64,000 nt of DNA from Eledone cirrhosa (GCA_964016885.1 OZ024760.1:19902001-19966000), one strand, 5' to 3'. Positions 1 through 64,000 are shown, numbered from the stretch's first letter. The notes: generated by a model from the sequence alone, not told the origin. A program made the numbers and translations.

Positions 1-905
1 TGCTGTTGCAACTTGTTGCTGCTGCTGCTGCTGTTGTTGTTGCTGTCACTGTTGCTGCTGCTGTTGTGGCTGTTGCCTGCCGTTCTTGTAGTTCTCACTG
101 CTACTGATGCTGTTGTTGTTGCTGCTGCTGCTGTAGTTCTTACTGCTGCTACTACTGCTGCTGCTGTTTCAACTGTTGTAGCTCTCACTGCTACTGCTGC
201 TGTGTCAACTGCTGCTGCTGTTGCTACTTCTACGGCTGCTGTTGATGTAATTTACATTGATGTGAAGGAAAATACTACCACAAGAGCTCTGCTGCAGTTG
301 TTGTTGCTGTTGTTGCTGCTGTAGTTGTTGTTGTTGTTGCTGCTGTAGTTGTTGTTGTTGTTGCTGCTGTAGTTGTTGTAACTGTTATTGTTGTTGTTGC
401 TGCTGCTGTAGTTGTTGTTGTTGTTGTTGTTGCTGCTGTAGTTGTTGTTGTTGTTGCTGCTGTAGCTGTTGTTGTTGTTGCTGCTGTAGTTGTTGTTGTT
501 GTTGCTGCTGTAGCTGTTGTTGTTGTTGCTGCTGTAGCTGTTGTTGTTGTTGTTGTTGTAGTTGTTGTTGTTGTTGTTGCTGCTGTAGTTGTTGTAACTG
601 TTATTGTTGTTGCTGCTGTAGTTGTTGTAACTGTTGTTGTTGTTGTTGTTGCTGCTGCTGTAGTTGTTGTAACTGTTGTTGTTGTTGCTGCTGCTGTAGT
701 TGTTGTAACTGTTGTTGTTGTTGCTGCTGCTGTAGTTGTTGTAACTGTTGTTGTTGGTGTTGGTGTTGCTGCTGCTGTAGTTGTTGTTGTTGTTGTTGTT
801 GTTGTTGTAATTGTAGTAGTTGTAGTTGTTGTTGTTGTTGCTGCTGCTGTAATTGTAGTTGTAGTTGTAGTTGTAGTAGTTGTTGTTGTTGTAGTTGTCA
901 CTGTT
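1..905. repeat. Degenerate (GTT/GCT/GTA)n trinucleotide repeat
   Basis: Continuous gttgttgctgctgta-type triplets. The poly-L and poly-T ORFs are translations of this repeat. Confidence 0.9.
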
Positions 906-996
906 ACTCCATTGTTTCTGTAGTCGCAGTTAGAGGCCAATACCACACGCGGATACTTAACCATTCGATGTGACGAAGCTACGTATATATAATATT

Positions 997-997
<1 letters not shown>

Positions 998-1071
<74 letters not shown>

Positions 1072-1211
1072 CAGACTCAATATATACACAGGCTCACATA
1101 CACATACTAACATACACACATGCACTCGTGTACATATACACTTACATGCCAATTATATATATATATACGTACATATATATATGTGTGTGTGTGTATATAT
1201 ATGTGTGTGTG

Positions 1212-1242
<31 letters not shown>

Positions 1243-1487
1243 ATATATATATGTGTGTGTGTGTATATATATATGTGTGTATATATATGTGTGTGTGTAT
1301 ATATATATGTGTGTATATATATGTGTGTGTGTGTGTATATATATATGTGTGTGTGTGTGTGTGTATATATATATGTGTGTATATATATGTGTGTGTGTAT
1401 ATATATATGTGTGTATATATATGTGTGTGTGTGTGTATATATATATGTGTGTGTGTGTGTGTGTATATATATATGTGTGTATATATA

Positions 1488-1518
<31 letters not shown>

Positions 1519-1599
1519 GTGTGTATATATATATATATGTGTGTGTGTATATATATATGTGTGTATATATATATATGTGTGTGTGTGTATATATATATA

Positions 1600-1636
<37 letters not shown>

Positions 1637-1683
1637 GTGTATATATATATATGTGTGTGTATATATATATATATGTGTGTGTG

Positions 1684-1714
<31 letters not shown>

Positions 1715-1715
1715 A

Positions 1716-1760
<45 letters not shown>
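998..1760. repeat. (CA)n tract followed by a compound (TA)n(TG)n microsatellite
   Basis: Seen directly in the sequence. Confidence 0.95.
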
Positions 1761-1902
1761 TCTTACATACAAGCAGCAACTGTATACACACGAAGACCGG
1801 GAAAATTTGTGAGATTATTAAGGATGTGTGTCGAGATTCTGGTTATTGATACTACTGCTGCTGCTGCTTCTGTTGTTGATGATGATGATGATGATAATGG
1901 CG

Positions 1903-1953
<51 letters not shown>

Positions 1954-2029
1954 GAGAGAGAGATAGGTTGAATGAAGTTGATGATGGTGATGATGGTGGC
2001 TATATATATATATGTGTGTGTGTTTGCGT

Positions 2030-2512
<483 letters not shown>

Positions 2513-3373
2513 TTGAATGTTATTGACACTGCTGCTACTCTTGTTGATGGAGCTGATATTGATGATGATGATGATGATGATCACGATGACACCACTATGT
2601 GTGTGTGTGTACGCATATATATATATATGTATATATATATGGGGATGTGGGTGCGTATATATATCTGTGTATGTATGTGTGTGAGTGTGTATTCTATATA
2701 TATGTGTGTGTGTGTGGATGTGTGCGCATATATATGTGAGTGTGATTGCGTTAATGTGTGTATGTATGTATATATATGTGTGTGTGTGTCTATGTGTATA
2801 TATGTGTGTGGGTAATGGCAGCTAAAGGTGTGTGTTTGTATATATATATGTATATGTGTGATTGTATGTATGTATGTATGTGTGTGTGCGTCTATGTGTG
2901 TGTAATGGCAGCTAAAGGTGTGTGTTTGTATATATATATATATGTGTGTGTGTGATTGTTTGTATGTATGTATGTATATGTGTGTGTCTATGTGTATATA
3001 TATATATATGTGTGTGTGTGTGTCTATGTATGTGTAATGGCAGCTAAAGGTGTGTGTATGTATATATATATATATATATATGTGTGATTGTATGTATGTA
3101 TATGTGTGTGTCTATGTGTATATATATATATGTGTGTGTCTATGTATGTGTAATGGCAGCTAAAGGTGTGTGTTTGTCATGTAGAAAGATCAAACCTGGA
3201 CACGTATAAAGTTATGAGATGCAACATGTACAACATGAGAGAGGGGGGGAGACAGAGAGGTATAGAGAGAGAGACAGGAATTTATAGAGAGAGACAGAGA
3301 GGAATAGAGACAGACAGACAGACAGAGAAGAATTTATATATAGAGAGAGAGACTGACAGACAGACAGAGAGGA

Positions 3374-3438
<65 letters not shown>

Positions 3439-3555
3439 TAGATATATATATATATATAGATAGAGAGAGAGGTAGATATATATATATATAGAGAGAGGTA
3501 GATATATATATAGAGAGAGAGAGAGGTAGATATATATATATATAGAGAGAGGTAG

Positions 3556-3587
<32 letters not shown>

Positions 3588-3743
3588 GTAGATATATATA
3601 TATAGAGAGAGAGAGAGGTAGATATATATATATAGAGAGAGAGAGAGGTAGATATATATATATATAGAGAGAGAGAGAGAGGTAGATATATATATATAGA
3701 GAGAGAGAGAGGTAGATATATATATATAGAGAGAGAGGGGTAG

Positions 3744-3777
<34 letters not shown>

Positions 3778-4164
3778 GTAGATATATATATAGAGAGGGA
3801 TAGTGACTATAACAACAACAACTATACAAAAAAGCCAAATTGATTACAATTCATCAATTATGTTCTTTTGTTTCCATCTTTAAATCTCGATAGCCTTTCC
3901 TCTCTTTTCCTTTCACTTTCCTTTCTCCTTTCCTCTCATTCTCTCTCACTCTCTTACAATCTTTCTCTCTCACACACACAGTTCCTCTCTCTTTCTCTCT
4001 CACACTGTTTCTCTCTATCTTTAACTCTCTCTCCCTCTCTCACACTTTCACCCTTTCTTTCTTGCTATAGTTTTCACTCAAGTCTCTCCCTCAAGATTGT
4101 GTGTATGTGTATATATGTGTGTGTGTATTTGTGTGTGTGTGTTATATGTATAAATATATATATA

Positions 4165-4505
4165 TAGGTGTGTGTGTATATATATATATATGTGTGTGCG
4201 TGTGTGTATATATAGCTGTGTATGTGTGTGTATATATAGCTGTGTATGTGTGTGTATATATAGCTGTGTATGTGTGTGTATATATAGCTGTGTATGTATG
4301 TGTGTGTATATATGGCTGTGTATGTATGTGTGTGTATATATAGCTGTGTGTGAGTGTGTATATATAGCTGTATGTGTGTGTATATATAGCTGTGTATGTG
4401 TGTGTATATATAGCTGTGTATGTGTGTGTATATATAGCTGTGTGCGTGTGTGTATATATAGCTGTGTATGTATGTGTGTGTATATATAGCTGTGTGTGAG
4501 TGTGT
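4165..4505. repeat. Minisatellite of about 24 bp (tatatatagctgtgtatgtgtgtg)
   Basis: Repeated tatatagctgtg anchor. Confidence 0.85.
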
Positions 4506-4879
4506 ACTATTTCTCGTTTCTCTTTTACCTTGTTGCTTCTTGAAGTTTGGGGAACAATTAATTCCGTCTAAATTCAATGACCAAACATTACATACAGGTG
4601 CTTGGTTATTATTAAATATATATATTTTATATTGTATAATACTGTACAATAGTGTTTTATATGGTACTATATTGCATTGTTCTATATTATGCCATATTGC
4701 ATTGCATCACATATTGTATTGTGTTGTTACATATTGTATTGTTTATTACATATCGTAGTGTTTAATACATATTGTATCATGTTATACAGTGCTGAATTTC
4801 AATAATATTGTGTTGTTATATATTGTACTGTGTTGGACTGTTATGTGTGTTATTACATATTGCAATGTATTACTGTACT

Positions 4880-5495
4880 GTCATATTGTAGTTATATTGA
4901 AGTCATATTGAAGTCATGTTGAAATCATATTGTGTTCATATTGTAGTCATATTGTGTTCATATTGTAGTCATATTGTGTTCATATTGAAGTCATATTGTG
5001 TTCATATTGAAGTCATATTGTGTTCATATTGAAGTCATATTGTGTTCATATTGTAGTCATATTGTGTTCATATTGGAGTCATATTGAAGTCATATTGTGT
5101 TCATATTGAAGTCATATTGAAGTCATATTGTAGTCATATTGAAGTCATATTGTAGTCATATTGAAGTCATATTGTAGTCATATTGTGTTCATATTGAAGT
5201 CATATTGAAGTCATATTGTGTTCATATTGAAGTCATATTGTAGTCATATTGAAGTCATATTGAAGTCATATTGTGTTCATATTGTGTTCATATTGAAGTC
5301 ATATTGAAGTCATATTGTAGTCATATTGAAGTCATATTGTGTTCATATTGAAGTCATATTGTGTTCATATTGAAGTCATATTGTGTTCATATTGAAGTCA
5401 TATTGAAGTCATATTGTAGTCATATTGTGTTCATATTGAAGTCATATTGTGTTCATATTGAAGTCATATTGAAGTCATATTGTAGTCATATTGAA
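4880..5495. repeat. 11-bp minisatellite tcatattg(aag/tag/tgt)
   Basis: About 55 units with an invariant tcatattg core and three main 3-nt variants. Confidence 0.95.
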
Positions 5496-6379
5496 GGGTT
5501 TTAGAAATAAAGGAAATTGTTAGAAATATAGAAATATATGCTAAAAAATTTTTAAAAATAAGATACTGTTGAAAAAAATGATGTTGTTATTGGTGTTGTT
5601 GATTTTTTATGATGCTGGTGGTGGTGATGATGATGATGATGGTGATAATGATTTTAATGTTATGTTGGTGATGAGGTTGATGTTGCTGATATTGTTGTTG
5701 GTGATGTTGATGGTAATGTTATGTTGTTGATGGGAATGGTATGTTGTTGGTGATGATGGTGATGGTAATGGTATGTTGGTGATGCTGATGTTGATGGTAA
5801 TGTTATGTTGGTGATGCTGATGGTGATGGTAATGGTATGTTGTTGGTAATGGTATGTTGTTGGTGATGATGATGGTATGTTGTTGGTGATGCTGATGGTG
5901 ATGGTAATGGTATGTTGTTGGTGATGCTGATGTTGATGGTAATGTTATGTTGGTGATGCTGATGGTGATGGTAATGTTATGTTGTTGGTGATGCTGATGT
6001 TGATGGTAATGGTATGTTGGTGATGCTGAAAGTGATATCTACGATGTTGCTAATGCTGTTGTTGTATATCTTATACAGCTGTTGCTACTATCGTTACAGC
6101 TGATATATTTGTTGCTGATGTTGTTGATGTTGCTGTTACTGTTGATGGTGATGGTGATGGTAGTAGTGTGGTTGTGGTGATGCTGGTAGCAGTTGTTATT
6201 GTTGACAACAATATTGCGGTTGCTGCTGTTGTTGTTGTTGTGGTTGTTGCTGTTGTGGTTGGTGTTGCTGTTGTGGTTGCTGCTGTTGCTGTTGTTGTTA
6301 TTGTTGTAGTTGTTGTTGCAAGGAGTAGCTAGTGCAACAGTAGCAGAAACCATTTTAACCATCATTCACGGAAACACGG

Positions 6380-7645
6380 TTGTATTAGTAGCAGTAGTAG
6401 TGGTAGTGGTAGTGGTGGCAGTAGTAGTACTAGTAGCAATAGTGGTAGTGGTAGTAGGTAGTACCAGTAGTGTTAGTACCAGTAGAGGTAGTAGTAGTAT
6501 CACTATTATTATTATTAGTAGTAGTAGTAGTGGTAGTAGTGGCAGTAGTAGTACTAGTAGCAATAGTAGTAGTGGTAGTAGGCAGTACCAGTAGAGGTAG
6601 TAGTAGTATCACTATTATTATTATTAGTAGTAGTAGTAGTGGTAGTTGTGGCAGTAGTAGTACTAGTAGCAATAGTAGTAGTGGTAGTAGGCAGTACCAG
6701 TAGAGGTAGTAGTAGTATCACTATTATTATTATTAGTAGTAGTAGTAGTGGTAGTTGTGGCAGTAGTAGTACTAGTAGCAATAGTAGTAGTGGTAGTAGG
6801 CAGTACCAGTAGAGGTAGTAGTAGTATCACTATTATTATTATTAGTAGTAGTAGTAGTGGTAGTTGTGGCAGTAGTAGTACTAGTAGCAATAGTAGTAGT
6901 GGTAGTAGGCAGTACCAGTAGAGGTAGTAGTAGTATCACTATTATTATTATTAGTAGTAGTAGTAGTGGTAGTTGTGGCAGTAGTAGTACTAGTAGCAAT
7001 AGTAGTAGTGGTAGTAGGTAGTACCAGTAGAGGTAGTAGTAGTATCACTATTATTATTATTAGTAGTAGTAGTAGTGGTAGTTGTGGCAGTAGTAGTACT
7101 AGTAGCAATAGTAGTAGTGGTAGTAGGTAGTACCAGTAGAGGTAGTAGTAGTATCACTATTATTATTATTAGTAGTAGTAGTAGTGGTAGTTGTGGCAGT
7201 AGTAGTACTAGTAGCAATAGTAGTAGTGGTAGTAGGTAGTACCAGTAGAGGTAGTAGTAGTATCACTATTATTATTATTAGTAGTAGTAGTAGTGGTAGT
7301 TGTGGCAGTAGTAGTACTAGTAGCAATAGTAGTAGTGGTAGTAGGTAGTACCAGTAGAGATAGTAGTAGTAGTATCACTATTATTATTATTAGTAGTAGT
7401 AGTAGTGGTAGTTGTGGCAGTAGTAGTACTAGTAGCAATAGTGGTAGTGGTAGTAGGCAGTACCAGTAGAGATAGTAGTAGTAGTATCACTGTTATTATT
7501 ATTAGTAGCAGTAGTAGTAGTAGTACCAGCAGTAGTATAGTAGTACCAGCAGTAGTAGTAGTAGTAGTAGTACCAGCAGTAGTAGTAGTAGTAGTAGTAC
7601 CAGCAGTAGTATAGTAGTACCAGCAGCAGTAGTAGTAGTACCAGC

Positions 7646-7676
<31 letters not shown>

Positions 7677-7745
7677 CCAGCAGCAGTAGTAGTATAGTAG
7701 TACCAGTAGTAGTAGTAGTAGTAGTAGCAGTAGTGATGATAGTAG
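6380..7745. repeat. (AGT)n-derived tract with a 109-bp higher-order repeat (about 6475-7500)
   Basis: Near-identical ORFs start every 109 bp (6554, 6663, 6772, 6881, 6990, 7099, 7208). Confidence 0.9.
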
Positions 7746-7825
7746 TGTTAATAAGAAACGCAACAAGACCAATAACTATATTCCATTGTGATTGGAACTT
7801 TGATCCGCGTAAGTGCTGTTGTTGG

Positions 7826-7857
<32 letters not shown>

Positions 7858-9477
7858 GCGGTCGTGATAACGATGTTGATGATGATGATGATGATACTGT
7901 TGGCATCGATGCTGCTGCTGCTGCTGCTGTTGTTGTTGTTGTTGTTGTTGTAATAGAAGAGGAATAGTAGGAGTAAGATGTGGTCGACATTGTTGCTGTT
8001 GTTGTTGTTCGCTGTAAAACAGCACCAAGACTCCTTACATCCATATGCACCGCCGCCGCCGCCGCCACCACCTTAACCTCGTTATCCTCGTTATCGTCGT
8101 CTCCGCCGGCCGCCTCCCCTCTGCCGCCGCCATTTACATCGCCGTCTCCGCCATCATCACCTCCACCGTCGCCGCCGCCTTCTTCTTCGTCGTCGTCGTA
8201 GTCGTCGTCTTTTCTCAAATCACGACGAGATTTCGCGGCAAGCAAGTTCCCGTTGTTGGTTTCACTTGTGTGATGTGATGTGATGTGGTTGGATGTGGTT
8301 GTTGCTGGCGTTGTCGTCCTTGTTGCTGCTGTTGTTGTTGTCGTTGTCGTCCTTGTTGCTGTTGTTGTTGTCGTCCTTGTTGCTGCTGTTGTTGTTGTCG
8401 TCCTTGTTGCTGCTGCTGTTGTTGTTGTAGTTGTTGTTGTCTTCGCTGGTGGTGGTCGTGTGCTTGTGTGGTGACACTAGCGGCACCTATCTTTCACTTC
8501 TGGAACACTGCCTGCTTCCTACTTTCTTTCTCTTAGCATCATGTAGTAGCAACTGCTACACACACACACACACGTACACGTACCTGTATATACACATACA
8601 CACATATATGTATATATACATACATAATTCTTCATCACACACACACCTGTATAAATATATATATATATATATTCATACTTAATTCGTCACACATACGCAT
8701 ATATATATATATATACATACATAATTCGTCACACATACGCATATATATATATATATATATATACATACATAATTCGTCACACATACGCATATATATATAT
8801 ACACACATACACACTACGTGCATAATTCTTGATCACACACACGCATTCTCATTCATACACATACATGAACATATTTATTCACATGCACATACACACACAC
8901 GCGTGCATTTTGGTAAAATAGTGTCACCACCACCACCACCATCATTACCACCACCACCACCATCATCACCACGATCATCACCATCACCACCATCATTACC
9001 ATCACCATCATCACCACAATCATCAGCATCACCGCCATCATCAGCATCACCGCCAACACCACTGTAATATCCACCACCAGCATCATCATCATTACCACCG
9101 CTTCCACCAGCATCATCATCATCACTACCATCAACGCAACCACCACAATCTTCGTCATCACCTCCGCCGTCATCACCACCCACTCCCCTCTGTTACTTTC
9201 TGTTGCTCCCTAACACCCCCCCCCCACACACACACACACACAAATATGCATATTGCCACACACACATATATACGTACAATCACACACACACACCTGCGCT
9301 TATAAGCTCAAACATGCATACGTATACACAACACGTATATTCTCTTATACACATACACATATATTTACACAAATTCCTTTCTTCACGAGAATGCCTTTTT
9401 CCTTCTTTCTCTTTCATTCATTATTCACCCCCTCCCTCTCTCTCTTTCCCTCTATATATATATACCTTTATCTCTCG

Positions 9478-9510
<33 letters not shown>

Positions 9511-9789
9511 CCATAGTCTCGCTATCCCTAATAAACATACCACTACCACAACTACAACCACCTCCACCACCACATTTTCCCCGTCTCTTCCCAGTTCCTT
9601 GTTCAGTCAATCATTCACACACAATCGCGTCTGTGTAGTCACACTTTTATTCTCTACATATCTCCCTTGTCTGAGAGCACACCCCCTCCAATCTCTGTAT
9701 GTGTATATATATATATAACAAACACAAACACACACACATATATATATAGTAATAACACAAACACGCACATATATATATATAGTAATAAT

Positions 9790-10797
9790 CTATCTATCTA
9801 AGGCGGGTAAAATTCCCGAGATCCATGGACGAGTTCTCCCCAGCGGTCTCTGTCCCTCATTATCGCTGCCATATCCTGCATCTCCAACAGGCCAGTGTCT
9901 GTCCTTAGGGCATCAACATATGTTAACCTTGGTCTTCCTCTTCTAGTGTGTCCATGTAGGGGCTCCCAAAGGAGCACTGAGTGCAATGTCAACTCTGGGT
10001 GTCGGTGAGCATGTCCAGCCAACCTCAGTCTCCTCTGTGTCACTTTTGAGCTGACTTTTGGGATGCTCCCATACAGCTCTGAGTTTTTCATCCTCAGTGT
10101 ATACTGATTAATGTTCAGAGCCATCCTCAGCATTCTCGTGTAGCACCCATCCACCATCTGAGTGAGTTTCTTGGTCAGTGTCCAAGTCTCAGACCCATAC
10201 AGCAGCACAGACTCCACTACAGCAATGAAGAGGCGGATTTTCAGGTCTCTACGAAGGTCCGACTTCCACACCGATCTCAAGCTGTGGCACGCCGCCCAGG
10301 CCTTGCTCTTCCTCTCAACCACATCATCCTCCGTATTCCCAATCTTTGCTCCCAAATACAGGAAGTCCTCAACCAATTCCAGCGGCTTCCCGCCTACATT
10401 AGTGATCCCCTCTGGCTTCTCAACATTCTCTACCAGATATTTTGTTTTAGTCTCATTCATTCTCAGCCCCACACTCATCGACACAGTCTCAACCTCCCGC
10501 ATCAAATCCTCTGCCTCCTTCACTGTATTTGTCACCAAAACTATGTCGTCGGTAAATTCAGCATCCGATACCTTTTTCGCCCCAACTCTCCTGCTCTGAG
10601 CCGGTGCTACAGTAAAGCCAGAGTCCTGGTGTTTCTCCAGTGCAAGGCGCATACAATAGTCCACTACGATGACAAAAAGGTAGGGAGCCAATGTATCTCC
10701 CTGGAGCACTCCAGCCAGTATCTCAAAGAACTCTGTCATCCCATCAGGTGTAATGACTTGGGCTTTGGTGTTGGTGTAGGGCAGTGATATCAGGCAA
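9790..10797 (-). mobile_element. 5'-truncated RTE-like non-LTR retrotransposon (family B): RT C-terminal half plus C-terminal domain
   Basis: ORF 9798-10874(-) contains GVLQGDTLAPYLF, FTDDI (YADD box), FLYLG, LLYGSETW, RRLRLAGH and RRGRP, and ends in a short (TAGA)n tail. The N-terminal part of the called ORF, above about 10797, is not LINE sequence. Confidence 0.9.
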
Positions 10798-10817
10798 TAG
10801 TAATAATATATATATAT

Positions 10818-10990
10818 ATAACGAAGGAAATGTGGTAAGGAACCAGATGGACCATAACGCACCAAAGTACTCAATACTTAGGGTAGTAGAGTGGGTAATA
10901 GAAACAAGTATGACCCCGACGGCAGAGCTCAAGCCGTTTCGACGGCTAATTCTGGACTAATTTTTAGTCCAGAATTAGCCGTCGAAACGG
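10818..10990 (-). mobile_element. Penelope-like pLTR-type fragment: 3' half of a hammerhead plus tail, ending in a 27-bp-arm fold-back
   Basis: Minus strand reads GAAA-CGGC-ttgagctct-GCCG-TC, then CACTC..GAGTACTT. Perfect inverted repeat at 10934-10990. Related copies at 33212-33270 and 44121-44260. Confidence 0.55.
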
Positions 10991-11617
10991 GTACCATGGG
11001 CCCAATAATTGTCACAAGTGTAGTGTTTGTACCAGAGGTTTCAAGTCGCACTCATTCAGCGCATCGGTAGGGGTTCTCCTACATGGATATAAAGTAGTGG
11101 CTGTACTCGAAAATGAGTTGGCAGCCACCATTTGTATATATATATATATGTCTCTATGCTTTGTATGTGTATGTATGTGTGTGTATGTATATGTGTATAT
11201 ATCACCGGGAGAGACGACCCCTTAGCCTTTGTCAAGGCAGAATTCTAGGAGAAGGAAAACTCTGATATAACACCTGCAACCCTGATGGTATCCAATGATG
11301 TTGACTTGTTCTTCTTTTTGGTAAATATCATCTTGGTTAAGAGAGTGGGACTGGCTTTGTGCAGTGCCCTTGCTCACTATAAAAGCTTCACGGCACAGGC
11401 ATTGCTTTATATCTGGAGATCTCACTGCACTTGTCGTCACATGGTACCATGGGCCCAGCACTATGTGTCAATAATTGTCACAAGTGTAGTGTTTGTACCA
11501 GAGTTTTCAAGTCGCTGGCTGGACTAAAAAGTCACACTCGTTCAGCGCATCGGTAGGGGTTCTCCTACATGGATATAAAGTAGTGGCCGTACTCGAAAAC
11601 GAGTTGGCAGCCACCAT
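10990..11617. repeat. Direct duplication (10990-11131 and 11443-11617) flanking a dispersed repeat (11203-11400)
   Basis: Both copies read ggtaccatgggccc..aataattgtcacaagtgtagtgtttgtaccagag..cagcgcatcggtaggggttctcc..gagttggcagccaccat, with two deletions in the first copy. 11203-11400 (ctaggagaaggaaaactctga..gatgttgac..agagagtggga) has a diverged inverted homolog at about 41440-41635. Confidence 0.75.
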
Positions 11618-11706
11618 ATATGTATGTATATGTGTAAGTGTGTCTGTATTTGTATTTATATATATATATATGTCTCTATGCTATGTATTTGTGTCATGTA
11701 TGTGTG

Positions 11707-11762
<56 letters not shown>

Positions 11763-12102
11763 CTGTGTGCCAGTAAATTAGTGGCGACACCAAATTCCCC
11801 CCCCCCCCTCCGACCTGGTTTCAATATCTTCCCCCAGTACTAATTTAAGTCTTACATCAGACATACTAATATAATACTACATACAGAAGTGTGGGAGAGA
11901 GGGGGGAGGTGTCATCACCCCCCACCCCACCCCCCGCCTACAGCTATATCTCCCACACACACTCCCCCTGCCCCACATACATTTGACACTTCAGGCATAT
12001 GATAAAGAAAAGAAAAAACAACAAAATCAATATTACGCGCACTATGAAATGCACACACACACACGATGACATGCACATACACACGCATATGTTTTTGTAA
12101 AG

Positions 12103-12141
<39 letters not shown>

Positions 12142-12228
12142 ACACACACTTATACAGCTGTGTGTGTATGTGGGTGGGTGTAGTGATATTGACAGTGACA
12201 TTAAGATATATATACATACATATATATG

Positions 12229-12275
<47 letters not shown>

Positions 12276-12355
12276 TCATATATGTGTGTGTGTATGTATA
12301 TATATATATACATATACACACACACATTCATATATGTGTGTGTGTGTATGTATGG

Positions 12356-12386
<31 letters not shown>

Positions 12387-12491
12387 TATTCATTATATAT
12401 ATATATATAATGAATGTGTGTGTATATATGTATATATATATATATACATATATATATATACATATATATACATATATATACATATATGCGT

Positions 12492-12973
12492 ACGAAAGGC
12501 CGGTTGTATGATGCCTGTGTGAGGAGGGCGATGCTGCATGATAGTGAGACATGGGCAGCAACTGCAGAGGATATGCGACGGCTGGAGAGAAATGAGGCAA
12601 GCATGCTCCGTTGGATGTGCAGTGTAAATGTGCATGAACGACCCAGCATAAATGTGTTGAGAGAGAAACTGCGTCTGAGAGGGATAGAATGTAGTGTAGG
12701 GGAGAGGAGACTGAGGTGGTATGGACATGTGATGCACATGGAGGATGACCGATGGGTGAAGAAGTGCCAGGAAATGCCAGTTGAAGGAAGACGTGGTAGA
12801 GGTAGACCACGAAAAACATGGGCGGAGGTGGTGAGAACAGACCTCAGATCATTGAAGCTCACGGTGGAGATGACGAGGGACCGTGACGAGTGGAGAGATG
12901 CTGTGCTGAATAAGACCCGTCCCACCCTTGCAAGCAGGGAAAAGCGGACGTAAAATGATGATGATGATGATGA
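12492..12973 (+). mobile_element. 3' end of RTE-clade LINE (family A)
   Basis: [35 protein letters not shown] and GRRGRGRPRKTW, followed by a (TGA)n tail. Confidence 0.9.
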
Positions 12974-12976
12974 CAA

Positions 12977-13162
12977 GGGCGGTGGATTGGCAGTATTGGT
13001 AGAGAGTCGGACGCCATGCTTTCCAGCATAGAGTTACGTCCCTTTACGATCTGAGTTCAAATCTCGCCGAGGTTAACTTTGCCTTTCATCCTTACGGGGT
13101 CGATAAAATAAAGTACCAGTAATGCACTGGGTAATTGCTGGCCTTGTGCCTAAAGTAGAAAC

Positions 13163-13166
<4 letters not shown>
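12977..13166 (+). mobile_element. tRNA-derived SINE, family 1 (Meta-like central domain)
   Basis: A-box-like tggcagtattgg, B-box gagttcaaatc, and ttgcctttcatccttacggggtcgataaaataaagtacc. More than 10 copies in the window. Confidence 0.85.
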
Positions 13167-13196
<30 letters not shown>

Positions 13197-13206
13197 TATT
13201 ATATTC

Positions 13207-13285
13207 TGTGCTGAATAAGACCCGTCCCACCCTTGCAAGCAGGGAAAAGCGGACGTAAAATGATGATGATGATGATGATGATGAT
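13207..13285 (+). mobile_element. Extreme 3' tail copy of RTE family A
   Basis: Identical to 12902-12972 (tgtgctgaataagacccgtcccacccttgcaagcagggaaaagcggacgtaaaa followed by (tga)n). Confidence 0.85.
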
Positions 13286-13308
13286 ATATATACACACACA
13301 CTTTCACA

Positions 13309-13373
<65 letters not shown>

Positions 13374-13561
13374 GAATCAATACAGAACATTGAAAGATCT
13401 GTTTGCAATATGATCTGCTGTAATGTCGGCCATATTTCTCACTCACAGTGTAAACGCCACACATTTCTGGAACTCTGCAGAACATAAGATGGTGTCATTA
13501 TAACAATGTTTTCATCACTATGTTACCTCAGTGCCGTGTTCTTGTCTGGGTTTTATATAGT

Positions 13562-14999
13562 TTAACCCTTTAGCATTTACATTACTCTATATACACTATT
13601 GTATTTTCATGGTAAAGTCCTTACCTCACATAATATCTCACATAACATTTACATTACTCTATATATACTATTGTATTTTCACAGTAAAGTCCTTAACTCA
13701 CATAATATCTCACATAACATTTACATTACTCTATATATACTATTGTATTTTCATGGTAAAGGCTTTCCTCACATAATATCTCACCAAACATTTACATTAC
13801 TCTATATATACTATTGTATTGTCACAGTAAAGGCTTTACCTCCCATAATATCTCACATAACATTTACATTACTCTATATATACTATTGTATTTTCATGGT
13901 AAAGTCCTTACCTCACATAATATCTCACATAGCATTTACATTACTCTATATATACTATTGTATTTTCACAGTAAAGTCCTTAACTCACATAATATCTCAC
14001 ATAGCATTTACATTACTCTATATATACTATTGTATTTTCATGGCAAAGGCTTTACCTCACATAATATCTCACATAACATTTACATTACTCTATATATACT
14101 ATTGTATTTTCATGGCAAAGGCTTTACCTCACATAATATCTCACATAACATTTACATTACTCTATATATACTATTGTATTTTCATGGCAAAGGCTTTACC
14201 TCACATAATATCTCACATAACATTTACATTACTCTATATATACTATTGTATTTTCATGGCAAAGGCTTTACCTCACATAATATCTCACATAACATTCACA
14301 TTACTCTATATATACTATTGTATTTTCATGGTAAAGTCCTTAACTCACATAATATCTCACATAACATTTACATTACTCTATATATACTATTGTATTTTCA
14401 CGGTAAAGGCTTTATTTCACATAATATCTCACATAACATTTACATTACTCTATATATACTATTGTATTTTCATGGTAAAGTCCTTACCTCACATAATATC
14501 TCACATAACATTTACATTACTCTATATATACTATTGTATTTTCATGGTAAAGTCCTTACCTCACATAACATTTACATTACTCTATATATACTATTGTATT
14601 TTCATGGTAAAGTCCTTAACTCACATAATATCTCACATAACATTTACATTACTCTATATATACTATTGTATTTTCATGGTAAAGTCCTTACCTCACATAA
14701 TATCTCACATAACATTTACATTACTCTATATATACTATTGTATTTTCATGGTAAAGTCCTTACCTCACATAATATCTCACATAACATTTACATTACTCTA
14801 TATATACTATTGTATTTTCACGGTAAAGGCTTTATTTCACATAATATCTCACATAATATCGAATCTATGAGATTTTAATATTATTTATTTTGAGAACAAT
14901 ACCTTAACATCACTACCAGTGGCCAGTTACAGCTGGTTTAAAGAGAAAGAGGTGAGAGGATTCTGGTCGGATACAGCCTGTTTAAATGATAAAGGTTAA
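13562..14999 (+). mobile_element. piggyBac-type (TTAA) MITE with an internal 72-bp satellite expansion of about 18 copies (13576-14860)
   Basis: Ends TTAACCCTTTAGCATTTA and TAAATGATAAAGGTTAA. The internal 72-bp unit gives the 24-aa ORF periodicity. Unexpanded copies of about 210-230 bp occur elsewhere. Confidence 0.8.
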
Positions 15000-16055
15000 C
15001 GTTAGTATGAACAGCCGGTTAAAACCAGTTTGAACAGAAAGAGGTGAGAGAATTCTGGCTGGATATCGCTGGTTTAAATGATGACAGGTTAACCCTTTTC
15101 ATAACCGTATTTCTCATGAAAGACACAGCCTTATGATTTTAGAAATCATTTTGAAAATAATCAAGAATTTGGAGGGATTTGATAATATAACTTTCTCATA
15201 TGAAATATGTTTGCCCATGAAAATATATGTTGATACTTATGGATTTCTGCAAATGCACTAAACATTTGTGTGTTTGTATGTGTATACATAAGTCTATCTA
15301 TTTATATTCATTAAATAAGTGTGTGTATATGTGTGTATGTTAATTATATCGGCCAAATTTGGGAGGAAGTATAATCCTCTGGGGCTTGAACTGTGAAATC
15401 AATAAAACATCATGAGTTCTGTCTGTCAAGATTTGTTACTCTCTTACTGAACAACTAGCTCTAAAAAGTAGGTGTGTGTGTCAGTGTGTGCACATGTGTA
15501 CATATATGTGTGTATATGTCTGTGTATACATGTGTGTGTGTGTATATACTTTGCCCGGCCATCTCAATAGTATTCTCTTCCATAACACAAAGTTTGACAT
15601 TTCTTTATTCCCAGGGTTCCCTAGAAATAAATGATTACCTTGTCAAAGGTGAAACTGTTTTTCTCTGGCAGTAATTATTAACCCTTTCATTACCAACCCA
15701 GCCAAAAACTGGGCTCTGGTCACTGTTTTTCCTTGGCATTAATTATCAACCCTTTTGTTACCAGCCCAGCCAAAAACTAGCTCTGGTTCTATGAAACAAA
15801 AACAATCAGTATATCAGGTTCCTATTTAAATATATTAATGTGAGACTGTACATAAACGAGACACAGATCTCTGGCTTGCTTAAGAAATCAGTGGCTCTAC
15901 TAGCAGGGAAAGCAGACATTAAAATGACTAGCAAGGAAAGCAGACATTGCTAGCAGGGAAAGCAGCCATTAAAATGACAATGATGATGATAAACACTTTA
16001 GACTAAACAGGATTGTGTTTGATACCAAGCCACAGATGATTTAGTACCAAAAGGA

Positions 16056-16263
16056 TTAACACATTAGTATTTAAACCGGCTGTATCCGGTCAGAAATCTC
16101 TCACCTCTTTCTGTTCAAACCGGCTGTAACTGGCCACTTATACTGATGTTAAGGTATTGTTCTCAAAATAAATAATACCAAAATCTCATAGATTCAATAT
16201 TATGTGAGGTTACTGTGAAAATACAATAGTAAATTTAGAGTAATGTCAATGGTAAAGGGTTAA
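16056..16263 (-). mobile_element. Unexpanded copy of the TTAA MITE
   Basis: ttaacacattagtatttaaaccggc...aatggtaaagggttaa. Other copies at 23992-24223, 27021-27796 (SINE-interrupted), 47451-47645 and 53427-53873. Confidence 0.75.
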
Positions 16264-16269
16264 ATGCGA

Positions 16270-16600
16270 TTCTAATTGTGTGGGTCATGGAATACCAATG
16301 TTTTGTGTAGTTCTTCCTTTTAACATGATTCCACAAGGATTCAACATGGTTTGTAGTTTCATATGTAACTGGATCAACAACAAAATATAGAGAATGATTA
16401 ACCACCATCAAGTGCTGAAAACCTGTTTGATTGATGATATTGTACAATATCAAGAGATCACTTACTCATGGCAAAACATAACGTTACACAGAATATTTAA
16501 CAGTACTGTAGTTGTAGCATTTACTGCAACCAGGAAACAACAACAACTAAAATACCAGAACCAAATTCAAGATCTCCAAAGAAACCCACTGTGTTTTCAC
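16270..16600 (-). pseudogene. Decayed Merlin (IS1595/ISXO2-like) DDE transposase fragment
   Basis: ORF 16235-16453(-) GFQHLMVVNHSLYFVVDPVTYETTNHVESLWNHVK matches the ISXO2 motif H.xVNHS..FVDP.TG..TN.IE..W...K. Upstream frames give QWV..G and CFLVAV remnants. Confidence 0.75.
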
Positions 16601-16669
16601 AAAATGGCCTATATTGAATGTATATGTTTGACAAATGTGCTCTTAATAAACTCAGCAATAGATTTTGGA

Positions 16670-17100
16670 TAAAGCTATATGCACATTTATCAAGACAGTA
16701 AGTTTTAAATAACCTTATCTTCACATTTATCATGGCACTAGTCATTCTGTAAAATTATTTGCACATTTATAATAGCAATGGTATTTAAATCATATTATCT
16801 TCACATTTATAATGGCAGTGTTTTTTAAATAAAACTATCTTCACATTTATCAAGATAGTGGTTTTTAATAATCTCATCTTCACATTCATAAAGGCAATGG
16901 TCTTTAATAACCTTATCCTCACAGTTACCATGACAGTAAATTTTAAATAAAATTATCTTCACATTTATCATGACAGTAAATTTTAAATTAAAAAAACTAT
17001 TTACACGTTTATAATGGCAGTGGTTCCTAAATAGAACTGTCTTCACATTTATAATGGCAGAAGATATTGAATAAACTTATCTGCACGTTTATCATGACAG
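16670..17100. repeat. Degenerate tandem repeat of about 40-45 bp (tatcttcacatttat.atggcag..tttaaataa)
   Basis: About 10 recurrences of the cacatttat anchor. Confidence 0.7.
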
Positions 17101-17106
17101 TACATT

Positions 17107-17245
17107 AGGCGCATGACTTAGTGGTTAAAGTATCGCCCTTGCAATCGTGAGGATGTGAGTTCGATTCTCGGACCGGGCTTTGCGTTGTGTTCTTTAAGAC
17201 ACTTTATTTCGCATTGCTCCAGTTTACTCAGCTGTAGAAATGAGT
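17107..17245 (+). mobile_element. SINE family 2, 5' part (tRNA head plus CORE-like domain)
   Basis: ggcgcatgacttagtggtt..gagttcgattc..aagacactttatttc..ttgctccagtttactcagctgtagaaatgag. Confidence 0.75.
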
Positions 17246-17959
17246 TTTTGGATAAAATATAAACATCTTAACCCATTTATTACCATATTTTTAATGAAAG
17301 ACAGCCTATGATTTTCAAATAATTTTGAAAATAAAGATTTGGAAGGATTTAACAAAATCACTTTCTCATTATTAAAATGGTGTTTGGAACATAACATAAC
17401 AAAGGTTCTTAGATAAAATTATGATGGAAGGTTTTAGATAAATTATAAACACTTTTTACCCATTCATTACCATATTTCTAATGAGAGACACAACCTAAGG
17501 TTTGGAACATAACCTTACAAAGGTTCTTAGATAAAATTAAAATTATGATGGAAGGTTTTTAGACAAATATAAGTTAAAGAGCCCTTGTTGCAGTTTTTGC
17601 CATTGGTGTTGTTGGTGGTGGTGGTGTTGGTGTTGCTGTCATCGCTGCTGTCATCACTGTTGTCATCAGTGGTGGTGGTGGTGGTGGTGGTATTCTTAGA
17701 AATTGCTAGATAGGTAGGTTCTGGATGGAGGGAAGAGGTGGGGCAGGGAGGGAGATGATGAATGACAACCAGCCATAACAACATAAACAGCAGCAGTCGT
17801 ATGTGTGTGTGTGATAGTGTGTGTGTGTTAAAGAAGTCGTTAGTAACAATTTAGTACCAAAACGCTTATAGTAGTATTAGTAGCATCTGAGACAACTGAC
17901 ACAGTCTTTGACTCTCACTGGATATCACCTCTTACTCTCCCTCTCTCTCTCTCTCTTTT

Positions 17960-18243
17960 TCTCTCTCTATAGATATCACCTCTTACTCCCTTTCTCTCTC
18001 TCTTTCTAGATATCACCTCTCCCTCTCTAGATATCACCTCTCTCTCTCTAGATATCACCTCTCTCTCTCTCTCTCTCTCTCTCTAGATATCACCTCTCTC
18101 TCTCTCTCTCTCTAGATATCACCTCTCTCTCTCTAGATATCACCTCTCCCTCTCTAGATATCACCTCTCTCTCTCTCTCTCTAGATATCACCTCTCTCTC
18201 TCTCTCTCTAGATATCACCTCTCTCTCTCTCTCTCTAGATATC

Positions 18244-18278
<35 letters not shown>

Positions 18279-18365
18279 GATATCACCTCTCTCTCTCTCT
18301 AGATATCACCTTTTACTCTCTCACCCTCTCTCTCTCTCTCTCTCTCACTGGATACCACCTTTCAC
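17960..18365. repeat. Compound repeat tagatatcacc(tc)n
   Basis: About 13 gatatcacc anchors separated by (CT)n. Confidence 0.9.
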
Positions 18366-18592
18366 TCTCACTCTCTAGTTATATATCTATCTGCCTATCT
18401 CTCCCTACCACCACCACCACCCTCTCTACTTATCTATCTCTTCCATACTCCTCTCTCTATTATACACCAACCAACCAACCACCCAACCAACCAACCAGCC
18501 AGTTACCAGCCAACCTGTTGCACATATTTCCAATCAACAGGTGACATCATCATATAGCTTTATGGAATGTCATATATATATATAAGTATCTT

Positions 18593-18633
<41 letters not shown>

Positions 18634-18640
18634 AAGTATC

Positions 18641-18673
<33 letters not shown>

Positions 18674-18737
18674 TTTGTGTGTATACTCTTTTACCTGTTT
18701 CAGCCATCCGGCTGAGGCCATGCTGGGGCACCGCCCT

Positions 18738-18777
<40 letters not shown>

Positions 18778-19194
18778 TATATATGTGCGTGTCAACATGT
18801 AAATATATATATATATGCGTGTGTGTAAACATGTAAATATATATATATGTGTGTGTGTGTGTATGTATATGTATATATGTGTGTGTATATATATATATGT
18901 ATGTGTGTGTGTATGTATATGTGTATGTGTGTCTATGTATGAAGTCCTTGTGTATGTGTGTTCCATGATAGAAGCTTCTTCAGCTAAAATCTATACATCA
19001 CATGATATATATGTTGTCATCGAATTTGTGTGTGCATGTGTATGTATATACACACACATAGACAGACACACACACATAAACACTCACCCAGACATATATA
19101 TATAAGAAGGAGTCAGGGCCCGGCGGCTGAGCTCTTGCCATTTCGATATATATATATATATACACACACACCTATGTATATACACCTATGTATA

Positions 19195-20870
19195 CAGTTG
19201 ATTAGGGACCGGGTGAAACTAGATGAGACACAATTTGGGTTTGTGCCAGGAAGAGGCACCACTGATGCCCTCTTCCTTCTGAGGCAGTTACAGGAAAAGT
19301 ACCTAGCTAAAAGTAAGCCACTCTACCTGGCATTCGTTGATCTCGAGAAAGCCTTTGACAGAGTTCCCCGTGCTATAGTCTGGTGGGCTCTTAGAAAACT
19401 AGGAGTAGATGAATGGCTTGTGAAAGCTGTACAAGCCATGTATAGAGGAGCAGTCAGCAAAGTTAGGATTAGCAATGACTATAACGAGGAATTTAGCGTA
19501 CAGGTTGGTGTCCACCAGGGCTCTGTTCTTAGCCCTCTCCTGTTCATCATAGTCCTGCAGGCAATATCGGAGGAGTTTAAGACCGGATGCCCATGGGAAC
19601 TCATGTATGCTGATGACCTCGCACTTATAGCTGAATCTATGGTAGAACTAGAGAAGAAATTCCAAACTTGGAAGCAGGGACTAGAAAGAAAGAGTCTCAA
19701 AGTCAACCTGACAAAGACTAAGGTCCTTGTAAGTAGATGAGAAAACAGAACCCAGATCCCCTCAGGGAAATGGCCTTGCTCAGTATGTAGGAAAGGTGTA
19801 GGTAGGAACTCCATTCTCTGCCCCAAATGCAAACAATGGGTACACAAGAGATGTAATGGGATCTCAGGAAGCTTAACTAAGAATGTAGGCTTCACATGTA
19901 GCAGCTGTGCTGGGACAGCAAACAGCCACAGGAAACAAGTACCACCAAACTCTGGGAGGGCTCTGTAGAAACAGTAGACAGCTTCTGCTCACTAGGTGAC
20001 CGAATTAGCAGCGGAGGTGGGTGTTCGAAAAGTAAAATAACTAGGGTAAGAATGGGATGGAAGAAGTTCAGGGAGCTACTGCCACTGCTAGATGCAAAAG
20101 GCTTTTCCCTCAAAATGAAAGGCAGACTGTATGATGCGTGCATCCGAACAGCAATGTTACATGGTGGTGAGACCTGGGCGCTGTCTGTGGAAGACTTACG
20201 TAGATTAGAAAGAAACGAAGCTTGCATGCTCCGATGGATGTGTAATAGTAATATATGCAAACGACAAAGCATAAATGAATTGAGAGAGAGACTGAGCATA
20301 AGAGGAATCAAATTCTGTGTGCAGGAGAGGAGGTTGTGCTGGTATGGACATGTAATACGTATAAAGGATGACAGCTGCATAAAAAGGTGCAGAGCAGTAG
20401 AAGTCAATGGAAACCGCGGAGTGGGGAGACCCAAGAAAACCTGAGATGAGGTGATAAAAGCCGACCTTACGCAATTACACCTCTCAAAGGCGATGACACA
20501 CGACCGGGACCTCTGGCATCATGCAGTAATACAGAAGACCCGACCCCCCACGGGTACAAGCCAAAGCTGAAGCATATAGACAATATGCCCCATACCCTCC
20601 CACTGCAAAGTGGTCGTGGAGGTGCCACAGCAAAAAAGCACCCAGCCCACACTGAAAAGTGGATGTGTAGGTGCCACCAAAAAAGCATCCACCACTCACT
20701 GTAAATGAGGTTGGTGTTAGGAAGGGCATCCAGCTGTAGAAATCAAGCCAGAATCAGTTCCCGTATGAGTAAGACAAGGTCAGCTGACCGGACACTGGCC
20801 ACAACAGGACAACCCGTCTAATCCATGCTAGCGTGGAAGAACGGACGTAAAATGGTGATGATGATGATGT
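19195..20870 (+). mobile_element. 5'-truncated RTE-clade LINE pseudogene (RT, PHD finger, C-terminal domain, 3' UTR)
   Basis: QFGFVPGRGTTDA, AFVDLEKAFDRVPR, GVHQGSVLSPLLF and YADDL. Stop at 19738 and a frameshift near 19950, then MLHGGETW, RRLCWYGHV and GRPKKT, a 3' UTR and a (TGA)n tail. Confidence 0.93.
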
Positions 20871-20987
20871 GTGTGTAAGAGATGCTACTACTAATTAAGG
20901 AATGCCACTATTTCACCTCATTTCCAGACCAACTCTGTAACACATCACACCAACCGCTATATAATAATAACTGTGAAATAGTAGATA

Positions 20988-22250
20988 TCGTATTGCCATA
21001 GAGACTGTAGTATTGCTATAGAGACAGTGGTTCTATAGTATTGCTATAGAGACAGTGGTTCTATAGTATTGCTATAGAGACAGTGATTCTATAGTATTGC
21101 TATAGAGACAGGGGCTCTATAGTATTGCCATAGAGACAGTGGTTCTATAGTATTGCCATAGAGACAGTGGTTCTATAGTATTGCTATAGAGACAGTGGTT
21201 CTATAGTATTGCCATAGAGACAGTGGTTCTATAGTATTGCTATAGAGACAGTGATTCTATAGTATTGCTATAGTGACAGTGGTTCTATGGTATTGCTATA
21301 GAGACAGGGGTTCTATAGTATTGCCATAGAGACAGTGGTTCTATAGTATTGCTATAGTGACAGTGGTTCTATGGTATTGCTATAGAGACAGGGGTTCTAT
21401 AGTATTGCCATAGAGACAGTGGTTCTATAGTATTGCTATAGAGACAGTGGTTCTATAGTATTGCTGTAGACACAGGGGTTCTATAGTATTGCTATAGAGA
21501 CAGGGGTTCTATAGTATTGCCATAGAGACAGTGGTTCTATAGTATTGCTATAGAGACAGTGGTTCTATAGTATTGCTATAGAGACAGTGGTTCTATAGTA
21601 TTGCTATAGAGACAGTGGTTCTATAGTATTGCTATAGAGACAGTGGTTCTATAGTATTGCTATAGAGACAGTGGTTCTATAGTATTGCTATAGAGACAGT
21701 GGTTCTATAGTATTGCTATAGAGACAGTGGTTCTATAGTATTGCTGTAGAGACAGTGGTTCTATAGTATTGCCATATAGACTGTAGTATAGTATTGCTAT
21801 AGTGACAGTGGTTCTATGGTATTGCTATAGAGACAGTGGTTCTATAGTATTGCTGTAGAGACAGTGGTTCTATAGTATTGCTGTAGAGACAGGGGTTCTA
21901 TAGTATTGCTGTAGAGACAGGGGTTCTATAGTATTGCTGTAGAGACAGGGGTTCTATAGTATTGCTGTAGAGACAGTGGTTCTATAGTATTGCTGTAGAG
22001 ACAGTGGTTCTATAGTATTGCTATAGAGACAGTGGTTCTATAGTATTGCTGTAGAGACAGGGGTTCTATAGTATTGCCATAGAGACAGTGGTTCTATAGT
22101 ATTGCTATAGAGACAGTGATTATATAGTATTGCCATAGAGACTGTAGTATAGTATTGCTATAGAGACAGTGGTTCTATAGTATTGCCATAGAGACTGTAG
22201 TATAGTATTGCCATAGAGACAGTAGATATAGTATTGCTATAGTGACAGCT
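20988..22250. repeat. 28-bp minisatellite (tagtattgctatagagacagtggttcta), about 45 copies
   Basis: Direct 28-bp periodicity. Confidence 0.95.
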
Positions 22251-22264
22251 GTAGAAATATGTTG

Positions 22265-23205
22265 TATAATGTGCCTTTCCCTTGGACATCATATATACTG
22301 GACATAATGTATATATAATGTGCTTTTCCCTTGGATATCATATATATTGTGTATATATACTGGACATGATGTATATATAATGTGCCTTTCCCTTGGACAT
22401 CATATATATTGTGTATATATACTGGACATGATGTATATATAATGTGCTTTTCCCTTGGACAACATCATATATATTATGTATATATACTGGACATAATGCA
22501 TATATAATGTGCTTTTCCCTTGGACATCATATATATATTGTGTCTATATACTGGACATGATGTATATATAATGTGCTTTTCCCTTGGACATCATATATAT
22601 TGTGTCTATATACTGGACATGATGTATATATAATGTGCTTTTCCCTTGGACAACATCATATATATTATGTATATATACTGGACATAATGTATATATAATG
22701 TGCTTTTCCCTTGGACATCATATATATTGTGTATATATACTGGACATGATGTATATATAATGTGCTTTTCCCTTGGACAACATCATATATATTGTGTATA
22801 TATACTGGACATGATGTATATATAATGTGCTTTTCCCTTGGACATCATATATATTGTGTATATATACTGGACATGATGTATATATAATGTGCTTTTCCCT
22901 TGGACAACATCATATATATTATGTATATATACTGGACATAATGCATATATAATGTGCTTTTCCCTTGGACATCATATATATATTGTGTCTATATACTGGA
23001 CATGATGTATATATAATGTGCTTTTCCCTTGGACATCATATATATTGTGTATATATACTGGACATGATGTATATATAATGTGCTTTTCCCTTGGACATCA
23101 TATATATTGTGTATATATACTGGACATGATGTATATATAATGTGCTTTTCCCTTGGACAACATCATATATATTATGTATATATACTGGACATGATGTATA
23201 TATAC
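22265..23205. repeat. Minisatellite of about 62 bp (aatgtgcttttcccttggacatc..tactggacatgatg), about 15 copies
   Basis: Direct periodicity of about 60-65 bp. Confidence 0.93.
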
Positions 23206-23350
23206 TGCACATATATACATATGAGTTGCCACATCACTGGTGCTAAGCTGTATCGGTCATTGCCTTTCCCTCTAGAGAATAAAGTATATATGTTTTCTCA
23301 CTTCTTTATGTTATAAAAATATACTAAAATATTACAACTAGAATGATAAT

Positions 23351-23690
23351 AATTGTTTCTACTTTTGGCACAAGGCCAGCAATTATCCAGTACATTACTG
23401 GTACTTTATTTTAAAGTTAACCTCGACGGGATTTGAACTCAGACTGTAAAAGGACGTAACTCTGCTAGAAAGCATGGCGTCCAACCCTCTACCGATACTG
23501 CCAATTCACCACCCTAGAATGATAATAATGGTTTCTGATGTAGGCACATGGCCAACAATTTTAGGGGAGGGAGAGTCAATTAAATCAACACCAATGTATT
23601 TCTGGTACTTTATTTTATCAACCCCATAAGGATGAAAAACAAAGCTAACCTCAGCAGGATTTGAACTCAGACTGCAAATGGTTGTAATAT
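23351..23690 (-). mobile_element. Two tandem SINE family 1 copies
   Basis: Reverse complement of the 12977-13166 motifs, separated and flanked by tagaatgataat. Confidence 0.8.
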
Positions 23691-23751
23691 AGAATGATAA
23701 TTATAAACATATGATGTACAAACTTTACACCTTTCATCTCACATTTATAGT

Positions 23752-23951
23752 TTAACCTCTTCAGTGCCGTAGATGAGATAACTCGTCCTAACATGTTTGA
23801 ACTCCTTTCCAACAGTTCATAACTTCAAAGCTAGATGGGGTTACTAGTTCATTGATGTGATGTTTGTCAATCAAAATAATCATTTTACTGGAAAAAAAAC
23901 TGGCACAGCAACTGTAGCTGTGTAAAATATACACGGCAGTCAACAGGTTAA
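23752..23951. mobile_element. Possible second TTAA MITE
   Basis: Imperfect TIRs with TTAA ends: ttaacctcttcagtgccgt ... acggcagtcaacaggttaa. Confidence 0.55.
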
Positions 23952-24856
23952 GGCCATTTATTTTAGTTTTTTTTTTAAATAACTGCTTGAATTAACCCAT
24001 TAGCATTTAAACCGGCCGTATCCAGCTAGAAATATCTCATCTTTTTCTGTTCAAATTGGCTATAACTGGCTGCTCGTAATAATATTAAGTTATTGTTTTC
24101 AAAATATATAACAACAAAATCTCATAGATTCGATATAATATGCGATATTATGTGAGGTAAGGACTTTACCGTGAAAATACAATAGTATATATATATAGAG
24201 TAATGTAAATGCTAAAGAGTTAAGATGCATCTTGTAAGCCATCAAATACGGTATTTTCTGCTAAATCTTTGCAGGATATTAAGAGTTAACAGAATGTTAT
24301 GAAAACTAACAAGACAGCGACTTTGATTTGATTTACAAATTCCATTTAGTCCTTGTGGAATATTTTCCTAAACGCTCCGTAGTTTAACTTCCACTGATAA
24401 TCGATGTTGTCATTTCTTCGTTTTCTAGCAGTAATAGCTAGAGTGCCAACTTGCATAAATATGATCTTAGAAAATGGTTGTAACACTTTTAACCCTTTTG
24501 GTAACAATCCACTCCAAACTGGTTTTGGTTCTATGAAACAGAACTATACGTTTTACAAGGGTCTTATTTAGATTAAAACATTTCAACATAACTTGATAGA
24601 AAAAGAGAAAAAGAACGTCACACTGATGCATGTTTAGCTGGCCTCCTATGAGGTTACATCTTATAGGAAGGTTCTTGGGCTTTATAAATGATATAAAGAG
24701 CTCCAGTCTTATGCTACATAGCAACATGAAATGAAGGATGCTATACAAGAATGCAGTGTTTCCCAGGTCCAATAATTGAATTCATAAACTTATGATCGGA
24801 GCTTCAACACCCTAACTACTAAGGTTCTATCAATCCACTCTCTTCCTCTCCTTACA

Positions 24857-25077
24857 TAATGATTTCTACTATAGGCACAAGGCCAGTAACTTAGGGGGAA
24901 GGGAAAGTCGATTAAATCGACACCAGTACGTTACTGGTACTTTATTTTATCGACCCTGTAAGGATGAAAGGCAAAGTTAACCTCGGCGGGATTTGAACTC
25001 AGGCCATAAAGGGCCGCAACTCTATGCTGCAAGGCATGGTGTCCGACCCTCTACTGATACTGCCAATCCACTGCCCT
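24857..25077 (-). mobile_element. SINE family 1
   Basis: Full-length reverse-complement copy. Confidence 0.85.
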
Positions 25078-25086
25078 TGATAGTAG

Positions 25087-25122
<36 letters not shown>

Positions 25123-25756
25123 CATGATCTTAAAATAGAAAACAACTTGTAGACAGGCAATTTCCACTTTGTTTTTCATTTTTAGTGTTAAGAATTCTAG
25201 ACACGAGGGAGATCCATAAATTTTAATGCCTGCTAAATAAATCGATGATTGTATTTCTAGTAGGAAACATTCTAGAAAGAAAGAGTAGCACCATGTTCTT
25301 GTATCCTAAATGAATAACGAGTGGGTTTAGTCACGATACATCACACTATTTAGCTCTCGGCTAAAACACAATAGCACGTAGCAATATGGTGGACCTGTAA
25401 CATTTTCTTAACATGTTACACTCTTACATTCTCACTGTGTATTCTTTGTATTTATTTTATTTTATATTATGTTTCTTTTTATTTTTTCTGGTTGGTTTCA
25501 GTCATTAGACTGTGGCCATGCTGGGGCACACAATTGAAAAGATTTTGTTAATTATTTCAATCATATTATATAGTTTAAAAACATTTTTTTAAATTTTTAT
25601 TTAAAGTCTGGTACTACTTATTTTATCAATCTCGTTTTGGCGAACCTCTAAGTCTCTATGTTACTGGACATAAACAAAGAGTAAACATAAACACGCACAC
25701 ACATAATCATCATTATCATCATTTAATGTCCATTTTGTCTGCTAGCAGGGTTAAAC

Positions 25757-25795
<39 letters not shown>

Positions 25796-26348
25796 TAATT
25801 TCTACTATAGGCACAAGGCCAAAGATTTTGGTAGGACTGCTCAAACTGGTGAACCAATAGTAACTTAAAGTTACACTCCAATACTATATATATATATATA
25901 TATATAAGGGTAAAGGTACTTATATATACATACATATCATACATATATAAGTATACTTGCACATTATATTTATATATATGTGTGTGTGTGTGTCTGTATA
26001 TAATTATATATATAATATATACAGAACGTCCAAAAAGTGTATACACATATTTATTAGAATACTGTTGAAGTGTGTGTATATTTTGGGGAACACCCTGCAT
26101 ATATATATATATATAACGACATCACAACTTTCTCCACTTGTCCTGTTCCCCCCCTTTTGGAACTTTCCCCCGTTGATGGGCGTGAGCCCGAAATATTGGG
26201 ATTAAATCTCCACTACGGTAACCCTTCTACCTTTGTTTTGTTTTCATCTTTGTCTCTCTCAATTTTCACTTTCACCTGTTTCTCCTATCTATCATTCACT
26301 TCCTACCTCGAGATTTCCCTCTGCATTGTTGTGACTTTCTTAACTACG

Positions 26349-26391
<43 letters not shown>

Positions 26392-26434
26392 TATAGATGC
26401 CTTATGTACGTATATAAGTATGTCTGCATTATAT

Positions 26435-26775
26435 ATCATCATCATCATTTCATTTTACGTCCACTTTTCCCTGCTTGCAAGGGTGAGACGGGAATTGATG
26501 CTGGCTTGATTTCTACAGCTGGATGCCCTTCCTAACACCAACCTCATTTACAGTGAGTGCTGGGTGCTTTTTTGCCGTGGCACCTCCACGACCACTTTGC
26601 AGTGGAATGATAGGGACCCCAGTCCCTATTATCTCATTTCTACAGCTGAGTAAACTGGAGCAATGTGAAATAAAGTGTCTTGCTCAAGGAAACAACACAT
26701 CACCCGGTCTGAGAATTGAACTCACAACCTTTCGATTGCAAGGCCAATGCTCTAACCACTAAGCCATATGCCTCC
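26435..26775 (-). mobile_element. SINE family 2 (tRNA head, CORE-like domain, RTE 3'-UTR tail)
   Basis: Near-identical to 43384-43716(+). Confidence 0.88.
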
Positions 26776-27183
26776 ATATATATATCATGCAGTTACCTTT
26801 ACTGATCTTATCTATAGTTTATAGAGAATATTGATTTTAAAAATATATATATATTGGTCTCAATTGCACCATAACTGTAAAACTCTAAGAATGATCTGTT
26901 TGAAGGTGAGTTGTGTTATTGATTTTTAAAATAGTTTGAAAGCAAGTAAGTGTTAAGAAACCTTTTAAATAAGTTCCAAGTGTCAGTGGCACAACCAGAG
27001 CAAAATAATGGCAGAAGGTATTAACCCTTTAGCATTTAAACCGGCCACATCCGGCCAGAATTCTCTCACCTATTTCTGTTCAAACCAACTTTAACTGGCT
27101 CCTCATGCTGTTATTAAAGTATTGTTCTCTAAATAAATAATATTAAAATCTCATAGATTTGATATTATTTTCTGTGAAAATAT

Positions 27184-27553
27184 CATTTCATTCATTTCAT
27201 TTTACATCCGCTTTTCCCCTGCTTGCAAGGGTGGGACGGGAACTGATTCTGGCTTGATTTCTACAGCTGGATGCCCTTCCTAACACCAACCTCATTTACA
27301 GTGAGTGCTGGGTGCTTTTTTGCCGTGGCGCCTACACGTCCACTTTGCAGTGGAATAATAGGGACCCCAGTCCCTATCATTGAGAAGATAGGGACTGGGG
27401 TCCCTATCTTCTCATTTCTACAGCTGAGTAAACTGGAGCAATGTGAAATAAAGTGTCTTGCTCAAGGAAACAACACATCACCCGGTCTGAGAATTGAACT
27501 CACAACCTTTCGATTGCAAGGCCAATGCTCTAACCACTAAGCCATGTGCCTCC
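27184..27553 (-). mobile_element. SINE family 2 inserted in a TTAA MITE
   Basis: Near-identical to 43384-43716, with an extra inverted duplication at about 27356-27412. Confidence 0.88.
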
Positions 27554-28618
27554 AAATATAATTATATATATAGAATAATGTAAATACTAATGGCTGTATT
27601 CGGCCAGAATTCTCTCACCTCTTTCTGTTCAAACCGGCCTTAACTGGCCACTCATACTGATGTTAAGGTATTGTTCTCAATATAAATAATATCAAAATCT
27701 CATAGATTTTATATTATGTGAGATATTATATGAGATAAAGCCTTTACTGTGAAAATATAATAGCATATATAGAGTAATGTAAATACTAAAGGGTTATGGT
27801 AAAATGGTTTCGTGACCAGCTTGCAGTGTGTTAACCATTTTGTTGCCATATTTCACTTCATTTGTGTATATATAAACCATGCTAGCATGGAAAAAAGGAC
27901 GTTAAACAGTGTTGATGATGATGAGGATATATACACACACATATATATACTCACATATATATATATATATACACACGCATATATATACTCATATATATAT
28001 ATATACCCACACACACACGTATATATATAATTTTAATTATTTAGTTGACATGTAAATAAGAAAAATGTTTCCTTTCGAAAACAAAACTATTTCTGTTGTC
28101 TTTTGTTGTTTGTTTTTACCTTTTGTTTTCATTCCTTAATTAGAAAAAATAAATAGAAATTAATTTCTTTTACTATATTTACCATTATTTAATTACAAAA
28201 AAAAAAAAAAAGAATTTCAAAAATTGTTTTTGTCAATTTTCATGATTTATTTGCAAAAATAAATAAATATATACAAATAAATTTATTTTAATTTTTTTTA
28301 TACATTTCATTATTTAATTGCAATAAATAAATAAGTAAATAAATAAAATGAAATAAATAAATAAAGTAAAATAAAATAAAATAAATAAATAAATAAGTGA
28401 ATAAATAAAATAATAAACAAACTAAAATAATAAATAAATGTTAAAATAGAATTAAGAAAATAAGTTTTTGTAGAAATTTTAGCCAGAAAACTGAAAAATT
28501 GAACAAAAGTTGCCAATTTTATTTTTTTTTTTTTTAAATTTTCTCTCTATTTCGAAATCTCTTTGATTAAATTGAAACAAGTAACTTCAAGCATTCTCAC
28601 CTTAAGGCTAACCCCCCC

Positions 28619-28650
<32 letters not shown>

Positions 28651-30104
28651 TTCTCTCTGTCTGTCTCTCTCTCTCCCTCACTCTCACCCCCCTCTCTCCC
28701 CCTCACTCTCACCGCCTCTCTCTCTTCCCCTACTTCTGTATTCCTTTCAGATAATACCGTTGTTAAAATAACAGAGGGTTTATTTTGTGTTTTTTTTTTC
28801 TAAATTTCTAAATAATTAAAGTAATTACAAATCTCTCAGTTTAGATAAATAACCCCCCACCCACCCCACACACACACACCACCACCACCACGCCCTTCGC
28901 CCAGAGCCCATCACCCCCCCCTCCTTCCATTCTTCTGTGACCCTAAAGCTCTTATTTCTTCCCTTCCTTATCCATTTTTTAAAAATATTTCTAGTGTTTT
29001 TCTAATTATTTCATCGCCATCCATTCATACTCAATAAATATCCACAGGAACATTCTCAAAGTTTTTATTCTTCTAGTCTTTATTTATTTATTTATATTCC
29101 GTCTTCCTTCTTTACCAAAAATTTCTTCTTTTTTTCTTTTTTTTCTTTTTTTTTTTCTTTTTCTTTCCATTTTGCTTGAGTTTTTTTTTTTTCTTTTTTT
29201 TCTTTCATGAAATTTCTTAGATTTAATTTCATAATTGAAATTTAATATTGTAAATTACAATGAGATTTTTTTGATAGGATAAATGCCCTGATCTTTTGTG
29301 GGTTCTATAATTTCAGAGTGGGAGTTGAGGAAGAGAGGGGGAAGAAGGATTGACAGATCTTATACTATTTAATGTCTTACAATTCCTGTATTCTGAGTGC
29401 AATTCCCACCAGAGGAGTGATTTTATTTTTTCCTTTCATCCTTCAAGGGTTGATAAAATGATACCAGATATATACTAGGGTTGATTAAAGGCTTAATCAG
29501 TAAATTCTCTATTTACCAGTACCAAATAAGATGTTGGAATGTAAATGACACCACCTATTAGAGTTGAACCACGTATCTAACTTCATTACCAATTACACCA
29601 ATGTGGTACTGAATGACCTCAACTGTCAAATTAGTATCCATAAATATGTTGAAATGTAAATGAGATTCCCTATGGGAGTTTAACCATGTATCTGACTGAA
29701 TTAACAATTTACCAGTGTGACACTGAAAGTATTTTGCTCAAGAACACGGAGCCTAGTCCAGGAATCGAACCCACAATGTTAGAATTGTAAGTCCAACACC
29801 CTTACCACTGGGACACATACCTCCACACCTGTACAGACGGAGACTGGGTTTTTTTGTTATGGCAATTATCACCCTAATGATTTTTAGTTATTTAGGCACA
29901 AGGCCAACAATTTAGAGGAAGGGGGGGAAAGTTGATTTTATTGACCTCAGGGGTGTGAAAGGGAAAGTTGACCTCAGCAGGATTGGAACCCAGAATGGAG
30001 AAGGCTGTAAAGATATGTTGCTGTTGTTGTTACAGCTCACACCTATGTAGGTATAGCCAGCCCCCTCCGAGGTATATCTCGTTGGAGGTATCTTGGGTGT
30101 TCTA

Positions 30105-30273
30105 ATGATAGGGACCCCCAGTCTCTATCATCTCATTTCTACAGCTGAGTAAACTGGAGCAATGTGAAATAAAGTGTCTTGCTCAAAGAAACAACACATC
30201 ACCCGGTCTGAGAATTGAACTCACAACCTTTCGATTGCAAGGCCAATGCTCTAACCACTAAGCCATCTGCCTT
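30105..30273 (-). mobile_element. SINE family 2, 5' half
   Basis: gatagggacccccagtctctatc..ctaaccactaagccat. Confidence 0.8.
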
Positions 30274-31133
30274 CACTGTTAAGATATACTGCAATTTGAT
30301 AAACCAACAAGTTGCCAACCCACCACCCTCATGTTGATGATGATGATGTTGATAATCTATATATATAAGAGCGCTATCTCTCCGTCCTTTGTCACATTCC
30401 CTCTATATAGAGAGGGGGGGGAGTGCCAAGTGAAAGAGATGTACATAGAGAGAGGGGAGGGGGAATGTTGTTTGTTTAGAGAGAGGGAGGAGAGTGTCAG
30501 ACAGAAAGAAGGAGTTGTGTGTGTGCATGTGTGTGTCTGTGGGTGTATATAATGTGTATATATGTGTGTGTCTGTGGGTGTATATAATGTGTATATATGT
30601 ATGTATCTGTGTGTGTATATAATGTGTATATATGTAATGTATATATCTTTGTCTCTGTGTGTGTGTATATAATGTGTAATATATATATATATATATGTAT
30701 GTGTCTGTGTGTGTGTGTGTGTATATATGTAATGTGTATAAGTATGTATGTCTGTGTGTGTGTATATAATGTGTAATATATATATATATATATATATGTA
30801 TGTGTCTGTGTGTGTGTGTGTATATATGTAATGTGTATAAGTATGTATGTCTGTGTGTGTGTATATATGTGTAATATATATATATGTGTGTATGTCTGTG
30901 TGTGTGTATATATATGTAATGTGTATAAGTATGTATGTCTGTGTATGTGTGTATATATGTGTAATATATATATATATATATGTATGTGTCTGTGTGTGTA
31001 TATATGTAATGTGTATAAGTATGTATGTCTGTGTGTGTATATATATATATATATATGTATGTGTCTGTGTGTGTATATATATGTAATATATATATATATA
31101 TATATATGTATGTGTCTGTGTGTATATAATGTG

Positions 31134-31167
<34 letters not shown>

Positions 31168-31399
31168 CTGTGTGTGTGTGTGTATATATGTAATGTGTAT
31201 AAGTATGTATGTCTGTGTGTGTGTGTAATATATATATATATATGTGTGTGTGTATATATGTGTAATATGTATATATGTGTGTGTGTATGTACCAACCTGC
31301 TTTGACGTCACAGCAGTATATAAAGAACCAGGTGAAGCTAAGGTGAATATTCCATTTATTGCTCATTCTTTCCACCCACATGGATGTGTGTCTGTGTAT

Positions 31400-31406
31400 A
31401 TAGACA

Positions 31407-31442
<36 letters not shown>

Positions 31443-31452
31443 TGTATGGGTG

Positions 31453-31486
<34 letters not shown>

Positions 31487-31535
31487 ATATATATTAGATA
31501 GATACTGTATGGGTATATATATATATACTGTATGG

Positions 31536-31576
<41 letters not shown>

Positions 31577-31935
31577 TACTGTATGGGTGTATATAATAAT
31601 ATATATAATATAGATACTGTATGGGTGTATAATATATATATAGATACTGTATGGGTGTATATATATATATATATATATATATAGATACTGTATGGGTGTA
31701 TATATATATATATATATATAGATACTGTATGGGTATATATATATATATAGATAGATACTGTATGGGTGTATATATATATATATATATAGACACTGTATGG
31801 GTGTATATATATATATTATATATATAAGATACTGTATGGTGTATATATATATATATATCTATATATATATATATAGATAGATACTGTATGGGTGTATATA
31901 TACTATATCTATAGATAGATACTGTATGGGTGTAA
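31400..31935. repeat. Compound repeat gatactgtatgggtg(ta)n
   Basis: Repeated anchor within (TA)n. Confidence 0.85.
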
Positions 31936-32364
31936 TAATATATATGTATATTAAGATCTATATATATATGTATATTAAGATTATATATATATTATATATA
32001 TAGAGAGAGAGAGAGACGAGAGCGAGAGAAACTCTCGCTCGCTCTGCTAGCTCTCTCGCTCGAGAGACGATCTATTATTGATGAACTGACTGATTGTTGC
32101 TTCTGTTTCCACCAAGTTTGTTTCTTTAAGGAATATAAATGCACAAATTAATCCTCTGGCAACAATAATATATTAATTATAACTAAATAAAACAGAATTT
32201 TCATTCTTATTCTCTACACTTGCTTTATATATTTCTATTTCAATAGTTTCTATTACATTTTATCTTTGCTTCTGATGATTGAGATTCATATAGAAATATA
32301 TACTTTATTATGAATTATGCTGTGTTAGTGGAGAAAAAAATGAATTGAAAATTCCAATATGGGC

Positions 32365-32597
32365 ATATCTCAGGAAAGAATCACTGGACAGATTTATAGC
32401 TCAGAGATCAGAAAGTCACTCCCGGTAGAGCTACTACTTCTCTGAATTGAGAGATCACAGCTCTGATACTACAGACATGTGGTTAGAATGTCTCAGGAAA
32501 GAATCACTGGATTGAGAGATCACAGCTGTGGTACTACAGGCATGTGGTTAGAATGTCTCAGGAAGGAATCACTGGATTGAGAGATCACAGCTCTGAT
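32365..32597. repeat. 65-bp tandem repeat running into the assembly gap
   Basis: tctcaggaa(a/g)gaatcactgga recurs at about 32368, 32491 and 32556. Confidence 0.75.
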
Positions 32598-32797
32598 NNN
32601 NNNNNNNNNNNNNNNNNNNNNNNNNNNNNNNNNNNNNNNNNNNNNNNNNNNNNNNNNNNNNNNNNNNNNNNNNNNNNNNNNNNNNNNNNNNNNNNNNNNN
32701 NNNNNNNNNNNNNNNNNNNNNNNNNNNNNNNNNNNNNNNNNNNNNNNNNNNNNNNNNNNNNNNNNNNNNNNNNNNNNNNNNNNNNNNNNNNNNNNNN
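32598..32797. other. Assembly gap (200 N)
   Basis: N run. Confidence 1.
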
Positions 32798-33073
32798 GCT
32801 TCACTGGGATGCTCAATCTTGGCTTGGCAGCCGTTGAGAATGGAGCTCCCGTTGAATGCTACCGCCAAGTACGAATTTTGCGCAGTTATTATATATGAAG
32901 GCAATCCCAAAAGTAAGGTCTCCTTCCGAGGAAAACATGCGTAAAGATCGGCGGATCGCTCTGGATGCTCTCTGCATTTTGGTTCTTGAGGTTTCCCGAA
33001 GCACCATCCACAGGATTTTAACGGAAAAGTTGCAATATCGGAAGGAGACTTTACTTTTGGGATTGCCCTCATA
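32798..33073 (+). mobile_element. Rearranged mariner relic with TIRs at 32894-32929 and 33038-33073
   Basis: TA-flanked inverted repeats tgaaggcaatcccaaaagtaaggtctcc and ggagactttacttttgggattgccctca enclose DRRIALDAL..VSRSTIHRILTEKLQYRK (mariner HTH). Upstream MELPLNATAKYE..AVI resembles a mariner N-terminus. Confidence 0.75.
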
Positions 33074-33211
33074 TATACGCATGTGTATGTATGTCTGTTT
33101 ATGTATATATGTGTAGTGTATATATGTTTGTAAATACATGTGTAGTGTATATATGTTTGTAAATACAGACACACATACACATACACATATATATAGATAT
33201 AGATATATGTA

Positions 33212-33270
33212 CAGAATTAGCCGTCGAAACGGCTTGAGCTCAGCCGTCGGGGTCTTACTTGTTCCTATTA
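33212..33270 (+). mobile_element. Half-hammerhead fragment (GAAA, stem III, GUC) in a (TA)/(TAGA) tract
   Basis: agaattagccgtc-GAAA-cggct-tgagctc-agccg-TC-ggggtcttacttgttcctatta, the same family as 10818-10990. Confidence 0.5.
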
Positions 33271-36176
33271 GATATAGATATATATATACATCGAAAGAAA
33301 AATTACATTCTGTGTTCACATCAACTCATTTTTCTCACCCCAATCTCACACAGTCTCTCTCACACATAAACACACACTCATATGTATGTATAGTGTGTAT
33401 ATATATTTTCCTGTTCAATTAACTACGTTTCTCTGTATACTTTATACATTAAAATCTTTATATTCCTTTTCTGCTATTCACTACAACTAGAATTATATCC
33501 ACCTCCATAATCACTATCTATACACTATTTACACAACTTTCTATCAACATTATAATGTATTCCTTGTGTAACAAAACACGCCTGAAACTGGACGGTATCT
33601 CAAAATCTTTCTATTTCCATATAAAAATATTGATCTCAATCAATCGCTCATCACCAGATAGATACATAATTCAATATTTGTTTATATTTTTATTTGTTGT
33701 TGTTGTTTCTTTCAAACTTGGTTTATCCTATTTAACTCTTTTGCTATCTAACTGCTTAAAATCTCCATGATTCGATGATGCCTGACAGTTTTTGTTAAAG
33801 TGTTTGTATTTATCTAAAAACCTTCCATCATAATCTACAATATAATAAGGGGAGGAGTGTGGGACTGTGTCCTGAATATATTTTTTGTATCCCGTTAGTA
33901 AAATATGTTGGATTACTTTGAAGAAATGAATAACTATTACATAATTTATCTACTAAATTTCGTAGCTGTTGATTAAACATAAATATTCTTATATATAATG
34001 ATTGCTTATTTTAAGATTCACTTCTTTTAAAATTTTCAAATGTCTACACTTCCAGTTAGTGTCGATTATATCTTAACACTTATTACATCACTTATGTAAA
34101 CATTCATATATTTGCATCGTTATATAAGGTTTATATTCCTGTCACTAATTTTCTTCTTTTTTGTTTTCATAAAATGTTGCCGCACTGCAGTTTATATATA
34201 ATATCGTCTTTTTTAAATATATCATGGATTACTTTACTGATTACAGAAGACAGTGTAACACAGTCTCTTCAATTTCTGTGCATATTGTCAATTACGATTT
34301 TATTTGACATATCATATCTACATGCATGTATATTTGCGTATCAATATACACACTACACAGGCTAGCAGAAAACCATCCAAAGGGTGGTTTTTCTGCTAGT
34401 TTTATGTAAAAACCTTTGTTAAGTTATATTCCAAACACCAACTTAATAATGAGGAAGTCTGATATATAACTAAATCCCTTCAAAAATCTTGATTATTTTC
34501 AAAATTATTTTTTAAAAACTGACAAGCTGTGTGTTACATTAGAAATATGGTAATGAAAGGGTTAAAGTGTTTATATTTATCTAAAAACTTTCCATCATAA
34601 TTTTATGTGGAAGAACATTTATGTTGTAAATATCAACTAAATATTGAGAAAATTATTTTATTAAATCCTTTGAAATTCTTGATTAATTTCAAAATTATTT
34701 TTAAAAAACTATGAGCAAGTGTCTTATATTAAAAAACATGTTAATCATCATCATCATCACCGTAACTAGCCATTCATATAATATCAAAATCTCATAGATT
34801 TGATATTATGTGAGGTAATCATGTGAGGTAAAGCCTTAACTGTGAAAATATAACAGTAAATATAGAGTAATGTAAAATACTAAAGGGTTAAAGTGTTTAT
34901 ATTTATCTAAAACCCTTTCCATCATAATTTTATGTAAGAATCTTTATTAAATTTCATTCTAAATACCAGCTAAATAATGAGAAAGTTATATTACTAAATC
35001 TCTTTAAAAATCTTGATTATTTTCAAGATTATTTAAAAATCATAGGCAGTCTTTTATAAGAAATATGGTAAGAAAAGAGATAAAAGAAAATAAATTCTTA
35101 TGATGTCAGCAGAAAGTGGTTAGCTATGATTGGAACTCTGTAAACCAATAAATGGATAAACAGAAGCAATGAACCAATAATTCAATACTAAATAGATTAC
35201 ATAATAGTAATCCTATTGATAAATATTGGGGGTGGAGTGATGTGGAGGTGGGTGATAGTGATGGTAAGGGTGGTGGTGGTGGTGGTAGGGTTAACTAAGT
35301 AATTTTTATTGTTGCTTTATCTTGAGTTTGAATAATAAGGATGGTGATAATGATGGTGGTGGTGGAGGGGTGATGGTGGTGGTGGTGGTGGTGAGGGTGG
35401 CGGTGGTGAGGGCAATTGTGGGGGTGGGTGTAAATATGGTGGTTGATGGTGGCGGTGGTGATGGGCGATGGTAGGGTGGGGGTGGGGGTGATAGTGGTGG
35501 TGGTGGGTGATGCTGATAATGATGGTAGCAGTGGTGGGGATGGTGGCAGCGATGGTGGTGATGAAATAGAAGGCAAGGAAGGAAGAAAGAGAGGAAGGAG
35601 AAATATTATAACTACTACTACTACTACTGGTGTTGTTGTTGTTGTTGCTACTACTACTACTAATAGTAATAAAAATAATATCAACTGTCGAGAGAGAAGA
35701 AGAAGAATACCAACAACAACAACAACAACTATTTCAAAAACTACCAAGAATTTTATTCCAGAAGAGATTCAGTGGAATATGAAGGAATTGGTAACAATAT
35801 AAGACAAAGCCAATAAAGGGGCCTCCTGGGGCCTTACTAATGTGTAGAATTAAAGGTGAAGATGGTAATTATGTAGAGATAGGGGTCATGTTGATAGGGG
35901 TCATGTTGAAGTTTCCTACAGTAATCTTAAATCACAAAGGATTTCAGATTGAAAACACACATTATTGTTAACTAACCCATATATACTTTCATATATATAT
36001 ATATATTTATAAATGTATATATATATATATATATATATACATTTATAAATGTATATATATATATATATATTTATAAATGTATATATAAATATATATATAT
36101 ATATTTATAAATGTATATATATATATATTTATAAATGTATATATATATATATATATATTTATAAATGTATATATAT

Positions 36177-36570
36177 ATACGATATTAACAAATGGAAACT
36201 ATATTTATAAAACCATATTTATTTCATTATACATATTTCAAGGACACCAAGTTAAATTATGGCGTGCTTTCATCAGATAAAATATAATATAGAGCAGTTT
36301 TATAATTAAATATTGACATACCCTTAAAGAATGCAACCAAGGGTATGTCAATATTTATTTATAAAACTGCTCTATATTATATTTTATCTGATGAAAGCAC
36401 ACCATAATTTAACTTGGTGTCCTTGAAATATGTATAATGAAATAAATATGGTTTTATAAATATAGTTTCCATTTGTTAATATCGTATTTTTACTCCAATT
36501 ATTTGTTGAGTGCTTTATATCAGTTATAAAAATATTTGCTTGTTGTATCCCAACAATTTAAATAGAAATT

Positions 36571-36574
<4 letters not shown>
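36177..36574. mobile_element. Fold-back hammerhead element (Penelope-like pLTR type): arms 36177-36325 and 36339-36487, tail 36488-36574
   Basis: Near-perfect inverted repeat of about 149 bp in (TA)n, with a hammerhead motif in each arm. Confidence 0.85.
36380..36444 (+). ncRNA. Type I hammerhead ribozyme motif
   Basis: tattttat-CTGATGA(36388-94)-aag.acacca[loop]tggtgt.ctt-GAAA(36425-28)-tatgt-ATA/atgaaata. A mirror copy lies on the minus strand at 36220-36284. Confidence 0.8.
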
Positions 36575-36605
<31 letters not shown>

Positions 36606-36606
36606 A

Positions 36607-36655
<49 letters not shown>

Positions 36656-36752
36656 AGCAGGGAAAAGCGGTTGTAAAATGATGATGATGATGATGATATA
36701 TATTTGTAGTAAGGTTGCTTGGATGCGTCCATAGGTGGTATGCCAGTTTTCC

Positions 36753-36812
<60 letters not shown>

Positions 36813-36952
36813 TGTATGTACTTATGTATATGTGTTTGTATATATGTGTGTATATATATATATGTATATGAATGTGTGTGTGTATATATGTGTATGTATA
36901 TATTTATGTATATATGTATGTATATATACATATATATTTATGTATATGTATT

Positions 36953-36985
<33 letters not shown>

Positions 36986-37288
36986 GTGCGTGTGTGTGTA
37001 TATATGTATGTATATATTTATGTATGTGCGTGTGTGTGTATATGTATGTATATATTTATATATGTGCGTGTGTGTGTATATGTACGTATATATTTATGTA
37101 TATATGTGTGTGTGTATATATATGTGTATGTATGTATATATTTGTGTATGTGTATGATTGTTTGCAAGTGTGTGTGTATAACTATGCATGTGTGGTTCTG
37201 TTCTCCTTAGTTGAACACATTATCTTCCCTACAGTGAAGCTCATTCTTAGTAGTAGTGGTGGTAGTAGTAGTGGTAGTGGTGGTGGTA

Positions 37289-37335
<47 letters not shown>

Positions 37336-37571
37336 GGTGGTGGTAGTAGTAGTAGTAATAGTAGTAGTAGTAGTGGTAGTGGTGGTGGTGATGGTAATGG
37401 TAATAGTGGTGGTGGTAGTAGTGGTGATAGTAATATAAGTTAAGGAAAGAGGGAGGGAGAGATGGAGAAGGGTTATGTACAGAGATGGGGAAAAGATAGT
37501 GAGACATAGAGAGGAAGTGATATACACATATAAATAGAGAAAGAACTAGATAGATAGAGAGAGAGAGGGAA

Positions 37572-37602
<31 letters not shown>

Positions 37603-37742
37603 TAGGGAAAGAACTAGATAGATAGAGAGAGAGAGAGAGGGAAAGAGATAGATAGATAGAGAGAGAGAGGGAAAGAGCTAGATAGATAGAGAGAGAGAGA
37701 GAGAGAGGGAAAGAGATAGATAGAGAGAGAGAGGGAAAGAGC

Positions 37743-37782
<40 letters not shown>

Positions 37783-38291
37783 AAGAGATAGATAGAGAGA
37801 GAGAGGGAAAGAGCTAGATAGATAGAGAGAGAGGGAAAGAGATAGATAGATAGAGAGAGAGAGAGGGAAAGAGATAGATAGGTAGAGGGAAAGAGCTAGA
37901 TAGTTAGAGAGAAAGAACTAGATAGATAGAGAGAGAGAGGGAAAGAGCTAGATAGATAGAGAGAGAGAGAAAGAGTTGGGGAAGGGTTATGTGTATGTAA
38001 AGAGATGAGAGAAAGATAGAGAAAAATAGCGAGAGATAGAGAGGGAGAGAGAGAGAGAGAGATGACAAAAGAATATATACATATAAATGGGGAGAAAGAG
38101 AGAGAGAAAGAAATAGAGAGGGGGAGAGAGAGGATGAGGGATTGGTAGTTGGAAGATTCTGACATCCAGTAATCCCGGATTTACCAAATATCCTTCTGTA
38201 ACCTTTTCATGACCTTGAGGTTTATAACAATGAATATCTAAATATGTAGAGGTTATTCCAGTATATATGCACACACACACACACATATATG

Positions 38292-38322
<31 letters not shown>

Positions 38323-38326
38323 ATGT

Positions 38327-38721
38327 GTGTAGTACATAACTGATAAGTTTTTAAAAGCCAGTTCAATGTGGTAGAAAATATGAAGAGCAAATGATGGTAG
38401 ATGAAACAAAACAAAGTACAGTAATGTTTTTCCCTTGATATTTCGGGACTAAAACCCTCTCTTCAGATATGGGGCTGAAACAGTCCAAGTAAAACAAACT
38501 ATTTCAGTATTCTTCTCAAAGGACCAGTTCGAGAAGAAAACTCTAATCGTTTGTTTTGTCTAAGACTGTTTCATCTTCACATCTGAAAAGAGGGTTAGCC
38601 CTGAAATATCAAGGGCAAAACGTTACTGTACTCTGTTTTGTTTCATTTACCATCATTTGCCCTTTATATATTTCTACCACATTGTACCAGCTTTCGGAAA
38701 CTTATCAGTCATTTGCTACAT
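38327..38721. mobile_element. Older, diverged fold-back element with a degenerate minimal hammerhead
   Basis: Imperfect inverted repeat, 38327-38517 and 38531-38721. Minus arm reads CTGAAGA-gaggg..ccc-GAAA-TATC and plus arm reads CTGAAAA-gagggttagccct-GAAA-TATC. Confidence 0.6.
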
Positions 38722-38837
38722 ATCCCAGCATGCTTTGTATTAACTACAATCATCATCATCATCATCATCATTCTTTTAACATCTGCTTACCCTGCTTGCA
38801 AGGGGTTTGATATATATATATATATATATATATATAT

Positions 38838-39201
38838 CTAGAGCGGGTAAAATTCCCGAGATCCATGGACGAGTTCTCTCCAGCGGTCTATGTCCCTCAT
38901 TATCGCTGCCATGTCCTGCATCTCCAAGAGACCAGTGTCTGTACTTAGGGCATCAACATATGTTAACCTTGGTTGGTCTTCCTCTTCCAGTGTGTCCATG
39001 CAGGGGCTCCCACAGGAGCACTGAGTGCAGTGTCAACTCTGGATGTCGTTGAGCATGTCCAGCTAACCTCAGTCTCCTCTGTGCAACTCTCGAGATGACT
39101 TTAGGGAGGCTCCCGTACAGCTCTGAGTTCTTCATCCTCAGTGTGTACTGATTAATGTTCAGAGCCATCCTCAGCATTCTTGTGTAGCACCCATCCACCA
39201 T
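38838..39201 (-). mobile_element. 3' fragment of RTE-like LINE family B
   Basis: MVDGCYTRMLRMALNINQY..RRLRLAGHAQRHPE, homologous to 9798-10160. Confidence 0.9.
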
Positions 39202-39205
39202 CAGA

Positions 39206-39257
39206 GCATTTCCTGATGATTTCCTTTGAATGAAACAGTTCTAGTCCTGTAGAAGCC
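39206..39257 (+). ncRNA. Candidate type I hammerhead motif
   Basis: tttc-CTGATGA(39213-19)-t-ttc[cttt]gaa-t-GAAA(39232-35)-cag[ttctagtc]ctG-TA/gaag. Confidence 0.5.
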
Positions 39258-39498
39258 ATATATATATATATATATATGTCATTATATTGTGCTCTTCTCT
39301 CCAGTTGTTTGACCATTGGATATTTGTTCAAATCCTGCTGGAATCCACTTTGCTTGTCGTTCTTTCATAACAAGAAATTACCACCATCATCATCATCATC
39401 ACCATCATCACCATCATCACCATCACCACCATCATCATCATCATCTCCATCATCAACCATCACTACCATCATTATCATCATCATCATCAGTAAATGGC

Positions 39499-39566
<68 letters not shown>

Positions 39567-39720
39567 ATGTATGTATGTATGTATGTGTATGTGGTGTTGG
39601 TTGTCAGCCAATCAGTGAAGAGAAGCAGTGTCGTAGAGTGTCATAAACAACTGTAGAATCACGACAACCAATCAATGTCTCTTTGAAGTCTCTGCTGGAT
39701 TAATTTATGCATGAACAGAC

Positions 39721-39793
<73 letters not shown>

Positions 39794-39796
39794 TAC

Positions 39797-39835
<39 letters not shown>

Positions 39836-40134
39836 TATATATATATATATATATGTGTGTGTGTATATATATATTGTGTGTGTATGAGTGTGTGTATAAT
39901 AAACTGAAGTATGGAAATGTAGAACCGTCTTTTCGTATACATATATATATTTATATATATATATATACATACATATATATATATATTTATATATATATAT
40001 ATACATACATATATATATATATTTTTATATATATATATATACATACATATATATATACACCTTCATCCGTCTGCGACAGCCAATCATTGTGCAGTGTATA
40101 TGTGATGTCACAGCTACATGTGTATATATATATT

Positions 40135-40198
<64 letters not shown>

Positions 40199-41757
40199 TG
40201 TATATATATACATAAACACACATAAACACACATATATACACATATATGTATATATACACATACATACACATATATATTATATGTTTACATATCTACATAT
40301 AGACACATACACTGTAATGTTATAGCATTACCATTATACATGTATATATATGTATGTATGTATGTATATATATATATACACCTCTGTGATGTCACAGCTG
40401 CTATTGTAGTATAGTAATTGGTGGTCCCAGGGAGTTGTGATGCAAAACCTCCTTTCTTGACTGTCTACAGATTACTGGAAAATATCTTCATTGGGGAACC
40501 TTAGAATATTACCGCTTCCACCTCTACTACCACTGCTACTACTACTCGTACTACTACTACCACTGCTACTATTACTCCTACTACCACTACTACCACTACT
40601 ACTACTACTGCTGCTACTCCTGCTGCTACCAATACCACTAACATCTTCAGCAACAACGCCACTAATACTACCACCAACACCCTACTACCACCACTACCAC
40701 CACCACCACCACTACTACCACCAACACCTTCACCAGCTCTACGACTACCACTAGAGATGGGGATGCTGCTGATCAGGAGAATAAGGAAAATGAGGAGGAA
40801 GATTGGTAAAGAAAGGAGAAGAATGTCAACGTTTGTAGTGATGATGATGATGCTGATGCTAAAGAAGACCTTGTTAATGATTCCCAAGAAGGTAGATGCT
40901 GGTAAAGGGGACTGTATTGAAAATTCTATAGGGGACAGTGAAGATCTTAATGAGGAGAAAATATTAGTGATGGTAGTGATGATGTTGATGATGATTGTCA
41001 ACAAAGATCCAAAGGTCCTTAATGAACTTTTGATACAGTAAAACGGGGTCAGTTAAGAAAGTAGAATGTGTTTAAGAGACACATTCACTGGGACAGACAT
41101 CCTATTTCTCTGGATGAGTGATAGGTAGCCACAAAAGTGGGAACTATCAGCCAATCCCCGAACAGGATTATTTCAAATATGATGCTGTATGTGCTTAACT
41201 GAGCAATATCACATAGTAATAAGGAACGGACATAGTAATAAGGAACGGACTGAAACACAGAACTTATGTATACTTGCAGATACAATATGGAAAACTGGTA
41301 CATATACATACATACATATATACACACACACATATATACACATACTCTGCTAAGAGTACTGCAACCGCTTGTCAGATTATAGAGTTTGGTGCACTTTTAG
41401 GCTATGGCCAGCCACATGAACCTGAAACAGATCCTAAACAAGCAATGCCTGTGCTTTGAACGTTTTTTTTAAGTAGGAAAAGGCCTTGTACTCGACCAAT
41501 CCCACTCTCTGAACATCGAAAACACTACCCGAAAACGGGAACTGGTCAACATCATCGGATGCTTCTGAAGCCACAGGTTTTTTGGGGTTTTTTTCAGAGT
41601 TTCCTTCTCCTAGAAAGGGGTTGTCACTCCCAGGTGAAAACAAAAGTACTATTTGGATGGCTGTTGACATACATGCATACATGCATACAAACATATGTAC
41701 TTACTGACTTGCAGATATCATGCATACAGGCAGACAAACAGTCAGACATATATATAT

Positions 41758-42210
41758 ATATTAATTCAAAATATTAACAAAATAGATATTCTTGTGATCA
41801 ATTATATTTTATTATACATATTTCAGAGGTACTGAATTAAGTTCAACAGTACGTCCTCATCAGATAAAATAAAATGATACATGACATACCCTGACATGGT
41901 TAGATGGTTAAGATTTAATCAAGGTAGTGATTTAATCAAGGTAGTGATCACTACCTTGATTAAATCTTAACCATCTACCATGTCAGGGTATGTCATGTAT
42001 CATTTTATTTTATCTGATGAGGACGTACTGTTGAACTTAATTCAGTACCTCTGAAATATGTATAATAAAATATAATTGATCACAAGAATATCTATTTTGT
42101 TAATATTTTGAATTAATATTAATAACTCTGGAAAATATGTAACTGTAGAGTGCTTCCAATCTACTGTAAAACTCATTCTTTGATGTATTCATTGAATCTT
42201 GTTTAACCCT

Positions 42211-42213
<3 letters not shown>
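41758..42213. mobile_element. Fold-back hammerhead element: palindrome 41758-42119 centred at 41947/41948, tail 42120-42213
   Basis: Near-perfect arms of about 170 bp with no loop (tgatca centre), flanked by (TA)n. Confidence 0.88.
42006..42072 (+). ncRNA. Type I hammerhead ribozyme motif
   Basis: tattttat-CTGATGA(42014-20)-gga.gtactg[..]cagtac.tct-GAAA(42053-56)-tatgt-ATA/ataaaata, with a perfect 8-bp stem I. A mirror copy lies on the minus strand at 41805-41871. Confidence 0.85.
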
Positions 42214-42260
<47 letters not shown>

Positions 42261-43183
42261 TACTCATGTGTACACAGATACCTACTGTCACATACATATA
42301 TACACATGCATAGAGACATATATATATAATATGTACACAGAAATATATCCATATATACAGTCCAACACATATGCAAATATGTATAGAAAATCACAGTTAC
42401 ATGCACATACATACTCACTCACACACATGCACATCACATGCATACATAGTCACATCTACCACACATACATACTCACACACACACACACACACATGCACAG
42501 ACACATACATAGACACATCTACCACACATACAAAATTTAGAAACTTCATTTCGGCTTTTAGCTTCTTATTTCATCATAAAACAAGGTTGTTAAGTCAACT
42601 GTTGCAATGTAGATTGGTGTTGTTGTTGATATTGGAGGTGGTGGTGGTGGTGGTGGTGGTGGTGTTGGAGGTGGTGTTGTTGATATTGGAGGTGGTGGTG
42701 GTGGTGGTGGTGGTGGTGGTGGTGGTGGTGGTGGAGGTGGTGTTGTTGATATTGGTGGTGGTGGTGGTGTTGTTGTTGATATTGGAGGTGGTGGTGGTGG
42801 TGGTGGTGGTGTTGATATTGGTGTTGGTGGTGGTGTTGTTGTTGATATTGGAGGTGGTGGTGGTGGTGGTGTTGTTGTTGATATTGGAGGTGGTGGTGGT
42901 GGTGGTGTTGTTGTTGATATTGGTGTTGGTGGTGGTGTTGATGGTGATGGTGGTGTTGGAGGCGGTGGTGGTGGAGGTGGTGTTGATGGTGGTGTTGGTG
43001 TTGATGGTGGTGGTGGTGTTGGAGGTGGTGTTGATGGTGGTGGTGGTGGTGGGTGTTGGTGGTGGTGGTGTTGATGGTGGTGGTGGTTGGTTGATAGTAA
43101 AGGTTAACCTACCACCACCACCACAAAACTATGAATATATCTATGTACCTAACTAGCCATCTATGTATGTCCATATATATATA

Positions 43184-43225
<42 letters not shown>

Positions 43226-43296
43226 GGTACTATGACATAACTTATGTATTTGCTAGCATTAGTGTACATCTGTACGCATATGTTGGTAAATATACT

Positions 43297-43382
<86 letters not shown>

Positions 43383-43383
43383 A

Positions 43384-43716
43384 GGAGGCACATGGCTTAG
43401 TGGTTAGAGCATTGGCCTTGCAATCGAAAGGTTGTGAGTTCAATTCTCAGATCAGGTGATGTGTTGTTTCCTTGAGCAAGACACTTTATTTCACATTGCT
43501 CCAGTTTACTCAGCTGTAGAAATGAGATGATAGGGACTGGGGTCCCTATCATTCCACTGCAAAGTGGTCGTGGAGGTGCCACGGCAAAAAAGCACCCAGC
43601 ACTCACTGTAAATGAGGTTGGTGTTAGGAAGGGCATCCAGCTGTAGAAATCAAGCCAGAATCAGTTCCCGTCCCACCCTTGCAAGCAGGGAAAAGTGGAT
43701 GTAAAATGAAATGATG
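43384..43716 (+). mobile_element. SINE family 2, full length
   Basis: A box tggcttagtgg, B box gagttcaattc, CORE-like ccttgagcaagacactt, a hairpin linker, and a tail matching the RTE 3' UTR (about 20600-20763) and RTE terminus (12915-12960). Confidence 0.9.
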
Positions 43717-44120
43717 TGTGTGTATCTATGTGTCTATGTATGTGTAGATGTACATATATGTACAGGTATATATATGTAGGGGTATGTCTATATATGTATA
43801 CTTATGGCAGTAATAAATGTCAGTTTGACAGCTTTAAATATTTCATGATATAATCACTGCCCAAAGTTAAATGTTTCTGTCCAAGACTCTTCTCCAAACA
43901 TTCTTCTCCCACAAGACTAACCATCCACCATTCCAAACACTTCCTTATCGCTATATATACTCTTAGCTGTCAATACATATGTATATATTTATATATTTAT
44001 ATACATATATATATATAGCGGCGATGAATTAGTTTTGTGAGTGTGTTCTGTTATTAATTCTGGCAATATTACACAAATATGACCCTCCCCAAGTATAACA
44101 ATATATATATATATATATAC

Positions 44121-44260
44121 ATAACGAAGGAAATGTGGTAAGGAACCAGGTGGACCATAACGCACCAAAGTACTCAATACTTAGGGTAGTAGAGTGGGTA
44201 ATAGGAACAAGTAAGACCCCGACGGCTGAGCTCAGCCGTCAGGGTCTTACTTGTTCCTAT
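44121..44260 (-). mobile_element. Half-hammerhead family fragment with a 30-bp-arm fold-back (44201-44260)
   Basis: Near-identical to 10818-10930. The hairpin is centred on gagctc. Confidence 0.6.
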
Positions 44261-45325
44261 ATATATACATATATTTATATATATAAAGAGAGAGTGGGGG
44301 AGGGAAAGGGGAAGTGAGATGTGATGGTATTCGTTCCGGCTCTCTGAGTTCAGTGTTCAAATCCCGGCGAGGTCTTTGTTTTATATATATACATTTATAT
44401 ATATATATATATATATATATACATTTATGTATATATATATATATACACACACACAGAGACGCATATATCTGAGTGTACATGTGTGTAATGTTGGGTTTGT
44501 CGACCTACAGTGTTATAAATAACCACAGACTTAATCTACAGACTGTTGCTGGTAGAGTGTTATATACTATATTTCTTGATCTCACTGGGACAGAGTTTCA
44601 TCTACACTGGTCAGATCATCAGGTGACATTCAGATAAACACTCCGTTATTTATACATGAGAACCTTCTTCTTTAGCTTCTTCTTCTTCTTTGCCCTCTTT
44701 TTCTTCTTCTTCTTCTTCTTCTTCTTCTTCTTCTTCTTCTTCTTCTTCTTCTTTTATTTTTTATTTTTATTTTTCTTATTCTTTTTATTTTTATTTTTAT
44801 TTTTATTTTTATTTTTATTCTTTTTCTTTTTATTTTTCTTCTTCTTCTTCTTCTTCTTCTTCTTCTTCTTCTTCTTCTTCTTCTTCTCTTTTTCTTCTTC
44901 TTATTCTTCTTTGCCTTCTTCTTCTTTATGTGTATGTGTTTGTGTGTGCAGGTATGTGTGTGTATGTGTATATGTGTGTGTGTGTGTATATATATATATG
45001 TATGTATGTGTATATATGTGTCCGTATATATATATGTATATTCTTCTTCTTTGCCTTCTTCTTCTTTGCCGCCTTCTTCTTCTTTGCCTTCTTCTTCCTT
45101 ATGTGTGTGTGTTTGTGTCTCTACATACATATATGTATATGTATGCATGTTTCTACCTGTCTCTCTCTATAAGTGTGTGTGTATATGTGTGTGTTTAAAT
45201 ACCTGTAATTTATATATGATTGTATTTAGACATGTATTCCACTGGTATATGTGGATATTGTGTGTGTTTGGCGGGGGAGGGTCTCATATGTGTGTTTATA
45301 TGTGTTTGTGTTTGTATATATGTGT

Positions 45326-45357
<32 letters not shown>

Positions 45358-45468
45358 ATATATATGTATGTATGTATGTATGTGTATATATGTGTCCGTA
45401 TATATATATATATATGTATGTGTCCGTATATATGTGTATATATATATGTGTGTATGTGTATATATGTA

Positions 45469-45499
<31 letters not shown>

Positions 45500-45537
45500 G
45501 TGGGTGTGTGTGTATATATATATATATATATGTGTGG

Positions 45538-45591
<54 letters not shown>

Positions 45592-45599
45592 GTGTGTCT

Positions 45600-46255
45600 T
45601 AAAATACCAGTTAAAAGAGTCTGGAATCAATGGTGTCCAATCTATTTAAATTAATGAGAATTCTTTATTTGAGAGTCTGTGTAGATGTCAGCGCGATCAC
45701 ATGATTCTAAATTCTATTGGAGTTTGAAATATTTCCAGCGAGAATTACTCAACACTTTGAAGAATTATTTAGCTTTGATTTCATTGTGAAAGCCATTGTT
45801 TTATGTCTGTGGTTGGTAGTTAGATCTTGCATGGGGTGGAGGAAGGCTGAGGACTGAGATAAGATAATTGACTAAGAAATAGAGAAAGCAGATATTTAAA
45901 ATTGTTTGATTAATTTTCAAGCCATCACCCTCTTCTAATCAGATCCTGTTGTTATGATGAAATAAGCTGTTTTGCGGATTGGTCCCATGAAAAACAGAGC
46001 AACACCTTCTGCTATTTTTACAAAGGACTTTCATGTCTAGGGAAGAAGGAAGGGTGTGGAGGATGAAACCTTCACCATTCTTATATCCTCAGATTGGAAA
46101 CAAAACTTTAAAAGAACTGCGTGTTGACCTTTTTATTGCCTGTGTGTTACCTGAGTCTCAGTCTAAAACATGGGCAACTTGCAGCCCGCGAAGCTTTCTG
46201 AATGGCTCGCCTATGTCACCTAAGTTAAAGCTCTCTGATTTTTTTTCAGTCATTA
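45600..46255 (-). pseudogene. Possible decayed LINE AP-endonuclease region
   Basis: Broken minus-strand frames give TETQV, EGVALF and VILAGN in the order expected for the APE motifs LTET, GGVA and GDFN. Many stops. Confidence 0.3.
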
Positions 46256-46261
46256 TTTTTC

Positions 46262-46400
46262 AGGGCGGTGGATTGGCAGTATCGGTAGAGTGTCGGACGC
46301 CGAGGTTGACTTTGCCTTTCATCTTTACGGGGTCGATAAAATAAAGTACCAGTAATGTACTGGGTAATTGCTGGCCTTGTGCCTAAAGTAGAAACGATTA
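46262..46400 (+). mobile_element. SINE family 1, internally deleted
   Basis: The head is joined directly to the Meta-like domain at cgcc. Confidence 0.8.
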
Positions 46401-46609
46401 TTTTTCAGTCATAATTTATCTTTCTATCAATTTTATGATCGAGGAAAACAACGTGTACAAATTCTGAAGAAACAAATCAAAACAACCTGAGTTACCACCC
46501 TTTTTTTAAATGTGGGCACGAATGTAAATTAGCGCTTGCAGCCTGCCTGATGATGAGCCATATCTCATGGGGCCCACTTCTCGAAAAAGGTTGCCCGTGC
46601 CTGGTGTAA

Positions 46610-46808
46610 AGTGTGTCTTAAGCCAGAAAGCTCATTAGGCCGGTGTTTATCCCGGTTTCATAGCGTGAAGCGACTGAGAGTACAAGACTCCCTCCTGGAC
46701 AGAATGCCAGTCCTTTGCAGGGTTAAACCCCCAGCTATTACTGGTATTCATTTTCAGCTGAGTATACTGGAGCAACGTGGAATGAAGTGTTTTGCTCAAG
46801 AACACAAT
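46610..46808 (-). mobile_element. CORE-like SINE with a different 3' tail
   Basis: ttcagctgagtatactggagcaacgtggaatgaagtgttttgctcaagaacacaa is shared with family 2, but the tail is unrelated. Confidence 0.6.
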
Positions 46809-47662
46809 GAAGGTGGTGGTAATGGAGGTGATGATAGTGATGATGGGGGTGAGAATGATGAAGTTAATGGTGGTGGTGGTGGTGGTGGTGGTGATGATGT
46901 TGACGGTGGTGGTGATGACGTTGATGAAGATGATGATGATGATAATGATGTTAATGGCGATGATGGTGATTGGGCAAAAATGACGTTGAACCATTCCACC
47001 GACTAAAACTAACAGTTTCTTTGGAAAGGTCTGAACATAATTTGTAATTAGATGATCCATTAAGGTTAACGAGTTTGATTAAGTTAGTAATAATTGAATT
47101 ACAATAGAACAATTCTATAGAATCTTCAGATAGTACTCTACAGTTCTATAGTCTTCAGATCTGATCACAGAAAATATTCTTCAAGAAAAGCAAACCTCCA
47201 ATATATAATAATAACAACAACTACAATAACTACTACAACTACAACTACAACCATAATAACAACTATGATTACTACTACTACTACTGCAATATATTTTTTT
47301 TAATCCAAACAAAAATCTATAATAAACGCTTCTGTTCCAGTTTTAGGTTCAATGGTGTTATCTCCCCCTTGTGTATTTGGTATTGTATACGTTATTGATG
47401 GAATTCAGAATCAATCAATACTGAATATTGAACAGTTGAACATTAAACATTAACTCTTTAGCATTTAAGCTGACCGTATCCATCCAGAATTCTATTACCT
47501 CTTTCTGTTCAAACCAGCTGTAACTGGCCACTCATACTTATGTTAAGGTATTGTTCTCAAATATAAATAATATCAAAATCTCATAGATTTGATATGTGAG
47601 GTAAAGCCTTTACCATGAAAATAAAAATAGTATATATAGAGTAAACCTTATTATAGTATAAA

Positions 47663-47992
47663 AAGGTGTGTCAAACATGTGGCCCTTTATAAGCACACCT
47701 GCGGCCCACAAAGGTTTTTACAGCACGAACATGTTTTATCTCCGTAATATAAAATTTAAAACGTTAGTTGTAATATGTGCAATTAGTTGCCATGTGTGGC
47801 CCTCAGACAACAAATATGTGACCCATGTGTGGCCCTCAGACAACAAATATGTGACCCATGTGTGGCCCTCAGACAACAAATATGTGACCCATGTGTGGCC
47901 CTCAGACAACAAATATGTGACCCATGTGTGGCCCCCAAACAACAAATATGTGTCCCATGTGGCCCTCAGGGACCCTCAGTTTGACATGCCTG
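47663..47992. mobile_element. hAT (Charlie-like) MITE with internal 33-bp tandem repeats
   Basis: TIRs aggtgtgtcaaac and gtttgacatgcctg. The unit ccatgtgtggccctcagacaacaaatatgtgac occurs about 5 times at 47789-47970. Confidence 0.7.
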
Positions 47993-48006
47993 GTACAGAT
48001 TATACT

Positions 48007-48192
48007 GGGGGATTGGCAGTATCGGTAGAGGGTCGGACACCATGCTTTGATGCATAGAGTTACGGCCCTTGCCAATCTGAGTTCAAATCCCGCCAAGGTT
48101 AACTTTGCCTTTTATCCTTACGGGGTCGATAAAATAAAGTACCAGTAATACACTGGGTAATTGCTGGCCCTGTGCCAAAAGTAGAAACAATT
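48007..48192 (+). mobile_element. SINE family 1
   Basis: Matches 12977-13166. Confidence 0.85.
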
Positions 48193-49114
48193 ATACTGGA
48201 AGAATTTTTTTTTAAATAGAAACACTCTGTTTGTGGTTTTGTTTCATAGGACCAGAGGTGATTTTGGCCAGGTTGGTAACGAAAGGGTTAAATATATTTG
48301 ATTAAAGTTCATCTAAAAGTGCAAATAATATTGAACTGTGGAAAGAATTGTTCTGGTGATCATTTATTGAATATTTTGGATAAAAATACCAAATATAAAA
48401 GATTCATTGAGTCGGAGAATTCTGTGAGGAGTCTTTAAATGGATTGTATGGTGGATTCCCTCCTTCTCCATTATAGATTAACTGGTTGGGTTCCACCTCT
48501 CTCTTTGTCTCTCTCTCTCCCTCTCTCTCCCTCTCTTTTTCTCTCTCAATCTAATGTTAAAGTTATTTATGAGGTTATTCAAATGGTCTTTGATCCTCCT
48601 GTCATGTGTGTGTGAGTGTGTGTATATATATATATTTGTATACATATATATATGTGTGTGTGTGTGTGTGTATATATGTGTGTGTGTGTGTGTGTGTATG
48701 TATGTGTTTGTGTATGTATATATATATATATATATTTGTATACATATATATATATATATATATATGTGTGTGTATGTATATGTATATATATGTTCAGATG
48801 GACCAACAAGTTCTGTAATGGCATCTCATCTGTCCGTGTGTCCTGTATGTGGGTGTCAGACCAAAGTTGTTGTTCCTAATTGTCCATTGTAGAGTGGAGA
48901 GCAGGAACTACACAATATATATTCTTGGAGAATAACTTTAGCGAAAAACTCTAAAATAATCCACAGATCAGTGGAAATAGTGGAAAATCAATAATATCAA
49001 ATCTTTGACAATTATCTCTAGACATTAAGTCGACATTTCCACAAACAATAAACACACAATAGACATTTTATTATTATTGCTTTTATTATTGTTTTTTTTT
49101 TTTTTTTTTCATGA

Positions 49115-49565
49115 AGGTGGTGGATTGGCAGTAAAATCGGTAGAGTGTGAGACACCATGTGTTGTGGTATATAGTTACGTCTCTTTAAATTCTGAGTTCA
49201 AATCCTGCCAAGATTAGCTTTGCTTTTATCCTCATGGGATCGATAAAACAAAGTACTGGAGTCAATTTAATTGACTTTCTTCTGCCCTAAAATTGCTGGC
49301 CTTGTGCCTAAATCAGAAACCATTATTATTATTATTTTTTATTTTTATCTTCATGGGGTTGGTGGATTGGCACAATCGGTAGAGCGTCAGACATGCCTCG
49401 CAGTATAGAATTTATGGCTCTTTAAGTTCTGAGTTCAAATTCTGTCAAGGTTAACTTTGCCTTTCATCCTTACGGGGTCAATAAAATAAAGTACCAGTAA
49501 TGCACTGGGATCGATATAGACTTTCTCCTAGCTCCAAAATTGTTGGCCTTAAGCCTAAAATCAGA
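49115..49565 (+). mobile_element. Two diverged SINE family 1 copies in tandem
   Basis: ggtggattggca..gagttcaaat..gataaaa..agtac occurs twice, followed by (ccaaa)-type pentamer repeats to about 49805. Confidence 0.75.
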
Positions 49566-49901
49566 CCAAACCATAACCAGACCAAACTAAACCACAACCA
49601 AACCATACCAAACTAGACCAAACCATAGCCATACCAAACTAAACCACAACCAAACCATACCAAACTAGACCAAACCATAGCCATACCATACTAAACCACA
49701 ACCAAACGATAACCATACCAAACCATAACCATACCAAATTAGACCAAACCAAACCAGACCAAACTAGACCAAACCATAACCATACCAAACTAAACTAGAC
49801 CAAACCCGGCCCTTGCCGAAACAACCATTATTATTATTGATGTTATTGAATTATTTGCAAAGAAACAGGATATTAGCGGACAAAATATTGTAAACAATAT
49901 A

Positions 49902-49934
<33 letters not shown>

Positions 49935-50239
49935 TTATACATATATATATTTATATATTTATATATATGTGTGTGGAGTGCCAATATAGATTATTATGTA
50001 TTGATATATTCTAACACTTGTTTTACAGCAGAAATATTGATATTGAATTGAGAATAGTCAATGTTGTTGTTGTTGCTGTTAAAGACAGACAGATAAAGCA
50101 AGGAGTTGGTGTAACTAGGAAGAGGAGTGGCGAGAGGGATATGCAAATAAACAGTTTTGTATGGGGGGAGGAGGAGGAGAAAGGAAGAGAGAGGAGGAGG
50201 TGATTAAGAAGGCAAGAAGAAGATGATAAAAGTTTATAG

Positions 50240-50610
50240 GCTGACCAAGATACTCTCATGGAATGACCAAATGAGGCTTATTTTTCAACATAGTCCCTGG
50301 AAAGAAACCATGCAGTTATTAATAAGATGGGTTTAAATTAATGCATGTAAGATTTCACAGCTCTAGCATCATTCCTTGACCAAGATACTCTCATGGAATG
50401 AGGTTATTTTTCAACATAGTCCCCCTTGCAGTCCACACACTTCTTCCATTGGTGATGCAGTGTTTGGACCCCATTGGTGAAGAACCTTTTATTGTGTTGG
50501 GGAGCAGATGATAATCAGATGGGGGCCAAATCAGGAGAATAGGACAGGGTGATCAACCAGTTCAAAACCACAGTCATACACAACAGCCATTGAAACGAAG
50601 GACTTGTGGT
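50240..50610 (-). pseudogene. Mariner transposase relic (C-terminus)
   Basis: Minus strand encodes PYSPDLA(P)/SDYHL (about 50505-50550) and GVQTLHHQWKKCVDCKGDYVEK* (about 50404-50475). Confidence 0.8.
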
Positions 50611-51578
50611 GAATCGGCTGAGTCATTAGAATGTCAGATAGAATAATTACAGTATCCGTTCCAGCTCTCAGCATGTTTTACATTGAAATCCCATCAAGGT
50701 CAACTTTATTTTTTATCATTTCGAGTTTGATAAAGAACCAGTCATCTCATGGAGATAGGGTTAATTTTGAGGAATTTACTGAAATTATTGGTTATTTCAT
50801 TACTAAGATAGTGATTAATATATAGTGACGAAAGGACTATGACTATATATAAACAACTATCTGGTTGTGGAACCAACCAACCAACCAGAAATTTATAAGT
50901 TTGTAGATTTGTAAATTTATAAATTTATAAATATATAATAAATTGAAGTGAAAGCAACTGGTGCGTGTGTTTCTTATTGGCAACATGACCCTCCCAAAGT
51001 ATAACAATATCGGTTTCAACAAACAAATTCAGATTAATATATAATTCTTATATAAAATTATGTTGGGTAATTTTTATTTAAACAAGGACCCTATAAAATG
51101 AAGATTTTGTTTTATAAAACCAGGGTTTGGGGATTTTTTTTTTTGGGGGGGGGGACTAGGTTGGAGATGAAAGGGTTAAATATATTTTATTAAAGTCCAT
51201 CTAAAAGTGCAAATAGTATTGAACTGTGGAAATATTTCTTCTAAATATCGTTTATTGAATATTTTGAATAAGAATGCCAAATATACAAGATGAATTCAGT
51301 TGGAGGGTTACAGTGATTGACTTTCTCAGTTCAGTTCTCCATTATCTCAACATTGTCTTTCATCCTTTTGAGGTCTTTGTAGACGTCTTCTTCTTTGCCT
51401 TCTCCTTCTTCTTCTTTGCCTTCTTCTTCTTTGCCTTCTTCTTCTTCGCGTCTTTATATAATGTGAGCGTGAGTGTATGAATATATACATATAAATAATG
51501 TGTGTGTATGTGGATGTATATATATATATATGTATATATATATATGTGTATATATATATGTGTATATATATATGTGTG

Positions 51579-51612
<34 letters not shown>

Positions 51613-51760
51613 TGTATATATATGTATATATATATATGTGTATATATATATATGTGTGTATATATATATGTATATATATATATATATGTATATATATGTA
51701 TATATATATATATGTGTATATATATATGTGTATATATATATATGTGTGTATATATATATG

Positions 51761-51795
<35 letters not shown>

Positions 51796-52477
51796 GTGTA
51801 TATATATGTATATATATATGTGTGTATATATATATATACATATATATATATATGTATATATATATATGTATATATATGTATATATACATATGTATTTATA
51901 TGTATATATATATATATCCACACACACATTATTTATATGTATATATATATGATGTGAGCATGAGTGTATAAATATGTGTGATGTGTGTGTATATATGTAG
52001 ATATATTACAATCAACCACGTCAACAGTATCAACAACAATAACATCAACCACAACAACATCAACAACAACCACAACAACATCAACCACAACAACCACAAC
52101 AACAACCACAACAACAACCACAACTACAATAACAACCACAACAACAACCACAACAACAATAACATCAACCACAACAACCATAACCACAACAACAACCACA
52201 ACAATCAAAGTGTGTCGTTGCTATTCTTAAACTCGTCAATCTATTTTTGTTAAAATGGAAATAAGAAAATAAATCTCCGTGAATCTGACCTTCAGTTGTA
52301 TAATACGTCTGCTGCTATTTATGGCATACCTCTCTCTCTCTCAACATCTATATATATATACCTTGTGTGATGATATATATATGCATCCCAACATGTATAT
52401 ATATATGAGTCTGTATATGTGTGTGTGTGTGTGTATATATATATATGTATATAATTATATACATATATATATATATA

Positions 52478-52517
<40 letters not shown>

Positions 52518-52543
52518 TCCCAACATGTATATATATGAGTCTG

Positions 52544-52601
<58 letters not shown>

Positions 52602-52624
52602 CACACACATACATATATACCTCC

Positions 52625-52660
<36 letters not shown>

Positions 52661-52735
52661 GTACATATATATGTGTGTATATATATATATATATATACAC
52701 ACACACATATACATATATACCTACACACGTATACC

Positions 52736-52803
<68 letters not shown>

Positions 52804-52821
52804 TATATACCTACATCTACC

Positions 52822-52889
<68 letters not shown>

Positions 52890-53426
52890 TATATACCTAC
52901 ATACATATACCTACATATATATATATATATATCACCAAACGAATTGAAAATCCTGAAATAACTGGCAAAAGGTTGTAAATCTCTCACCCTATGGATTATA
53001 TTGATGAATTGGCTCTAAATAAATACTTTGAAATGACTCAGGAAATGTTTTAGAAATCAAATAATTGTTTGGGTTTTTTTAAGGAAATTTTTACAAGAAC
53101 CCCCCCCCCCCCCCCACCTCTCCATCTTTCCCTCCCCGTCAAAATAATCATGAATGATTTTAATAACAAATGTTATTATTAAAATAACAAATATTTATTC
53201 TACGTAGGCATGTAGCTAAACATTTCTTTTTATGTTAACGGAAATTTTACCCTGCCCCTTACCTCATCCAAAAAAAAAATTATTAATTATTATTTTTGTT
53301 ATAGAATTGCTAAAGAGCGGGACAAAATGGTGAGCAGTGTGCTACCCTGGCCTTTAGGTTCTGAGTTCAAATTCCACCAAGGTCAACTCTGCTTTTTATC
53401 CTTCTAAGTGGCTGGATATGGTCGGT

Positions 53427-53873
53427 TTAACCGTTTAGTATTTACATTACTCTATATGTACTATTGTATTTTTGTGGTAAATTATCTCACATAATATTTT
53501 TGTGGTAAATTATCTCACATAATATCTCACACAACATCGAGTCGATGAGAGTTTAATATTATTTATTTTGAGAACAATACCTTAACATAAGTATGAGTGG
53601 ACTGTTACGGCTGGTTTGAACAGAAAGAGGTGAGAGAATTATGGCCAGATATAGCTGGTTTACCTCTTTACCATTTACATTACTCTATATATACTATTAT
53701 ATTTTCATGGTAAAGACTATCTCACATAATATCGAATCTATGAGATTTTGATATTATTTATTTTGAGAACAATAGCTTAACATAAGTATGAGTGGGCTGT
53801 TACAGCAGGTTTGAACAGAAAGAGGTGAGAGAATCCTGGCCAGATATGGTTGGTTTAAATGCTAAAGGGTTAA
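53427..53873 (+). mobile_element. TTAA MITE, tandem dimer
   Basis: ttaaccgtttagtatttacattactc...taaatgctaaagggttaa, with the internal body present twice. Confidence 0.75.
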
Positions 53874-54283
53874 GTTTCCTAACTTGTAACTTATTCAACC
53901 AAGAGGAGATAAGTGAGGTGGCAAGAATGGTTGTGAAACGAACTTCTTAAAAAACTCAACCAGGCCTGATAAAAACAAATAAATCGCATCATTTAATAAA
54001 TCACATCTTTTCATGTTAGTTTTTTTTTTCAATCACCAATATTAAATGGTGGAGTTTGAAAAGTCAGTCAGCTGTCACATAGTCTAGACATGAAGAGCAA
54101 AGCTCGTTAAGTCAAGTCTTTTGATTAGCTCATAATGACACATTTTTATATCATAACCCCCAATAAATATATATATATATATGTATATATGTTATAATAG
54201 CCATATATATAGAGAGAGATAGATAGATGTTATAATAGTCATATATATATGTTATAAACACCATATATATATTATATATATTA

Positions 54284-54340
<57 letters not shown>

Positions 54341-54384
54341 GAAGAATAATTATCGGATTACCTTTAACGATTTATTGTTATCCT

Positions 54385-54423
<39 letters not shown>

Positions 54424-54445
54424 TAAATATATGATAGTATGTATG

Positions 54446-54481
<36 letters not shown>

Positions 54482-57310
54482 CATACATACGTACATATGT
54501 ATATATGTGTGTCTATGTCAAGGCCATGGTTGTCACACAGGTTATATATATATATATATACACTGAAGGCAGTGATTTATCACAAGTGTTCCATAATCAA
54601 TAATAACATAGTGAATATTAGCTATTGATTTATGTGTTGTTTTTTGTTTTATTGTTGTCATTTTCCCTGATTGATAGTTTCTCTGACAATGTGAACAATT
54701 TATAATAGTATCAGAACTGTTTACTGTATTGATATAGAAGAGAGATTGGTGGGGAGGGGCAGGAAGGGGGAGAGAGAAAAGGGAGGGGAGGAGAAAAACT
54801 AAAAGAAAGAAAGAAAAAAAGGAAGAAAAACTGAATGAAAGAAAGAAGGAGAGAAAGAAACAAAGAAGGAAGGAGAGAAAGAAAGAAAGAGGAAGTAAGG
54901 AATGAAGGAGTTTTGAAGAAGAACAAGAAAATAAAAATGTCAACATAATTTTGAATGGTTTCGAAAACAACATAAAACATCTCTTGATTCTTGATATTCT
55001 CCAGAACCAATGAAGCAGACTCTTGGACAAACAATAAATTATGGAATAGTCCCTAATTTATATTGTCATAGTTTCAGGACAATATCTATTGTGTAAAATA
55101 TGGTTGTTGTTTCTTGTGTTGTGGTGTGGTGTTGTTGTTGTGTGGTGTTGTGAAGTGTTGTGTTGTCTTGTTGTGGTGTTGTAGTGTATTGCTCTTGTGT
55201 GGTGTGGTGTTGTGAGATGTTGTGTCGTGGTGTTGTTGTTGTTGTGTGGTGTTGTGGTGTTGCTGTTGTGTTGTGGTGTTGCTGTTGTGGTGTGGTGTTG
55301 TGGTGTTGCTGTTGTGGTGTGAGGTCTTTATTCTGCTTTGTTCTGTGTACTTGAGGTTTTTCGATAGGGTGGGCTTCATTTGTAGCAGGTTTTTCAATGA
55401 CAAACGTTGCTAGGTCCCTCCCTTTGTTTAACTTTTCTCCATTTCTAGAGAGGGAGAGAGTGAGTGAGATAGATAGATCGATAGAGGGATGGATAGATAG
55501 ATAGATAGATAGATAGATAAATAGAGGGAGAGAGAGGTAGATAGATGGATAGATAGATAGAGGGAGAGAGAGGTAGATAGATAGATAGATAGATAGATAG
55601 AGGGAGAGAGAGGTAGATAGATAGATAGATAGATGGTGAGAGAGAGAGAGAGAAAAGGATGCCTCTGTGAGTGGGATATTAACTTAGAGTGTAAGCGAGC
55701 TATATAAAACCCAATGCATTCTATCTGAAGAACAACAACAACAATATAAAAACAAATGTGTTCTTTTGCTGGTTTCTTTCTTAGTTTTATTTCACCCAAT
55801 GAAACTCTATTGAAATATTTTTTTTATTTTTCTGTTCTCAATTTCAACATAATTTTCAGAAGGAAAATATTTGTGTTCCCTCCATTCAATATTTTATGAT
55901 GTGAGATTAATAACCCTTTTCATACAAAACTAAAACAGCCATAAGTTCCATGACATGAAACTGTTTGTTTTAAAATGTTTGTTTTAAAATGTTTATATTC
56001 ATCTAAAAACCTTCCAAGAACCTTTGTGAATTTACCCTTTAAACACCAGTTTAATAATGAGAAAGTTATTTTGATAAATCCCTTGAAATCTTTTTGTTAT
56101 TCATACAAGTATGGTAATAAAAGGGTTAAATAAGAACTGATTGTTTTATTCCAGTGTTTTTTTTACATTCTGGTTCCCTAAGTTGACAACAGGATGGTTT
56201 TATTGTGATTAGCTTTTACTGCTCTTCAATTTGTTAGACACCAGAGAGTGTCATTAAAGGGAGATTAAAATTAATTTTAGAAAATTTGTTTTTTGCTAAA
56301 CAAGAATAAAAGTATTAAAACAAGAAAGATTGAAATAATTTATAGGAAGAAAGAAAAGGAGGAAAAAGGGGAAGTGGGGAGAAAATTAAATAATGGTAAA
56401 AAAAAAAAAATACTTTTTTTTTTGTTGTTGCTGTTGTTGTTCAGATATTGTATTTGTTAAATACCACTCAACATTCTATCTTCTTCATCTGTTTTTATCT
56501 TTATAATTCGATTATGAGAATAATAATCTTCCATTCCAATATCTTCAGATCATGAGAATAATAATCCCCTCTTCTAATATTCTTTAGATTATGAGAATGA
56601 GTCTTTTTATAGGTATGTATGTGTATATATGTATATATATGTACATAGGTATATATATGTATGTGTATATATGTATATATATGTACATAGATATATGTAT
56701 GTATGTGTATATATATATGTATATATATGTACATAGGGATATGTATGTATGTGTATATATATATATGTATAAATATGTACATAGGTATATGTATGTATGT
56801 GTATATATGTATATATATGTACATAGGTATATATATGTATGTGTATATATGTATATATATGTACATAGATATATGTATGTATGTGTATATATATGTACAT
56901 AGGTATATGTATGTATGTGTATATATGTACATAGGTATATGTATGTATGTGTATATATGTATATATATGTACATAGGTATATGTATGTATGTGTGTATAT
57001 ATGTGTAAATATGCACATGTACACATATTCTAATTTTATTTTTGTATATATATATATATATATATATACAATATATTAATAAATGGAAACTATATTTATA
57101 AAACAATAATTATTTTATTATACATATTTCAAGGGCAACCAAGGTAGATTATGGTGCGCTTTCATCAGATAAAATACAGATTTGTTTTATAAATAAATAT
57201 TGACATACCCGGAAAAAAGACAACAAAAAAGACAACCTATCCAGCGAAGTTCAACCGTTGAGGTTGTCTTTTTTCCGGGTATGTCAATATTTATTTATAA
57301 AACAAATCTG

Positions 57311-57376
57311 TATTTTATCTGATGAAAGCGCACCATAATCTACCTTGGTTACCCTTGAAATATGTATAATAAAATA
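57311..57376 (+). ncRNA. Type I hammerhead ribozyme motif
   Basis: tattttat-CTGATGA(57319-25)-aag..cca[loop]tgg..ctt-GAAA(57357-60)-tatgt-ATA/ataaaata. A mirror copy lies on the minus strand at 57111-57176. Confidence 0.8.
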
Positions 57377-57424
57377 ATTATTGTTTTATAAATATAGTTT
57401 CCATTTATTAATATATTATATATA

Positions 57425-57612
57425 AGGCGGTGGATTGGCAGTATCGGTAGAGGGTCGGACGCCATGCTTTCCAGCATAGTTACGTCCCTTTACGATCTGA
57501 GTTCAAATCCCGCCGAGGTTGACTTTGCCTTTCATCCTTACGGGGTCGATAAAATAAAGTACCAGTAATACACTGGGTAATTGCTGGCCTTGTGCCTAAC
57601 GTAGAAACAATT
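57425..57612 (+). mobile_element. SINE family 1 inserted in one arm of the inverted duplication
   Basis: Matches 12977-13166 and is absent from the mirror arm. Confidence 0.88.
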
Positions 57613-58632
57613 AATATATTATATATATATATATATATACATATACAAAAATAAAATTAGAATATGTGTGTACATGTGCATATTTACACAAGTATATACA
57701 CATACATATACCTATGTACATATATATACATATATACATATACATACATATACCTATGTACATATATATACATATATGTTGAGTGGTATTTAATAAATAC
57801 AATATCTGAACAACAACAGCAACAACAAAAAAAAAAGTATTTTTTTTTTTTTACCATTATTTAATTTTCTCCCACTTCCCCTTTTTTCCTCCTTTTCTTT
57901 CTTCCTATAAATTATTTCAATCTTTCTTGTTTTAATACTTTTATTCTTGTTTAGCAAAAAACAAATTTTCTAAAATTAATTTTAATCTCCATTTAATGAC
58001 ACTCTCTGGTGTCTAACAAATTGAAGAGCAGTAAAAGCTAATCACAATAAAAACATCCTGTTGTCAACTTAGGGAACCAGAATGTAAAAAAACACTGGAA
58101 TAAAACAATCAGTTCTTTTATCAGATGAAAGCGCACCATAATCTACCTGGGTTGCCCTTGAAATATATATAATAAAATAATTATTGTTTTATAAATATAG
58201 TTTCCATTTATTAATATATTGTATATTTACTCCACTAAACTGTTGAGTGCTTTATATCAGTTATAAAAATGTTTAAGCTTGTTGAATCCCATCAAATTAA
58301 ATATAACCTCTGCATATATATTATATCATCATCGTTTAATGTCCGTCAGAGGCAAGTTGGGTCAGGTACCATCAGAGGCAAGTTGGGTCAGGTGACCATG
58401 TCTTGCTCATATAGAACTGTTTCTGGCTAGCTTTCTACAGATGGATGCCCTTCCTAATACCAACCACATTTACAGAGTGTGCTGGGTGCTTTTTTGAGAC
58501 TTACTACATTAGATCTGATCTGTTCTGCTTGTCTATCTTACAATAGCCATATGAGAGGCACCTCGTTTAGTATGTGGCTTTTCACTATGTAAGTCAGTCT
58601 TCGAACTAAGAAAGTTAGATATTAATAATAAT

Positions 58633-58816
58633 AATTGTTTCTACTTTTGGCACAAGGCCAGCAATTACCCAGTGCATTACTGGTACTTTATTTTATCGAC
58701 CCCATAAGGATGAAAGGCAAAGTTAACCTCGGCGGGATTTGAACTCAGAATGGCAAGGGCCGTAACTCTATGCGTCAAACCGTGGCATCCGACCCTCTAC
58801 CGATACTGCCAATCCA
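58633..58816 (-). mobile_element. SINE family 1
   Basis: Full reverse-complement copy. Confidence 0.85.
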
Positions 58817-59854
58817 TTGTGTACAGTGCTCAGGTGCACTACAACTCATCAAAGTTGCATGTATAGTACATAAATAATGTACAAATGTCAGGAAAGTGAA
58901 CAGTGTATGAGTCATGATATACACACACATACGTGTGTGTGTGTGTCTATGGAGGGGGAATATCAGATGTATTGTTGGCAAATATCGGGAAGCATGTAAT
59001 GAAATGGTTAAACACTTCATTTTTCCTTCTTCCAGTGCAGGTTTCATTTAATAGAGTTTCTGTCACATAATATATCATGTGTAAGATGTGGTTTTTCACC
59101 ACGTAGGTCAGTCTTAGAACTGAGAACGTTAAGGCTTTCCTAATTCTTGATTATTCTTCAACAATGGTTTTAAATTCATAGGCAAGTTTCTTTCATTAGA
59201 AATAGTGTAATGAAATGGTTAAACACTTCATTTTTCCTTCTTCCAGTGCAGGTTTCATTTAATAGAGTTGCTGTCACATAATATATCAAAATAATTTTTA
59301 TTGATAGCTTCTGTTGGTTGACAAGTCTCATTGACAGAAACTTGACATTCTGACGGAAGAGAAAAATAAATGAAATCTAAATTTATAGTACAAAGATGGA
59401 ACCACAATCAACAGAGCTAACTAATTGTTGCTAGGAATATGGTACAGAGGAATGGCAGAATTGCTAGACAGAGTGGCCTACTGTGTGTGTGTGTGGGGGA
59501 GGGGGGGGGGGGGGCGTTGAGTAGCAGAATTGCAGAGTCAGGAGTGTTGGTTTTAACCCTACACTCCACTTATTCTCTCTGAAGTAGTTAGTTACTCACT
59601 GTAAAGTGGTTGTTGATTCCAGCCATAGAATCTATGTTGGTGCCATTAAAAAAAAAATGTGGCCTATACACCTTGTAAAGTGGTTGTTGTTAGGAAGGGA
59701 TTCCTATTGTAGAACCCATGCCAAAAATGGGTGAAGAGGACTTTTCAGTTGTGTCAAGGGTACGACAACCTTTCTAGTGTTGGTAACATGATAAACACGC
59801 CCAGTACACTCTGTAAAGCGGTTGATGATAGCAAGGGTATCCATCAACCCGGCA

Positions 59855-60195
59855 AGGTGGAAAGACAAAGTTAACCTCGGCGGGATTTGAACTCAGAACG
59901 TAAATGGCCATAACTCTGTGCCGGCAAGCGACGCGTAGTGGCTGTCACTCTGCCGATTCTACCAATCTACCACCACCCTTGAATGATAATAATTGTTTAT
60001 AATTTAGGCTCATGGCCAGCAATTCTGAGAGAGGAGAAAGTCGATTAAATCAACCCCAGTGCATTACTGGTACTTTATTTTATCAACCCCCGTAAAGATG
60101 AAAGACAAAGCTAAACTCGGCGGGATTTGAACGTAAAGGGCCATAACTCTGTGCTGCTAAGCATGGTGTCCGATGTTCTACTGATTCTACTGAAC
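59855..60195 (-). mobile_element. Two SINE family 1 copies
   Basis: aacctcggcgggatttgaac and aaactcggcgggatttgaac motifs. Confidence 0.75.
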
Positions 60196-60210
60196 CGATG
60201 ATGATGCAAT

Positions 60211-60460
60211 GTCATGGCCATGTGATGTGCATAGAGGATGACTGCTGGGTGAAGAAGTGCCAAGTAACCCCGGTGGAAGGAAGACGCAGTAGAGGAAGAC
60301 CACGAAAAACATGGTCGGAGGTGGTGAGAACTGACCCCAGATTGCCGAAGCTCACGGAGGAGGAGATGACGAAGGACCGTGATGAATGGAGAGATGCCGT
60401 GCTGAATAGGACACATCCCACCCTTGCAAGCAGGGAAAAGCGGACGTAAAATGAAGATGA
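60211..60460 (+). mobile_element. 3' fragment of RTE family A
   Basis: HGHVMCIEDDCWVKKC..GRRSRGRPRKTWSEVV..ASREKRT, homologous to 12720-12960. Confidence 0.88.
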
Positions 60461-60499
60461 TGTGATGATGATAATGATGACGGTGACGGTGGTGGCGGT

Positions 60500-61065
60500 G
60501 GCGGTGATAACAATGATGAAGACGATAATGATGATAACAATGATGAAGACGATAATGATGATGATAACAATGATGAAGACGATGATGATGATAACAATGA
60601 TGAAGACGATAATGATGATAACAATGATGAAGACGATGATGATGATAACAATGATGAAGACGATGATGATGATGATAACAATGATGAAGACGATGATGAT
60701 GATAACAATGATGAAGACGATGATGATGATAACAATGATGAAGACGATGATGATGATGATAACAATGATGAAGACGATGATGATGATAACAATGATGAAG
60801 ACGATAATGATGATAACAATGATGAAGACGATGATGATGATAACAATGATGAAGACGATGATGATGATAACAATGATGAAGACGATAATGATGATAACAA
60901 TGATGAAGACGATGATGATGATAACAATGATGAAGACGATGATGATGATGATGGTGATGATGACGGTGGTGGTGGTGGTGGTGGTGGTGGCGGTGGCGGT
61001 GATAACAATGATGAAGACGATGATGATGATGATGATAACAATGATGAAGAAGACGACGATGATGA
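60500..61065. repeat. 24/27-bp (GAT)-derived minisatellite (gatgataacaatgatgaagac..)
   Basis: Direct periodicity, beginning just after the LINE (TGA)n tail. Confidence 0.9.
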
Positions 61066-62642
61066 TGATTAAGATGGTGATGATGATGACTCCACATTAA
61101 AATTGTGTTATTCTGGAATCACTAAAATAGCAATGGCTTAACTAGATAAAATATGTCTGACGTTACAAATATTTGTCAAAGTCCATTATTTACAGTTGTT
61201 AAATATATCAAATTGAGTTTAGTTTTCAAGTCTCTTGTTTCCGCAAACTATTTACCAAAGTGTCTATTGTCTATTGGTATTGACGGACTTTTTATAGACA
61301 GGTCTTAGAAATAAGGAAATTCTTTTGTTTTTACAAACACATTTGAAATTGGTTGGAAACATTGAGTAAATAGACAATAGCTGGTTTCATTTGGTCTGTT
61401 GTCGGTGGAATTAACTGCATGTGTTGTTATTGTGTAATCAAGAGATGATGGTGGAATGTGTGAAATTCCTCTTCCCCCCCCCCCCCCCCCCAACTTTCTG
61501 CTACAGAAGAAGACTCAAATATATATATATGAGAAAAACAAACAAAATGTAAGAGAGGTACAGACATGGCTGTGTGTTTAACAAGTGTGATGCTTTGTAA
61601 CTATGTGGTTTCTTCAGGTCCAATACTACATTGGGACATCGTAGTCCTTGGCTGGTTGATCAGTGAATTTTGGTTGGTGAAAACTGTGTAGAAGCCTGTC
61701 ATGTATATATATAGATATATATTCCAGATACAGTCCTATAAGAGTGAGACACAGTCACCCGATCAATCTTGCCTCAAGTGGGACAATTTCCGTCTAACCC
61801 ATGCTAGCGTGGAATATAGACATTTTAATGATGATGATAAATATATATATATATATATCATTATATATATACATACATACATAAACATACGTACATACTC
61901 AAGCCATTTAAATTCTTCTAACATTTTTTTCTGAACAAACATTATACACAATATCTGATGTTTGTGCATCTGTGTTTGTGTATCTGTGTTTGTGTGTGTT
62001 TATGTGCATGTGTGTGTGTGTTTATGTGTATGTTATATATGTGTGTACATGTGTGATTCTTTTAAACGATTCTCTCTTGACTTAAGTTGTAGTTTTTCTT
62101 ACCTTAACGACATGACCGGTAGTTGGAAGTTAAAACAAGATGTTTGAAACATAACCGAGATCAACCCAATTATAATTAGAAAGAATTCATTTTCTTTACA
62201 ACAAAATTATATTTTTCATTTCAAAAGATGAAATATTTATTTAATCTAATTTCAACTTTTTGAACTTTGAAGATTGATAACCCAGTGATTAGCTGTCATA
62301 GTGAGGAAAATACTAACTTATTGACAGTGTTGTTGTTTTCTTTGCTTTACTTTACTATTACTTCATACACAAACAAGAAAATAGATTTAATTAAATTCTT
62401 CATATCATTGAATGGAATTAGTGAATTGGTTTTTAAAATTTCCAACTTCAATTGAGAAGGAAATGTTTGGCCTTGAGCCAATGGCTGTGAAATCTTGGCT
62501 TTGTATAAATGGCTTTTTTTTTATTTTATTTTATTTTATTTTATTTTATTTTATTTTATTTTATTTTATTTTATTTTATTTTATTTTATTTTATTTTATT
62601 TTATTTTACTGAGGAGTTTAAGCGTTAAAATAGTGTGGGAAT

Positions 62643-62822
62643 ATCATCATCATCATCATCACCGTTTAATGTACATTTTTCCACATTTAATGTACATTTT
62701 TCCATGGGTTAGACAGGTTAGATAGGTCTTTCTCAGCATGGCATCTCTCCACATGTTGCAATCCTTTGTCATCTCCTCTCTGAGTCTCAGTGATTTGAAG
62801 TCAGCTTTCACAACCTCTGCCA
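62643..62822 (-). mobile_element. Diverged RTE 3' fragment
   Basis: AEVVKADFKSLRLREEMTKDCNMWRDAML plus a (TGA)n tail on the minus strand. Confidence 0.7.
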
Positions 62823-62898
62823 ATATATTTATATATATATAAAGTGTTTCCATAGGAAAGGTAAATGAAAGGAGAGTGCTCTATTTAGGCTACAGAGC

Positions 62899-63132
62899 TA
62901 TTTAGTTATGTAATAAGCAACATAAGACAATTATTCCATTTACCAAAGGTTTCACGAAGACAGACAAGCTTGACACAGAAATCGTTCATCAGAATGAAAT
63001 TTTATTAAATTTTCTTTAAATAAAACTTCATTCTGATGAACGATTTCAGACGTCTGTGTCGAGCTTGTCTGTCTTCGTGAAACCTTTGGTAAATGGAATA
63101 ATTGTCTTATGTTGTTTATTACATAATTAAAT
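62899..63132. mobile_element. Fold-back hammerhead element of a distinct family: arms 62899-63005 and 63019-63132
   Basis: Inverted repeat of about 107 bp with a 7-nt indel. The right end abuts (TA)n. Confidence 0.8.
63027..63097 (+). ncRNA. Type I hammerhead ribozyme motif
   Basis: ttcatt-CTGATGA(63033-39)-acga..cagac[..]gtctg..tcgt-GAAA(63079-82)-cc[ttt]gG-TA/aatgga. A mirror copy lies on the minus strand at about 62935-62998. Confidence 0.82.
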
Positions 63133-63357
63133 ATATATATACGTCACCAAACATCTATTGCATAACTCCAAGGCTCCGAACTGATTCTTTGTAATTTTAT
63201 TTTTAATTTAATTTTAATTTTATTTTCAACCTAAAAACTTTCCGGACTTTCGCAGTTATCTCCCTTACACCTCTCGCACGCAGTCTAATATTGCCTGTGT
63301 GAAGTGACCGAGTTTCTGAGCATGCGCGTTCGTACAGTTGTCCTTCCTGTTCCTATA

Positions 63358-63415
63358 ACCATACACATCCCGAGCTGAAGATCCGCTAAGGTGAAACAAT
63401 CGTTCTCAGTATGGT
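63358..63415 (+). ncRNA. Candidate stand-alone type I hammerhead
   Basis: accatac..gag-CTGAAGA(63375-81)-t-cc[gctaa]gg-t-GAAA(63393-96)-c[aatc]G-TT/ctc.gtatggt, with a bipartite stem I. Confidence 0.55.
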
Positions 63416-63453
63416 GAACTAACTGTTGTGAAACCATTTCTATATATATATAT

Positions 63454-63782
63454 AATATATAAGATCAAAAGATGGTTAAATGAGTTCCATGTATTTTATT
63501 ATGCGAATTTCAAAAACAAATATCATCATGCAATAACATTTGTGTTTTCATCAGATAAAATAGGAGGACATGATATGAAGGTTAAAAAACACTTGTGGAT
63601 AGTGCAGTTTTAAATCAACATATGTTGATATTTGTTTTTGAAATGCGCATAATAAAATACATGGAACTCATTTAACCATCTTTTGATCTTATATGTTATG
63701 TATACTCCAGTCCTACAAACTGTAGAGTGCTTCTTATCCGATATCTGCATTGCTTTATTGTACTACAATAAAACTCACCTCC

Positions 63783-63785
<3 letters not shown>
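63454..63785. mobile_element. Fold-back hammerhead element: arms 63454-63530 and 63621-63697, tail to 63785
   Basis: Full hammerhead on the minus strand at 63492-63562 (tattttat-CTGATGA-aaa.acaaat..atttgt.ttt-GAAA-ttcgc-ATA/ataaaata). The plus arm has only the GAAA-TGCGC-ATA half. Flanked by (TA)n. Confidence 0.8.
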
Positions 63786-63823
<38 letters not shown>

Positions 63824-63849
63824 AAATAGTAGAAAGGAAAAAGATTTTT

Positions 63850-63975
63850 TACAGTGTGGGCTGGGTGCTTTTTTGTCGCGGCACCTCCACGACCACTTTG
63901 CAGTAGCAGGGGGTGGGGGCATATTGTCTATATGCTTCAGCTTGTACCCGTGGGAAGTCGGGTCTTCTGTATTAT
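63850..63975 (-). mobile_element. RTE family 3'-UTR fragment
   Basis: Reverse complement of about 20526-20655. Confidence 0.8.
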
Positions 63976-64000
63976 ATATATATATATAATACAGAAGACC

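What the first reader, a model, noticed from the sequence alone, without database searches (positions are those of the whole stretch)
56132..58314. Hammerhead hairpin at the centre of a roughly 2-kb inverted duplication that captured flanking DNA
Seen: the order is A(56132-56473), x, B(about 56900-57065), C'(57066-57238), loop, C(57261-57420), SINE, B'(about 57620-57776), A'(57777-58117), C plus tail(58116-58314). The mirror half skips about 430 bp (56474 to about 56900), then returns to a third ribozyme arm that alone carries the tail and has a mutated core (CAGATGA). The arms differ at several positions, and a SINE is present in only one arm, which argues against a simple assembly mirror. 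Inference: fold-back synthesis primed in the hairpin ran into flanking DNA, with two template switches, during integration or replication repair. The result is two direct hammerhead repeats enclosing captured DNA, a retrozyme-like architecture.
Basis: partly seen in the sequence, partly recalled or inferred. Interest (0 to 1): 0.75.

Follow-up and report, generated by a model that had tools for sequence, protein, structure and literature searches.

The report
Penelope hairpin with mirrored neighbouring DNA
A common jumping-gene insertion with back-to-back, ribozyme-motif-bearing ends carries, at this one site, a backwards copy of about 500 bases of its left neighbour, likely made later when DNA copying turned round on the insertion's own mirror image; it is a real but rare copying accident and probably not a new ribozyme element.

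Summary
The layout is real. A (56132-56474) recurs inverted at 98.3% and is single-copy elsewhere. A public contig starts exactly where two copies would fork. C is the hammerhead-bearing pseudo-LTR of a Penelope-like element with at least 634 arms in this genome. Back-to-back pairs of one tail-less and one tailed arm are its normal footprint (82 of 94 pairs). Only this locus of 154 has mirrored host flank. The 'loop' is sense element sequence and the centre matches an ordinary family junction, so a simple cDNA fold-back from the left flank does not fit. Best reading (0.5): an ordinary insertion came first; later a strand switched arm to arm, ran backwards through B, skipped 436 bases, copied A and returned by 2-base microhomology. 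Rival (0.35): the same path during integration. The retrozyme reading fails: the third core is mutated (0 of 184 other copies) and the 803-base unit never spread. Similar scars are published for L1, and this scan noted them at Penelope insertions in at least four other genomes.

The parts
56132..56474 (+). A: single-copy host DNA, template of the mirror
56475..56910 (+). x: 436 bases missing from the mirror (about 137 ordinary bases plus about 300 of TATG minisatellite)
56911..57060 (+). B: end of the minisatellite, a short unique stretch and the (TA)n target of the insertion
57061..57224 (-). C1: tail-less pseudo-LTR arm, element positions 190 to 27 (numbering from the common 5' start)
57111..57176 (-). 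type I hammerhead motif of C1, intact core; predicted cut near 57119
57225..57238 (.). junction 1: 12-base templated duplication plus 2-base microhomology; apart from the duplication the same junction as the ordinary insertion L003
57237..57424 (+).
57311..57376 (+). type I hammerhead motif of C2, intact core, one stem II pair broken; predicted cut after 57368
57425..57609 (+). SINE with tRNA-like A and B boxes (read from the sequence), inserted later; 18-base target duplication at 57407-57424 and 57610-57627 carries a C2-specific base in both copies
57628..57777 (-). B': inverted copy of (TA)n and B
57776..58117 (-). A': inverted copy of A; microhomology AT at its start and TT at its end
58116..58316 (+). 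C3 plus 87-base tail: tailed arm, element positions 77-277, ending on a short (TA)n; hammerhead core CAGATGA, stem I cut to 6 pairs; predicted cut site 58171

Best explanation
A Penelope-like retroelement left back-to-back ends in a (TA)n repeat here, and a likely later DNA copying or repair event turned round on that mirror image and copied about 500 bases of the left flank backwards before rejoining the tailed arm. Step 1 (inferred from the family pattern and from published in vitro work on another Penelope-like element): the element's enzyme cut (TA)n and extended both ends from two fixed sites on one RNA. This gave a complete tail-less arm (positions 190 to 1) on the left and a tailed arm (25 to 277) on the right, joined by 2-base microhomology as in locus L003. 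Step 2 (inferred): a nascent top strand in the left arm switched, by the long homology between the arms, onto the opposite strand of the right arm. It then ran backwards across the original junction, through the complete arm, (TA)n and B. This is why the centre looks like an ordinary junction turned round, with the complete arm on the right. Step 3 (junctions shown, process inferred): it slipped 436 bases from the minisatellite to the end of A (microhomology AT), copied A, and returned to the tailed arm at position 77 (microhomology TT). Step 4 (shown by the target duplication): a SINE inserted at the end of C2 after one substitution had arisen there. The result is probably inert: the third hammerhead is predicted to be crippled.
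For: Family footprint: 82 of 94 head-to-head pairs have one tail-less and one tailed arm; 221 of 238 young arms end at one of two fixed sites. Junction 1 matches L003's ordinary junction, and 9-18-base templated inserts occur at other ordinary junctions. All three arms share a T found in only 2 of 176 other young arms, so they come from one source RNA. C1 and C2 share a G that C3 lacks; at that site the two arms of ordinary pairs were G against A in 0 of 52 cases (48 A/A, 3 G/G, 1 C/A), so C1 and C2 share a DNA ancestor. Duplication-age lineages carry 5 changes in 1008 bases (0.5%), while C3 carries 3 rare changes in 201 (P about 0.08 if equally old). A first switch by inverted-repeat homology and a second by 1-9-base microhomology is the published route for human inverted rearrangements (PMC11293582, passages).
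Against: The dating rests on a handful of changes. One of C3's three lies 7 bases from the junction, at the centre of a quasi-palindrome, and may date from the event itself (then P about 0.26). The shared G is an A-to-G change that one reverse-transcription error, RNA editing or later conversion between the arms could also give. No intermediate allele (ordinary pair without mirror at this site) was seen. The arm-to-arm switch leaves no visible junction, so it is inferred. The outer ends and the inner 5' end all sit at natural element ends, which integration-time repair explains equally well.
Confidence: 0.5

Rival explanations
1. One event at integration. The tailed cDNA end on the right invaded the left flank at the start of A, copied A, B and the complete tail-less cDNA to its run-off end, and was joined to the trimmed left end. 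Alternatively the left end was hairpin-capped or replicated before ligation and one arm was then joined to the right end.
For: Every junction involves a natural or free cDNA end: position 1 is a 5' hot spot (38 of 150 arms in pairs). All three arms come from one source RNA. L1 insertions in cell clones show inversions, an inverted duplication and templated local DNA at integration (PMC11702581: section 7; legend of Fig. S9C; foldback passages). The anole element cleaves and extends both strands in vitro (PMC11167929).
Against: It needs the G shared by C1 and C2 to be a copying error, an edit or a conversion (0 of 52 ordinary pairs are discordant that way). It must rebuild a junction identical to an ordinary one. 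C3 looks somewhat older than the mirror.
Confidence: 0.35
2. RNA route or retrozyme: a transcript starting at the pseudo-LTR read through B and A and was reverse-transcribed back into the same site, or the two direct hammerheads release a mobile 803-base RNA.
For: The middle segment starts exactly at the common 5' start of the element and reads C2, B', A' in one direction. Capture of host DNA between pseudo-LTRs is described for rotifer elements (PMC3846280, passages).
Against: The skip has no GT..AG ends (junction sequences). A' exists only here. C3's core change is in 0 of 184 other copies and its best fold is a different hairpin. Metazoan hammerheads of this type are reported to need a dimer and to cleave weakly (PMC4209133, passages). 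Re-insertion into the same site needs an extra coincidence.
Confidence: 0.06
3. Assembly artefact: a mirrored read or two haplotypes fused in inverted orientation.
For: No record bridging A' and the third arm was seen, and the one contig over A' carried the left copy's bases at both substitution sites in the laid stretch. No long reads were examined.
Against: The arms differ by substitutions, a 436-base gap and a SINE with a target duplication. That contig (run X1, depth 4.4) begins at the first base shared by A and A', and its 323-base length equals the span of 31-mers shared by the two copies as measured on A'. This is what reads holding both copies would give after bubble collapse. X1 may be the assembly's own sample, so it tests the assembly and not the population.
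Confidence: 0.04

Closest known systems
Insertions of endonuclease-bearing Penelope-like elements with an inverted 5'-truncated pseudo-LTR and a one-sided tail (PMC3846280 and PMC8557442, passages; PMC11167929, parts 1-2 of 4)
   Same: Head-to-head arms, two fixed 3' ends, (TA)n target, type I hammerhead with a short palindromic helix III in the pseudo-LTR, and a linked reading frame with YRDD, a cysteine-rich linker and a GIY-YIG-like end.
   Different: The tail is about 87 bases, not 30-40. An inverted copy of host flank and a third arm sit inside the insertion, which is not part of the described footprint.
Inverted duplication or foldback of local DNA at L1 insertions (PMC11702581, section 7, foldback passages, legend of Fig. 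S9C)
   Same: Local DNA copied backwards and joined to a reverse-transcribed end.
   Different: A different element class. Those events were caught at integration in cell clones; here the mirror includes a whole cDNA arm, an internal 436-base skip, and may postdate the insertion.
Inverted-repeat-mediated template switching, DUP-TRP/INV-DUP (PMC11293582, passages); ODIRA (search listing only)
   Same: Inferred first switch through an inverted repeat, backward synthesis, and a second junction with short microhomology.
   Different: About 1 kb rather than kilobases to megabases. The repeat is a 166-base retroelement palindrome. The return point is downstream, so host DNA is duplicated and not triplicated.
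Animal non-LTR retrozymes (bioRxiv 10.64898/2026.07.22.740005, passages)
   Same: Two direct type I hammerhead motifs derived from a Penelope-like pseudo-LTR bracket a non-coding stretch.
   Different: Not a tandem array, one core is mutated, the unit is single-copy, and no RNA evidence was obtained.

Membership tests
Endonuclease-bearing Penelope-like element (family of the C arms) | Linked ORF with reverse transcriptase followed by a GIY-YIG endonuclease | tested here: met
   Long copies carry a frame upstream of the same pseudo-LTR (L029 5373-6368; L092). A 92%-identical copy shows YRDD (L170). Pfam gave 0 hits for the two fragments scanned. Atlas look-alikes at 0.94-0.96 carry PF26215 (27-94% of members), one cluster also PF01541 GIY-YIG (48%). 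No complete ORF was examined.
Endonuclease-bearing Penelope-like element (family of the C arms) | Inverted 5'-truncated arm and a tail on one side only | tested here: met
   82 of 94 head-to-head pairs; two fixed 3' ends in 221 of 238 young arms.
Endonuclease-bearing Penelope-like element (family of the C arms) | Type I hammerhead motif in the pseudo-LTR | tested here: met
   Core CUGAUGA and GAAA, 8-pair stem I, palindromic helix III; stem II differs in sequence but stays paired across window families, judged by eye. No Rfam hit; activity not tested.
Neptune clade | Zn-finger-like motif between RT and EN, and placement in an RT tree | tested here: inconclusive
   A cysteine-rich linker is present (feature from PMC8557442); no tree was built.
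Non-LTR retrozyme | Tandem units, each with an intact type I hammerhead | tested here: not met
   One unit only; the second core is CAGAUGA, seen in 0 of 184 other copies.
Non-LTR retrozyme | The unit is amplified or dispersed | tested here: not met
   A occurs at full length only at this locus.
Non-LTR retrozyme | Self-cleaved or circular monomer RNA | not testable with these tools
   No RNA holder listed.
DUP-TRP/INV-DUP | First junction inside an inverted repeat, second junction with microhomology | tested here: inconclusive
   Second-type junctions are seen (AT, TT); the first is invisible by nature and is inferred.
DUP-TRP/INV-DUP | Inverted triplication flanked by duplications | tested here: not met
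   Host DNA (A, B) is present twice, not three times.

The most novel reading that the evidence does not exclude
The back-to-back ends that Penelope-like elements leave by the thousand are built-in seeds for local inverted duplications, and such an event is how new retrozyme units are born: it brackets captured host DNA between two direct hammerhead pseudo-LTRs and puts the element's 5' start in front of it. This locus would be a fossil of that birth step, stalled because one core mutated.
Probability: 0.07. Interest if true: 0.65.

Novelty: new variant of a known kind. Interest (0 to 1): 0.3.

Why it matters
How Penelope-like elements build and seal their mirror-image ends is still open, and rare scars like this constrain the models. 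The orientation of the loop excludes simple self-priming from the left flank, and the shared variant shows that two arms are DNA copies of one cDNA. If the later-switch reading holds, the many short palindromes these elements leave are a steady low-rate source of local inverted duplications (1 of 154 loci here; the other 153 give an upper 95% bound near 2%). As a single non-coding locus it has no evident function; no convincing protein-coding frame was seen in 46-64 kb (judged by eye).

Tried and rejected
Rfam scan of the whole window: 0 matches. Single-strand folding of the three motifs: no better than shuffles. Pfam on two ORF fragments: 0 families at E 0.1 and 10. The first variant count used two wrong column numbers and was redone; a position table was also off by one, so only its difference lists and one search are used. 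A Fisher test printed counts C3's changes twice and is not used. Second examples considered and rejected after reading the sequence: L129 and L093 (arm joined to another element family's hairpin), L014 and L137 (nested inside another family's inverted arms), L095 and L107 (tail present behind a SINE), L053 (two tail-less arms but no mirrored flank), L119 (unrelated 284-base insert). Splicing as the cause of the skip: no GT..AG ends. Sequencing runs: no RNA holder listed. Runs X4, X5 and X6 gave no cover of A', which shows nothing about presence; the B'/A' junction and the central junction were not tested against reads. Literature searches listed no paper that, by title or start of abstract, describes an inverted flank duplication at a Penelope-like insertion. 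The library lacks most subscription journals, and I did not see the supplements of the papers other than PMC11702581.

Full report
1. Observation. The layout A, x, B, C', C, SINE, B', A', C plus tail is in the sequence. A and A' are 98.3% alike, with 3 substitutions and 3 homopolymer indels. C1 and C2 differ at 2 of 162 sites. B and B' are 91.9% alike, mostly through slippage. A search of the genome with A gave 6 matches: the two here and four short weak ones. The SINE has an identical 18-base target duplication that holds a C2-specific base in both copies, so it came after the duplication had begun to diverge. In run X1 one 323-base contig begins at the first base shared by A and A', and 323 is the span of 31-mers shared by the two copies measured on A'. 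Only the contig's start was seen directly; its end is inferred from its length. Against this, it carries the left copy's bases at both substitution sites in the laid stretch, and no record bridging A' and C3 was listed. An artefact is unlikely (0.04) but long reads were not examined.

2. What C is. A search with 57225-57420 gave 1628 candidates, of which 40 were scored. Two exact 24-base patterns gave 56 and 578 matches. I fetched loci, and from the first 100 listed of the 578, and analysed 154 including this one. I left out 5 duplicates or refetched loci, 4 hits of A and 1 neighbouring stretch. Sixteen of the 154 have only 1.5 kb of flank on each side, and most others about 3 kb or more. Long copies continue upstream through about 1.8 kb into a reading frame with a cysteine-rich linker and a GIY-YIG-like motif, and a 92%-identical copy shows YRDD. 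Pfam found nothing; the Atlas look-alikes carry PF26215 and, in one cluster, GIY-YIG. C is therefore the pseudo-LTR of an endonuclease-bearing Penelope-like element, probably Neptune-type (no tree built). The host is probably a cephalopod (recalled look of its repeats, not tested).

3. The normal footprint. Of 238 young arms, 110 end at position about 190 and 111 at about 277; the ends I read lie on (TA)n. Of 94 head-to-head pairs, 82 combine one of each. Position 1 is a 5' hot spot (38 of 150 arms in pairs; the sample favours such copies). This matches the inverted truncated copy and one-sided tail in print (PMC3846280 and PMC8557442, passages). It also matches in vitro work in which an anole element cleaves and extends both strands and starts at two sites that define the tail (PMC11167929, parts 1-2 of 4). 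The same window holds three more motif-bearing hairpins and one solo motif. The hairpin and the lone tail are thus ordinary.

4. What is unusual. Of 256 arms in 154 loci, 183 join an opposite arm, 66 continue into element or other repeat sequence, 5 join plain flank, and 2 were flagged as joined to a local duplicate. One is this locus; the other (L129) is another family's hairpin. A second scan for self-repeats near young arms flagged 14 of 154 loci. Of the other 13, I read seven (L014, L044, L070, L074, L093 and L137 around the flagged repeat; L010 only around the element) and none showed mirrored host flank joined to an arm. L030, L036, L039, L096, L101 and L150 were judged from coordinates only. 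So 1 of 154, and 0 of 153 once the index case is removed (upper 95% bound about 2%).

5. Mechanism. Three facts constrain it. First, the loop is sense element sequence: the right arm is complete (1-188) and the left is cut at 27, so a cDNA from the left flank folding on itself does not fit. Second, junction 1 is the junction of the ordinary insertion L003 plus a 12-base templated duplication of a kind seen at other ordinary junctions. Third, all three arms share a rare T (2 of 176 other young arms), while C1 and C2 alone share a G; ordinary pairs were never G against A at that site (0 of 52). The simplest account keeps the original junction. An ordinary pair formed first. Later a nascent strand crossed from the left arm to the opposite strand of the right arm, ran back over the junction, the complete arm and B, slipped past x (microhomology AT), copied A, and returned at position 77 of the tailed arm (microhomology TT). 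This parallels inverted-repeat-mediated switching in human rearrangements (PMC11293582, passages), except that the return point is downstream, so host DNA is only duplicated. Divergence leans the same way but weakly: 5 changes in 1008 bases on duplication-age lineages against 3 in 201 on C3 (P about 0.08, or about 0.26 if the core change arose at the junction). For scale, arms of 51 ordinary pairs differ by 186 of 6763 bases. The rival is the same path run at integration from the free tailed end, or through a hairpin-capped or replicated left end, as proposed for L1 (PMC11702581: passages, section 7 and supplementary legends). I give 0.5 and 0.35; what they share, DNA-templated backward copying at a Penelope-like insertion, about 0.85. 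My reading before favoured integration; the variant counts and an earlier scan note read in the same turn moved it.

6. The ribozyme question. The motif is a type I hammerhead with an 8-pair stem I and a palindromic helix III, the kind reported to need a dimer and to cleave weakly in vitro (PMC4209133, passages). It is not an Rfam match. Releasing the 803-base unit needs both cuts. The third motif has U4 replaced by A (183 T, 1 G, 0 A in 184 other copies), a stem I cut to 6 pairs, and a competing hairpin as best fold. That U4 matters for cleavage is my recall of the hammerhead literature, not a test. Retrozymes are defined as tandem units each with an intact motif (10.64898/2026.07.22.740005, passages); this is not met, and A' has not spread.

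7. Novelty and verdict. Each ingredient is known; the combination at a Penelope-like insertion did not appear in four literature searches. This scan's earlier notes report the same kind of scar in at least four other genomes, with the same split between integration-time and later readings, and the two-armed footprint in this genome; these are unchecked notes and not support. The locus is a real, rare, probably inert scar with some value for mechanism. Interest 0.3; new variant of a known kind.

Noticed in passing
window 36170-36588, 41805-42072, about 62940-63085, about 63500-63562: Three more head-to-head hammerhead hairpins and one solo motif from other Penelope-like families or subfamilies, with different stem II and stem I sequences that stay paired.
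   Followed up: partly
window 57425; L010, L053 (both arms), L095, L107: The same SINE family has inserted several times at or next to the tail-less end of this element (AT-rich stretch near positions 178-190), twice in L053. This suggests a preferred target or shared AT-rich site choice.
   Followed up: partly
element positions 190-277; window 58230-58316: The tail of this family is about 87 bases, more than twice the 30-40 bases given in the papers read.
   Followed up: no
window 58115-58131: The core change T to A sits at the centre of a quasi-palindrome that the junction lengthens by one pair, 7 bases from the junction; it looks like a one-base micro-inversion made by a short template switch.
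   Followed up: partly
L132:227-1845 and 3867-5609: An older (93-94% identical) inverted copy of 1.2 kb of element interior plus about 400 bases of adjoining DNA, in changed order, lies 1-2.7 kb left of the element's 3' end; it may be a related rearrangement.
   Followed up: partly
L043:1600-2821: A three-armed structure (one inverted arm, then two direct copies of about 408 bases around about 160 other bases) of another family without a recognised hammerhead.
   Followed up: no
L119:3193-3476: A 284-base GC-rich sequence that matches at most one other fetched locus at any position interrupts the hammerhead stem II of a young arm.
   Followed up: no
L084:3370-3691 against 4614-4945: In this insertion the two arms are 99.7% alike over 332 bases upstream of the pseudo-LTR, a very young copy or one homogenised by conversion.
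   Followed up: no
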